Source: Vitrella brassicaformis CCMP3155 (lineage: Eukaryota > Protista > Chromerida). From it: a DNA stretch of 64,000 bases. Of this stretch, positions 1 through 64,000 are shown piece by piece. Every line of letters starts with the position of its first letter. The stretch's first letter is position 1. The notes under the pieces were generated by a model that worked only from the letters and a program-made list of their open reading frames with translations, was not told where the DNA came from and did no database searches. The position numbers and the translations under genes are program-made. The stretch lies in assembly GCA_001179505.1 (NCBI GenBank), contig CDMY01000356.1, positions 124,001 to 188,000 on the forward strand. Reading direction: 5' to 3'.

Positions 1-28
1 CCATCGCTATGGTTTCACGGAATGGTGT

Positions 29-3000
29 ATGGCCTCCTCTCCCGAGATGCAGACAACACCGTTCAGCAACCTCGTCAACCACAATGTCGTTCAGCCGCAG
101 AACCCGCCTCCGCCGCCGCAGCTAAAGGTGCTGCTCAACAGGATCGACGCCAAGACTTTCGAGAGCGGCCACTACTATGATTTGGACGGCAGCAGCAGAC
201 ACAGAGCTTATCGAGCCGCCCGTATCGAGGCAGAAGGCAAGTGGGCGTGGCTGTGTGTGCCTGAGATGCGGCATCGTGCAGGCGTGTCGGTGGCGGTGTG
301 GGACACCAGTGGCGTGCACCTGCTGCACTGGTGGGAGGAGATCGGGGTCGGCGCGAGCGGCGGAAGGTCGACGGACGCCAGCTGTGTGTACCCCATTGTG
401 GTGGACAAGGGAGGTGGGAGGCCGCACAGAACGATGGTGGCCCTCATGGCGAGACCAGGTGGGAGAAGCACGAGAAGAATGCCAACTAAGTGTTTGTATG
501 TATCTGTTGTCGATATGCATGTCTGCCTGTCTGTGTGTTTGATGGGCGCGGTGCAGGTGAGAAGTTGACGGCCTTCTTGACCGAGATCCCCGACAGCCAT
601 CCTGTCTGCGGCACCATCGTCCCCTCGCACGCATCTGCAGTCATCAGCCTGGCGAAAGATGGTGAGCAAGCCAAGCCACCCAAGCCAGCCAGTCAGTGGG
701 TGAAGGGATGCATGTGTGTGTTTCCGTTCAGAGCATGACGTACCTGCCTTCGTGGCTGGAGTGGGCAGCGAGTCCGAGCAGGGGACGGCCACGTTTGTGG
801 TGGCCATGTTGTCGGGCAGGATGGCCACCGTCCGAGTGACCATCGACCCTGACGCGGCCCCTCTGGTGGCCTCACTCCACTTCAGCCACGAGTGGTCGAC
901 GGGCGACAAGATACACGACATATCGGCATCATCGCCGGGGGGCATATACGTGAGCCAACCGCGCCGCCCGCACCACACACTTTGATGCATCCTGTGCGTG
1001 TGTGTGTGCAGGGTTTGGCGTACAGTGCTGCGAGCGCGGCAGCCTCGACGCCCGTCAGGGTGGTCAATTGGGGTCTAAGCAGGCTGTTCAAGACCCCCGG
1101 TCCCATGAGAGATGACGAGCAGAATCAGACGGTCTCACAAGTCGCTGTTACCGCCAGGTCTGAACGAACAAAACGCAACAACGGGCAGTACAGATGCACA
1201 TGTGTTTATGTCTTTGTGTGTTTGTGTGTTTGTGTGTGTCCTGACAGGCATGGGCATGAGGACTTCACCTGCGCTGTTTTGACGTCTAGTAGCATCCAGC
1301 TGTGGCACCACCACTCCCTCACAGGGGCCAAGAAGGTGAGTGAGTGAGTGAGTGAAGTGAGGGACCATGAAGTCAGTGCCCTGACGGATGCACACCATCT
1401 CCCGCCCGCTCATCTCGTTCATCGTCTGCTGTGCCTTTGGTGCGTTCCTGCGTGGATGGATGGATTCAGTTGCTGTGGCGGAGCGAGTGGTGTGCGGGTC
1501 TCCAAGACGACCATCCCCTACTGCTGCCCATAGCAATGGCATTCACACACCCGTACGTTACGTACGTACGGCATCATTAATCACATCACAAAGCGCGCCG
1601 AGACCAAGTTGGTGGAGAGCATCGTATGTATGTATCGTTGTGTGTGTCGTGTCAGGGGTCCACCGTCGATAGTTGTTCTGGCTGTGAGGATCGGAGGCGA
1701 CTGGCAGCGCACTCTCTTGATCCGAACAGTGAGTGAGAGTGAAAGACGAGACAACGAACGCCCTGAACACAACGGTAAGCACCCCAAACCCGTCCTGTGT
1801 TTTGTGTGTTCAGGGTATCTTGTCCAGCACCGGTGTGCAGTGGAGAGAGCCAGTGACGATCGCCGACCTCACGCCACACCCTCTGCCCATCACAAACACC
1901 GACCCCCTCGCCATCATCACCGCGCCCCTCCAGCCGCCCCCGCCCCCCGAGCCTCCGATGAGCCTCCCGCCCCTCCTGGGCCTCTTCCACCTGGCCGCCA
2001 TCGGGACGGCCGGCCGCGTACACGTCACCGCCCCAAGCACAGTGGTCCACGAGGTCGGCGACTATGTCACCTACACGTATCATCTCGCTGACGACCAGAG
2101 TGGGGGGCTGCACGGCCCCCACTTGACCACTCACCCTGCCAACGAGCTGGTTCTGGCGACGGCGGCCATCCAGCAGGACATCTATGTGGTCGGCAAGGGC
2201 ATGGTCGGCCTGCTGCAGGAGCACTCTCTCTACGGCAGGCCACTGGCGGCCATAGACAGAGGGAGAGAAACCAGCAGGGACACAGAGGAGGTGGCCCGCA
2301 GGCACCTTCAGCAGCAGCAGCAGCAGCAGCGTGAGCGTCCGCAGCGGTTCTCCCCCTACTCAGTGCCTGTCCTGCCGGCCAGGGAGACGCCCTCCCCCAC
2401 AATGCCCGCGGCAGCCACCCCCTCGCCCCCGCGCGCACTCGCATCCACGGCAGGGTCGGCTCAGTGCGAGGAGCTCATCTGCTGTGTGCTGCAGGGCATG
2501 ATGGTGCGGCAGCGCGAGATGCGCGGCGAGAGGATGGAGCTGCAGACCACCTGGGGCGCCCCGGAGAGGATCGGTGATGTGGAGATCGCCGTGAGGGGCG
2601 TGGCGGACGTGCTGGCCAATGGGTGGGCGGAGGAGGCGAGGGAGGCCGTCAAGGGGCCGCTCATTCAGCAGGCTGTGGAACACCTGGGAAATGTCGACAC
2701 AGTAGGTGCCTACACACACTTGTGAGCATGTGATGCATCGCATCCAGGGTGGGTTTGTCTGTGTGTCCGCGTGTGTGTGTGGGTGCGTGTGTCAGGTGAA
2801 GAGGGGCCTGTACGATCGGGGTGATTTGCTCCAGGGGCTGGTGCAGGTCTTGAAGGAGACAGGCCTCTTCAACAAACTCTCATCCTCAACAAAGTGAGCG
2901 ACCATCACACAGCACACTAACACCAGATGCTTTTCTGTCTGCACCATCCCTTTCTCTCGCCCTCGTGTGGCATCAGGTTGGAGCTGTCCCGCCATCTAGA

Positions 3001-5449
3001 GCAGCTCTCATTCGCCGTCAAGCTGTGGGACCTGCGAAGCGCCCGCCCCCAGCTCGACACCATCCTCCAACACTCAGGCACATCATCCGACCCCACACGC
3101 CCCTTCCACCGCCTCAAGGCCGTCATCCGGGTGCTGCCCGCCATCGCCACACACCTCACCAACACGGCCGCAACACACGGGCCCTCAATCGAGGCGTACA
3201 CCGAGATCAACATGGTGCTGCACGAGCTGCTGGCATTTGTGCAAGAGAAGAGGGCCACCATCGCCCACCTGCTGGGCCTCGCCAGCGAGCCGGAGAGCGC
3301 CGGCGCCTTCCCTCTCAGCGACGGTTTCCTGGCCCCTCCATGGCTGGTGGAGGGCGATGCGAGGCGGGCGCTCGAGAGGGTCACGGACGTCCACTCACCC
3401 ATGGTGTCCACGCTGCGCCGGGAGGGGGCGGTCACTGCACACGCCCACGGTCGAAGGGAGGCCCTGCAGACGTATCTCATCTCGCTCATGCATCTGAGCG
3501 ACCATGTCCTCAACCTCTTCCGGCAGAGCCCTCAGGCCATCCGCCGCGATGGCGAGAATGCACTGGAGGAGCTGAAGGAGCGGTTCATCCGCCCGTGTGA
3601 GGACCTGGAGGTCGCGCTTGAGGAGGCACTCATGGGTGTCCCGGGTGACTATCCCGTCTTCCACGGCAGCAAGCCGGGCACATGGGGCCTGGCACTCAGA
3701 TACCGCCACACGCGGGCCGTCATCCATCTGTTCGGCCGACGAGACCCCCGCGGCCTGCTCGCGCAGATCCGAGACAGCAGAGAGGATGACCGCGAGAGGC
3801 TGCTGCGGACGGTGGCCTGTGTGTATCCGCAGCTCTTGGAGCAGCTGGTGCTGGAGAGCGAGGTGGGCATGCTCAGGGAGGCCGCCAGCCTTGCCGACAG
3901 TGCTGGAGGTGGGAGCGAGTGGCTGTGGGCGGCGATTGTCAAGCTGCAGGCACTGGAGGCGGCCAAGGAGGACAGCAGGGGCCAGGGATTCTTCGCACAT
4001 AACAGCTGGTACTTTTGCATTAGGGAACTAACTGGATCAAGACGTGTGGCCGCCTTGTCTGTTCTGTGTGTGTCAGGACGGCCCTTGACGAGCAGCCTCT
4101 CGATGAAGAGTACGCTACGCCTGCTTCTTCAGCCAGCCAGCCAGCCAGCCAGACAAATTCTGACCCCTTTCTGTCTGTGCGTGTGTGGCCCTCAGGCTGA
4201 AGGGCCAGCTGACCAGAGGTGAGGACGACACCGTCGCAGGCACCTACATCGAGGCATCGCACAAGGCGCTGGACGAGTGTGCTGCAACCATGGGTGAGTG
4301 AGTGTATGGTATGGCCACACACACACCAAACCAAACACTCCCTTCATTGCACTCGACTCGCGTGTCTGTGTGTGTGCTGTGCTCTCCTGTATGTGTGTGT
4401 CAACTGTCAGTTGATCACGAGGCGTTGGAGGGCGTCTATTGCCTGCAGTCGCTCGCGCTGCCGCCGCACATCGACCAGCATGAGGCTGCGGATGCACTGG
4501 GGTGGAAGATAGAACAACTCACACGGACAAGGCAGTCAAAGGAACAAGCGTACGTAAGACAACACCACACCAACCACCCCCGGGCCGTGTGTGTGCAAAC
4601 CCTCTGTGGCTGGCGTGATGGGTGTATCTGTGTGTGGTTCATTCAGTCCTCCCGCGACCGGCTCTCCTGGTCGTGGTGGTCGTGGTGCGGTGATGGAGGC
4701 CGACCTGCTCAAGGACGCCATTCGGGCCATCCAGGCCGCCGTGCAGAGGGACATCAGGCGCCACACCGACGCACAAGCCGAGATCACGCCAGACTTTGCT
4801 GACCCCAAGTACCAGCCATGTAAGTCAGTCCGACAAACAAAAGCAAAAGACACACGAAGCTGCGATGCGGTGCAAGCAGTGCAGTGGATGGCTGTGTCTT
4901 TGGTCTGTCTGGTGGGCTGGGCGTGTTTCAGATGCTGGCTTTGCGAGGAACCGTATGATCCGGTTGGTGCGTCTGTTGAAGCGCGTCGCCGCCACAGCAG
5001 GGGCTGTCACAAGGGCCGCACTCACGGAGTATTGGCTGTACGTCAATGAGATCGACCGCGAGTACTGGGTCAAGGTCCTCACAGCCCTCTCCCACACACA
5101 GCACCGCTCCATCGGCGATGTCGACCTCAAGCCATTCAAGACACGCCAGTCCATCATCGCATCAGGACACGACATACTCGACGACCAGCAGACAGAGGAA
5201 GAGCGCAGGGAGACCGCCGCGGCCAACTATGCAGCCGACGAGATCACCAAGACGCTCACATACGAGCTGCTGGCCACACATGGGACAGATGCAGTGGGGT
5301 GGGGTGTTGGGCTGGAGGACACTGTGAGGGAGGGTGTGCGGTGCCGTGTGGGGGAGGAGGGGGTGAACCGGCTGTATTACGAGCTGGGGGCGCTGGCGGA
5401 GGCGACTGTGCGGAAGAGTAGGGGGTTCTCGGCGGACACCATTAGCTAA
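29..5449 (+). CDS. Large multi-exon protein, tentatively nucleoporin Nup133-like (N-terminal beta-rich region, C-terminal helical region); may begin upstream of the window
   Basis: Chain of long coding exons (29-, 1814-2717, 2978-, 4931-5449) joined by GT-AG microsatellite introns. Segments EGKWAWLC..VAVWD, GLSRLF and CAVLTSSSIQLW recall Nup133 propeller segments from memory. The frame is open upstream of the ATG at 29. The gene is well supported; the product is weakly supported. Confidence 0.45.
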
Positions 5450-6360
5450 GTAGCGATAGAGTGGGATACATACCGGAAGGAAGACTCATGAGTTGATGAG
5501 GAGACAGACATGTCTGTATGTGCCTACCATGGCTCATGCTTGAAGGTCCGAGCGGGCTGATGGGTGTGGCTGTTTATTGGTCACAGCGCGTCCATGTGCT
5601 GGCGTGCGTGGCGCTTGTGGCTTGTGACGCTTTGGCCTGCCTGCCTGCCTAGCTGTGTGTCACACGTGTGGACGATGGATGGACAGCAAGCGGCCGATCA
5701 GATCAATTGACACATGCGATTGACTCGAAGACGGATCAGCCAGTCAGTCAGTCAGTCAGGCATGCACTGAACACACCACCACACCATCACACCATCAATC
5801 ACACCAGCCACCAATACAGGCAGGAGAGTGTCAGTCAGTCCACGTGCAGATGCATACGTACGGGCATCCCATTTCCCCCCACACGGCCCCATTCATTCAA
5901 AAGAGGGAAGCAAAAAGGCGAAGCAAGGAGAGAGAGTGGTCACCCACACCCATGTCTCTCACACACACCTGTTACCTGTCGTGTGAGCCAGCCTGTATAT
6001 CCATCCGTATGTCTGGATGGGGCAGCAACCATCCATCCCAGCATCAGTCAGTCACAAACAGGGAGGGAGTGGCTCAATCAGGCAGGTAGGCAGGTAACCC
6101 CCCTGTCTACTGGGACCCGTATATATATACGAGCGAGGATCCACCCACCTCCATACACAAACATCACATACCAAAGCACGCCACGACATACATATCAACC
6201 CCCACCTCGCCTCGCCTCGCCTCGCCCCCTCTCACTCAACCAGCCACCAATGCCGCAATCCGACCTACCTTCCTTCCTTCCTCACATCATGGCCTCCCAC
6301 CCCACCCAACACCCTCCCCCCCTCCCCCTCCATCCCTCCCTCCCTCCCCCAATCAATCAC

Positions 6361-9300
6361 TCACGCACCAGTGGCCCTTCCACTAGCACATGCACATGCT
6401 GCGGCAGCAGCGGCACTGGCACTGGCCGTCCCACTCGCTGCTGCTGCAGCAGCTGCAGCTGCAGGGGGTGGGGCAGCCGCAGCAGCAGCAGCAGCCGGTG
6501 GGCTCCTGTCGGTGCGTGCCTTCTTCTGTGGCGGGGGGACAGCCCCCGATGCCCTCCGCCCCTTGCTGTTGCTAGTGGGTGGGTCCTGCATGACGGCGCC
6601 TCTGGCGTTGTTGTTGCGGCGGATGGGTGGGGGGAGGCGGGGGGCGTTGCCGCCGTCCATGGGCTGGTCCTCCTGCACGTCGGTGATGGTGCCGCGGCAG
6701 CCGGGCTGCCCGCACCGGCACGCCATGTCCTCGTAGTGGGGGCCGTAGCTGGTGTTAATTAAGCATTAGCAACAGACAGGACAGAGGGAGTTTCCTTCTC
6801 CCCTGTGTGTGGCGTGTGGGTGAAGTGAGTGCGTGCGTACGTACCTGAAGGTGAGTGCCTCGTTGGCGGCCACGTCGCGGTTGGTGAAGAAACCCAGCAC
6901 TGGCACCGTGTTGGCCATGCTGCCACGGAATACCACCTGCAGGCATCCACGCATCCCATCCATCCATTCCAACCGTTGATCCATCCACTCCACACCACAC
7001 ATCCATGTGTGTCACAGCAAGTGTCAGTTCACCTTGACGTCCATATTGGGTCTGCAGGAGTGGTTGATGAATCGCGAGGCGTTGCCCATGTGCAGCGAGT
7101 CGACGCAGGGGTACTTCCACGAGTCGCTGTTGTCGTCTGGCGTGACCATCTCGAGGACGTAGTTGAGGAGCCCCATGTGTTCGTTGCGCTGCACGCGGCA
7201 CTGGACGTCGCCGTGCGTCACCACCTCACCCACATACTCCAACACGTACTGACCCGAGGGGATCGCCTCCTGACCGACCATCAAACACATGACATTGCAA
7301 TGAGTGAGGGGAGGCATGTGTGTGTTTGCTGGCTGTGGTGGGCTGTGGTGGTACCTGAGCAGCGAGCTCCCACCCCTTGTCCGTCGTCTTGCGGACGGCA
7401 ACGCGGTACTGAATGCCAGGGCTGTAGTGACTGTGAAAAGGAGAACAAGGCACACGAAGGGCGAAGGGTGTTAGTGTTAAGGGCCCGTGTGTCTGTCTTG
7501 TGTGCGTGATGTGATGTGCGTGTGCACTGTTCGTTCGCACCGGTTGGTGCATGTGTTGGGGTCGCACGGGCACTTGGCCGAGCACTCGGCGCAGAACTTG
7601 GAGTAGTCGATCGCCTCCAGATTGCAGCCCAAACACCTCACCGAACCGTCATCAGCACGGTAGCCCTTGCGATTCCTGCACACACCGCACACCAACACAC
7701 CACACCACACACACCAACACAATACACCCTTCGCCCCTCCCTCCATCAATCCATCCCTCCCTCCCGCCCTCGTGTGTTCAAGACTTACACAAAGCGGCTC
7801 TTGTCAGGGTCCTCGTCGGCCCCCTCCGGCGCACACCCGCAGCACACCTCCTCAAACACCATGTCGGGCATCTTGGTGAAGGCCACACACTCGGGGATGT
7901 ATGTGAAGGTGGTCGGGGGCAGCTCGTCGTCCACTGTGTTGATGCACGGCACCGGCAAGGCCTCCCGCCCCTGCGACACGTCAGCACGGGGATCCCAGCC
8001 GGCCAGCGGCAGGTCCATGACGATGGCGACCGTCATGGGTGTGCGGGCGGGCAGGCCGGTGGGCGTCTGGTGGTTGGGGAGGTACGGGTCCACGATGTTG
8101 TCGGCCAGGCCCTCGGTGATCGGGATCAACTCCATGAGCCCGTCCGGATACTTGAGCTGCAGCTGGTACGGATACACGCGGTGGCGCCGCAGCAGGGCCG
8201 CGTGGGGGTCCACACCACCACCACCACCCGCACCCTCCCCACCTCCCTGCCCCTCCCCCTCTCCCCCTCCCCACGCCGACTCGACCTTAGCGAGCCACTG
8301 CAGCGCCTCCGGTGAGTTGTTCCTCCGCGCGAGTGCCCTGAGCTTGCCCAGCAGCTGTGCGAATGTGTCGAGGACGATGAGGGAGACCTTGGCGTTGTGG
8401 TACTTGCCTTTGCCGTCCTTGCGTGGGATGAGGACCTGCAGGTCTCGCTTCTTGACTGGTGCCAGGCCCTTCTGGATCTTGGCGCGTTGGCTGGCGTGGT
8501 TCTGCGCGGTGGAGCGGACCTTGGGGGGAAGCTCGGGGCCGGGGAGGGAGAGGTCGTTGCGGGGAGGGGTGTAGCCCTGCTCCATCGACTCCATCACATA
8601 CTGGATGGGATGGACCACCCACACAACCACACAACCACACAGACACATGACATGCAGATGGACGGATGGAGGGATGAATGAATGCGCAGCATACAGTACA
8701 TGTGTGTGTGTGTGTCTGTGAGTGTGAGTGTGAGTGTGAGTGTGTTTGGCTGGCGTGGCTTACCATCCACACGCGGTTGCGCTTCTGCCCCATGGTCGAG
8801 TACGTGGCCGTGATCTTGTACAGACCGTCGTAGCGGAACCCCCTGCACACACACACACACACAGATGCATAGATGCATGACCCGCCATGTACACAGAGCC
8901 TCCGTTCTTAGTGTTGTGTGTGTGTGTGGGTGCCCCCCTGCTGACTGACGGACCAGTTGGGAGCGAATGCCGATGGCGCCTTGTAGCCGCGGAGGACGCG
9001 TACGGGGAGGTCGTGTGCGTATGACTGCTGGAGGGCCTTGTTGCCCCTACTGCTGAGCTCCTGGTCGTTGCCGCTCTTCTCGCCACCCTCGCCCACGTAG
9101 TACAGCCGCCGACCCAGGTCGACATCGTCATCGTACCCACCATTCACCTGGCACACACACACACACACACACACACACATCGTGCTTTATGTTGAGGGGC
9201 TGTGCAATTAATTGTGTGGTGTTGCTCGCTCACCACAATGGCGTTGCCGACTATCGTGCCATCCTAAGGATGAGAACGGACAACCAACAACACATCGCAC

Positions 9301-9760
9301 CCCACCAGGGTGAGTGAGTTGTCATTCATCCCATTCCCCCTCCATCCCTCCCTCCCTCAGTGAGTGCCCTCCCTCCCAGCTCAGCTGACCGTTTTACCTC
9401 GAGTTTGTCAGTCCCGATGCCATTGATGGGGAGGGGGTGCAGCCCGTTGACGCAGAGGTTGCCGCGGTAGAGGAAAATCTTGCCGGGCGGGATGTCCAGG
9501 TGGGGCGTCCCGACCCGCTGCTTCACCTTGTCCCGGCCCAGCCACTGGTTGCACTCGCCCATCGCATCCATCCCACCCTTGCCCTGCTGCACCTTCTCGT
9601 AGAACTTCTGCTCCAGGAACAGGCTCTTGTCCGCACGGCTGCGGGACCGGTAGAAGGTCTTGTCATTCAGCTGCGCTGTGGTGAACAACGGCGCAGAGCC
9701 ACTGCCACTGCCACTGCCAGCCGCTGCTGATGCTGATGCTGATGCAGCTGCTGCCGCCAT
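6361..9760 (-). CDS. SUVH-type histone H3K9 methyltransferase (SRA/YDG + pre-SET + SET + post-SET), multi-exon
   Basis: SRA motifs IVVNGGYDDDVDLG..YVGEGG, NKAL..S....PVRVLRG and FRYDGLY. Pre-SET DVSQGREALPVPCINTVDDE. SET motifs KGW, YVLEYVGEV, GNASRFINHSCRPN and ALTFRY. Post-SET CRCGQPGCRG. Confidence 0.92.
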
Positions 9761-10096
9761 CGTGACGATACGATGATTTGCTACGCTACGATGCCTCGAT
9801 GGGAGTTACCTGAGAGCCAAGGAGAGAGAGGACAGTCCTGCGTCGATGAATGCTGCGCATTCCCTCCCTCTGTGTGAATTTCTGTGTGCTCCCTCTAAGA
9901 CTTCCTTCGTTCCCTCTCTCCCCCTCCCTTCGTGTGACGAGCTTACCGCTGTAAGACGATTGCCGCTGGAAGCCAGGCAGGCTACCGAGCCTTAGCTTGT
10001 CGCAACTCGGACTCCGTGAAACCCCCCGAATTGTCGTTGGTTTTGCCGTTGAAAAAAAAGCAAGCTGATTCGTGACCTCAGAAGGACTGGACCAGG

Positions 10097-12261
10097 ATGA
10101 GCACGGCCCCGGATTCAGCTGAAGAGCTGACGGCATTGCGGCCCTCCCATGACCCGCATGAGCGTCCAACCAGCGGCAAGGGCAAGCCCCCAGCGCATCC
10201 ACCGCCCTCGGCCAAGGCGAAGCGGCGAGAGGAAAGGCGTTCGAGCCTGCCGGGCATGCAGGCGGCCAAGGCGGGAGACGTCTACGAGTTCGACGCCGCC
10301 ACGCTGCCCGACACGGCCCCCTGTGTGGTGTGCGGCCAGCCGGCTGACGATGTCTGCTCCACGTGCAAGACGACCTTCTAGTAAGTGACGGGACACGCGG
10401 ACGAGCAGAGAAGCCCTGGTGGACAGGACAGGATTGCCTGCTTTGTCAAATGGTCTGCTGTTTGTTTGTGTGTTCAGCTGCTCCCCCGAGTGCCAGATGA
10501 AGGACTGGCCCAATCACAAGAAGATCTGCAAGCCGGTCAGGCAGATCAAGAAGGCACCGGACAAGGCAGAAGAGCCGACACAGCCGACGGCAGAGCAGCC
10601 TCCCACTGTGAGCGAGGAGAGGGAGAGACCGGTCACTCCTATTTCTCCTTCCTCGCCCTTGCCGCCAGCACCGCAACAGCAGCCAACACAGGCATGGCTC
10701 CCTCCCCCCTTCCAGCACCCCACTCAAGCCGCACCGAAGGAGCCGCCCGAGAGGCGATACGCCCCCACGCCCTTCGTCGGTTCAGGGTGTAGCGAGGGAT
10801 GCAGCCGTCAGGCTGCAGACCCACACACCGTCATCTACCCTGTCAAGCAGCAGCAGCCACAGCTACAGCCACAGCCACAGCAGCAGCCGGCAGCAGAGGC
10901 GGCACCAGCCCAGGATGAGAGGGGAGGGGTCTTTGGGACTTGTTCGGTGTGTCGTCGGCCGGCCGACAAGGTCTGTGGTCGGTGTGAGAGCGTCGTGTAC
11001 TGCTCCGCCAGCTGCCAGAAGAAGGACTGGCTCAGCCACCGCAGGCACTGCGAGCGACTCAGACGGAGGCTGAGGCACTCCACCGGCCCCGGGCCGCTGG
11101 GCGAACCCTCATCCGCCACACCAGACGAGGATGATTCCGACGGCCAAGGCATACGCAGGGCATTCCGCGCCCCGTCGTCTCGCCGCATCCCCGCTGCCCG
11201 ATGCATCGTGTGCGGTCGGCACGCAACCACTCTCTGCGGCGGATGCCGCGCGGTGTCCTACTGCGGCCCGACATGCGAGAAGGAGCACTGGCTGACGCAC
11301 CGGCAGGTGTGTCGGGGGTTGCAGGCGCCCCCTCCCTCCCTGCGCCGCACACAAGACTACCCATCCGACGACACAGATGGTGGGGCTGGGGCCGGGCCGC
11401 CACCGACGGCCGAGCGGCAGGTGGCAGAGGGCCAGGGCGGTGTGTGTGGGTGGTGCGGACGGCCTGCTCGGCGGCTGTGTGGAGGTTGTGAGAGGGAGGT
11501 GTACTGTTCCCTCGAGTGCCAATCCCACGACTGGCCGCACCACCGCATCTTCTGCTCCAAGAAACGGCCGTCGAAGCGCAGACCGTCGGAGGGGCGGATG
11601 GGCGTGGCAGTGATGCCCTCTGCCTGCGGGCCGTGTGCCCACTGCGGACGGCTGTGCGACCACTTGTGTGGCGGGTGCAAGGCCGTCTTCTACTGCTCCA
11701 AGGAGTGCCAGCACCGAGACTGGGCCACGCACCGGGCTGTCTGCTCACAAGTGCCCAGGAGGACTGTTGAGCGGCCGACACAGCAGCCAATGGACGTACC
11801 TCTGACCTTCCCGAGGTCACGCAACGACCCTGAGGGCATGGAGTGGTGTCGCGTGTGTGATCGGCCGGCGGAGCTCGTGTGTCCGTTCTGCCAGCGGGTC
11901 TTCTACTGCTCCCCCTGGTGTCAGCACTTGGACCGCCCAAGACACCAGCACGAGTGCTTCCCATCGCTGTCGCCCCAGCGACCCCCACCGATCCCCTTTC
12001 TCCCCTACCCTTCGCAGCAGAGGTCCCCACCGTTTCCCTCTGCCTGGTCGTCATATGGCGGCATTCGGTCGCCAGCCCGGCCCCCATCTCCGTCGGCGGG
12101 CACTGACCTGGCCTCGATGGACCGGCCACCATCACCGCCAATCATGCGGCCCCATCGTAACAGCAACGGCCTGCAGGTCGGGGCGTGCCTACGCGTCCAT
12201 CTCTATGTATTTGTGGTTATTGCCATTCCGTATACATCTACAATTGGTTGGCCTGCCTGTG

Positions 12262-12292
<31 letters not shown>

Positions 12293-12369
12293 AGGGTGAT
12301 AAGCACTGGACAGGACCCCCTCTCAGCTCGCCGCCGGCTGTGTGGGACCATCGCGATGACGAACAGTGA
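10097..12369 (+). CDS. Protein with six MYND-type zinc fingers separated by Pro/Gln-rich linkers
   Basis: Six CxxC..CxxC...YC...CQ...W..H...C units (for example CSVCRRPADKVCGRCESVVYCSASCQKKDWLSHRRHC); three exons. Confidence 0.88.
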
Positions 12370-13320
12370 CAAAAGGATTGTGTCCTTGTTGCTGCATCCA
12401 TGTGTGTGTGGGTGGATGGGAACTCGTTATCTTGGGCTCTGACGAGGTGCTTTGTTTCGACTTTGAGACGTATTTGTGGGTGGGTGGGTGGATGAGTCAG
12501 TCGAGGCTTTCGTGTCTGTCGCGTTTTGCATGACACCACGCCCTGCCTGCGTCCAGGCCAGGCGGATGTGATGATGTGTGTGTATTGATTGACCAATGTT
12601 GGTTGACAAATCATGATTCACTCGACGATATGATGCATCAGTCGGTCGGTCATCAGTCAGTCCACTCACTCACTCACTCATCGGTCTTGTCGGCCAGCAA
12701 GTACAGTCAGTGCACGAATCGCGGCAACTGCCTGTCTGTCTGTCTTGTCTGATGATCCCTGTCTGCCTCTTTGCCTCTCTGCTGCTGCCTGTCTGTCTGT
12801 CTGTCTGTCTGAGGTGAAGAAGGGCTGAGTGGGAGTGCATTCTCCTACTCCCTTCGCACACGCACACGCACATACACACACACACACACACATGGATGAA
12901 ACTCACATGAGCACAACGAACGGAAGACGTGCACCGGGTCCGTTGCAGCCTCGCCCAGCCTGCACCAAAACTGCTCCTACGATGGTATGTCTGCCTGGCG
13001 TGTGTCATCTCCTGCTTTATGTTCAGCGTCGCCAAGCTTGATACGGACCTCTACGGGCAACAGACGTAAGCTCATAGAGGCCTATACCAAGCTGCTGCAT
13101 GACATAAAGCAGGAGACGACCACGCTTCAAGGCCTTGCTCGATTATGTCTTGTCCATCCCCCCTTCCCCCCCCCCAACACAAGGAAAAAACCAACACAAC
13201 CCTCACCAACACAACAGCGAGCATTTAAACGCCCTACACCCAATCTCAGCCCAGCAACTCTTCATCCATCCACACACGCAGGCAATGCACCCATTGACGG
13301 CTTGCCTCCCTCTGCTCCAT

Positions 13321-13940
13321 CTAGGAGTAGAGGAGGAGTGCGGCCATGAGTACGACGACAATGCCGAGGAACTCCAGGAAGCCCATACCGATGAGGGTGT
13401 AGGTGAAGAGGTCCTCCTTGATCGACGGATTGCGCGCCGTGCCGCTCACCAGGGCCGCGAACAGGCTGCCGATACCTTGCGCCACGCCGCCCACTGCCAT
13501 CAGGGCGATGGCCGCACCCAGAGTGGCCACGCCGGCCTCGTGACGCACCTGCAGGGCCGTGCAGCCGCCCGATGGATGGTGGAGGGTCAACGCCAACACC
13601 TTGCTCTGGCTCAGAGGGGTCAGCCCGCCTGCACCAAGGCACACAGAACAGAAAGAACAACATGGTGAGTGAGCGGATGGTTGTTGCCTGTGTGTGGCGT
13701 GTTTCTGTCTGTGTTTGTGACGGTACAGTTGTTGTTGAGGCTGAGTGCCCGTGGCTGTGTGGATGGCTGGGGCTGCGTGAGGGGCTTCTGAAACATCGGG
13801 GACGTTGAGAACTTACGGCACACCAGCGTGTGACTGATACACACACACATCCACACACAACCACAGCACAGATGCAGAGGGAGACAGAGACCTCCTTCAT
13901 CGCTGCCTGATCTGGTGGCCGTCTGTATTGCTTACGCCAT
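13321..13940 (-). CDS. ATP9: Mitochondrial ATP synthase F0 subunit c, nucleus-encoded with presequence
   Basis: ATLGAAIALMAVGGVAQGIGSLFAALVSGTARNPSIKEDLFTYTLIGMGFLEFLGIVVVLMAALLLYS, with RNP loop and conserved Glu. Spliced start ATG GC|gtaagc...cag|T CAC gives MAHTLVCRKFSTSPMF. Confidence 0.95.
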
Positions 13941-14188
13941 GGAGAATGATCCGAGCTGGAATGAGCGGCTGCACGACGGCAGCGCCATGCTGCGGGGGAT
14001 CACCCTCGACGCAATGCTGCCGAACATGTTGGCGAGGGCTAAGGCGGCAGATTTGGCGACAGACGAGGCTCACAGCACTGCAGCAGACGGCCGAAATGCC
14101 TTCTTTTCTCGCAAGAGCTCGCAAGATGGTGCAGCAAGAGCTCGCAAAAAACGCGAAAGGTTTATCGCTTTACAGCTGAAGGTAGACG

Positions 14189-15555
14189 ATGGCAGCATCA
14201 GCATCAGCAGGTGGAGTAGATGTTGACGAGACTGTGGCCAAGCGATACCGGCGTGATGTGCCCGACGGCATGTCTTCGCTCCAGCCCGTGCACCTGTACA
14301 TGGATGGGGTGTTTGATTTCGTCCACGCCGGCGACATGGAGGCGTTTCAGAGGGCGCGGGAGGAATACGGGTACGCGCACCTCACTGTGGGGGTCACATC
14401 GGACGCGGAAACGGAGGCCTTCACCGGCGCCCCGCCCGTGCTGAGCCGCCAGCAGAGGGCTGACGCGCTCAGGCAGATTAAAGGAGTGGATAAGGTCAGC
14501 AAATCGCCAAATAGACCGATAGATAGGCCCCCATCACCTAGCTGTTCATCTCCTTCCCTCCCACTGTGAATATGCTTTGCTTGCTGTGTGCAGGTGGTGT
14601 GCTGCCCGTGGATCATCACCCCCGAGTTTTTGCGCAAGCACGGCATCCACTACGTGTGCCTGGCGCCCAGCAGCAGCACCCTCTACCGCTACGGGACGGA
14701 CCTGCCGCGCGATGAGGTGGACATGATCCGGCAGCATCTGCAGGGCGGGGGGTGGGTGCGCCACAGCAGCAGCACCCTCTACCGCTACGGGACGGACCTG
14801 CCGCGCGATGAGGTGGACATGATCCGGCAGCATCTGCAGGGCGGGGGGTGGGTGCGCCACCTGCCGCCCACGCCACACAGCTACCTGTCGAGCGCCAACC
14901 TGATCGCCAAGATCATCAGACACAGATCCCACTTCATCGCAAACGCACTGGTAGGTACCCTCACTTTGACGCACTGCACTAGAGTGCGCCAACACCAAAA
15001 CATGCATACAGGTGGATGGGATGGATGTGTGTATGGTATGTGTCTGTCACACAGGCTGAGGGCTCCCGTCCGTCTGACCTTGCCGTGAGCTCCCTGCTGG
15101 CGTCTCGTGTGCGGCTGTCGTGTGCCGTCCACACCATGGCCCGCCGTTTCATGGACGGCCTGGAGGGCCTCACCAAGACCGCCCTCCCAGTGGGCTGCCG
15201 ATTCGACCAGGGCGTCGACGCCATCTGCGACACCATCGCAGCCAAGATGAGCAGCAGCAGGGGCAGGCCGCCAGCACCGTTAGCCGCTGAGGACCAGCCA
15301 CCCAAGCCGATCCCACCATCCCCCAACACACCGGACATCGCGGCCGCTGCATACGAGCGTCGCGGGTCTCGCTCCGTGGCTGCTGGTGCTCCTGCTGCTG
15401 CCGCTGCTGCGGGTGCGGGTGTGGTGCCTCGCCACGGTGTGTCGTCGGATGACGACATGTTTGCGGCGCCTTCAGCCGAGGAGGAGGCGGCCATGCGGGG
15501 GGTAAAACGGTCGCGGGCTGCCATGAGGGAGGAGCAAGTCGAGGAACTCAGATGA
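14189..15555 (+). CDS. Choline/ethanolamine-phosphate cytidylyltransferase-like protein with degenerate HxGH motif
   Basis: VHLYMDGVFDFVHAGD, LTVGVTSD, R.DALRQIKGVDKVV..CPWIITPEFLRKHGIHYV match the CCT fold; three exons. Confidence 0.8.
14668..14860 (+). repeat. Perfect 96-bp in-frame tandem duplication (32 aa x2) inside the cytidylyltransferase-like exon
   Basis: Units start at 14668 and 14764; SSSTLYRYGTDLPRDEVDMIRQHLQGGGWVRH occurs twice with identical nucleotides. Confidence 0.95.
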
Positions 15556-16454
15556 TCAGGAGGAGGAAGGCGTCTGAAGTAAATCAGTAAGTATGTATTG
15601 GAGTGGCCGATGGACCGACGGACAAGAGATGGATGGATGGATGGATGGAGGCACACATACGCGACAGACGTGTTGTTGGGTGATTGACTGATTTTTCATG
15701 TATGTGGGTCGGGTCGGCTGGCCGGCTGTGGTGAGTGAGGTGGGTGAGCTGAAATTCCCGCCCGCCTTGTGTGGTGTGTGACGTCACAAGGTGACTGACT
15801 GACGATGTGTGTGTGGATCGATGGATTGGTGGTGGTGTACAACAAATACCTACCTTGGTTTGGATGGCATCTGTGTGTCCGTGTGTTTTTCTTTCAAGCT
15901 AGTTGGTTGTGGCTTCATTACAACAAGGTCACACAGGCAGGAGGCAGGCAGGCGCGGAGGGCGCTTTGGTCAGTTTAGTTGCCGCCACCGCAACGCAACA
16001 ACAAGGGCCCTCATAACTGGCAGACGAGAACTAAGAGTGGACTTGTATGTCCGTGTATTCTACATACTTGATAGGCACACTGGTCTGGTCTGCAGGCAGG
16101 TGTGCATGTCTGTCTGTGAAGTTGTTTTCCCAGCGAGACACATGTGTCTGTCTGTCTGCACCGACTGGTGGGATGGGTGGATGGCGTGGCCGTGGACGTG
16201 CGAGAGTTGGACGAACTGCAATTGATGAATGAGGCCAGGTCCGTCCGGTGTGCATACTTACATGTCCATCAGCCACACAGATCCATCCATCCACAGAGAC
16301 GCAGACAGGTGTTAGTCAGTCAGTCAGTCAGTCAGTACAAGCATCAACACACACCAACACCAACAAACAGCACGACAGACAGACAGACAAACAGACGCTG
16401 TGCGTGCGCTTCTCAGCACGCTTCATGCACCTTCATCTCCCGTCGTCGCTTCTT

Positions 16455-16571
16455 TTTCTGTTCATGCCATCTGTCGGCCTGGCCGCAGTGATGGGTCTCC
16501 GTCAGGATGGGGATGCCAACCTGACGGAGACCCTCCATTCAGGCAATCCGACAGCTGACATGGAACGGAGA
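16455..16571. ncRNA. Long fold-back hairpin (pre-miRNA-like candidate H1)
   Basis: Perfect 14-bp stem GGGTCTCCGTCAGG (16493-16506) / CCTGACGGAGACCC (16520-16533), extended by CTGTCGG/CCGACAG and CATG/CATG helices. Transcription not shown. Confidence 0.4.
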
Positions 16572-17583
16572 CGGACAAGCCATTGCGATCCCCCCCACAC
16601 ACTTGCTGCCTCTGCCTGCCCATCGTCACCCACCCAATGTCACGTACCTTACTACATCCCTGCCTGCCTGCCGCGGCTACTGCTGCATCCACCTAGCTAC
16701 CAACATGCATATGCCCCCACCGGGGGTGCAGTGAGTGAGCGGTAAAGCCCTCAATCGTTCAACCAGCCAACCAGCCAGCCAGCCAGCCAGCGACCAGTCT
16801 ACCACGAGACGCCAAGCCAGAACCAGCGGACTCACCATAAGCTCATCATTCATAATAAAAGCAACGAGCCCAGCCCCCCTCCCCTCTCTCGCGCGGGGCG
16901 CCCCTTCGTCACTCACGCAGTCCATCATTGTTTGCTTAAAAGCGTCTGTCTTTGTTACGCACACAGACACCTACCCACCCACTTACCATACGCTCGATCG
17001 TGTACATGTAAAAAGACCGCCCATGCCGTGCATGCCATGCCATGCATGCCTCACCCCATCCACCACACCACACACATGGGGAGGGGAATCTGAAATAAAT
17101 AAAGGACAACCTACGCACTCTACATGCACACACGCCTCGCCTCGCCCCGCCTCGCCTCGCAGTAAGCAAGCAAAGTCGCAGTAGTAAAGCAGGAGGGCCA
17201 TTGATTGATTCATTCACTCACTGTACACATCCATCGATCGGCACCCAACCCACACAATCGCCCGCCCGGACACGCAGCCACATGTATGTAGCACAAAACA
17301 ACGGGCCGGCCGATGAGACATGAAGTCAATGAGGGGGTGGCGTCACATGAATGACATGACGTGATACGCACGATGAAAGACAAGAAGAAGAAATGACGGT
17401 CATGTGTTGTGTATATAGTGCACCCAGCCAGCCCAGCCCAGCCAGGATGTATTGCTTGTATCATCGTGTGTGTACTATAAAGGACAAATACCACGCAACG
17501 CAACGCAACGTACCACACCACACCACACCCTCCCCACCCTCCATCCATCCCTCCCTCCCCCTCTGCCACCTGTCTACTCTACT

Positions 17584-18511
17584 CTACACACTCCCAAGGC
17601 TGCCGAGTGTCCCCTCGGTTCTCGGCGACACATTCAGGTTGGTCCCCGTCTCCACCACCATCGACCCAGGCAGCGACGAAGACACATTGTCGTCCCCCAG
17701 TAAGGACGGTGCCTTGCCGGTGTCGCCATCCGCCGGGGTGCTCTGCACGAGCCGCTCCACCTCGGCCGCGGTGGCCCGCCCGCTGTTGGCTGGGAGGGTG
17801 AGGTTGCGCCGGGTCGATCGGGCGGTGGTCTCGGTGTCCTCGTAGTCGTGCTCGCGGCCGTTCTCACGGTCACGGAAGGAGAGGGTTCGGCTCTTGCGCG
17901 TGATGCCACAGATGTCGCGCATCGAGGCATCGGGCGGGGCCTCGTTGACCTGTACGTACAGAAATGGGGAGAGGGGATGTGCACTCGTGCAGTGCAGTGG
18001 GTGGGTCTGGTCTATGAGTGTGTGTAGGTTACCTCCTTGTCAACGATTGCGGTCATGGCGGCCTGTGCCTCGGTGTTGTCCTCGATACCCTGCAGGAACT
18101 CGTTGTAGTCTATCGTGCCGTTGCCGTCCTTGTCGAAACTGCTGATCAACGCCTCGATGTCACCCTGCACACACACACACACACACACGCAAAGCCACAC
18201 GTGCGTCTCTCGCGTGTGTGTGGGGTATTGGAGTGGTGTGTTGTGTCGACCACCGTGTGTCTGACCTTGAATCCTTCGCCCAGGACGTGTTTGAGCTCCT
18301 CGGCCGAGATGGTGCCGCTGCCGTCGAGATCGAACTTGCGGAAGAGGCGCTTGACGGCCCCCTCGTGCAGCTTGACGCGTGTGTAAAGCATGGCGGCGAT
18401 GAACTCGGTGTACTCTATCTCGTTGTCACCCGTGTCGTCCAATGCGCTGTAGGATCGACACTCACACCCAGAAAGGGGAATGCACTAATGTGTTCGGTGG
18501 ATGGAGTGCTA

Positions 18512-18549
<38 letters not shown>

Positions 18550-20167
18550 TGTGTGTACTCGAATATTTGTTCGATCTCTTCGTCTGAGATCTTGAGGTGC
18601 TCGAGACACACCGACTTGAAGTCTTCCAAGGTGATGGTGCCCGTCTCTGGGGACAGCACAGAGACATTCACACGCACATCCACACAGCCACATCCACAGC
18701 TGTATGCGGTGCACCTGCCTCTCTGCAAGGAATATATAAGTGGTGGGTGGAGGTCACTCACTCCCTTTGTCGAAGGCGAAGAAGAGGTTGCGCACTTCGT
18801 CGATCTCATCCGACGTCAGCGCGTAGGCCATGACCGTCATGCACGCACGCTTCAACCGCTTCATGCCCGAAAAACTGACGACAGACAGACAGGCCACACA
18901 CCATCCACACACTCTCCCTCCCTCCCTCCGTCCCTCTATCTGTCTGTCTGTGTCCCTCGCTCCGCTCACTTTTTGATGGCCTGCAGGGCGTTCTTGAGTT
19001 CGCCGCCAGGAGCCGCTGCGTTGTCGGCGTCGACGCTCTCGACACGCTTGAGGTCGTGGCGCGACATGGTGGCCATCCAGGGGTGCTTGAGGGCCTGCTT
19101 GGCGGTCATGCGGCGGGTGGGGTCCATGCTGAGACACTTGCGGACGAAGTCCTTGGCCTCGAAACTCACTGACTTCCATCTGAATGAACCACACACACAG
19201 AGGGACGGACAGAGAGAGAGAGAGAGAGAGAGAGAGAACCAATGGCGTGTAAGGAGGAGAGGGGTGTTTTGTTACTAAGTTACATTGAGGATCTCATGGA
19301 GTATGCGCCTTGTCTGATGAGTTTGAGGGTCTCCTTCTTGCTTTCGCCGATGAAGGGCGGGACACCCGCCAGCAGCATGTACACAATCACACCCATCGCC
19401 CACATGTCCACAGCTACACAACAGACACACCATACCAACATACACACCCACACACCACACCACACACAAACAAACAAACAACCAGGGTTAGGCAGCCAGC
19501 CAGGCGCCCATGATTGTGTGTGTGCGTCTGTGTAGTCACCCGTCGCGTAGTCGCCTCTGAGTGTTTCTGGCGCCAGGTAGTAGAGAGTGCCGACGATCTG
19601 CATCGTGTCCGATGGGCGCAGGTCCAGGTAGCGCTTGCTGAACCCAAAGTCGATCAACTGCAGACACAATGAACCACACACACACACATCTCTCCTACAG
19701 ACGCTCTCCACACACTTTAGTGTGTGTCCTGGATCCATGTGACGGCCGTCACTTGACTTGCCTTGAGTTTTGCGTCTGGTTCTTTGGACTCGTAGAGGAA
19801 GTTCTCCAGCTTGAGGTCGCGGTGGATGATCTTCCGGTGGTGCAGGTACGCCACAGCCTGCACATACACACACGCATAGCATAGCATAGGGGCAGATCGA
19901 TGGATCCATCACTCGCAGATATGACGATTCTGCGTGTGCCGATGTGACTGACTGACTGACGCCCCGCACCCACCCACCAGGAGCATCTCGTATGTGGCTC
20001 TCTGTGCGTCCTTTTCGGTGTAGTTTCTCTTCTTGCTGAGCCGATCGTACAGCATGCCGCCCGCCATGTACTCCATCACCAAATACAAATTGTTCTCGTC
20101 CTGGTTGACGGAGAACACACACACACGCACACACACACTCAGGGGCCTGATTGGATGCCGTCACGCC

Positions 20168-20201
<34 letters not shown>

Positions 20202-20699
20202 CCTGTGTGAGTGAGTGGCTGGCTGACCTCGAATACGTCGATGAGTCGGGCTATGTTGGGGTGGTCTAGGTCGAGGTAGAGTATGGCCTCGTTCTTGAGC
20301 ATCGTCATGGCCTCCTCGTCGGCGCCGCTCTTCTTGAAAGACTTGACGGCGAACTGTTTGCCGTCACCCTTGGACCTCACCAGCTTCACAGGACCGCTGA
20401 ACCCTGCCCTGCGCACACACACACACGAGCAGAGGATCAGTGTGTCTGTTTCTGTCATGCGATGGATGGATCTACATGGCAGACTGACTGCCTTACCCGA
20501 GGACCTTGTCGAGCGGCTCATAGTGGTCCCATATGCTCCCCACACTCACGCGCGAGCCAAGGTAGTATGGGTATCGCCCCTTGCTGGCGCTCTTCTTGGC
20601 GCCGCTCTCCTTGATCAGTCGCGCTGTCCGCAGGCGGCTCTCACGCCGCTCGTACTCCTCAGTCGTGAGCTCCTCCTGCCTGCTGCAGCACGCACCCAT
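17584..20699 (-). CDS. CDPK: Calcium-dependent protein kinase (kinase + 4 EF-hands), N-terminal MGACC acylation motif
   Basis: LGAGFSGPV, FAVK, HRDLKLEN, DFG, GTLYYLAPE, DMWAMG; EF loops DKGKTG, DDTGDN, DLDGSG, DKDGNG. Confidence 0.95.
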
Positions 20700-20838
20700 G
20701 ACCGAACCGACAGACTCGGGTCTGGATCTCTGTCGCCGGGGCAGTCAAAACCTCTCAGATCTTCCGACCGAGGTGATCGCTGGTACGCTCACTGGATGCA
20801 GGGAGGGAGCTGGCGGGAGATCTTGAGATGCTTTTACA

Positions 20839-20861
20839 AAGCTCGCACTATCTGCGAGCTT
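20839..20861. promoter_or_regulatory. Inverted pair of AGCTCGCA motifs in the CDPK/PqiA divergent spacer
   Basis: AAGCTCGCA-ctatc-TGCGAGCTT, a perfect 9-bp inverted repeat midway between the two ATGs. Confidence 0.45.
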
Positions 20862-20966
20862 AAAGGGAACCAGAAGCTGCGCTCCGTGTGGGCTGCATCG
20901 CCGTTGAATGCATTGAAATCGGACAAGACGATGTGATGTAAGTGAGTGCAACTCGACTGCTTCCAC

Positions 20967-23900
20967 ATGGCTCGGCATCGGCAGACGGAGAGCACGGCCC
21001 TGCAGAAAGCGCCCAAAGACTGGAACAAGACGGGACTGCAACTCACTCTTCTGCTCTTCGGTACATACGTGAGCTGCATGATGCATTAATTCACTGCTTC
21101 ACTCACTCACAGCAATTGATTCTTCTTTGTGCATCTGTCTGTCTGTCTGTCTGTCCTTGCCATCGTCTAGTGTTGTCTTACGTGCTGTGGGCTCTGGGGC
21201 TGGTATTCCCCGTGGTCCATCTGCAAGGGTCATTTCTCGGTGTGGGTGAGCTCGATGTCACTCGCTCGACCATCGGCAGCCTCAAAGAGTTCCTCCAACA
21301 CGGATTCTACGTGCCCCTGACGCTCATCGTCACCTTCTCAATCATCGTGCCCATCGTCAAGCTCCTTGTCCTGACCACGTGTGTCTTCATCTGCTGGCGG
21401 AAGAGGCTGTTCACGTCCGAGCAGTACATTCAGAGGGATGCGATTGCTGCTGGGGCGGTGGTGGGCGTGCCTGTGCCCATGCCTCCAGACGAGAGGCAGC
21501 ATGAGGGAGACCTGGAACACCAGACGTGGCAAGAGGGCGGGTCGCTGGCTGACGCGTCTGACGCGACCTCGGGCGAAGTGTCGCCCCCCCGGTCGCCCAC
21601 GAGTGCTCTCAAGAAGGCCAGGGGAAGGAGAGAGCAGCAGCAGCGGCGGTCGATTCAGTGGCGGCCGTCGCTGGTTGAGCGTGGGGAGGGTATGAAGGAC
21701 GAGCAGGAGGCGGCCTACCTTCTGGGAGTGCGGTGGCTGACGCGGCTGCGGCACGTGGCCAAGTCGCAGTTTGTCGACGTCTACGTGTGCATCCTTCTAG
21801 TGGGGTTCCTCAACCACAACATCTTCCACACGACCTTCCTTATCGGCTTCTACCTCTACACGGCTTTCTGCACCCTCTCCATCCTCTCGACTCAGCTTCT
21901 CACCAACCTTGTCAGCTGGCGAGTGGAAAAGTTCAGACAAAAGAGAGCGGGCAAGGATGGCGACTCCGTGGCTGCGGCCGCTGCTGCTGAGAATGAGGCG
22001 ACCAAAGACACTTTCTCTGCCCCTGATGCGATGCCTCTCTCGGTTGCCAACTTTCTTTTCGCCTGCAACAGCTTGCTGTGGCTATGTGGCGTCTCCGCGG
22101 CCCTGTTCGCGCCCATTTTGGTGGTGCAGGTGGTGTTTGAGGGGAGCTTGATCGTGGACCAAATCGGGCTGCCGGTGCTGGGCCTGCTGAAGAAGCTGTG
22201 GGGCCACGGCTATGTGCTGTCGTGGGCAATCGTGAACGCATTTGTGCTGGTGGTGCCTTTGCTGGCCATCCTCTGCTCGGCACTGCAGAAGGTGGTGCCG
22301 GCATGGAGGCGGCCACTGAGATATGCGGTGGGGTTCTTCTTTGACTGGGCCATGACGGTCGGTATATGTCACGACACAGACAGACTGGCAGACGGACAGA
22401 CAGACAGACAGAGGCAGAATGACCTACTTACCTGCGTGTGTGTGTGTGTGTGTGGATCAATCAGGACATCTTTGCGGTATCGCTGCTGACAGCCTATTTT
22501 GCGTTCAACGCCTTTGATCAGCTGCTGGCCAAGATCCCTGCCGTTACCCCACTCCCCATCACACAAGCCCTTTCCCTCCCCCTGTCCGGCTTCTACATGC
22601 TACTCATGGCCGGCATCTGCGCGTTCGAGCTGGTCGACCTTTCCCACATGCACACCATGGATACCTCCTTTCGCCCACATGGGTCGTTCCAGCACCCCGT
22701 GTGGCCGCAGGGGCCGTCGTCTCGGTCACTCAAGATTGCGGCGATGCAGGCCCCCTTGCTGGCTGCCGACGGGTCGGAGCACCTCCCCTCGCCCTCCCCG
22801 GTGCCATCCGAGGCCATGTCTGTGTCCCGCCAGTGGGACTACATCCACACCAGCCCCCTCCCATCACCGGCCAGGCAGAAAAGCGGCACCATCGCGGGGG
22901 CTGACGCGAGGCCAGATGACGAGCAGTCGTCCCCTTCGCCGGCAGAGAAGCCGCCGTCGACAGTGGAGGCGTCTGAGAGCCTGCCCACACAGCCGGGGGT
23001 GTCTGTAATTACGTCAGAGTCTCGCGGGGGCGACAACGGGCTGTCTGGTGGCGGTGGTGGTGGGCTGTCCTCTTACGGTCGGTTCCTGGTTCGGGTGTGG
23101 CTGGTGAACTTCCGGCGGTCGCTCAAGAACCCCGTGGTGCTGTTCAAGGCGCTGGCACTCATTACCGTGTTGGTGCTGGCCGCCAGGAACAACGTGCCGT
23201 CAGTCGATGTGGCACACCTAGTGAGGAAGGAGGACACAAATAAAGCAATCACACCCATTCATGTGCAGGCATATGTGTGCTCCTTTGTTGCTGACTGTAC
23301 TTGCTGTGCCAGAACGCCCAATTGCTGACCTTGCTGCCGACTCTCAACCAAGCTATCAACACCACTCTGCCGGCCACAGTGGGCGACTGCCACCCCTCCC
23401 CGTCCACACTCTCACTCATCCCTGGCACCCCAGACAGCAGCGGCAACGCCTCGCAGATCACGGCCCTCTTCCCATTACCGTCTGATGCTGCGTCACCGCC
23501 ACCAACAACACCGCACCGATCGCTGCTATGGTCCTTCTTCAGCTCGGGCGCTGGTGCTTCTTCGGCCGACCCACTCGTGCCGCCGTCTCCGTGTTTGGGG
23601 AGTGGGCCGCTGTACGAGGGGACCAAGGGTGGAGTGAAGGTGCTGGCCAAGTGGCTGACGGGCTTGTCCACCGGCAGGATCACACAGGCCAAGCTCGCCG
23701 TACCTGGAGAAAACAGGTCGGTCGACACGGAACGGAAAACTGAGATCCACACATCAACCAACCAACGCACACATACACCATCCATCAGTCTGTCCTGTCT
23801 ATGTATGCGGTCTACATCAATCAGGTTTCGTTTCGGTTTCCGTGTCATGTTTGCGTCTCTGCAATTGTCGCTCCGTGTTGAGGAGTGCGTGACGCCCGAC

Positions 23901-24427
23901 GTGTTGCTGACGGGCAAGTGCGACCTGTTGTCTGACGACACCACCCACTGCTGCGGCGACCAGGTCGGCATCGACTTTCACTTCATTGCAGACTGCAACG
24001 AATCATCACCGTAAGCAACCACAACCACTCACACCACCCCCCACCCACCCATCTCTCCCTCCGTCCGCCCATCCATCGGTGTGCTGGTCGGGTCGTCAGG
24101 TACGTCCGTGACCTGCACATCCCCCCACCCCCTGCCGGCCTGAGTCTTGTGAAGCCAATCACGGTGCGCGAGCATATCTTGGGCTTCGAGGTGGCGCGTG
24201 ACGTGACGGCCCGGCTGCAGGAGGCCTTTTATGCCAACCTGGGCAAGTTCCTGCCCGTGAGGACGGAGGGGCCCCAGACGACCGACGACCGCAAGCACGC
24301 TGCGGAGAAGTATCGTTTCATTCCCTGGTCGGGCCGCAAGATCAGTGTGGAGGAGTTCCTCAACATGATGATTGAGCTGAATGTGCCGCCGGATGGGAGG
24401 CTCAAGTGCCCGGAGGCCACTGACTGA
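20967..24427 (+). CDS. Polytopic membrane protein with two PqiA (paraquat-inducible protein A)-like repeats and a Cys-containing C-terminal soluble domain
   Basis: Two repeats of the pattern TM - 'STIGSLKEF..G.Y..LTLIVTFSIIVPIVKL' - 'AKSQFVDVY' / 'DWAMTDIF' - 'GFY'. The spliced start at ATG 20967 fits the phase of the 21171 acceptor. Confidence 0.7.
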
Positions 24428-25352
24428 GGGATGATGATATATGTGAGCAGTGGGTGGGTGTATTGGGGTGTTGTAAGTACGTGTGTGTGTGTCGTTCGTG
24501 TGTCGTTCGTGTGTCGTTCGTGTGTGTTGCTTTCTTTTTCTAGTAAGAAAGCAGCCAGCAACATTCGATCGGATCCGATGTGTGTGTGTGTGTTCGTCTG
24601 TGTGTGTATGTACGTGTGTGTAAGTCGTTACACGCATACGGCAATTTTCGGCATTGGTTGGAAAGGCAAGGCATTGCGGCAGTGCGTCGGTAGGGGCCTC
24701 TTCGATGCATTCTTTCAGCCTGCCAGCTATATATTGCGTGTGATGCTTCTGTGTTCGTGGGCCGGCAGTTTTCTCTGCGCCTCTTGCAAGTGCATGTGTG
24801 GCGTGTGTGTCGGTGCCTGCCTGCCTGCAGGGCGTTTTCCCTGTTCGTGTCGAACCACCTAGCCATCCAGATTTAGACAGGATTCATTGATTGATTGATT
24901 GATAGGCCAACAGACGTTATGCGAGTCTGTCTTCTGACGATTGGACAGAGCGTGGCGTGCTGCGATTTGATTTAACCGTGTGTGTTTATGGTATGGGCCG
25001 GTCACTCACGTCGTCACGAAGAAATACAGCACGCCACCAGCCACCACCACTTGCGCTCCAACGAACAAAGCACAAGTACACAAGCGCTACTTGCCTATCA
25101 GACCACAGGTAGGTGATTCCAACGGAAAAAGTCGAAAAAGAGAGAGGGCACCACGCACCACAAGACAGACGAGCCGAGGCAGCCCCGCACACTCCCTCCC
25201 TCCCTCCCTCCCTCCCTCCCCCTCTCCCTCACTGCTGCCCTGCTCTCTCGACAGACAATACAATAAGACACTGATGGATTGGATGGATGCATGAGCTGAG
25301 CTTTGTATCGGCCGGTAGATGGATGAGTGGCCTGGCCTGGCCTGGCCTTTGG

Positions 25353-27574
<2,222 letters not shown>

Positions 27575-27860
27575 TACTATGGCTGCGAGGAGGGAGAGCC
27601 ACACACGCAGGTGAGGCGCTGGAATCTTGATGAAAACAAAGATCGACCCAGTTGCTGGCTGGACCGATCAACACAACACAACACAACACAACACAAGCGG
27701 GGAACTCTCGACGAAACTCCCTCCTTTTGAGAGCCAAGCTTGCAGATGTGCGAGCTGTGTTGTTCGAGGGTATTCGGCGCACGTCGGCATCAATTGAATC
27801 CATCAGACTAACTCCTCTCATCGTATATCTACGGCATCGACCTTTGGAACGTCCCCATCC

Positions 27861-30800
27861 ATGAGTGGCCAGGCGACCACGGTCGAGGAGCAGCCTCCAC
27901 CGGACGAACCACCAGCCCCTGCACAACCGCAAGCAAAAACCCAGCCACAGGAGCCGACACAGCAGCCACAGGCATCCTCAGCACCAGCACCAGCACCGGC
28001 AGCAGCAGCAGCATCGCGTGTGAAGGACCAGACAGACGCGAGCAGCAGTACCAGCGGCAGCATGAGCAGGGACGACAGCAAGGCCTCCAGGGGCGCGAGG
28101 GATGCGACCAGTGGCGCGGCGATGATTGACAAGGACGACAGGAGGCCGTCGGAGCTCACCGAACAGGAAACAGAAACTGAGTCAGAAACCGAGGTGAGCG
28201 CTTTCCTCCCCTATCCAACCATCCACATGTGCAGTGCACGCCTGTCTGCCTGTCTGCCTGTCTGGTTGTTTCCTTGGATGCTTGTGGGCAGATGACAGAG
28301 GGCGAGTCAGAGCGCTCTCGACGCCGCAACCGGTCGTCCTCTCTGCGGAGCGGTGGTATGTCGTCGTCGATGAATCCGCCGTCAGGTCTGTCGTCGTCTG
28401 CTTTCCCCCCTCCCTCGCACACACCCTCGACGCCCCGGGGCGGGTCGTCCTCCTACCTCATGCGGCACGACAGACACGGCCGGGGGCCCATGCCGCAGCT
28501 GGAGGCCGACAAGCCCTGGCAGCAAAAGATGAGGACCTTCAGGACCAGAACGATGTGCGTACGGGTGGGCACACGTGTGGGTGCGCTGGAGGGGAGTGGA
28601 GTGGTATGGTATGGTTGGGATAAGTAAGGGAAGAGGGGTCTGTGTGTGTGTGTGTGCGTGTGTGATTGTGTGTGTTTGCAGCTGGACGTTGATTCTTGTG
28701 AGTTCGTTTTTCTGTTTGCTGGCTGCGGGGCACATCTACTGCACACTCTTCCTGCTGGTGGGTGGGCGGGTGGACGGGACGGGATGGGATGGGAAGCAAA
28801 GGCACACACACATGAATGTATTGTTTGTATGGATGCATTCATTCATCCATCCATCCCCGTGTGGTGTGGTGTGGTGTGTATGTTATGTGCAGGTGGCCAC
28901 TGGGGGGATCTATGGCGAGGTGATAGCCATCAAGAGGAACGTCGAAAAGGACAAGAAGATGCCGCTATTCTTCTTCCTTAGGCAGCCAAACACACACACA
29001 CACACACACAGACATATACACACATTCTCTCTCTGATCCCATCCACTCACTGTGGTGGCTGTGCTGGCTGCATGGATCGCCTCCCTCCATCAGGTGGTAC
29101 TTTTTCGCGTGCACGATCTTCTTTGTGGGGGCCAAATGGGTGTCGCCGCTTATCGAGACCTTCTCACTCAAGTACATAGCGGTGGACGTCATCCTCTCGT
29201 ACCACCCCTTCATCTCCTTCGTCGCATTCACCACCGGATTCATCGCTTTCGTCCTCACACTGCGCAAGTGAGGGAGGGAGGGAGCCGCTGGCCTGACTGA
29301 CCACTGAGTGACCTTCCTGGTGGGGGAGTGGCTGCATGTGTGTGTGTGTGGCGGTGTGGTGTGTCATGTATGTCAGGTTCACGTTGCGATATCAGTTCAA
29401 GCAGCTGGCGATGGTGCTGATAACGCTGCTGGTGGTGGTGGTCAACAGCCTGTCGATGATCGCCAACGTCTACAACGGACTCATCTGGTTCGTACTCCCA
29501 GCCACACTCGTCGTCGTCAACGGTCAGCCACCCACTGCCACCCACTCGGACACGACACTCGCCCCGCGTGTGGTGTGCCTTTTCATGTGTGTGTGACGTG
29601 CTTTGCTGCATGCCATGTGTGAGTGCAGACGTCTTTGCGTACATCTTCGGTGTGTTCTTCGGCCGCACGCGGCTCATCGCCCTCTCGCCAAAAAAGACCT
29701 GGGAGGGATTCATCGGTAGGTACGCCAGAGAGATAAGCAAGATACAGACAGACAGATCCACACATGCATGACATGAGTGCGTTGAATGGCTGCAACGTTC
29801 CGCTGGCTGCAGGTGCGTCCATTGTGACGATGGTGTGGGCGGTGCTGTGTGCCTCAGTCCTGGAGCAGTACAAGTGGTTCATTTGCCCACAGGTAGACAG
29901 ACAGACAGACCAACGCAACGCACACACACACACACACACACATACAGAGTTCTCTCTTACGTACAGCCACACACATGACCCAGCTAGCTCATTGTGTGAT
30001 GTCACGTGCATTGATGTAATTCTTGCAATGCATTCGTTGCGTTGCGTTGCAGGAGAAGATAACCTTTGTGCCGTTCCGTTGGGACCTCCACTGCGACCCC
30101 AACATCGTCTTCACACCAAGGCCTTACAGACTGCCTGCCAGACTCGCCGACATGGCTGGTATGTATGCCACCCACACAATGAATCAATACGTCCTGATTC
30201 CATTCGTATGTGCCGCTCCCTGCGTGTGGTGTGTGTGGGACACATAGGTCTGTCTGAGCTGGTCATCACGCCCATGCTCGGCCACGCCATCGTCCTGGGC
30301 TTCTTCGCCGCCATCATCGCACCCTTTGGCGGATTCTTCGCATCAGGCGTCAAAAGGGCCTTCAAGATCAAGGTAGGTAGGCCAGCCACACGCCCGCACA
30401 CACACAGACATTGCTCGCACGCCACGCCCTCCATGTGTGTGTCGCCCGGCCCATGCAGGATTTCGGTGGGAGCATCCCGGGTCACGGCGGCTTGACGGAC
30501 CGCTTCGACTGCCAGATACTCATGGGCATCTTCACATACATCTACTACAACAGGCAAGGGAGAGAGACACACAACAATTAGTCAATCAGTCAGTCAGTCG
30601 ACCACCACACCAACACACACACATCCACGCCTGCCTGCCTCCCCGTGTCTGTCTGTCTGTGTGTCTGATCAGCTTCGTGTACACGGACCGGCAAGAGGCT
30701 GTCGAGAGCATCCTCTCGTCCATCGCCACACTCTCGCTGCAGGACCAGGTAACACACAAACAAACAACCCCTGCACTGCACACGAGCCAGCCAACACATT

Positions 30801-30940
30801 CACCAATCAATCCGTCTCACTCTGTGTCTCTCTGTGTCTCTGTGTGTCAGTTGAAGATATACCGTCGGCTGCACGACAACCTGGTGCGGCGCCACGCACT
30901 CGGCAGCGCACGAGCAATGCCTTATGCAGCAGAGATGTGA
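27861..30940 (+). CDS. CDS: Phosphatidate cytidylyltransferase (CDP-diacylglycerol synthase)
   Basis: [68 protein letters not shown]. Confidence 0.96.
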
Positions 30941-31440
30941 TGTGACAAGCTCAAGTAAGGGAAGTTGGGAGGCGGGACGGAGAGAGGAGAGAGGTGTGTC
31001 GCGGCCTGGCGTGGCGTGGCTGATGCGACGCGACGCGTGTGGATAAGGCAAGCAGCACATCAATCATCATGTCATGGGGCGATGGATAAGGTCGGCTGTC
31101 TGTATTTGACGTCAGCGTGTACACTAACGACTATGGCTGGCTAGCTACATGGTAGGGGCGCGGTGCGTATACGCTGTGACACGATGGACAGACGGATGCA
31201 CTGACTGACTAATGAACGAACGTCGCTTTCTCGCTCGTGTGAATGAATGAATGGATGGATGGTGCGACCGACGCCGTGCTGGCTCCCAAAACCAAGCAAG
31301 TCAGTCAGTCAGTCATTCGACAAATACTCATCCGTGCAGACAGACATTCGCATGCACACACGTATATAAATATTGTCCCTCCGCCCACCAGCAGTCAGTC
31401 AGTTCCGTTCACCCCTGTCTGTCCCTCCCTCCCCGTGTGG

Positions 31441-33030
31441 TCATCCATCCTCCTCCCGCCGTCGCCTCTTGGCCTCCTTCCTGGCCCTCTTCCTCTCCCT
31501 CTTCTCCTTCTTACGCGCCTTCCTCTCTCGACGCCTCTCCCTCTCACGCCTGTCGCTGCTGCTGTCTGCCTCACTGTCGCTGTTGGCCTCACTCGTGTCG
31601 TCAACCACCTCCACGTCAAGTCGCTTCTTCTTCCCTGATGGCGGTTGGGGTGGTTCGTCCGGCTCAGCTGCGCAGTCCTTTCTTGGTGGCTGCTGCTGCA
31701 GTGAGATAAGTTCCTGCGAGTCGCCGAGTTCGTACGGTGGAGGGGTGGGGTGAGGGGTGAGCTGCGCCAGCCAGAGGTTGATCTCTTGCGCCAGCGATGC
31801 CGCAAGCCTCACGCCCTCCAGCGACTCGGAATACACCGCCTGCAGACAGACAGACAGACAGGCAGACGGACGTGGGTCGACCCACGTGCAGATGGGTTGG
31901 TATGTATTTGCCTGTGTGGCCATGCCATACCTTGAGGCTTGTCAGTCTCTTGGCGACCTGCTTGGCTGCCGTCACGATGGCCTCACTTTTTGTGCGCTCC
32001 TCCTCGTTGTGGCCCATGAGCTGCACACGGTAGCTCTTGAGCCCCTCATAGAAGACACCGAACCGACGCCACGTGGACGCCTGGTGCAGCACATGGGGCT
32101 CACTAAAGAGACGCTCGACCACAGAAGCAGTCTCCTCCAGCTTGCGAGATACCTCATCCTATAGCATGTATAGCAAAGAGACAGACAGAGAAGAAGACGC
32201 ACAACATATATCACCATGTCCTGTCATGCCCTCTTTTGTTTGAGCATCTGTTGCTCGCTGTGCCTACTTGAATGAGGCTCTGCAGCTGGTAGGCGGTCAT
32301 GTCCATGGGCTGCAGCAGGCTGGCAACATCGCCATCTGTGTCTGCATCTGCTCCTTCTTCCCTCCTGGCCTGCAGTGCCCTGTCCATCTGATGCAGCTGC
32401 ACTTGGAAGCCGATGTTGGGGTACACCTGCCGGATCTTGAGCAGCTCGTCGAACGCCTCCTTGTACGTCATCTGCCGGCTGGACATGAGCTGCGCTATCA
32501 ATACCGACGCCGACCTCGACACGCCCTTGCCGCAGAGAACCAACACACGACTGATTTGATTGACGCCAGCCACAAACAGACAGACGCAGACAGGCAGGAT
32601 GTCCAGAGTGTGATTCGTGGGAGGCTGTTGGGTTTGGGTGGCCTAAGTACCCGCCTTTCTGCTTTGCCTCGCCGATGAATGGCAGCGCCTTGACCAGGGA
32701 GGGATACAACAGCTCCTCAGGCATGTCCTTCACAGGACACACCTGCACACACACACACACACAAACCGACCGAATGTCTGCCACCTTTCGTTCCGTCAAG
32801 TCGCTCCGCTGACCGACCAGGTACTTGAACTTGTCCTCGAACACCGGCTGGATGGAATGATGGACAACGAGGATGTGCGTGATGCGGTGCTCCCTCAGCA
32901 GATGAGCATCTTTGCCTGCTGCTTCTCCGCCGATGTAGAGGAAGCCCTCGTCGATGGCGTGGAGCTTCGCCTGATGCGTTCGTTGGTTGTCGAAATGAAC
33001 AAAGAAGGAAAACCTGCTGCCTGATGTCAT
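31441..33030 (-). CDS. Dual-specificity protein phosphatase with basic C-terminal tail
   Basis: FLYIGG, ITHIL, acid-loop Asp (VKD), CX5R loop VLCGKGVSRSAS, PNIGFQVQL. Confidence 0.88.
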
Positions 33031-33909
33031 CTTGAAGCTGGCGATGGATCGGATTCATGACGTTGAGTACCGTTGAGTTTGACTGGCAAAAATTGATGCA
33101 CGCATCGTCTGTCCATTGTCAGGAAGCCATGCTCATGCACTTTGCCTCACTTGGATACACAGCGCCCCATGACATGCACGGCGGTCTGCTGGCTCATGCA
33201 TGACCAGGGTGGCAAGAAGAATGCATGGCAAGGCAGGTGACATGACACCCACGTGTGGAGCATGCATACCGCAGGTGAGAGCTGGCATTAGCTAGCGTCA
33301 TCCAAAACGATCAAAAGGCATCCATCCGACATTAGCAGGAGAGGGGCGACTTCGCATCGATAGAGACCGAAATGAATCGCCACACGTACGGATGCATTTT
33401 TTTACGACTGACAAGCACACTGCCCCCCCTCACTTGGCTTGCACCGTCCACACTACACCACACCGCACGCGCCCATTGGATCGAGTCATTCGGTAGCTGT
33501 ACAGACAGACACATCCCCGCCGAAGAGGAAGGACAAGACGGCAGAGAGGCAGGAGAAACCACCACCCACCCGCACACTAACACGCACCCCACACACCACA
33601 CCACACCACACCACACCACACCACCGCGCCTGGCTGGCTGGCTGGCTGGCATGGCACACATGTGGCCATACAGGCAGGAGGGAGGCAAGCACGAGGAGGG
33701 ACATGCCACACGACACAGAGAGGAGGGAGATATATGGGGTGGGGTCGCATCCAGCTGGAAAAATCCCCTGGCTGCTCTCGTCAGGATCGACGAAAGAGTA
33801 GGAGGCATATCTTCACGGGACGCAGCCCTTCCCTCTAAACACGCCCGTCGATCGATAGTAGCACACGCAGGTAGGCACCCCTCCCCTCCCCCACACGCCA
33901 TCCCATCGC

Positions 33910-35019
33910 TTAGTAGTAAGACCCGTCAGCCTTGCCCTGTGCGTCCAGCAGTCCCTTCCAGTAGTTCTTCTCAAAGTTGGCCTTGGCGCTTGAGTCTACG
34001 AGGACCTCAATGGTGCGGCCGCGCTGCCTGACAGGGAAGGTGGCCAGGTTTTGGGGCGGCCTGAGCTTGCCGGTGAGGGGGCCGACGAGGGGCGGGAAGG
34101 GGCACCAGTCGCCCACCACCTCACCGCTCTCGAGCGAGAAGGCCGTGCGGTGCAGAGGGCAGACGACCTTGCCGTCCTTGACCTCGCCTTGCTCCAAGGG
34201 CGTGCCGATGTGCGGACAGACGTTGGCCACGCAGTAGATGCTGCCGTCGGCGTCGGCAACCAGCAGCAGATTCAACCCGTTCACCTGAATGACGAAGGAA
34301 GCCACAGACGGACGGACGGACGGGTCGACGGACGGATGTATGAGGCTGGAAAAAATGTGGTGGTCCTGCTGTGTGGATCTTCCTTCCCATTGCACTGACC
34401 TGGACAGGCACGAGGTCGCCCGCGGCGATCTCGTCATCGTTGAGCACCGCCTTCCACTCCTGAGCCTGCAAGTATGCAGCCAGCCAGCCAGCCGCACAGC
34501 ACGCAGCAACAGATGACTGCCTCATGCCGTCGGTTATCTATCGAGAGAGGCTCGTGACTGAGTGCGTACGGTGGCAGTTGCGGCTCCGAAGACGGCATTC
34601 AAACGGGATCGGTAGGAACGTTGGGGCGCATCACCGTGCCTCTGCAGACACCGCATACACCAACCAGACCGATTCATAAATCCACCACAGATAGATGCGC
34701 TTGCTGATCTCTCATATATCAGCTCATTTGTCTGGTCACGTCACACATACATACATACCAGCTGATAGAAGGTTGGTGACACCCCCAGCTGGCCATGTCG
34801 GTCAGTGGCAACTGTACTCCTTTGTGAGAGGCACTGCTGCCCAGCAGGGGAGGGGAGCACGAATCCACTGACGCCTCCTGCAGCAAGAAATGGACACACG
34901 GACATATACATACACCAAACCAAAAGCATTATTGACCACACACTGATCTCCCCGTCCACCATCTCTTCATCCCGCGTCCCACCTGCAAGCAGGGTGAGTG
35001 CTGCAATGGCCGTCTTCAT
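33910..35019 (-). CDS. Rieske [2Fe-2S] ferredoxin-like protein with bipartite (plastid-type) leader
   Basis: Cluster boxes CPHIG and CPLH; spliced leader MKTAIAALTLLAGGVSG|FVLPSP (signal peptide followed by Phe). Confidence 0.9.
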
Positions 35020-35182
35020 TTGCAGATGTTCAGCCTGCTATCAAAATTCTTAAGCTGCCCGACTCCTGCCTTTTGAACCCTTGGCTTTGAACTCCTGCCA
35101 CCGGATTGGCTGCGCCGTAAATTCTCCTGTTTTACGCGAATGACCTCTACCCCAGACACTGAAACCCCGGAGTCGGAGGCCG

Positions 35183-35674
35183 ATGGTTTTTAACAGTCCC
35201 CCAGCGGCGCCCGGCAGCCATGCCGGTGTGCCTCTTGGTGTTTCGGCTCAGCTGAGGAGTCAAGTGTCGCCGAGGCTCGTGGACAGCGTGTCGCGCAGCT
35301 TCTCGCTCACGTCCCTGGTCGGCAACTGGCGTGCCAGAGCCCTCGCGAGCAGCGGCAGCAATGCCAGCCAGGCCATGCCCTTCTCGTTTGGCAACGTGGC
35401 GCGGTGAGTGAGGGACGGAGGGAGGGAGGGACGCAGACGCGCGTGTTCGGCGGATGTACCACCCACTCACTTGTCTGTGTTGTTTACGTGCTTTGTGTGT
35501 GTGTGCGTGTGTGTTGTGTGCAGTTGTGACCACGGTGAGTGGTGGCGTTGGGATATGGGCGGCCACGACCCGGCGAGTCCCTTCATGGAGTCGACCATCA
35601 ACTACCACAACCACGCCGTGTCGTACATGGTGTTCGTCATGTGCACCGTCATGTACTGCCTGCGCAGACTCTGA
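35183..35674 (+). CDS. Nucleus-encoded cytochrome c oxidase subunit 2 N-terminal fragment (presequence + first TM segment only), 123 aa, 2 exons (35183-35403, 35524-35674)
   Basis: CDHGEWWRWDMGGHDPASPFMESTINYHNHAVSYMVFVMCTVMYCLRRL* aligns without gaps from WDMG onward to the Cox2 N-terminal pattern W.LG.QD.A.P.M..II..H...; Ser/Arg/Ala-rich leader. Confidence 0.75.
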
Positions 35675-35874
35675 GGGAGTCAGCAAGGAATGGGCTCTCG
35701 GAATGGGCTCTCGGCACACACCACACCACAGCATAGGACAGCATGCCAGCCAACCGGACCTTTCAAGCAACCGAGCAAGGACGCAGTAGCCGGCTTGTCT
35801 TGACTGACTCACAATCACTGACTGGCTGCCTTTAGTGTGTGTGTGTGTGGTGGGGGGGGGGGGGTTGTTGTGCG

Positions 35875-36174
35875 NNNNNNNNNNNNNNNNNNNNNNNNNN
35901 NNNNNNNNNNNNNNNNNNNNNNNNNNNNNNNNNNNNNNNNNNNNNNNNNNNNNNNNNNNNNNNNNNNNNNNNNNNNNNNNNNNNNNNNNNNNNNNNNNNN
36001 NNNNNNNNNNNNNNNNNNNNNNNNNNNNNNNNNNNNNNNNNNNNNNNNNNNNNNNNNNNNNNNNNNNNNNNNNNNNNNNNNNNNNNNNNNNNNNNNNNNN
36101 NNNNNNNNNNNNNNNNNNNNNNNNNNNNNNNNNNNNNNNNNNNNNNNNNNNNNNNNNNNNNNNNNNNNNNNNNN
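35875..36174. other. Assembly gap (about 300 N) with duplicated poly-G-TTGTTGTGCG flanks
   Basis: Both flanks carry G(n)TTGTTGTGCG, suggesting overlapping contig ends. Confidence 0.9.
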
Positions 36175-36963
36175 GGGGGGGGGGGGGTTGTTGTGCGTGA
36201 AGAGCCTGTGAAACCCGTGTGTGTTCCTCTTTTTTGGCCTGCTGGCATCGTCGTTTGATTGGAACTCTGATGGTGCACCTCTATCAGAGCTCCTTCTCTC
36301 GACGTGGTGGCGGTGCTAGCTTGCAGAGAGGCATGGCACAGACGGTGCTCGTGTGGTGTCTGGCTGCCTTCGTATGTACTGCTGTGCGGCGTTTCTGCTG
36401 CATGCATTGATTGCAATGCTGGGAGGTGCAGTGCGCCTGGTGGGGTGGGGCACCATCTGTCTCCACACCTGAGAAGAGGGTGACCTGACAAGGCACCCAG
36501 GAATGGAATGAAGGCAGAGATGACCCCTCTCCACCAGATGGCCATCGATCACTCAGTCAGTGCACATGGCCTTTTTGCCCTTCCTTGTCCTCATGCTCTG
36601 CATGTCTGTCTGCCTGGCTCGCAATCGTGAACTGTTTGTCTGTGTGTATCTGTCTGTGTACACTAATGAATGAATGCCGGCCGGATGGTGGCAAAACTCC
36701 CTAGACGAATGAATCGGTCAATTCACTGATCATATCATCTTAGCTCGTTGTCGCTGGCCGTTTGACACACGCACACACACATCCATCCATCCATCCACTG
36801 CACGTAAGCGCGAGTCAGCCACCGCCAACACTGCCTAGCCTACTACCACAGACAAAAACCACTACCTCATGCCACGCCACTGACAGACACACCACCAACA
36901 AACGCCTCCCTCTCTCCCCCTCTCCATCCATATATCGCTTGATCTGCCAATGTGTGTATGTAT

Positions 36964-39900
36964 CTACAAGCCCTTACTGAACCAGACGTCGACGAACTCG
37001 TTGCGCGGACTTGTCATTTGGAAGAAGCGGTTCATGCGGGCCAGTCGTTTCGCTCTCTTCAGGGCCTTCTCGGGCCTCCTGGGGTCAAGAGGGTTCTCGA
37101 GGAACGCACGGTTGAACTCGAAGTCCTCCTCGGGGTTGGGCCGGGCGCTGTATTGGTGCCGCATGCGGCTGACCAGCGCGTCCTCCTCCTTCTCGGACAG
37201 AAGGTCCTTCAGCCGCACGCTCAGCGTGAAGCTGCCCGCTTGGGGAGGACCCTCCTCGTTCTCCAAATGAAACATGAACCTGAACAGCAGACACACAGAC
37301 AGACACACAAACACACAGACATCATGGGAGGGATGGAAATGCCNNNNNNNNNNNNNNNNNNNNNNNNNNNNNNNNNNNNNNNNNNNNNNNNNNNNNNNNN
37401 NNNNNNNNNNNNNNNNNNNNNNNNNNNNNNNNNNNNNNNNNNNNNNNNNNNNNNNNNNNNNNNNNNNNNNNNNNNNNNNNNNNNNNNNNNNNNNNNNNNN
37501 NNNNNNNNNNNNNNNNNNNNNNNNNNNNNNNNNNNNNNNNNNNNNNNNNNNNNNNNNNNNNNNNNNNNNNNNNNNNNNNNNNNNNNNNNNNNNNNNNNNN
37601 NNNNNNNNNNNNNNNNNNNNNNNNNNNNNNNNNNNNNNNNNNNCCTTTTGGTGGCTTTGGCCATGAAGGTCTGTATGAATGATCGAGCGAGGTATTCGCC
37701 GACGGCGGGGCACATCCTGGGTCCCTCGCCGAAAGGGATGGATGCGCAGTTGAGTGCGTTGGCCTCGCCGCTGCCGACCATGCGGACGAGCTCCTCCTTG
37801 AAGTGGCTCTTGGCCTCGCCGAAGTGGTAGTAGGGTATGGTCTGCTCGTCGAAGAACCACTTGAGCGACGGCGGGACCCACCGGTACGGCCAGAAGTGGG
37901 TCGCATACGCCCAGTAGGAAGGGTGGTGGTGCAGCAGCTGAGGCGATACCAGAACCTGCACACACACAGAGATACACACGACACGACAATGTCTGACAAG
38001 TTCGTTCATGTCTGACTGACACGGGAGGCCAGCTATCCGCCCGCCCAGCCCCAGCCACCCACGTACCTCAGTGCCCTCAGCGAATTTGAGGTCTTTGTAT
38101 CTGACGTTCCGCGAGCAGGTCCGCGAGATGAATGCGGTGGGCGGCAGGAGGCGCATGGCCTCCTGCACGACGTACCCCACAAACACGCTCGACGGCAGCT
38201 CCAGCACATCCAGCCCCTCCTCGGACTCGTCCACACTCTCGTTGGCGCCTTGCCCCTCCCCCTCCCGCTCCTCGTTGACACGCCGCTCCTTGGCCCGCAA
38301 CAGCTCTGGGCCCTCTGTTTCGGTGGTCTCCTCATCTGCCGTCTCATCTGGAAGGCTCTCATCTGTCTTGTTCTCCCCAACATCCTCTGTCCGTGCTGAC
38401 GAGCTGAAGGAGCGAGACGCACCTGCAGGATGGTCGGTGGCGGGGCGGGGGGCGGGGCTGGGGTTGGGGAGGTCATCAGCGGAGGTTGATGCAGATGCCT
38501 CTGGTGGTGGGGGGGCGAAGGTGGCCATGCGGATGGACTCGCCGTCGTCCTTGCGGGCGATGAACGGGTCTCGGCCGTTGCTGTCTGTGTCAGTGTTGTT
38601 TCCGGCGGTGTCCGCTGCGCCTTTCACCTGTGGGTAAGCCGGGTTCTTGGACTTCTTCTGGAATATGTACTTGCGGGTGCCCTCGACGGTTTGGAACTGC
38701 AGGTGGGGAGTGCCGGCAGTCACCCACATTGTCGTGGTTAAACCTGAATGAATGAACGGGCACCGAAAGGAGGGAGGGGAGACAGACAAGAGCCTTCCTG
38801 TATGTGTCTCTCTTCCTCCCTCCTCCCTCCCCCCCTCCCTCCCTCTCCTACCCCTCCCTCTCCTACCTTTGATGGCCGGTAGGTGTATGTGTCTGTGCAG
38901 CTGCAGCAGCATCAGCACCACCTCACTCACGCTCATCTCCACCCTCGCACCGTCAAATGCCGGCACTGGTCCTTCCTCCCCCTCCCCCTCTGATGCATCA
39001 TCCCCCGCCTCCTCGCCGCTGGCACTCTCCCCCGCTTTGACCACTCGAATGGTGCCGGGCCGCCTCGGGGCTGGTGATGTTGCCGCTGCTGGCTCGTCGT
39101 CTGGTGCGCTTGATTTGATGTGGAACTGGGGGGAGTCGAGGAGGAGGTTGAGGAAGGACTGGCCGTTTTTGGTGATGACGGCGCCGTCCTTGCCCTTGCG
39201 GCGGTAGAAGCGGTGGAGGTTGACGTAGTCACGCACACGCTGCTCCAACTCTGCAGACAGTGTAAGGGAGGGCAGGGCCACATGACGACATATCTACGAT
39301 GCATGGCTCGATGCAGCGGCCCCTTCTGCCTCCCTCCCTCCCTCCCTCCCTCCCTGCCTCTCACCCTTGAGGTCTTCCTCGAGTTTGGAGTACATGCCCG
39401 ATGGCAGGTGTCGCCAGTAAGGCCAGTGGTGCTCCAGCCTGTCCCACCCCTTGATGGCCCTCTCAATCACCGCCTCGAGCGGCCGCTGCTTCTCCTCTTG
39501 GTTGGCCAGCATCTCCGTCTGAGTGCACAGGTGCTCGCCAAACAGCACGTGGGCCACGGTGGAGAAGTGCCAGCTCTTGATGTGGCGGGGGAAGTCGTCA
39601 ACCCATGTGTCGCGGATCTTGTCCTCCCTCAGGGTGTCTGCCCACGACGGCATCTTCCTCCCCGTTGACTTTTCATAAGCGGCCTGCACGCCCAGACCAG
39701 CAGCCAGCCCAAGACAGACAGACAGACAGACAGACATGAGTGCATTCATGACACACACGACGCCACATGGCCTGTCCGTCCGGTGAGGGTGGCGGCTTGG
39801 CTTGGCTTACAGTGCGGTCCTTCTCTGCTTGTGTCTTCTCCTTGTTGAGGTGTATGAGGGGCAGCTCCCACTCGTCGAAGAGCGCGGCCATGCGCTTGTC

Positions 39901-40702
39901 CAGCTCCTGATTCATGAAGCTGCGGAAGTCCTCACCAGACACCAGCCGCACCGCCGCACGACGCACCTCCCGCCCGCGATCACTCGAGTCGTATAGGTGC
40001 GTCAAGGGGGCAGCCGACTGGCCATCCTGACCCTGATCGTGCGCCGCCTGACGCTTCTCAAGTATGCTCCACATGTCCTGGAACACGGCATCTGGCGGCC
40101 TGGTAGACAGACAGACACAGAGAGGAGAGGCATTAGCCTGCCATCGGTTGCTCCCTTCTGCCTTGGTCATTCATTGCTCACGGGTGTTGCCATGCGTCGG
40201 TTTCGTCTTTGAGTATGGCCTCTGCCAGCCCAGGGTCGCCGCACACCACCACCTCCCTGGCCAGCAGACCGGGACGAACCACAAACACACTGCCGCAGCG
40301 AGCAGCAAACTCGAGAATCTGTCACTCACAGACACAACCAAATCCGCACAGTCATATTCACGTGTGCATCTATCTGTTGTGGTGTGTCGCGCGCAGGGTC
40401 ACTCACTTGGCCCTGGAGGCTCGACGCTCGAAGACTGAAGATGGAACCTGCAAAGCGAACAGATAGGCACACACAACAAGTGTAATGCACAGTGCAAGCA
40501 ATTCCCTACTCCATCGGCATGCCCTCTCACCATTGAACAGCGGCATGTTTGACACACGGGGCAGCAGGGGCATCTTCACCTGGTCCCTTCCTTTAGCCCC
40601 GGTCACCGCTTGCAGACACAGCGCCACATATCTGCCAATAGCGCCCCCATCGACAGTGCCGCTGACCAGGCCGGCCGGGAGGCTCAGGCTTTTGGGCAGC
40701 AT
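36964..40702 (-). CDS. Cytochrome P450 with a long acidic insertion; 5' end uncertain
   Basis: GSVFVV..VVVCGDPGLAEAILK, I-helix IKGLTTT, EAMR (ExxR), WPYRW, heme motif PFGEGPRMCPA. The N-gap at 37344-37643 falls inside an intron. Confidence 0.88.
37344..37643. other. Assembly gap (300 N) within a P450 intron
   Basis: N run; the flanking exons join in phase (..KAT KR|FMFH..). Confidence 0.9.
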
Positions 40703-41173
40703 CGCTCACTCACTCGACGATACGTACGCACAATGAACAGATCAGGGACAGATCTTCCTGCAATTGTTAGATGGCGTTCTCCTCGTGCTGAGGTGTATCT
40801 GTGGTGCTGGTCAGCTCAGAGCAACTGAACTCAACTCGAAAGCTCGCAGTCGTGAAACCGTTATCCGAGCGTCCCAACGAAAAGAGAACGCATAATAGCG
40901 TGGTGAAGCGCTTTGAGCAGAGCATTTGGTTCCTTCTTGACCAGCGTATCTTACACATCTGTTTGTCGGTGAGCAGATGCATCTCGGTGGGAACTGCACT
41001 CGCAGACAGGACAGGGAGAGCAGGTTGTGTGTGGACGTGTGGGTGTGGCGAGAGTGCCGGGATGGGAGAGAGGGAAGGCGGGGGTGCGTCGTGCGTGATC
41101 TGTCATGTCTCTCCTGCATACATGTGTTTGTCCTCCGTCAGATACGATAGCCTGTTAGTGTTTGAGTGGTGAG

Positions 41174-41898
41174 ATGGCGTACTACGACCCCAACTACCAC
41201 ATGAGCATCCACGCGATGAACCGCGCGGCGATGCGACATGCACCTGTGCAGCAGGTGGGTGGGCTGGGCTGGGGATGGTCTCGCACATTTCGCATGACCA
41301 TTTTCCCGCTGTCTGTATGTGTGTTTTGTGCAGGAGCATGTGCCCACGTTGGAGACGCCTCAGTTGGTGGCGACTGTGGCCCCTGCTCACGCCGTGCCGA
41401 TGGCAGTGCCAATGTATGGCCACTACACCTACACCACACCCAGCCCTAGCATCCACCACCAGGTACGCCAACACGCATGGCCAGAGACTGTGCTCGCGTG
41501 TGCATACGTCTCATCTCGTGGTTGCGTGTCAGAACTACCTAGTACAGACTCACCAGATGGTCCCTCCGATGCACCCCACGCAACCTGTTCCTGTGGTGAG
41601 CACCTGCAGGCACCTGCACACCACACACTCACACACAGCAGAGGGAGGCATCAATCCGGTGGGCCACACATGTGTATGTGTCTTGTGTGTGCGTCAGGCG
41701 CATCCGTTGTGTGTGCCGGTTGGTGGCTCGATCTCCCACCTCAACTACGTCATGGCGCAGAGCCCGCACCTGAGCCACCCGACGGCCATGTACACGCCGC
41801 CCAACATGGTGGGCATGCCACCCCAGACGGCCGCCCAGCCCGCGCCCGAGAAGAAACCAGAGCTGGAGGGGCAGGGGCAGGCCAACAAGACCCAGTAG
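41174..41898 (+). CDS. Hypothetical Pro/His/Met/Tyr-rich low-complexity protein, 4 exons
   Basis: MAYYDPNYHMSIHAMNRAAM...PEKKPELEGQGQANKTQ*; in-phase GT-AG introns. Confidence 0.65.
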
Positions 41899-42034
41899 AT
41901 CAACAAACAAGGGGCAGGGGAGGGAGGGGACTGCGTGGCGGGTGTGTGTGTTTCTAGTGGGGTGGATGGGGGATGCCTGAGTGAATGGGTGTGTATCTAT
42001 GGGTGGTGGCTTGGCTGTGTGATACCTGGGTGGG

Positions 42035-42163
42035 TATTCACTTCCTCTCTGGCACTTGCCTCGCTGGAGGAGCAGACAGGTGACCAGACACGCTGTTTCT
42101 CCTTCGTGTCTGGTCAGGGGTCTGCTCGTTGGGTGAGATAAGTGCAGAGAGAGGGAAGGAATG
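42035..42163. ncRNA. Long fold-back hairpin (pre-miRNA-like candidate H2)
   Basis: Perfect 12-bp apical stem TGACCAGACACG (42081-92) / CGTGTCTGGTCA (42105-16), then GAGCAGAC/GTCTGCTC (8 bp) and further in-register pairing out to 42035/42163. Confidence 0.45.
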
Positions 42164-43146
42164 GCACACACCCCAACTAGCAGCTCGCAATTTTCAGCCA
42201 CACAATCAATGTAGTGGTACATACAATACATGCGCACATACATGTACGTGTGAGCGCCACGACAGACCACACCACACCACGCGAGCAGCGGCCTCACTAG
42301 CTCTTTTTTTATCCCCCTCAGGAACACACACGATGGCAGACAGGTGCTCGTGAGCGGCGAGTGTGCGTGTGTTGTTGTGCATTGATAACGGACGAGGCTG
42401 GCTGCCATGTCGCGTTGTCTCCCACCCAATCGCTGAGTGGACGGCTGCAGTGTATGTGTGTGTATGTATGTGTGTATGTGTAAGCGCAGAGAGGGCATTT
42501 TTCCGGCCTTGAGCTCCTGTGGTTTTCTCTTGCTCGGTCGCGTGCATGGTGCAGTCGCTGTCGTGTATGGATAATGTGGATGCATCGATGCATTGGTCCT
42601 CTTATGTGCCTGCCTGCCTGGATGGATGGATAGAATGGCGTCTGTGTTGAGAGAGCGAGAGAGCGGTGTGTGTATTACCTTTCCTCCCCTCCATTCCCTC
42701 TCGCCCTTTTCCTGCCTGCCTGCCATCGGCTTGTTTGCCTCAATGCCTGGCGTCTGCATGTATACTAAGGGCAGCCTATATATGGTATGGATCAAGTCAC
42801 ACGAAGTGTCCTGTGATGTCATGTGAAGTGAGTGTGTTGGATGTCACCGCACCGCTACCACTGACTGACTGACTGGCTGACCGATTTGTTGGGGAGGGGC
42901 CAAAGGGACGCTCGTTTTCTCGGCGAGACCGCACACGTGCGGGCAGTCGGGCGGCACCCGTCCGACGGCCAGCCGGCCGATCTTGTGTGTGTGTGTGTGT
43001 GTGTGTCTCCATCCTTTTTCCGCTCCCCCAGTTGGAGCATTGCCGAGCGACCCGACCCATGTACACATACAAACAAATGTACTTGCCATGATGCTGTCTG
43101 TCTTTGAGTACATGTGTGTGGCTGGCTGATTGGATGGCGTGGGGGG

Positions 43147-43446
43147 NNNNNNNNNNNNNNNNNNNNNNNNNNNNNNNNNNNNNNNNNNNNNNNNNNNNNN
43201 NNNNNNNNNNNNNNNNNNNNNNNNNNNNNNNNNNNNNNNNNNNNNNNNNNNNNNNNNNNNNNNNNNNNNNNNNNNNNNNNNNNNNNNNNNNNNNNNNNNN
43301 NNNNNNNNNNNNNNNNNNNNNNNNNNNNNNNNNNNNNNNNNNNNNNNNNNNNNNNNNNNNNNNNNNNNNNNNNNNNNNNNNNNNNNNNNNNNNNNNNNNN
43401 NNNNNNNNNNNNNNNNNNNNNNNNNNNNNNNNNNNNNNNNNNNNNN
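43147..43446. other. Assembly gap (300 N)
   Basis: N run flanked by G tracts. Confidence 0.9.
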
Positions 43447-44275
43447 GGGGTGGGGGGGGGGAGAGTGACCCGGTTATGTGCTCGCTGCAGAGGTGTTTGT
43501 CGTCGCGGACGTGCCCTGCTCGCCTCATGTCTGGCCTCATGTCAGTACAGCACGTGAGGTCAGGAGGGACGTGAGCGGCGACACACACCGCTGGAGAAAC
43601 ACTTGACAAGACGGCTGACTGGTGGGGGGTTTCTGTGAATGTGAGCGTGTCCTCTTTGGGAGAGGGGAAAAAAGTGCTCGTCTGCTTTGTCGCGTCTGGC
43701 ACTCCAGAGCGAGAGAGCATTCGTGTTCACCAGCCGCACCGACCGGGTCATTGACGCAAGCCTCCAGATGTGGAAACTTGTGTCCATGTCTCAGGAGGGG
43801 CGGCGGGATACACGAGTGTCTCTCTCCTCTGTGCGCCGAGAAGGGGTTCGGTCAGGGGAGGGGGGGGGAGGACAAGAACTGTATGAGCTTTGATTGATGC
43901 AGTGATATCACGGTCAAGGGATGAGGAACGAGCTGTTGAAAAATGAAACTGCAGCAAATCATTCTTCACATGTATACAAGCTTCCATGTATAGAGAAGGA
44001 GCGCCCCGAACGACCAAGCCACCGGCGGCCAACGACCCCCACTTAAATGGCCGATTTAGTGGTGTGCGCCGGTAGGTGCGCAGTGCGCAGTATCCGTGAG
44101 GGACTGGTATCACATACTTGACGTGGAGAACGAACGCATCATACATACAAACTTGGTTCAGGACAGAAAAAAGTCAATGAGCACTGGACAAACCCAACCG
44201 AGAAATGCCGCCTCCCTCCCTCCAATCAGTCCGTCCCCAGCACATCCACACCAATGTCTGTGTGTGCGCATATAT

Positions 44276-44849
44276 CTAAGTGCCGTATGCCTCGTGGAAG
44301 CCCCTCGTGCAACCTGACAACCACAAACACACACACAAACACACTCCACGCGTCCTCTGTCTAGACCAGATCTGATTAATGTGTCGACACACACCAGGGG
44401 CATTGGGGTCTTCCTCACCGCAGCAATCCCTGCACACACACGGAGAGAGAGTTCACGGACGCGCACCAGTAGCGTGCGGATCCCTCTCACTCTCACCAGT
44501 AGTGTCCAGGCCACTTGTCGTGTTTGGGCACCTCTTCTACGGCCGCATAATACTGACATACACATGATTGCGTCAATCACACTCAGACGGGCCTGCACAT
44601 AGCTGCCGTACCTTAGCGCCTTCTGGGTGGTACCTGCAGACAAACTCCTTCTTGTGATGCTGGCAGCTCGTCGCCGAGTTTGTCGTCACGTCAAACTCCT
44701 GAACAAAGGCAGCCAGCGGATGAAGGGAGTCACGTCGATGGACGGAATTCATCGCTTACCTGTTTGCATTTTCGACACTTCCTTGCGTTCTTCGGGGGGA
44801 TAGATGAAGCGGCGCCACTGTGGGAAACACTGTCCTTTGTTGTTGCCAT
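44276..44849 (-). CDS. Small (about 101 aa) Cys/His-rich zinc-binding protein, 5 exons, not captured as one ORF in the ORF track
   Basis: Spliced product MATTKDS..KCRKCKQ|EFDVTTNSATSCQHHKKEFVCRYHPEGAK|YYAAVEEVPKHDKWPGHYW|DCCGEEDPNAPG|CTRGFHEAYGT*; all four introns are GT-AG and in phase. Confidence 0.8.
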
Positions 44850-45111
44850 CTCTGCTCCTCCGAATAAGTTTTGAGCTCGCCACAGTGGATCGCGGCTCCC
44901 TCCTCCCTCCCGACCAACCGAGGGTGCTTCATCACAACAGAAAACCCGGCTTTTGTCAAAAATTAAGATGAGCTGCTTCCATCTCACTCTCTCTATCATC
45001 GCACTTCCGGGGAGGCTTCAAGTTCAGAAGACCGCAGCCTGACGGAACAGCAGGTGTAGTGTCGGCGTCCCTTATTGACACGGGTGTGTCCGTCCATCTA
45101 TATCATCGACA

Positions 45112-46299
45112 ATGCTGCGGGAGATCTTGTTTCGGTTATGCCCGTGTCTGCATTGGCTCTTCCGCACGACCAACTATGCCGAGCTCGACACGTCCGTCGG
45201 TGACATCGTATCGCCGCGCGTCTTCGGCGCCCGCCAATTCAACAAGGGCGGCTTCGACCTCAACGATGTCCCCGACACAGTGGCGAGCACCGAGTATGAC
45301 ATGGGCGGCCGGGGGCTGAAGATAGTGGAGCTTCCCCCGCAGCTGCAGCCACGAGCAGACGCCTATGCACATGGCGGCGCGGGGAACGGCCAGGTGGATC
45401 TCGAGGCGCCTGAGGGGCAGGGGAGCCATCCGGGCGACAGTGAGCATCGGGGGGAGGTGGTGAGGAGGATGGCGGATGCGCTCAAGGGCGACGAGGAGGC
45501 GCTGGCATCGCTGGACCGCGGCAAGGTGACGCCGACCCAAGTCAAGCTGATATTCGACCGCTTCGCTAATGACGACCTGCGGGCGATCTGCCAGGGCATC
45601 AAGCAGTGCCGCACCATGAAGTCGGTTGAGTTTGGATGCAACTCGTTTGGCGACCAGGGTGTGTCGATCATCTGCGAGTGCCTCCGCCACGCCGACCAGC
45701 TGAGGTCCATCGCCATCTGGGGCAACTCTGTCGGTGACGAGGGCGCCCACAGCCTCATGGACCTGCTCAGCTCATGCCCCGGCCTCGTCAATGTGGTCTT
45801 GTCGAACAACGAGATCACCGACAGTGGCCTGACCTCCCTGTCCCTCGCCCTCCCCTCCTGCACCGCCCTCCGCTCCCTCGACCTCTCCGTCAATGCGGCG
45901 CTGTCCGACGCAGGTGTGCAGTCGCTCGTGCGGGCTCTCAAAGACGAGGCAAGCTGCAGCCTCGAGAACCTCAATCTCAACAATGACTCTGTTGGGAACG
46001 ACGGGGCCAAGGCGCTGGCCACGTGGCTGGCCAAGAGGCCGCGGGAGGGCGCCTCGACCGTCACCGACAGTGGCTGTCCGCTCATCACTCTCGACTTGAG
46101 CTACAACATGGTGGAGGACACTGGCGCCCGTGCGCTGGCTGAGGGGCTGGAGAAGAACGGCAAGCTGATCGAGCTGAATTTGAGCGGCAATCTGCTGAGT
46201 GACAGCGGTGCGCATCGGCTGCTCAAGACGCTGGGCAAGGGCACTGATGTGCCTGGTCGGTCGATTCTGATAGAGGAGATGACCACGGTTAGGGCATAG
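45112..46299 (+). CDS. Intronless RNI-like leucine-rich-repeat protein (395 aa)
   Basis: About 28-aa repeats such as LRSLDLSVNAALSDAGVQSL, LENLNLNNDSVGNDGAKAL, LITLDLSYNMVEDTGARAL. Confidence 0.88.
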   Translation: MLREILFRLCPCLHWLFRTTNYAELDTSVGDIVSPRVFGARQFNKGGFDLNDVPDTVASTEYDMGGRGLKIVELPPQLQPRADAYAHGGAGNGQVDLEAPEGQGSHPGDSEHRGEVVRRMADALKGDEEALASLDRGKVTPTQVKLIFDRFANDDLRAICQGIKQCRTMKSVEFGCNSFGDQGVSIICECLRHADQLRSIAIWGNSVGDEGAHSLMDLLSSCPGLVNVVLSNNEITDSGLTSLSLALPSCTALRSLDLSVNAALSDAGVQSLVRALKDEASCSLENLNLNNDSVGNDGAKALATWLAKRPREGASTVTDSGCPLITLDLSYNMVEDTGARALAEGLEKNGKLIELNLSGNLLSDSGAHRLLKTLGKGTDVPGRSILIEEMTTVRA

Positions 46300-46704
46300 C
46301 ATAGCGTTCCTCCATGACGAGAAGAGAGATGACAGCAGCGTTTATTTGTGTGCAAGACGAGAATGTGACGACTCTTTCTGTGGCCCTTGTATACACCTGA
46401 ATGAGGGGCGTTAGCGTGAGAGTACGAGCGCATTATCACCAAATGCCATGCCACTTATCCCACTTATCAGTACCAATCATCCATCACCAAGCTGACATGA
46501 GGTCGGTCCCGCGTCTCTGCGATTGACCCCAACACATGCACGTGTCGGCAAAACCGACAAATGGACAGAGAGGTAGAGAGACCAACGAGCATCGGGAGCC
46601 GCGAAGCCCCTGCAGCAAAGAATGAGGGCAACGAAGGAAAACTAGCCCAAGGCGAGAGAGGAGAGAGAAAAGGGTCGAGTCCAAGCAAGGAAGTCAATGG
46701 GAAG

Positions 46705-48301
46705 TCATTTCATCACTGCGTTCCATATAAATCCGACGCAGCCGATCAGGCAGATGACCAGGATGATGCGGCAGAAGAAGTTGCTGTTCTTCTGCTCCTC
46801 CTGCACACGCAATTACGGGCAAGCACACAGAGAGAGGACCAACCATCCATCCACTATCAAGCCACCCGTTTCGCATGCACGAGCCAGGCAGGCAGCCCAC
46901 CATGAACTTTTTGAGTTTGACGTTCATTTTGTTGAGTTCGGCTGATGCCTTCTCGGCCGTCTTCTGTATCTCTGCCGCCATGGCCGTCTGCTTGTCGGCC
47001 GTCTGAACAACAAGAAATCACACGCAGGGACACCCCCATCGATGCATCCACACGCGACAAGGGAGACATACACCTGTCTGTCTGTCTGTCTGCCCTTCCG
47101 TGTATCGATGGCCTTTCAGTCTGCGGACCACGTTGATTTGTGTTGCGATCTCGCCGAGCCGCTCGACGCCCTCACCGATCTCCTCCACTTGCTTGTCCTG
47201 CATCACACACACAGACGAGCATGAGGCAATGCATTGCTTACTCATTCACGTCCGATCCTTTGTTTGTGTGTGGCTTGGCTTGGCTGGCAAATGCTTACAA
47301 ATTGCGCGTCTCTGTGCTTCCATCGATACATTGCCCTCTCTTCATCCTCAGTTGGGGACCTGATGGAATGACACAAGTGTGGAGAGACACACACGCAGAG
47401 ACATGAATGAAAACTTGCATTCATCCTCCTCCTGCTGCTGCTGCTGCTGCTGCTAGTGCCCGGCTTACATTGGCTGTCCCCCGGTGCTGTCGACTTGAAT
47501 GTGCACACCGCCCGCAGACAGACCTAGGCCTGCCCTGAGAGACATAGCAGGCAAACAGTCAATATGTTCCCCTGCTTGTTTTTGTCACTTTGCTGTCCTT
47601 TCGTCACCTCTGTTCGAGTACGGTTTTGATTTCGATGTCGTCCTCCCTGTTGAGAGCGCCTCCCGTCTTGAAGCTGGTCTTGGCCTCCTCCAACTGCTTC
47701 TTCATGATCTGCAGCGCCTGGAACCGACTCTCTAGCTCCGTCTCCTCAAACTTCTGCACTCACCCAATCCACGGATGCATCCATTCCATGGTGCGGCAAC
47801 CAACACAGACAGACAGACAGACAGACGTGTGTGCCTGCGCATGTGTGGGTGGGGTTGTTCTTTGGTTGTTTCCTCACTCCTCACTCTCACTCACCCTTCT
47901 CTGGTTGCTTTGTTTCTTGTAGAGCTCCTGTATCTTCTTGAAGTCGGCATCGAGGGACTTGAGTGTGTCGGTGATGAAGACGCCCTTCTGGATGACCTCG
48001 AACGAGTTGCCCACCCGCTTCTGCAGCACCTGCCGCTCGCGAATGGCCTCCTTGACCTCAAACAGGGCCGAGTATATGTCCTCCTTCAGTCGCAGGAACT
48101 CGTCCTTGGGGCCGTCTTTACGGTCCTTGGCCGCCTTGTCGATGGAACCGCACTCCTCCTGGATGCGCTCCAGACGCTTCAGCAGCTCATCCACACCTAC
48201 ACACACACACATACATGACATGCAGCGCAAGAACAGAGAGATTGCAATGAATAAAGGAATGATTCGTGTCGGAAGCAAGTACCGTGCAAAGAAGACGCCA
48301 T
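46705..48301 (-). CDS. Qc-type SNARE (SYP7/syntaxin-6/8-like) with C-terminal TM anchor
   Basis: N-terminal helical region, SNARE heptads QDKQVEEIGEGVERLGEIATQIN..ELNKMNVKLKK, and tail NFFCRIILVICLIGCVGFIWNAVMK*. Confidence 0.85.
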
Positions 48302-48512
48302 GCTGTCAGCCAATGGCACTTGATGCCACCTCTCGATCTTCGAGAGCTTGCAGACTAGCTCGCCTTCTGGGGACGGGAGGGGAAAAAGCCGACGAACGCT
48401 CGCTGGCAGTCAGCAAGAAGCGTGTCGCATGCACAGCTCGCTTGCAGGGCTGTCATAGCTGCAAATTGGCGGATTTGATTGGCGAATTGAAGCTGCGGTA
48501 GCTGACTGAGAG

Positions 48513-49194
48513 ATGGGAAGGCTCTTCATACAGGTGACTGACACGCGCACACGCAGAATAAGATAAAGGCAGGCAGCCAGCGAAGAGCAGCACAGACGAT
48601 AGGCAGCCGCAAGCATGCTTTCGTTCGATGTGTTGCGTTGCTGCTGCTGTTGCGTGTGTGTGTGCCCTGCCTGCAGTACTACGACAAGACGACGGCCCAT
48701 CGCTGCACCACTTGCGGGACGCACATCACTGCCAAACAGCTGGTCAACTGGATTGGGGTCATGTAAGGCACCACGGGAGCACAGCAACGGACACCGACGG
48801 ACCTTCTCACTCATGGTATGTGTGTCCTTCTTTTCACGAACGCCATGCAGGGGTCAGCGGCAGCCTGCCAAGAACTATGGCGACTGTATCAATGTCGACT
48901 TCAGCTCGGTAAGCTAAGCTCGACCAATGCATTGGACCACGTGTGTGTTGTGTGATTCCCCTCATCCATTCACTCGCCCGTTTGTTTGTTCGTTCGTTCA
49001 TGTACGCCTGCCTGCAGGACTTTGAGCAGACGTTGAGTTCTGGGACGTACACGCTGCGGTCGGTGTACTGCCGTGTGTGCCGCAACTACCTGGGCTGGAA
49101 GTACGTCGCCTCGGGGACGGGCGACCCCGGGAACAAGGAGAAGGAGGGCACCTACATGCTCCTGGACGATAACCTGGAACCCATCGAAGTCTGA
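48513..49194 (+). CDS. Yippee-family zinc-binding protein
   Basis: MGRLFIQ|..CTTCGTHI..CINV..SGTYTLRSVYCRVCRNYLGWKY..KEGTYML. Confidence 0.88.
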
Positions 49195-49535
49195 CACACG
49201 CTTATACCTTACTGCCTGCCTGCCTGCCTGCCTTTGTGGGTAATTTGCGCCTGTCCGTTGCTTTTTCTGTGCAGTGCATGTCTATGAGGGGGGTATGGAC
49301 GAACGAACGAGCGCGGTCGGCCCATTTTGTTTTCTCTGTTTGCGGGCCGGGCCTGCAGAGCGGCTGCAGTGACTGGACGGCTGCTGTACCATAGCTAGCA
49401 AGCACAAGAGAGGCAACGAGAGAGATTCTTCTGCCGTGTATAGAAGGGGATTGCAATCACTGCACCTGACCGGCAGACTAAGACAAACAGCCGAGAGCAG
49501 AGGTAGAGGCAGGTAGACAGGAGGGGGGGGGGGGG

Positions 49536-49835
49536 NNNNNNNNNNNNNNNNNNNNNNNNNNNNNNNNNNNNNNNNNNNNNNNNNNNNNNNNNNNNNNNNN
49601 NNNNNNNNNNNNNNNNNNNNNNNNNNNNNNNNNNNNNNNNNNNNNNNNNNNNNNNNNNNNNNNNNNNNNNNNNNNNNNNNNNNNNNNNNNNNNNNNNNNN
49701 NNNNNNNNNNNNNNNNNNNNNNNNNNNNNNNNNNNNNNNNNNNNNNNNNNNNNNNNNNNNNNNNNNNNNNNNNNNNNNNNNNNNNNNNNNNNNNNNNNNN
49801 NNNNNNNNNNNNNNNNNNNNNNNNNNNNNNNNNNN
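49536..49835. other. Assembly gap (300 N)
   Basis: N run next to a poly-G tract. Confidence 0.9.
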
Positions 49836-50806
49836 CCACCCCATCCCACCTACCCACCCCACGCCACCCATCCCCAGAATTAGCAGGCACACACCGCCCC
49901 ATCCACCCGCCCACCCCCCACACGTCCACCGGTTCGTATGCTGGTGCATATATGTGTGTTTTTGATGTGTATGTATGTATGTATGTAATGTGTGCGCGGT
50001 GCTCCATCCATCCATCCACCCGTCACTGACTCTCCACTCACCTACTGACTCCGCCGATGCACAGAGACAGACAGACAGACAGAGAGGCATGCAGGCCGAC
50101 AGCCCTTCCCCTCCCACCATACATCTCTCTCTGTGCAGCGATTTTTCTCCCCTAAGTGTGCGGGTGGATGAGTCTTTTCTGCTTGTTTTGCCTTGCTATG
50201 CTGTGCTGTGCTGTGCTGTGCTGTGATACTGGTGTTCCTGCATGCCCGTTTTGATTACGCGTCTGCCCGTCCGTCCGTTGCTGTGGATCATCCATCACTA
50301 TTTGTGAATTGGTTGCTGGGCGCATTTCTCTCCTTCTCTTCCTTCCCCCTCCCTCCCCCCGCACAACACCCGCCCGCCGCGCCCTGTGTGTGCAACGGAC
50401 GCTGCAGGCGTCCGCCTGGGCAGTCAGGCAACAACAGACGAGTGAATGCACGGTACGCAGGAACGACTTTGTATACGTGCATGCGTCATGCGTGTGTACG
50501 GCTCATCATCGATGGTTTTGGAGAGAGTGAGAATGCGGTCGACCGACCGATTCCTTCTGGCGCCTGATGAAGGCTGGATGGTGGATGGCTGCATACTTGA
50601 GCGAGGAGCGCTTTACAGGGGTGGGCGGTGTACAGCGAGAGGGAGGGGTGACATGCCATGACTGGCAGGCAGGAAAGCAGACGAGAGCTAGAGAGGATTC
50701 GTCCGTCCGGGCAATTCACTGGAGCAGGCAGTGAAGCGCTGTCTATAGAGGCAGGCAGTTTCTCTTGTCCCTAGTGTACACAACCACTCAACCTGATGAC
50801 GTCTTC

Positions 50807-50916
50807 CGAGGTGCTGTCTGTGCTGAATCTTCTGTTGGCGATCTTCTGGTAGCAAACAGGGTTATGTTTGCTACCAGCAGATCTCCGACAAAATACTCAG
50901 CGCAACAGCACGCTCG
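50807..50916. ncRNA. Near-perfect 110-nt hairpin (pre-miRNA-like candidate H3)
   Basis: 52-nt arms around a 6-nt loop GGGTTA. Manual pairing gives 44 Watson-Crick pairs, 2 G-U pairs, 5 mismatches and one single-base bulge per arm; the apical 13 bp are perfect (CTGGTAGCAAACA/TGTTTGCTACCAG). Confidence 0.55.
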
Positions 50917-51942
50917 ACTGGGATGGCATTATGACAAGTCAGCTCAATGAATGCACGCTCTACCGTCATCCTCCCCCTCACCTCTCAAGGATACACATAC
51001 ACACGCACGACATGTAGCCGCCACCGAACAGCCCCACGGACGGAGAGGAACGACTCTTTCCGATCAGTCGATACGTACAGACAGACACAAAGCGATGGAG
51101 GGAGGGAGGAAAGAAAGAAAGAGAAAGAGAAAGAAAGAAAGAGGCGAGGCTAGCTGCATACAGACAGACAAGTGCCTGCTGCCGCTGCCGCGCATGGCTC
51201 GGCAGCCATATGTCTTAGCCAGGCACCGACACACAGATACACAGCAGCCATTGGTGCACAAGGGGTCTCAGGTCAGCACTACACACACAGCATAGGCAGC
51301 GGACGGACAGGTCATATCGGACATCAATGTCAGTACATCCAAGTGTGAACCATACACACACACACACACACACGCATCCAGCCATCGACTAGATAAAACC
51401 GCTCACCCACACCACAAAGGCACGACAGGAGAGAAAGCTGAAAAGGGGCTTTGCCCCGCATGAACACATCAGTCCACAGCGTCGTTTGCCTCCATCGATG
51501 TATGACACACACCCTGCCCGAGACGCACGAGCTAGCAAGGTGTATCGCCTTGCCGGCCCAGACCCCTCGGACATCGATGTGATACACCGATGGCAACGTG
51601 GGAGCGACAAAGGTATGCATAAGGTCGCCTGGCTTTCGTCGATCAATCAGCCGCACTCAGACAGTAAGACAGACCTTGAGGAGCCATCCATCCATCCATC
51701 ACACATTGGCAGACAGAGAGAGACACACACAGGGGTCATGCACGTGGCAAAGAGCAGCCACCAGACCAGCAGCTGAGCAGCCGCTTACATTACACACTGT
51801 ACAGATGTGATATGTAGGTAGGTAGTACACACACACGACCAACGTACGCACAAAATGGCATTCCGCCACACGTCCTACAGGCAACCCACCCCTCCCTCCC
51901 TCTCTCCTTCCCTCCCTCTCTCCCTCTCTCCCTCTGTACTAT

Positions 51943-54292
51943 CTACCGCTCTACAATGAACACCTCGACATCTCGCGTAGCGAACTCCACTTCTCTCTCC
52001 GCCGCTCCGCTCTCCCCCTCCAGCTCCATCCTGGCCCCCATTCCCAGCGCCTCCCACACGTGGCCCGTCTGTCCCTTGCCCACCCGCACGCGACACGTGC
52101 CCATCTGGCCGCCCGCAAATGCCAAATGAAAGGCGCCAGAGATGTGGTCGTCCTTGCTGTGCGAGCTCTCCTGGTGGATGGTGATTGACCCGCTGCCGAT
52201 GCGGCAGGTGAGGTGGTTCTCGAGTGCCAGTGGGAAGACCGGCTCGAGCAGCCCGCCCTCGGTCACCGTGAAGCAGAACTCGCGCGTGAAGGAGGCCATC
52301 CTCGCCAAGCCTGGGGCGGTGGCGATGAAGGGCTGGTCGACAAAGGCGCCCACCATGCCCCTCCCCTGCTCTCGCCTGCCGTTGTCTCCCTCTTGGGATG
52401 GTGGTTTGGGTGAGAGGAGGAGCACGAACGGCCCCTTGCCCTGCATCTTCCTCTCGAGGTCAGGAAACGCCCATCCGTCTTTTGAAGCCCGGTAGAGGCA
52501 CTCGATGGTCTTGATGGGCGTGTTGAGGGCCTGCGAGAGGTAGGCTGAGAGGGAGGACAGCGCCGTGGCGCCGGTGAGGAGGGCGGACGTGCCGACCAAG
52601 TCGGGGAATGTGCCATACCTGCACGCAGACACATGCAGACAGAAGGGGTGGGGTGGGGTGAGGTCATGTGCGCGTGAAATTAAGAGAGCTTAGCTTACAT
52701 GCCCAGTGCTCTGAAAAGGCCCTCTTTGTCGTCGCCTTTGAGGGACGGCAGGCACACCACTGAGTGCGGCGCCAGCCGCTTCCTCCTGTAGTAGTCCACG
52801 GCGCGTGCGAAGTAGTCGGGCGACGCATTCAGCAGAGTCGGATTCCACCTGTTTATAGAGAGATGGAGAGACGTACGGGTACAGACAGAAAGCCATATGG
52901 GTGGATTGGATGTGTGTGGAGAGACGCACACACTGAGTGTGCGGCTCACTCAGTGACTCACTTGCAGAAGCGGAAGTAGAGGTTTGAATCTTCTCCACAG
53001 ACAGAGAGGGTGGACAGGCAGGTGGCCACCGTCACACCCAGGCAGCTGACGCTCCGCACACCCTCCCCCTCGCTCATCAGGAACATACCCGCCCTCCGCA
53101 GGCGCCTCTCCCACGTCTTCCTCCCCTCCTACCAACACAAATGCATGCGCACATAAACATACACGCCAATGCATTGCACGGATGTGATGTGTACGGGTGG
53201 GTGCACGATGCAGCGCACAGCAGCCGACCTTGAGGCTTTCCTCTTCCCTCATGACGTCTCGCTCCAGCCCCTCGACGGCACTGGCGATCTCCTGCACGTC
53301 GTCCAGGATGGTCTGCAGCACCGGGGTCACCTCCTTGTCCGACGACAGACGCTGCAGCGCCCGCATGCACGGTGTGCTCGCCGCCGCTGGAGAGCCGCTG
53401 TCGTCACCACCCGTCGGCCGCGACAGCAAGAGGTCGAAGTAGAACACGACAGATGGGTCTTCCTTCTCGCTCTTGCGTGGCTCGAGCGACAGCAGGTTGT
53501 CGTGCTCGTATGCGACCAGAACGCGCAAGATGGCGCGGAAGGCCGTCGGGTCTACGTCAAGGAAGATGGGGTTGGGGGGCGTGCTGCTGCACGCAGAGGG
53601 TGAGGTTGGGCTGGAAGGAGGAGATGTGGGAGCCGCTGGCTGGTAGGGGACGAGCATGTGGTCGAATGCTGCATGACACACAGACAGGGAGAGGGACATT
53701 GAGAGGGAGGGGGAGAAGGAGAATTGAAGGAACAATGAATGCATGGCTGGCGCGGGTGTGTCAAGTCACAGTGCCCTTCTTGCGTGGATTGCATTGCATA
53801 CCGCCGGAGAAGAGGTCGCATAGGAGGGATTCGCTCACGCACGTGAGGGTGGAGCGGGGAACCTATACATAGACAGACAGACAGCCAGAGGCAGGGCGGC
53901 ATGGAGGAACGACCTCTGTCTACGTCTGTATACTCACTCACCGTGAAGCCTTCCCCACCGACATTGACGACCAAGATGTCCTTGGGATCGCCCCGGATGT
54001 CCCGCCACCCACTGGCCCGCACATACTCATCGAGTTCCTTCCGCTTCCGCTCAACCAACTCACGACGCCTCTGGAAACACAATGCACACACATTCCATTG
54101 TCAAGGGAAGGCATTCATTTGCAGCGCGGCCATGCATTTCAGCCTCCGTAGTGATGATGCTCGGCGTACCTTAAGGTCTCTGACGACGCTCTCCACTTTT
54201 CCTGTAAGACTCTGCAGCGGGCAGTCGACGCTGGGAAGGCCAGTGAGTCCCACACGGGACATCCCGTCCTCCTCCGCCTCTGCACAATTCAT
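51943..54292 (-). CDS. BTB(KCTD-like)-coiled coil-BTB-TLDc protein
   Basis: ILVVNVGGEGFT and IFLDVDPTAFRAIL (BTB1); VSCLGVTVATCLSTL..PDYFARAVDYYR (BTB2); CLYRASKDGW..GPFVLLL..MVGAF..DVEVF (TLDc). Confidence 0.8.
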
Positions 54293-54570
54293 CTACGCGA
54301 CAAACCTGCGCGCTTGGGCGCGCGATCGGGACCGTTGGAGATCTGAAGACCCTAAAACTACAGTGTCAGCAAGTCAGCTGCCGTCTGTGTCGTCTGTAGG
54401 TGTCTATACGTCTGTACGAGTCCTGTATACGAAGGCAGCCGGGGGGGCAGGTGGTCTGATCACTGTTCTTTTCTGTTCTGCTCTGTTCTGTCTGTCTGCC
54501 TGCGTGTGGTGTGGAGCGATGTGCTGCCAGATAGGTAGATGTAGGTAGGTAGCTTGACGGACCGCCGAGG

Positions 54571-57202
54571 ATGAGGGGCGGGCTGCCTTGCTGCGGCTGC
54601 TGCTGCCAGGTCGTGTGGCTACAGTTGCTTCTGGCACTGCTGGCCTTACAGGGGGATGCCCAAGTGATTGCGGGTGTGCGGCCGCCGGGAATGAGGCTGA
54701 AGAAGCACCAGGCAATTCCAGGCAGAGGGAAGCAGCACCAGGCCCGAGAAAGTGCTGGTACAGACAGTCAATCGCACAGGCGTTCACACAGACACACACG
54801 CACACACACCGCATCTTTGTGTCTGTCTGTCTGTTGCCTTTATTGCAGTGGCTGTCGCGCCTGGGCCGCCTCCAGGCTATCTTAGTGAACCCACACCGGA
54901 GTACACAGATGAGTTCCAGGGCAGCGGGCTCGATCTGGGCAAATGGCACCAACGCCGTGAGTGCAAGTTCACGTCATTGAGCTGTCAAAGGCCACAGCAG
55001 GTGAGGGATGGCGGGTGGTGGATGGACAAATGGTTGCAAGGCAGGCAGGCGGCATGGATGGATGGAATTGGTGGTGTCGCGTGTGTCCACCAGGTGAGTG
55101 TGTCTGACGGCCTGATGCGCATCAAGCTCGAGAGCGTGGACCAGAACATCACCGTGCAAATCCCAGAGTCACAAGGCTGTCCCGAAAACGACACCATGGA
55201 CGGCTGTACGAGGGACTTCAAATACTTCGGGGGTAAGTAAGTGTCCGGCAGTGCAGTGTCCGGCAGTGCAGTGTCCGGCGAACCCTGCGTGCATCTGTGT
55301 GCGTCGCCGCGTGTGTGTAGGTGGCATCATCAGCAACTTCAACGTGTCCTTTGGCTACGCTGAGGGCCGCATCAGGTCCTGGAAGGATGGAGGGTGGTGG
55401 CAGGCCTTCTGGTCGGCCACGGCTGACACTCAGGTGGCCGGTGCCTGTGAGATCTGCAACATTGAGGGCTTCCCCAGGCAGGAGCTGGATGTCGTCGAAA
55501 TCAACTCAGGTACGTCCAACGACAGACACATAGCCCCCGACCATCCATCCATTCAAGCATCCTTCCCTTGTGTGTTTCGTGCAGGCATCAGCACAGCCCA
55601 GTGGAACTTGATAAAGTGGTCACCGGACCCTCGCACGTACTACAGCGGCCGATTTGCCGACCTGCCGGGCATCGTCAACAAGTGGACGGTGTGGGGAGTT
55701 GAATACACGCCAAACTACGTACGTACGCGTCGACGTGCAGAGAAGGCCACCTGAGTTGACACAGAGGGCTCTCCTTCCTGTTTGCAGAACCGCATATGGA
55801 AGGATGGCGTGTTCCTCGGCACTCTCGACAACCGGTATATGACCGTTCAGGAGCTGACTGAGTGGCACTGGTGGATCACCGCCATCATCACCTCATCGAG
55901 CCTCGCAAACATGGACGAGACCAACCTGCCAGGCGTATTTGAAGCGGACTACTTTAGGTGGTACGACCCCGACCCCGGCAAAAAGCTCGTCTTTCCGCCT
56001 TTGACGAACACGGACGCCTTCCCGCGTGTCACCCTCCCTCCCTGCCCCACCGTCACGCACACCCTTCCCCCATCCGTCCGGGCCTTCACTGTCGCTTTGT
56101 GGGTCAAACACGATCCATCCCTTGTGGAGGATCTCTTGACTGGTGGTGAGGAGGGGGTGCCGTATGTGACTTATTCCGTTCCTGGGGTGGACGGCAGTGC
56201 GGAGGAGCTGTCCGTCAAGTCAGTTCCGGGCGGCAAGCTGAGAATAACTGTTGCTGGGGAAACGGTGGATGTTGACGACTTCTGGCTGAGTGAGTGGGTG
56301 CATGTGCAGTGCACATCAGCTAGCTACGCACCGACAACGAATGCATCTCTTCATCGATCTTGTGTGGGCGTGGGTGTCTGTCTTCTTTGTGGTGTGCACT
56401 GCAGGTGATGACATCGATATCGTTGGGTGGACTCATGTTGGTGTGATATACGACGGATACGATCTGATCGTCTTCCGCAACGCAGAGGTGGTGTTCACCG
56501 AGGCGCTATGGGTGAGACACACGGAACAAAGCGCTGCGCCCACCAGTGCAGGAAGGCACATCTGTGTGTCTTGTGGTGTGCAGGAGGACGACCCGTTCAA
56601 GTCCCGCAATGGGCTCAATCGTAATGGCATCCTGACAGCGGGGCACATCTATACCCTCTCAACCAAGACCGGCGAGCTGTTGCCAGCCAGCTCGTTTGTA
56701 GGGGAGCTCGCCCATGTGAAGCTATTCACGTCAGCACTCTCCAAGAGAGACTTCTCTTCACTGTGAGCCCCCCTCCCCTACCGACCCAACCAACCAACCA
56801 CCAGCCTCCACCCACATCCCTCTGCTGCGCACTGCACTGCACTGCACCGGTCTCTCTGTCTGTCTGTCGTCCAGGTACTTTTGCCTGAACGTGTATGGCG
56901 ACTGGTTCGACTCACAGCTGGGCTACGAGACGGATGGGGGCGCTACAGCGACCTCGCCTGACGACCTCACGTGTCCCGACCGAATGGACGGCCCCTTCTA
57001 TCCCGCCGATGACGACGGGGTGGCAGACGAGGAGCGCGAGGCCCACCCCTTCAGCGGCTTTTTCGCGTCGGGGTACCAGCCCTTCTTCAACGGTAGCGCT
57101 ATACTGTACCCTGCTTCGAAGGCAACTGATAACATGACTGAGACGTACGTATACAACACGCAGCATGGATGGGTAGATCCGCACGGCTGGATGGGCTGGT
57201 AG
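54571..57202 (+). CDS. Secreted GH16 glycoside hydrolase with C-terminal LamG/ConA-like domain
   Basis: Signal-like VVWLQLLLALLALQG; DEFQGSGLDLGKW, FGYAEGRIR, GWWQAFW, catalytic ELDVVE (ExDxxE), WGVEYTP, DYFRWY; LamG motifs FTVALWVK, WTHVGVIYDG, F.GELAHVKLF. Confidence 0.85.
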
Positions 57203-58012
57203 GTATCTGACTGCTTGGCTAAAATTGTGTTCGTGAATGATGGAATTGTGTTGTTGGTCATTTTGTCAGACGGTGTGTGTGCGTGTTGCGTGTGGGTGTG
57301 GGTGTAGTGGAGGTATGTATGTGTGCGTGAGCAGAGAGGGAGGCACGACACACTGACTGCTGTTGGATTTGGTGTTTTTCCTGCTGACGCGTGTCTCGGT
57401 AGCTGTCTGTGCGGCTGTGTCCGTGCCCCCTCTCTCCTCCCGTGTTTATCTGTGGATATGTGGGTGTACATAAGCACGTCTCATATGCACCAGCATAGCG
57501 TGCGGCCGTGTGCGTGTTCGTGTTTGTGTTCGTGTGTGTGTGTGTGTGTGTGTGTGGCTCCGTGCGTGTGCGTGGTTTTCCTCCGGTCGTGCCGCATGCG
57601 GTACGTACAGGCGCCTTGACGCGTGAGTGCATCGAGGCAGCGGAGGGAATAGCAGACTGAGACATGCACGTCTGCGTAGGTCAACGTAGGAACTATATGC
57701 TGGATGTGCGTGTTTGCATGGTCATCAGGCCTGCGATATTTTCTATCTATTAGGCGTTTTTCGTGAGTAAGGGTGCGGTGCGGTGCGTGCGTACGTTCAT
57801 ACGAATGTCTCACTCTCGAATCTACCTGACTGACTTCTGCAAGTCCAATTAAATGTAACCCACACTGACTGACGGTCTGAAGAAGAGGCTCATTGTGTAC
57901 GTTCGATCATACATCCCTGTCTGTCATCCATCCAAATTTCGAGCTCACCTGTCGAGATTCGGAGACGGCGAGCGAGACGGGGGGCTTAACAGCTTTTTGT
58001 CTTTAAAAAGAT

Positions 58013-60082
58013 ATGTGTTTTCAGCCGGAATTCCTCAATTCCGACGTCGCTTTGGCTTTGCGTGAGTCCTCAGCGCCCGGCGGCAGACCGATTTGCCCAC
58101 CACTGGAGCATCCCATCAAGAAGAAGGTGAGTTGGGCATGGCGCACCAAAGAGGGCCATGTGTGTGCCAGCGATGCATTGGTATGCGAGGTTGATGGTCG
58201 CCCTTCCTACACTGCAATGCGCTGTCCTCCTCTTTCTTGTCTTGTGCTCGTCTGTTGGCACCGTGTGCCCGTGTGCCCGTGTGCCCGTGTGTGTGTCTAT
58301 GTATGTATGTGTGCAGGCGCCTGTCACCAGCACCAGCAGCTGCCGCAGCGGCAGCGGCAGCAGGCCAACTGCCCTCCACCCCAAGTCCCATCGGCCACGC
58401 CAATGGCGCCGCAGCAGCAGCGGCTGGAGCCGGGACGCCCGAGACTCCCAGGACGCCCGTCGCAATCAGCAGCAGTAAGTCCAGTCCGTCAGGCAGAGCT
58501 CGGCACTCTCTATGGCTTGGCCACTCCATCCATCCATTGATTGTATGTGTTTCTGTTTCCCTTGGGTCAGTGAGCGTAGGGACCCCGCGGCCCGCCGTGT
58601 GTCCAGATGGACGCCAACCACCTTGGGCTAAACTGCTGGCCCCGCATCGGAGAAATGTCTATCTCTTTCGACATTTGCATTCTGTGGGTGCGGTGTCTCC
58701 TTCCTTTGTGTGTGTGTGTGTGTGTGTCAGTTGGCGGATATGTTTGCGGGGAAGCACACGGACGTGCTGCCGGATGGCTTCACGGTCGTCGATGCGCGCT
58801 GGACCCCCAGAGTCAACCAGCCAGCCACCGGTCAGGGCAACCACTCTGCAGACGTGGGGCTTCCTGCCCTGTTATGCAAGCGCAACGCACGTCAACACGC
58901 CCGCCACATTGACAGAGAAGAGGGGGGAGGAGGTGGTCTCGGAGAAGGAGTGCGTGTTCATGGCCATGCCCTGGATGGCCATTGCCCGGAGTATGAGGGT
59001 GAGTATGCCAACAGACACACACACACACACACACAGAGAGAGAAAGGATACGGGGAGAGACTGTTGTTATGTGTCCTCTCTCTGTGTGTATGATGATATG
59101 AGTGCAGGAGGTCATCACGGAGCGGTGCACGCGGCCAGCAAAGAGGCCGTAGCCAACGCGCTGTGGCACCCGACGGGCGACCCAGATACGGCAACAAGCA
59201 CCCCAGTAACAATGTCACACACGTCAGCAATGAATTACTGTGCGTGCGCTGTTGGCCATTGATGGATCGGATCGGGCGGTCATCTTCCACTGTGAGTACT
59301 CACAGAGACGGGGGCCAGCCATGAAGGCCGATATGACCACCGCGACATCAATTCGGTGAGGGAGGGATCCACACACACACACATCGGTGGACCAACAATT
59401 GCATTGCACCCTGCCACTTTCCTCTCTCTGCAGGACTACCCGTTCAAGTTTGTGCTCGATGGCGGATACAGAGGCTTCTACACCAACAACAGAGGCGTAA
59501 GCGTGAAATCGAAACACACGACGGCACCCAATGCTGCACGTCATCTCTTTCTCTTTCTGCGTGTGTGTGCAGCGGCCGTACTGCGAGCCATGTGGGTATG
59601 TCTCTGAGCACGCCCTGAAGGGCTCAGCGGCGCGCAAGGCCGCCAATGAGCACAATGCCCGTTTTGCCGCCAAGCGGCAGAAAAGGTCGCGGCTGCCGCA
59701 GCCCTTCTTCGCCGCTGACCCCGCCGCCGACGACTGTGAGATGGAAGACGCCCCTGCTGCTGCTGCTACGCCAGCCATGCCGTTCCCCTGGCCCTCACCC
59801 CCTCAGCCGCAGGCCGCGAGCGGCGAGAGGAAGCGTAAGGGACGAGGCGAGGAGGACACCGACACGGAAGGGCCGCATCCCCTCCCTCAGGCGCAGGGAA
59901 GGGGCCTGAGGGCGTGCATGGCGCTGTTTGTTGAGGACATCAAGGACGGCACAACGCCATTTCCGGCAGGTTTTGAGTGGGCAAGACAGAAGGACAATGT
60001 CACACAATGCGGTGTGCCTGTGTTGGTTTGCCGCTTGATAGAAAAGACACGGGCTGTCTTTGTGTTGAGTGAGCGAAAGTGA
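58013..60082 (+). CDS. Multi-exon hypothetical protein; start and some exon phases unresolved
   Basis: Coding-like exons with GT-AG edges (MDANHLGLNCWPRIGE, DYPFKFVLDGGYRGFYTNNRG, RPYCEPCGYVSEH...LSERK*). Confidence 0.45.
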
Positions 60083-61962
60083 TGCCTCGATGATTGAATG
60101 GACAAAGTGAGTTGGGGACGAGTGCCTGTGTGGGATGAGGTCTCTTGATGTGACTGACACAGACAGCCATACACACACACACACACACAGCTGGCCCCAA
60201 GAGACAGAGTGATAGAGGTCTGTGCATCGCCAACGTTTCGCTCTCTCACTCTCTCTGCGTGTGTGTGTGTTTCGTTGGCGCGTCGGGCGGCTTGAATGGG
60301 TGGCTGGCTGGCTGGCTGGATGGATGGATGGATGGATGGGCGGCATGTGAGAGGGACATCTATCCCCTGGCCACGCGCGCCAGTAGCGTCTTTATGTGCA
60401 TCTGTGTGTGTCTCTTTCCTTCGATCGGTCAGATGGGTATCGCCGCCTGCATTCTATATTCTTTGTGATGTGTATCACATCCCATGCACAGGAACGTTCA
60501 GGAAGTGGCACAAGCAAGTCGGCCATGCACTTCTGCCCCAAGTAACTAAGTGAAAGTCGTCTGCTGTCCCCATCTGTTCGTGTGTCTGTCTGTCTACCTG
60601 TCCGTCGTGTCTGCAGGAGGTCCGTGATACAAGCTTGCGCCATTAGACCGGCTCTGAGCGGTCTAACGCTCTCCGTAGACGAGGCCCTTTACGAGCTGGG
60701 GAGGTCATACATACAGCTGTTGGGTGTGTGGCTGCGCTGCTTGACAGAGATGTGGAAATGGCTGCCTACATTTTATATCTCTGTCCACTCACTAATCGAG
60801 ACATCCGCTCGGACTTACATATTCTTGCGGACGGATGCGACATACATGAGTGCCGTTGAATGTCACACAATGCATTTTCAGACATGAATGTCAGTCACAT
60901 GTATGTATCTCTCTTGTCTGTCTGTGAGAACAGACACGCATCTACAGCGCATGCATCTGCAGCGCCAACTCGACTTGAATGCACTCGTTGCGGCCATTGC
61001 ACGCTCCACCACACAGGCACATCCACCATGACACATTGATACACAAACACACACACACACACACACAGACAGTCGTCCCCAACTCCATCCATCCACTGCC
61101 CCTACGCCCCTCTCTCTCTCTTCTCTGTGTGTCGGTGAAGGCCTGGACAGCTCTCGCCATCGGTCGGTCAGCCGAGCTACGGTTGCTATGCTACAGAAGG
61201 AGTTAGTCAGCCAGTGGACGGATTGGTGGGTGGGTGAGGGCACCAGCCAGCCTGCCAGCCTGCCTGCCTGCAAGGTCCCCAAACAGAGACAGGTGACCCC
61301 TCCCTCTACACACAGATAGATACGTACGTCAGCAAGGTAGATAGGCGGCAAAAATCCCAAATGAACCGGAGTGAGGGAGTGAGCGAGTGAGTCGGTCAAA
61401 ATCGGTGCAATGCAATGCAATGCAATGCAATGCCGCACACAAGACAACACAGCTTCTCGTCTGTACACATGACCAAGTATGTATGTATGTATGTAATACA
61501 GTCAGTCACGCGTGGGTCGGGTCGGCCAAAACCACCACTGTCTATCCACAGGACAGGCACTAGGTCCCCCTCAGCGGGTCAGTCAGTCGATGAAGACGAA
61601 TGGCAGGCACTCTCATCCTCCTGTAGCTAGTATGTATGCCTCAAACACGTGCCAGCCACACCCATTTAGTCATTGTACACCCCTGCCCCCCCAGGCCCAA
61701 CACGATACCAGCGAGACGAATGCCAAAAGAGACCCAGCACCCACCCACCCACCCACCCACCCTTACACAGATAAACCAATGTGCGAGCACTTCGCTGTCC
61801 CTCTCTGACCTTTCTCATCTGATCTGCAGCAATCGTCCATGTCAACCCACCGGTGACCCAGCCGGCCCGGCAAGATACATACATATTGCTATCGACACCC
61901 TTAGATTTCCCTCCGCCCACCCATTCGTTCCATCAGTCTGTCTTCTTAAGAGTGACTGTCTG

Positions 61963-63439
61963 CTATCGGTCTGCATCCGCGAGCACAAAGCTCGTCTGCT
62001 CCAGCACTTGCCGCCCTCCAGGGAGACTTGGTGACAACGCTGGCAGCCGCATGCCGCTCCCTGCCTCGGCCGGGAACACATCCGCTCCTCCACTCCTTCC
62101 CCACACACGCTCGGACAGGCCGAGGATCAGCTGCCTCAGCGGCCGCCTCTCAGCTGTCGGTGTCTGTGATAATGCTGTGTCCTGTGCTGCTGGTGTCTGT
62201 GCTGATGCGTCTGCCTTGAGGGATCGCTGTGCGGTCCTGGGGGTGAGTACGGCCTGGTACTGGTCGTTGTTCTGCAGCAGCTTGATGGCCGTGGCCACCA
62301 TGGGGTCGTACTGCAGGTTCTGGGAGAGGCGGAGGGTGTCGGGCAGATACCTGCACACAGGGAGGGACAGAGGGAGGGAGGGACGCATCAACACCAGGTG
62401 GGTGGCTGTCTGGATCTGGAGGTGGTTGTGGTTGTGGTTGTGGTTGCGGGTGATTGATTACCTTTGTTTGATGGCGTCTGCGAGGTCGAGTTTGAGTTCC
62501 TTTGCGTTGCGGACAAAGTCATTCTTGATCTCCTTGGCCAAGTCCTCCCTGCAGCCAGTCAGTCAAAGACGCCATATATCATATGCTGTCCTGCCTGCCT
62601 GCACTGGGGCGTGTATGTATATATGTCTATGTGACCTAAGTTGTTGTATTCCCTTTTCGACCGCCTTTGTATACGACTGGTCGCTGCGGTCCAACTCCTT
62701 CAGCAACGTACCTGCTCACACACAAGAGACACAGGGAGGCAGGCCGGATCGGATCCCCATACACACACACACACATGGGGTGAGGTGGTGTGCCTTGGCC
62801 GCGCTCTCTCACCTAGGTCGTTCAGTTGCGATGCGTAGAGAGTGTCGAGTTTGATCTTGCCGCTCTTGACGCGCTCCAACACCCACCTGTGACCATATAT
62901 GAAGACGCAGGGCAGGCATAATGGAAGGATACTCGTCTGTCTGCATGATGTGTGTCCATCCATCGAGGGATGTTTGTCGGGTAGGTACCCTTGGAAAGCG
63001 TCGTAGATGTCGTCAATCTGGCTGTCGATCTCACCACGATACTGCAAACAGTGCAGTGCAATGGGCACAGATATGATGCCTGTGTGAGAGTCTGTCCGGT
63101 GTGGTTCGTCTCCCACGCACCTGCCCACCCACCTCATTGAATTTGGACCACTCAGCCGCATAGTCGAACATAGCTCCCTGATAGATACACAAACACAGGA
63201 CTCGGGAGGGACACACACGTGTGTCGGTGTTCCTTCCCAACCCACGCACCCACACAGACAAGAGGAAGAAGCGTTTGGGGGTACATACCTGTGAGATGAG
63301 TGTGATCTCGAGAGGAGAGGTCTTGGGCAGGTTGACCTTTACGTCGGCCTCGATGCCGCCACCGTCGCGCACGTACCGACCCCCACGCGTCTTGAACACC
63401 TTCCTCTCGCTCTCGGATATCTCGTCAGACAGATACCTA

Positions 63440-63475
<36 letters not shown>

Positions 63476-64000
63476 TGGACATGAATGAAAGCATATGCCC
63501 TGTGCATCTGTCTGTCGACACACACATGTGTGTCACACACCTGAGGTCGCTGTCGTCAGTTTTCCTCCGTCCGTTCCTCCGTGACTGTGGGTCGGTCGTC
63601 GATGGCCCATTAATGGTCTCCTGCGGGGCCGTGGGTGTGCCCTGGGTGTCTTCGTTGGGGGTCGTGGTTGAGGCGTCGGCCATGTTGACGCCGCCCTCCG
63701 AGTACTTGACGCTCTGGATGCACCGACCGCTGGGCGTGTAATACCTGCACGCAGGCATGCAGAGAGGGGGGGAAGAAGGTGCGTGTTGCTCTCTCTCTCT
63801 TCTGCGATGGCTGGCTGACTTTGCGACGGTATATTTGAGAGCGGTGTCGAAGGGAAGGGCCTCGACGTTCTGGACCAGACCCTTGCCGAACGTCCTGCAG
63901 CAGCCACACACACACGCATGGCATGTATGGATGGATGGCGTGATCCGCTTAGTTACTGGCTCACTCACCTTCCTGTGCCGACGATGACGCCACAGTCCAG
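61963..64000 (-). CDS. ctpA: C-terminal-processing peptidase (S41/CtpA family), 3' part; the 5' part lies beyond the window
   Basis: VIVGTGR|TFGKGLVQ, LKYTVAK|YYTPSGRCIQ, DGGGIEADV, DPMVATAIKLL. Confidence 0.85.

Follow-up and report, generated by a model that had tools for sequence, protein, structure and literature searches.

Chlorophycean algae have a two-way split of cox2, and the same arrangement was formerly assumed for apicomplexans and dinoflagellates; in it, the two transmembrane helices of the subunit (TM1 and TM2) both belong to the cox2a product. A three-way split has since been described in two myzozoans. The COX2 of Perkinsus consists of three nuclear-encoded polypeptides, which contribute the first transmembrane helix, the second helix with two beta-strands, and the CuA head, respectively (bioRxiv 10.1101/2024.05.25.595893, 2024). 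The single-helix piece, named inconsistently in that preprint (COX2A in the text, COX2C in a legend), is a member of the Cox2c family, and the cryo-EM model places it at TM1 (bioRxiv 10.1101/2024.05.25.595893). COX2 of Toxoplasma gondii is likewise made of three polypeptides, as determined by cryo-EM, and its Cox2c is TGGT1_294230 (UniProt S7UHG8, 108 aa, PDB 9I4Y; NSMB 2025, PMC12350165). In both solved myzozoan complexes, a separate chain fills the TM1 position (bioRxiv 10.1101/2024.05.25.595893; PMC12350165). Cox2c went undetected by mass spectrometry in both Toxoplasma and Perkinsus (Perkinsus complexome paper), and the supplement of the Perkinsus complexome preprint contains no mention of Cox2c or of Vbra or Cvel identifiers.

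The published rationale for this arrangement is that cutting the helical hairpin yields less hydrophobic pieces, making nuclear encoding and import possible (bioRxiv 10.1101/2024.05.25.595893; PMC12350165); in this published view, it was the split hairpin that allowed the cox2 of myzozoans to relocate to the nucleus and their mitochondrial genomes to be reduced to three protein genes. The top matches reported for Toxoplasma Cox2c are A7AN81_BABBO, C6S3G8_PLAF7, C5LG07_PERM5, and A0A0G4F0W1_VITBC (E 2.7e-13), while Symbiodinium microadriaticum was scored without a Cox2c match, and the Vitrella top match for Toxoplasma Cox2a is A0A0G4EZK5 (PMC12350165).

Here, we describe a locus in a 64,000-nt window of Vitrella brassicaformis CCMP3155 contig CDMY01000356.1 (all positions below are those of this window). 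A first-pass annotation of the window had proposed that a separate nuclear gene at 35183–35674 encodes TM1 of Cox2 only, so that Cox2 would be made from three genes; homology, transcripts, and the Perkinsus and Toxoplasma cryo-EM models all support this proposal. We consider it highly likely that the gene is the V. brassicaformis Cox2c orthologue, the smallest of the three nuclear pieces that replace COX2 in myzozoans. The three-way split and the Cox2c family are already on record, and very probably so is this Vitrella gene: the published match A0A0G4F0W1 is probably the gene at 35183–35674, because its accession is close to that of A0A0G4F0V3 (CEM05152.1), a MYND-finger ORF within the window on the same contig, and because a 123-aa model is annotated here.

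Gene structure, transcript, and assembly gap

The public annotation of CDMY01000356.1 (GCA_001179505.1) places a gene at exactly 35183–35674, with a product of 123 residues and no Pfam family recorded; the annotated locus matches window positions 35112–56299 base for base, with the Cox2c gene at locus positions 72–563. The gene lies on the forward strand. Its start is the ATG at 35183, the first in frame, with an upstream in-frame stop at 35141 and no ATG between the two. Exon 1 (35183–35403; 221 nt, or 73 codons plus 2 nt) codes for the leader and has no Pfam match. It is followed by a 120-nt spliceosomal intron (35404–35523; GTGAGT...GCAG, GT..AG) in phase 2, which falls inside an Arg codon two residues before a conserved Asp. 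Exon 2 (coding part 35524–35671) encodes an acidic N-terminal tail of about 29 residues and then Cox2 TM helix 1, ending in RRL, and the TGA stop occupies 35672–35674. With the exons joined computationally, the spliced CDS comprises 372 nt and yields 123 aa, with no stop before the terminal one. These exon and intron limits, and the 123-aa product, agree with the two-exon ORF and Ser/Arg/Ala-rich leader of about 74 aa first read from the letters alone. The nuclear context of the gene is established, as is its spliceosomal intron. A second 123-aa ORF, found on Logan contig L004 and considered as a candidate spliced Cox2c transcript, was rejected; it is an unrelated ORF, and L004 is genomic DNA of window 39714–47453.

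The 74-aa leader contains 15 Ser, 10 Ala, 6 Arg, and a single acidic residue (Ser/Thr/Ala together 26 of 74), a presequence-like composition; it is presumed to be a mitochondrial presequence. The remaining tail of 48–49 aa has five acidic residues and one basic residue in its first 29 positions, followed by one hydrophobic helix and the C-terminal RRL, and the polypeptide ends three residues past TM1.

Contigs from four public runs were placed on window 34600–36960. Two sets (X1 and X2) are of RNA type, and two (X3 and X5) are DNA; the RNA nature of X1 and X2 is a guess, supported by three intron-less joints, namely that of Cox2c and two in a neighboring gene. Record 2 of X1 (1073 nt) comprises 35164–35402, then 35523–35830, then 21 letters, and then 36175–36679, an arrangement repeated in X2 records 6 and 8. 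The Cox2c intron is thus absent from X1 record 2 and X2 record 6, in which 35402/3 is joined to 35523/4, and is present in X3 and X5; the GT..AG polarity of the joint gives the forward strand for the transcript. As assembled contigs, X1 and X2 drop rare isoforms and do not give true 5′ or 3′ ends. The minimal 5′UTR, counted from the start of the X1 contig, is 35164–35182. At the other end, the contigs stop at 36679 (X1) and 36713 (X2), giving a 3′UTR of 35675–36713, or approximately 680–715 nt once a false gap is discounted.

That gap is a run of 300 N at 35875–36174, beside a poly-G tract and with a duplicated 23-nt flank. In both X3 record 10, which is DNA, and X1 record 2, only 21 nt lie between 35830 and 36175. 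A metagenomic relative of the locus, L001 (ENA ERZ893784, contig k147_4116472; 5152 nt), is also unbroken here, and its positions 2498–2519 align to both flanks. Because X3 record 10 spans the gap with only 21 nt, the gap is an assembly artefact hiding essentially nothing, as had been anticipated from the duplicated flanks. Of the four gaps of 300 N in the window, three, this one included, conceal almost nothing: the gap at 37344–37643 corresponds to about 32 nt in L001, and that at 43147–43446 is bridged by Logan contig L004 with a 3-nt overlap.

These observations bear on the possibility that the gene model is truncated, with exons in or after the gap encoding TM2 and the present gene forming only the 5′ part of a two-helix cox2a. 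A 300-N gap 200 nt past the stop and the GT dinucleotides within exon 2 would allow for such a model, and minor isoforms can be missed by contigs. But the RNA-type contigs run colinearly with the genome from exon 2 through the TGA and for some 680 nt more, to approximately 36680–36713, and no second splice follows the Cox2c intron in the assembled RNA-type contigs through the TGA and 3′UTR. The gap closes to about 21 nt in DNA contigs and in L001. No match to Pfam COX2_TM was found in the ten stop-free forward frames of 35601–36965, even at E ≤ 10; no TM2-coding sequence was found, then, either on the transcript, as covered by contigs through the 3′UTR, or in these downstream frames as compared with COX2_TM. 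Further, the indels that separate L001 from the window begin right after the stop, where nearly all homologues also end. The truncated model is largely refuted, and we consider it extremely unlikely. The first-pass annotation had described the sequence after the TGA as 3′UTR-like; in the RNA-type contigs, the stop is part of the mature mRNA and is followed by an unspliced 3′UTR. Measured against the refuting outcomes that the first-pass annotation had named, the results favor its reading: splicing from an internal donor to TM2 exons is not seen in the assembled transcripts, the gap conceals no exons, the tail has a significant match to COX2_TM, and the locus is transcribed.

The neighboring genes lie close on both sides. 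Upstream, a Rieske-domain gene (33910–35090, reverse strand) is divergent from Cox2c, and its L001 homologue matches PF00355 and PF13806. Its introns at 34642–34758 and 34877–34981 are absent from X1 and X2, in which 34641 is joined to 34759 and 34876 to 34982, with CT..AC ends. The contig of its first exon ends at 35090, and since at most 73 nt separate this end from the start of the Cox2c transcript contig at 35164, the promoter region between the genes is very compact and bidirectional. Downstream, a cytochrome P450 gene (36964–39281, reverse strand; an 858-aa product in the public annotation) is convergent with Cox2c, and its contigs start at 36716 and 36741, abutting the Cox2c 3′UTR. Farther away on the same nuclear contig, at approximately 13250–13960 on the reverse strand, lies a gene of the ATP synthase subunit c family (PF00137; 168-aa product), which may be another nuclear-encoded hydrophobic subunit of organellar type.

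The Cox2c family and its relation to COX2

Searched against Pfam, the 49-aa tail (35525–35671) matches COX2_TM with E 9.7e-5, over profile positions 4–42 of 88, which represent the TM1 half only. Taken alone, this single-sequence score is marginal, at 22.9 bits lying 0.1 bit over the cutoff of 22.8. It is therefore pertinent to ask whether the likeness to Cox2 TM1 could be fortuitous and the product an unrelated small mitochondrial membrane protein, and the borderline score is the point in favor of that reading. The homologues of the tail speak against it. A word-index homologue search with the tail gave no match, and the family was recovered when 1.8 billion representatives were searched exhaustively, the 49-aa tail serving as query and E ≤ 1e-3 as threshold. 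This search returned 27 matches, nine of which pass E ≤ 0.01 to COX2_TM. The profile built from the family matches human, mouse, and bovine COX2 (E 1.8e-5 to 1e-3) at residues ~5–42, and plant COX2 as well. The best match of the tail among solved structures is a 47-aa chain, 9fq7_4O (single-sequence E 2.1e-6), of the P. marinus respiratory supercomplex (9FQ7); the family profile covers this whole chain with E 3.3e-24, and in the cryo-EM model it is this Perkinsus member that is placed at TM1. A chance resemblance is in our view barely credible. The identification of the tail as the Cox2 N-terminus through TM1, proposed from its gapless likeness to plant-type COX2, accordingly stands, with the COX2_TM match and the canonical COX2 alignments in agreement.

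Twenty-six of the 27 matches are short proteins (41–176 aa) with the match at or near the C-terminus; the other, P0024, is an ordinary COX2 fragment carrying the start of TM2. Of the aligned homologue segments, 24 of 26 end within two residues of the Vitrella stop column. The family shares the motif GGHDPA(S/T)P..E..IN.H, which shows no variation in the alignment at G, P, A, P, E, I, or H. Its apicomplexan members come from Cardiosporidium cionae, Babesia bovis, B. microti, Cystoisospora suis, and Cyclospora cayetanensis, its perkinsid members from Perkinsus olseni, P. chesapeaki, and P. marinus, and its dinoflagellate members from Amphidinium carterae, Fugacium kawagutii, and Breviolum minutum. 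The B. bovis member (P0008) is A7AN81_BABBO, with E 2.8e-10 to the Vitrella tail, and the C. suis and C. cayetanensis members carry the annotation 'cytochrome c family oxidase subunit transmembrane domain protein'. The Toxoplasma Cox2c sequence was not among the matches of the PDB sequence searches made with the tail and with the family profile.

Several peculiarities of gene arrangement and naming were observed within the family. Tandem Cox2c genes occur in perkinsids and Symbiodiniaceae (Fugacium Skav225272/225273; Breviolum symbB.v1.2.033452/033453; the P0018 cluster), and the dinoflagellate members are often of this kind. The 176-aa P. chesapeaki protein P0009 (KAF4678025.1) contains two tandem TM1 units and probably represents merged adjacent genes, and the PDB name of Perkinsus chain 4O, 'GINS subunit domain-containing protein', likewise looks like the product of a merged gene model.

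Constraint, breakpoint, and the age of the split

The metagenomic contig L001 was found through its 74-aa ORF in a search with the leader; this ORF was the only match of the leader in the protein index, and the annotated 123-aa product was not among the matches. L001 is syntenic with window 33414–38600 at about 88–96% nucleotide identity and runs unbroken through two of the window gaps. Identity at this level suggests that the environmental sample contained either a divergent strain or a second Vitrella-like chromerid, as yet undescribed. Across the Cox2c gene, the comparison varies by feature. The 5′ flank is 84% identical; exon 1 is identical at 216 of 221 positions (97.7%), with four amino-acid changes that all fall in the leader; the intron is 78% identical, with indels; the coding part of exon 2 is identical at 147 of 148 positions (99.3%), its sole change being synonymous; and the 3′UTR is 87–88% identical, with many indels, the first of them directly after the conserved TGA. 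The exon, intron, and UTR identities therefore indicate constraint that begins at the ATG, peaks on the TM1 part, and is over at the TGA, and the Vitrella gene is shown to be under strong purifying selection.

This pattern is relevant to a further alternative, in which the gene, though expressed, is a redundant relic: Vitrella Cox2a would keep both transmembrane helices, and the Cox2c peptide would stay outside complex IV. Against this, the mature part shows no non-synonymous changes against L001, whose introns and UTRs differ by 13–22%, and the family is conserved across Myzozoa, with a separate chain at the TM1 site of both solved myzozoan complexes. By a rough measure, contig word depth, Cox2c is also similar to its well-covered neighbor and well above the P450 gene. 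We regard a redundant relic as very unlikely.

It had also been speculated that a relic mitochondrial codon, TGA read as Trp, set the breakpoint after TM1. Orthologue stop codons are mixed, with TGA in V. brassicaformis, P. olseni, and B. microti, TAA in C. suis and C. cionae, and TAG in B. bovis, and the end points of the orthologues vary by one to two residues. Because stop codons and end points differ in this way, we reject a TGA relic as the cause of the breakpoint as unsupported.

The intron at the seam between leader and tail is not confined to Vitrella: the annotated genes of C. cionae, B. bovis, and B. microti are interrupted at the same aligned codon, likewise in phase 2. The Cystoisospora model has no intron at the seam codon, and the introns of P. 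olseni appear to lie elsewhere, as judged from three reading frames without an exact exon model. The shared seam intron would fit a join between a targeting exon and the TM1 fragment that predates the divergence of chromerids and apicomplexans. The presence of members in the dinoflagellates Amphidinium, Fugacium, and Breviolum would date the three-way split itself to the myzozoan ancestor. The complete scenario, in which the split derives from the myzozoan ancestor, and the seam intron records a join of targeting exon and TM1 made in the chromerid–apicomplexan ancestor and later lost in coccidians, is one that we would judge evenly poised between right and wrong. Neither the shared seam intron nor the dinoflagellate members were found stated in the Perkinsus or Toxoplasma Cox2c papers.

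Proposed role and comparison with known systems

The mechanism proposed for Vitrella Cox2c rests on the Perkinsus and Toxoplasma structures and on what is generally known about mitochondrial import. The leader, of 74–75 aa, would direct import into mitochondria and would be cut near a conserved (A/V)-R-x-D seam. The mature peptide is predicted to start at the Asp, because the first residue of the Perkinsus chain is the Asp that aligns with Vitrella Asp76 (its end coincides with the C-terminus of the family), and it would then probably comprise about 48 aa. Its acidic N-terminal tail would be expected in the intermembrane space, with the basic C-terminal RRL toward the matrix, and the helix may pack against both Cox1 and TM2 of Cox2a, restoring the canonical two-helix anchor under the CuA domain of Cox2b. 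By analogy with the two solved complexes, Vitrella Cox2c would be a complex IV subunit at the Cox2 TM1 position.

The identification of this gene shows that free-living, photosynthetic Vitrella has the same TM1 piece, expressed and strongly constrained, and that such an arrangement is recognizable from raw sequence alone. What is added to the published record is a well-supported chromerid gene model, including its splice, stop, and 3′UTR, together with a corrected assembly gap. Further details are the seam intron common to some apicomplexans and the presence of the Cox2c family in dinoflagellates.

Among the described systems, Toxoplasma Cox2c is likewise nuclear and short and contributes a single helix of canonical Cox2, next to Cox2a and Cox2b; it shares B. 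bovis A7AN81 as a match with the Vitrella tail, whereas its leader differs from that of Vitrella in both length and sequence. The P. marinus chain 4O (9FQ7/9FQ8/9FZL) is homologous over its whole 47 aa and has the family motif in common. The Perkinsus family members related to this chain are approximately 34–40% identical to Vitrella Cox2c in the alignment. The introns of the Perkinsus genes appear to fall elsewhere. The chlorophycean cox2a and cox2b genes also represent a fragmented mitochondrial cox2 that moved to the nucleus, in pieces with long presequences. In a two-helix cox2a of the chlorophycean type, however, TM1 and TM2 stand on one polypeptide, whereas the Vitrella protein has TM1 alone and stops before TM2. 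Finally, residues ~5–42 of canonical COX2 (bovine 1OCC chain B, human 5Z62 chain B), comprising the N-terminal intermembrane-space segment and helix I, can be aligned with the tail without a gap, and the conserved pattern D..SP..E....H is common to both; unlike canonical COX2, Vitrella Cox2c is without TM2 and the CuA domain, and is encoded in the nucleus by a gene with an intron and a 74-aa leader.
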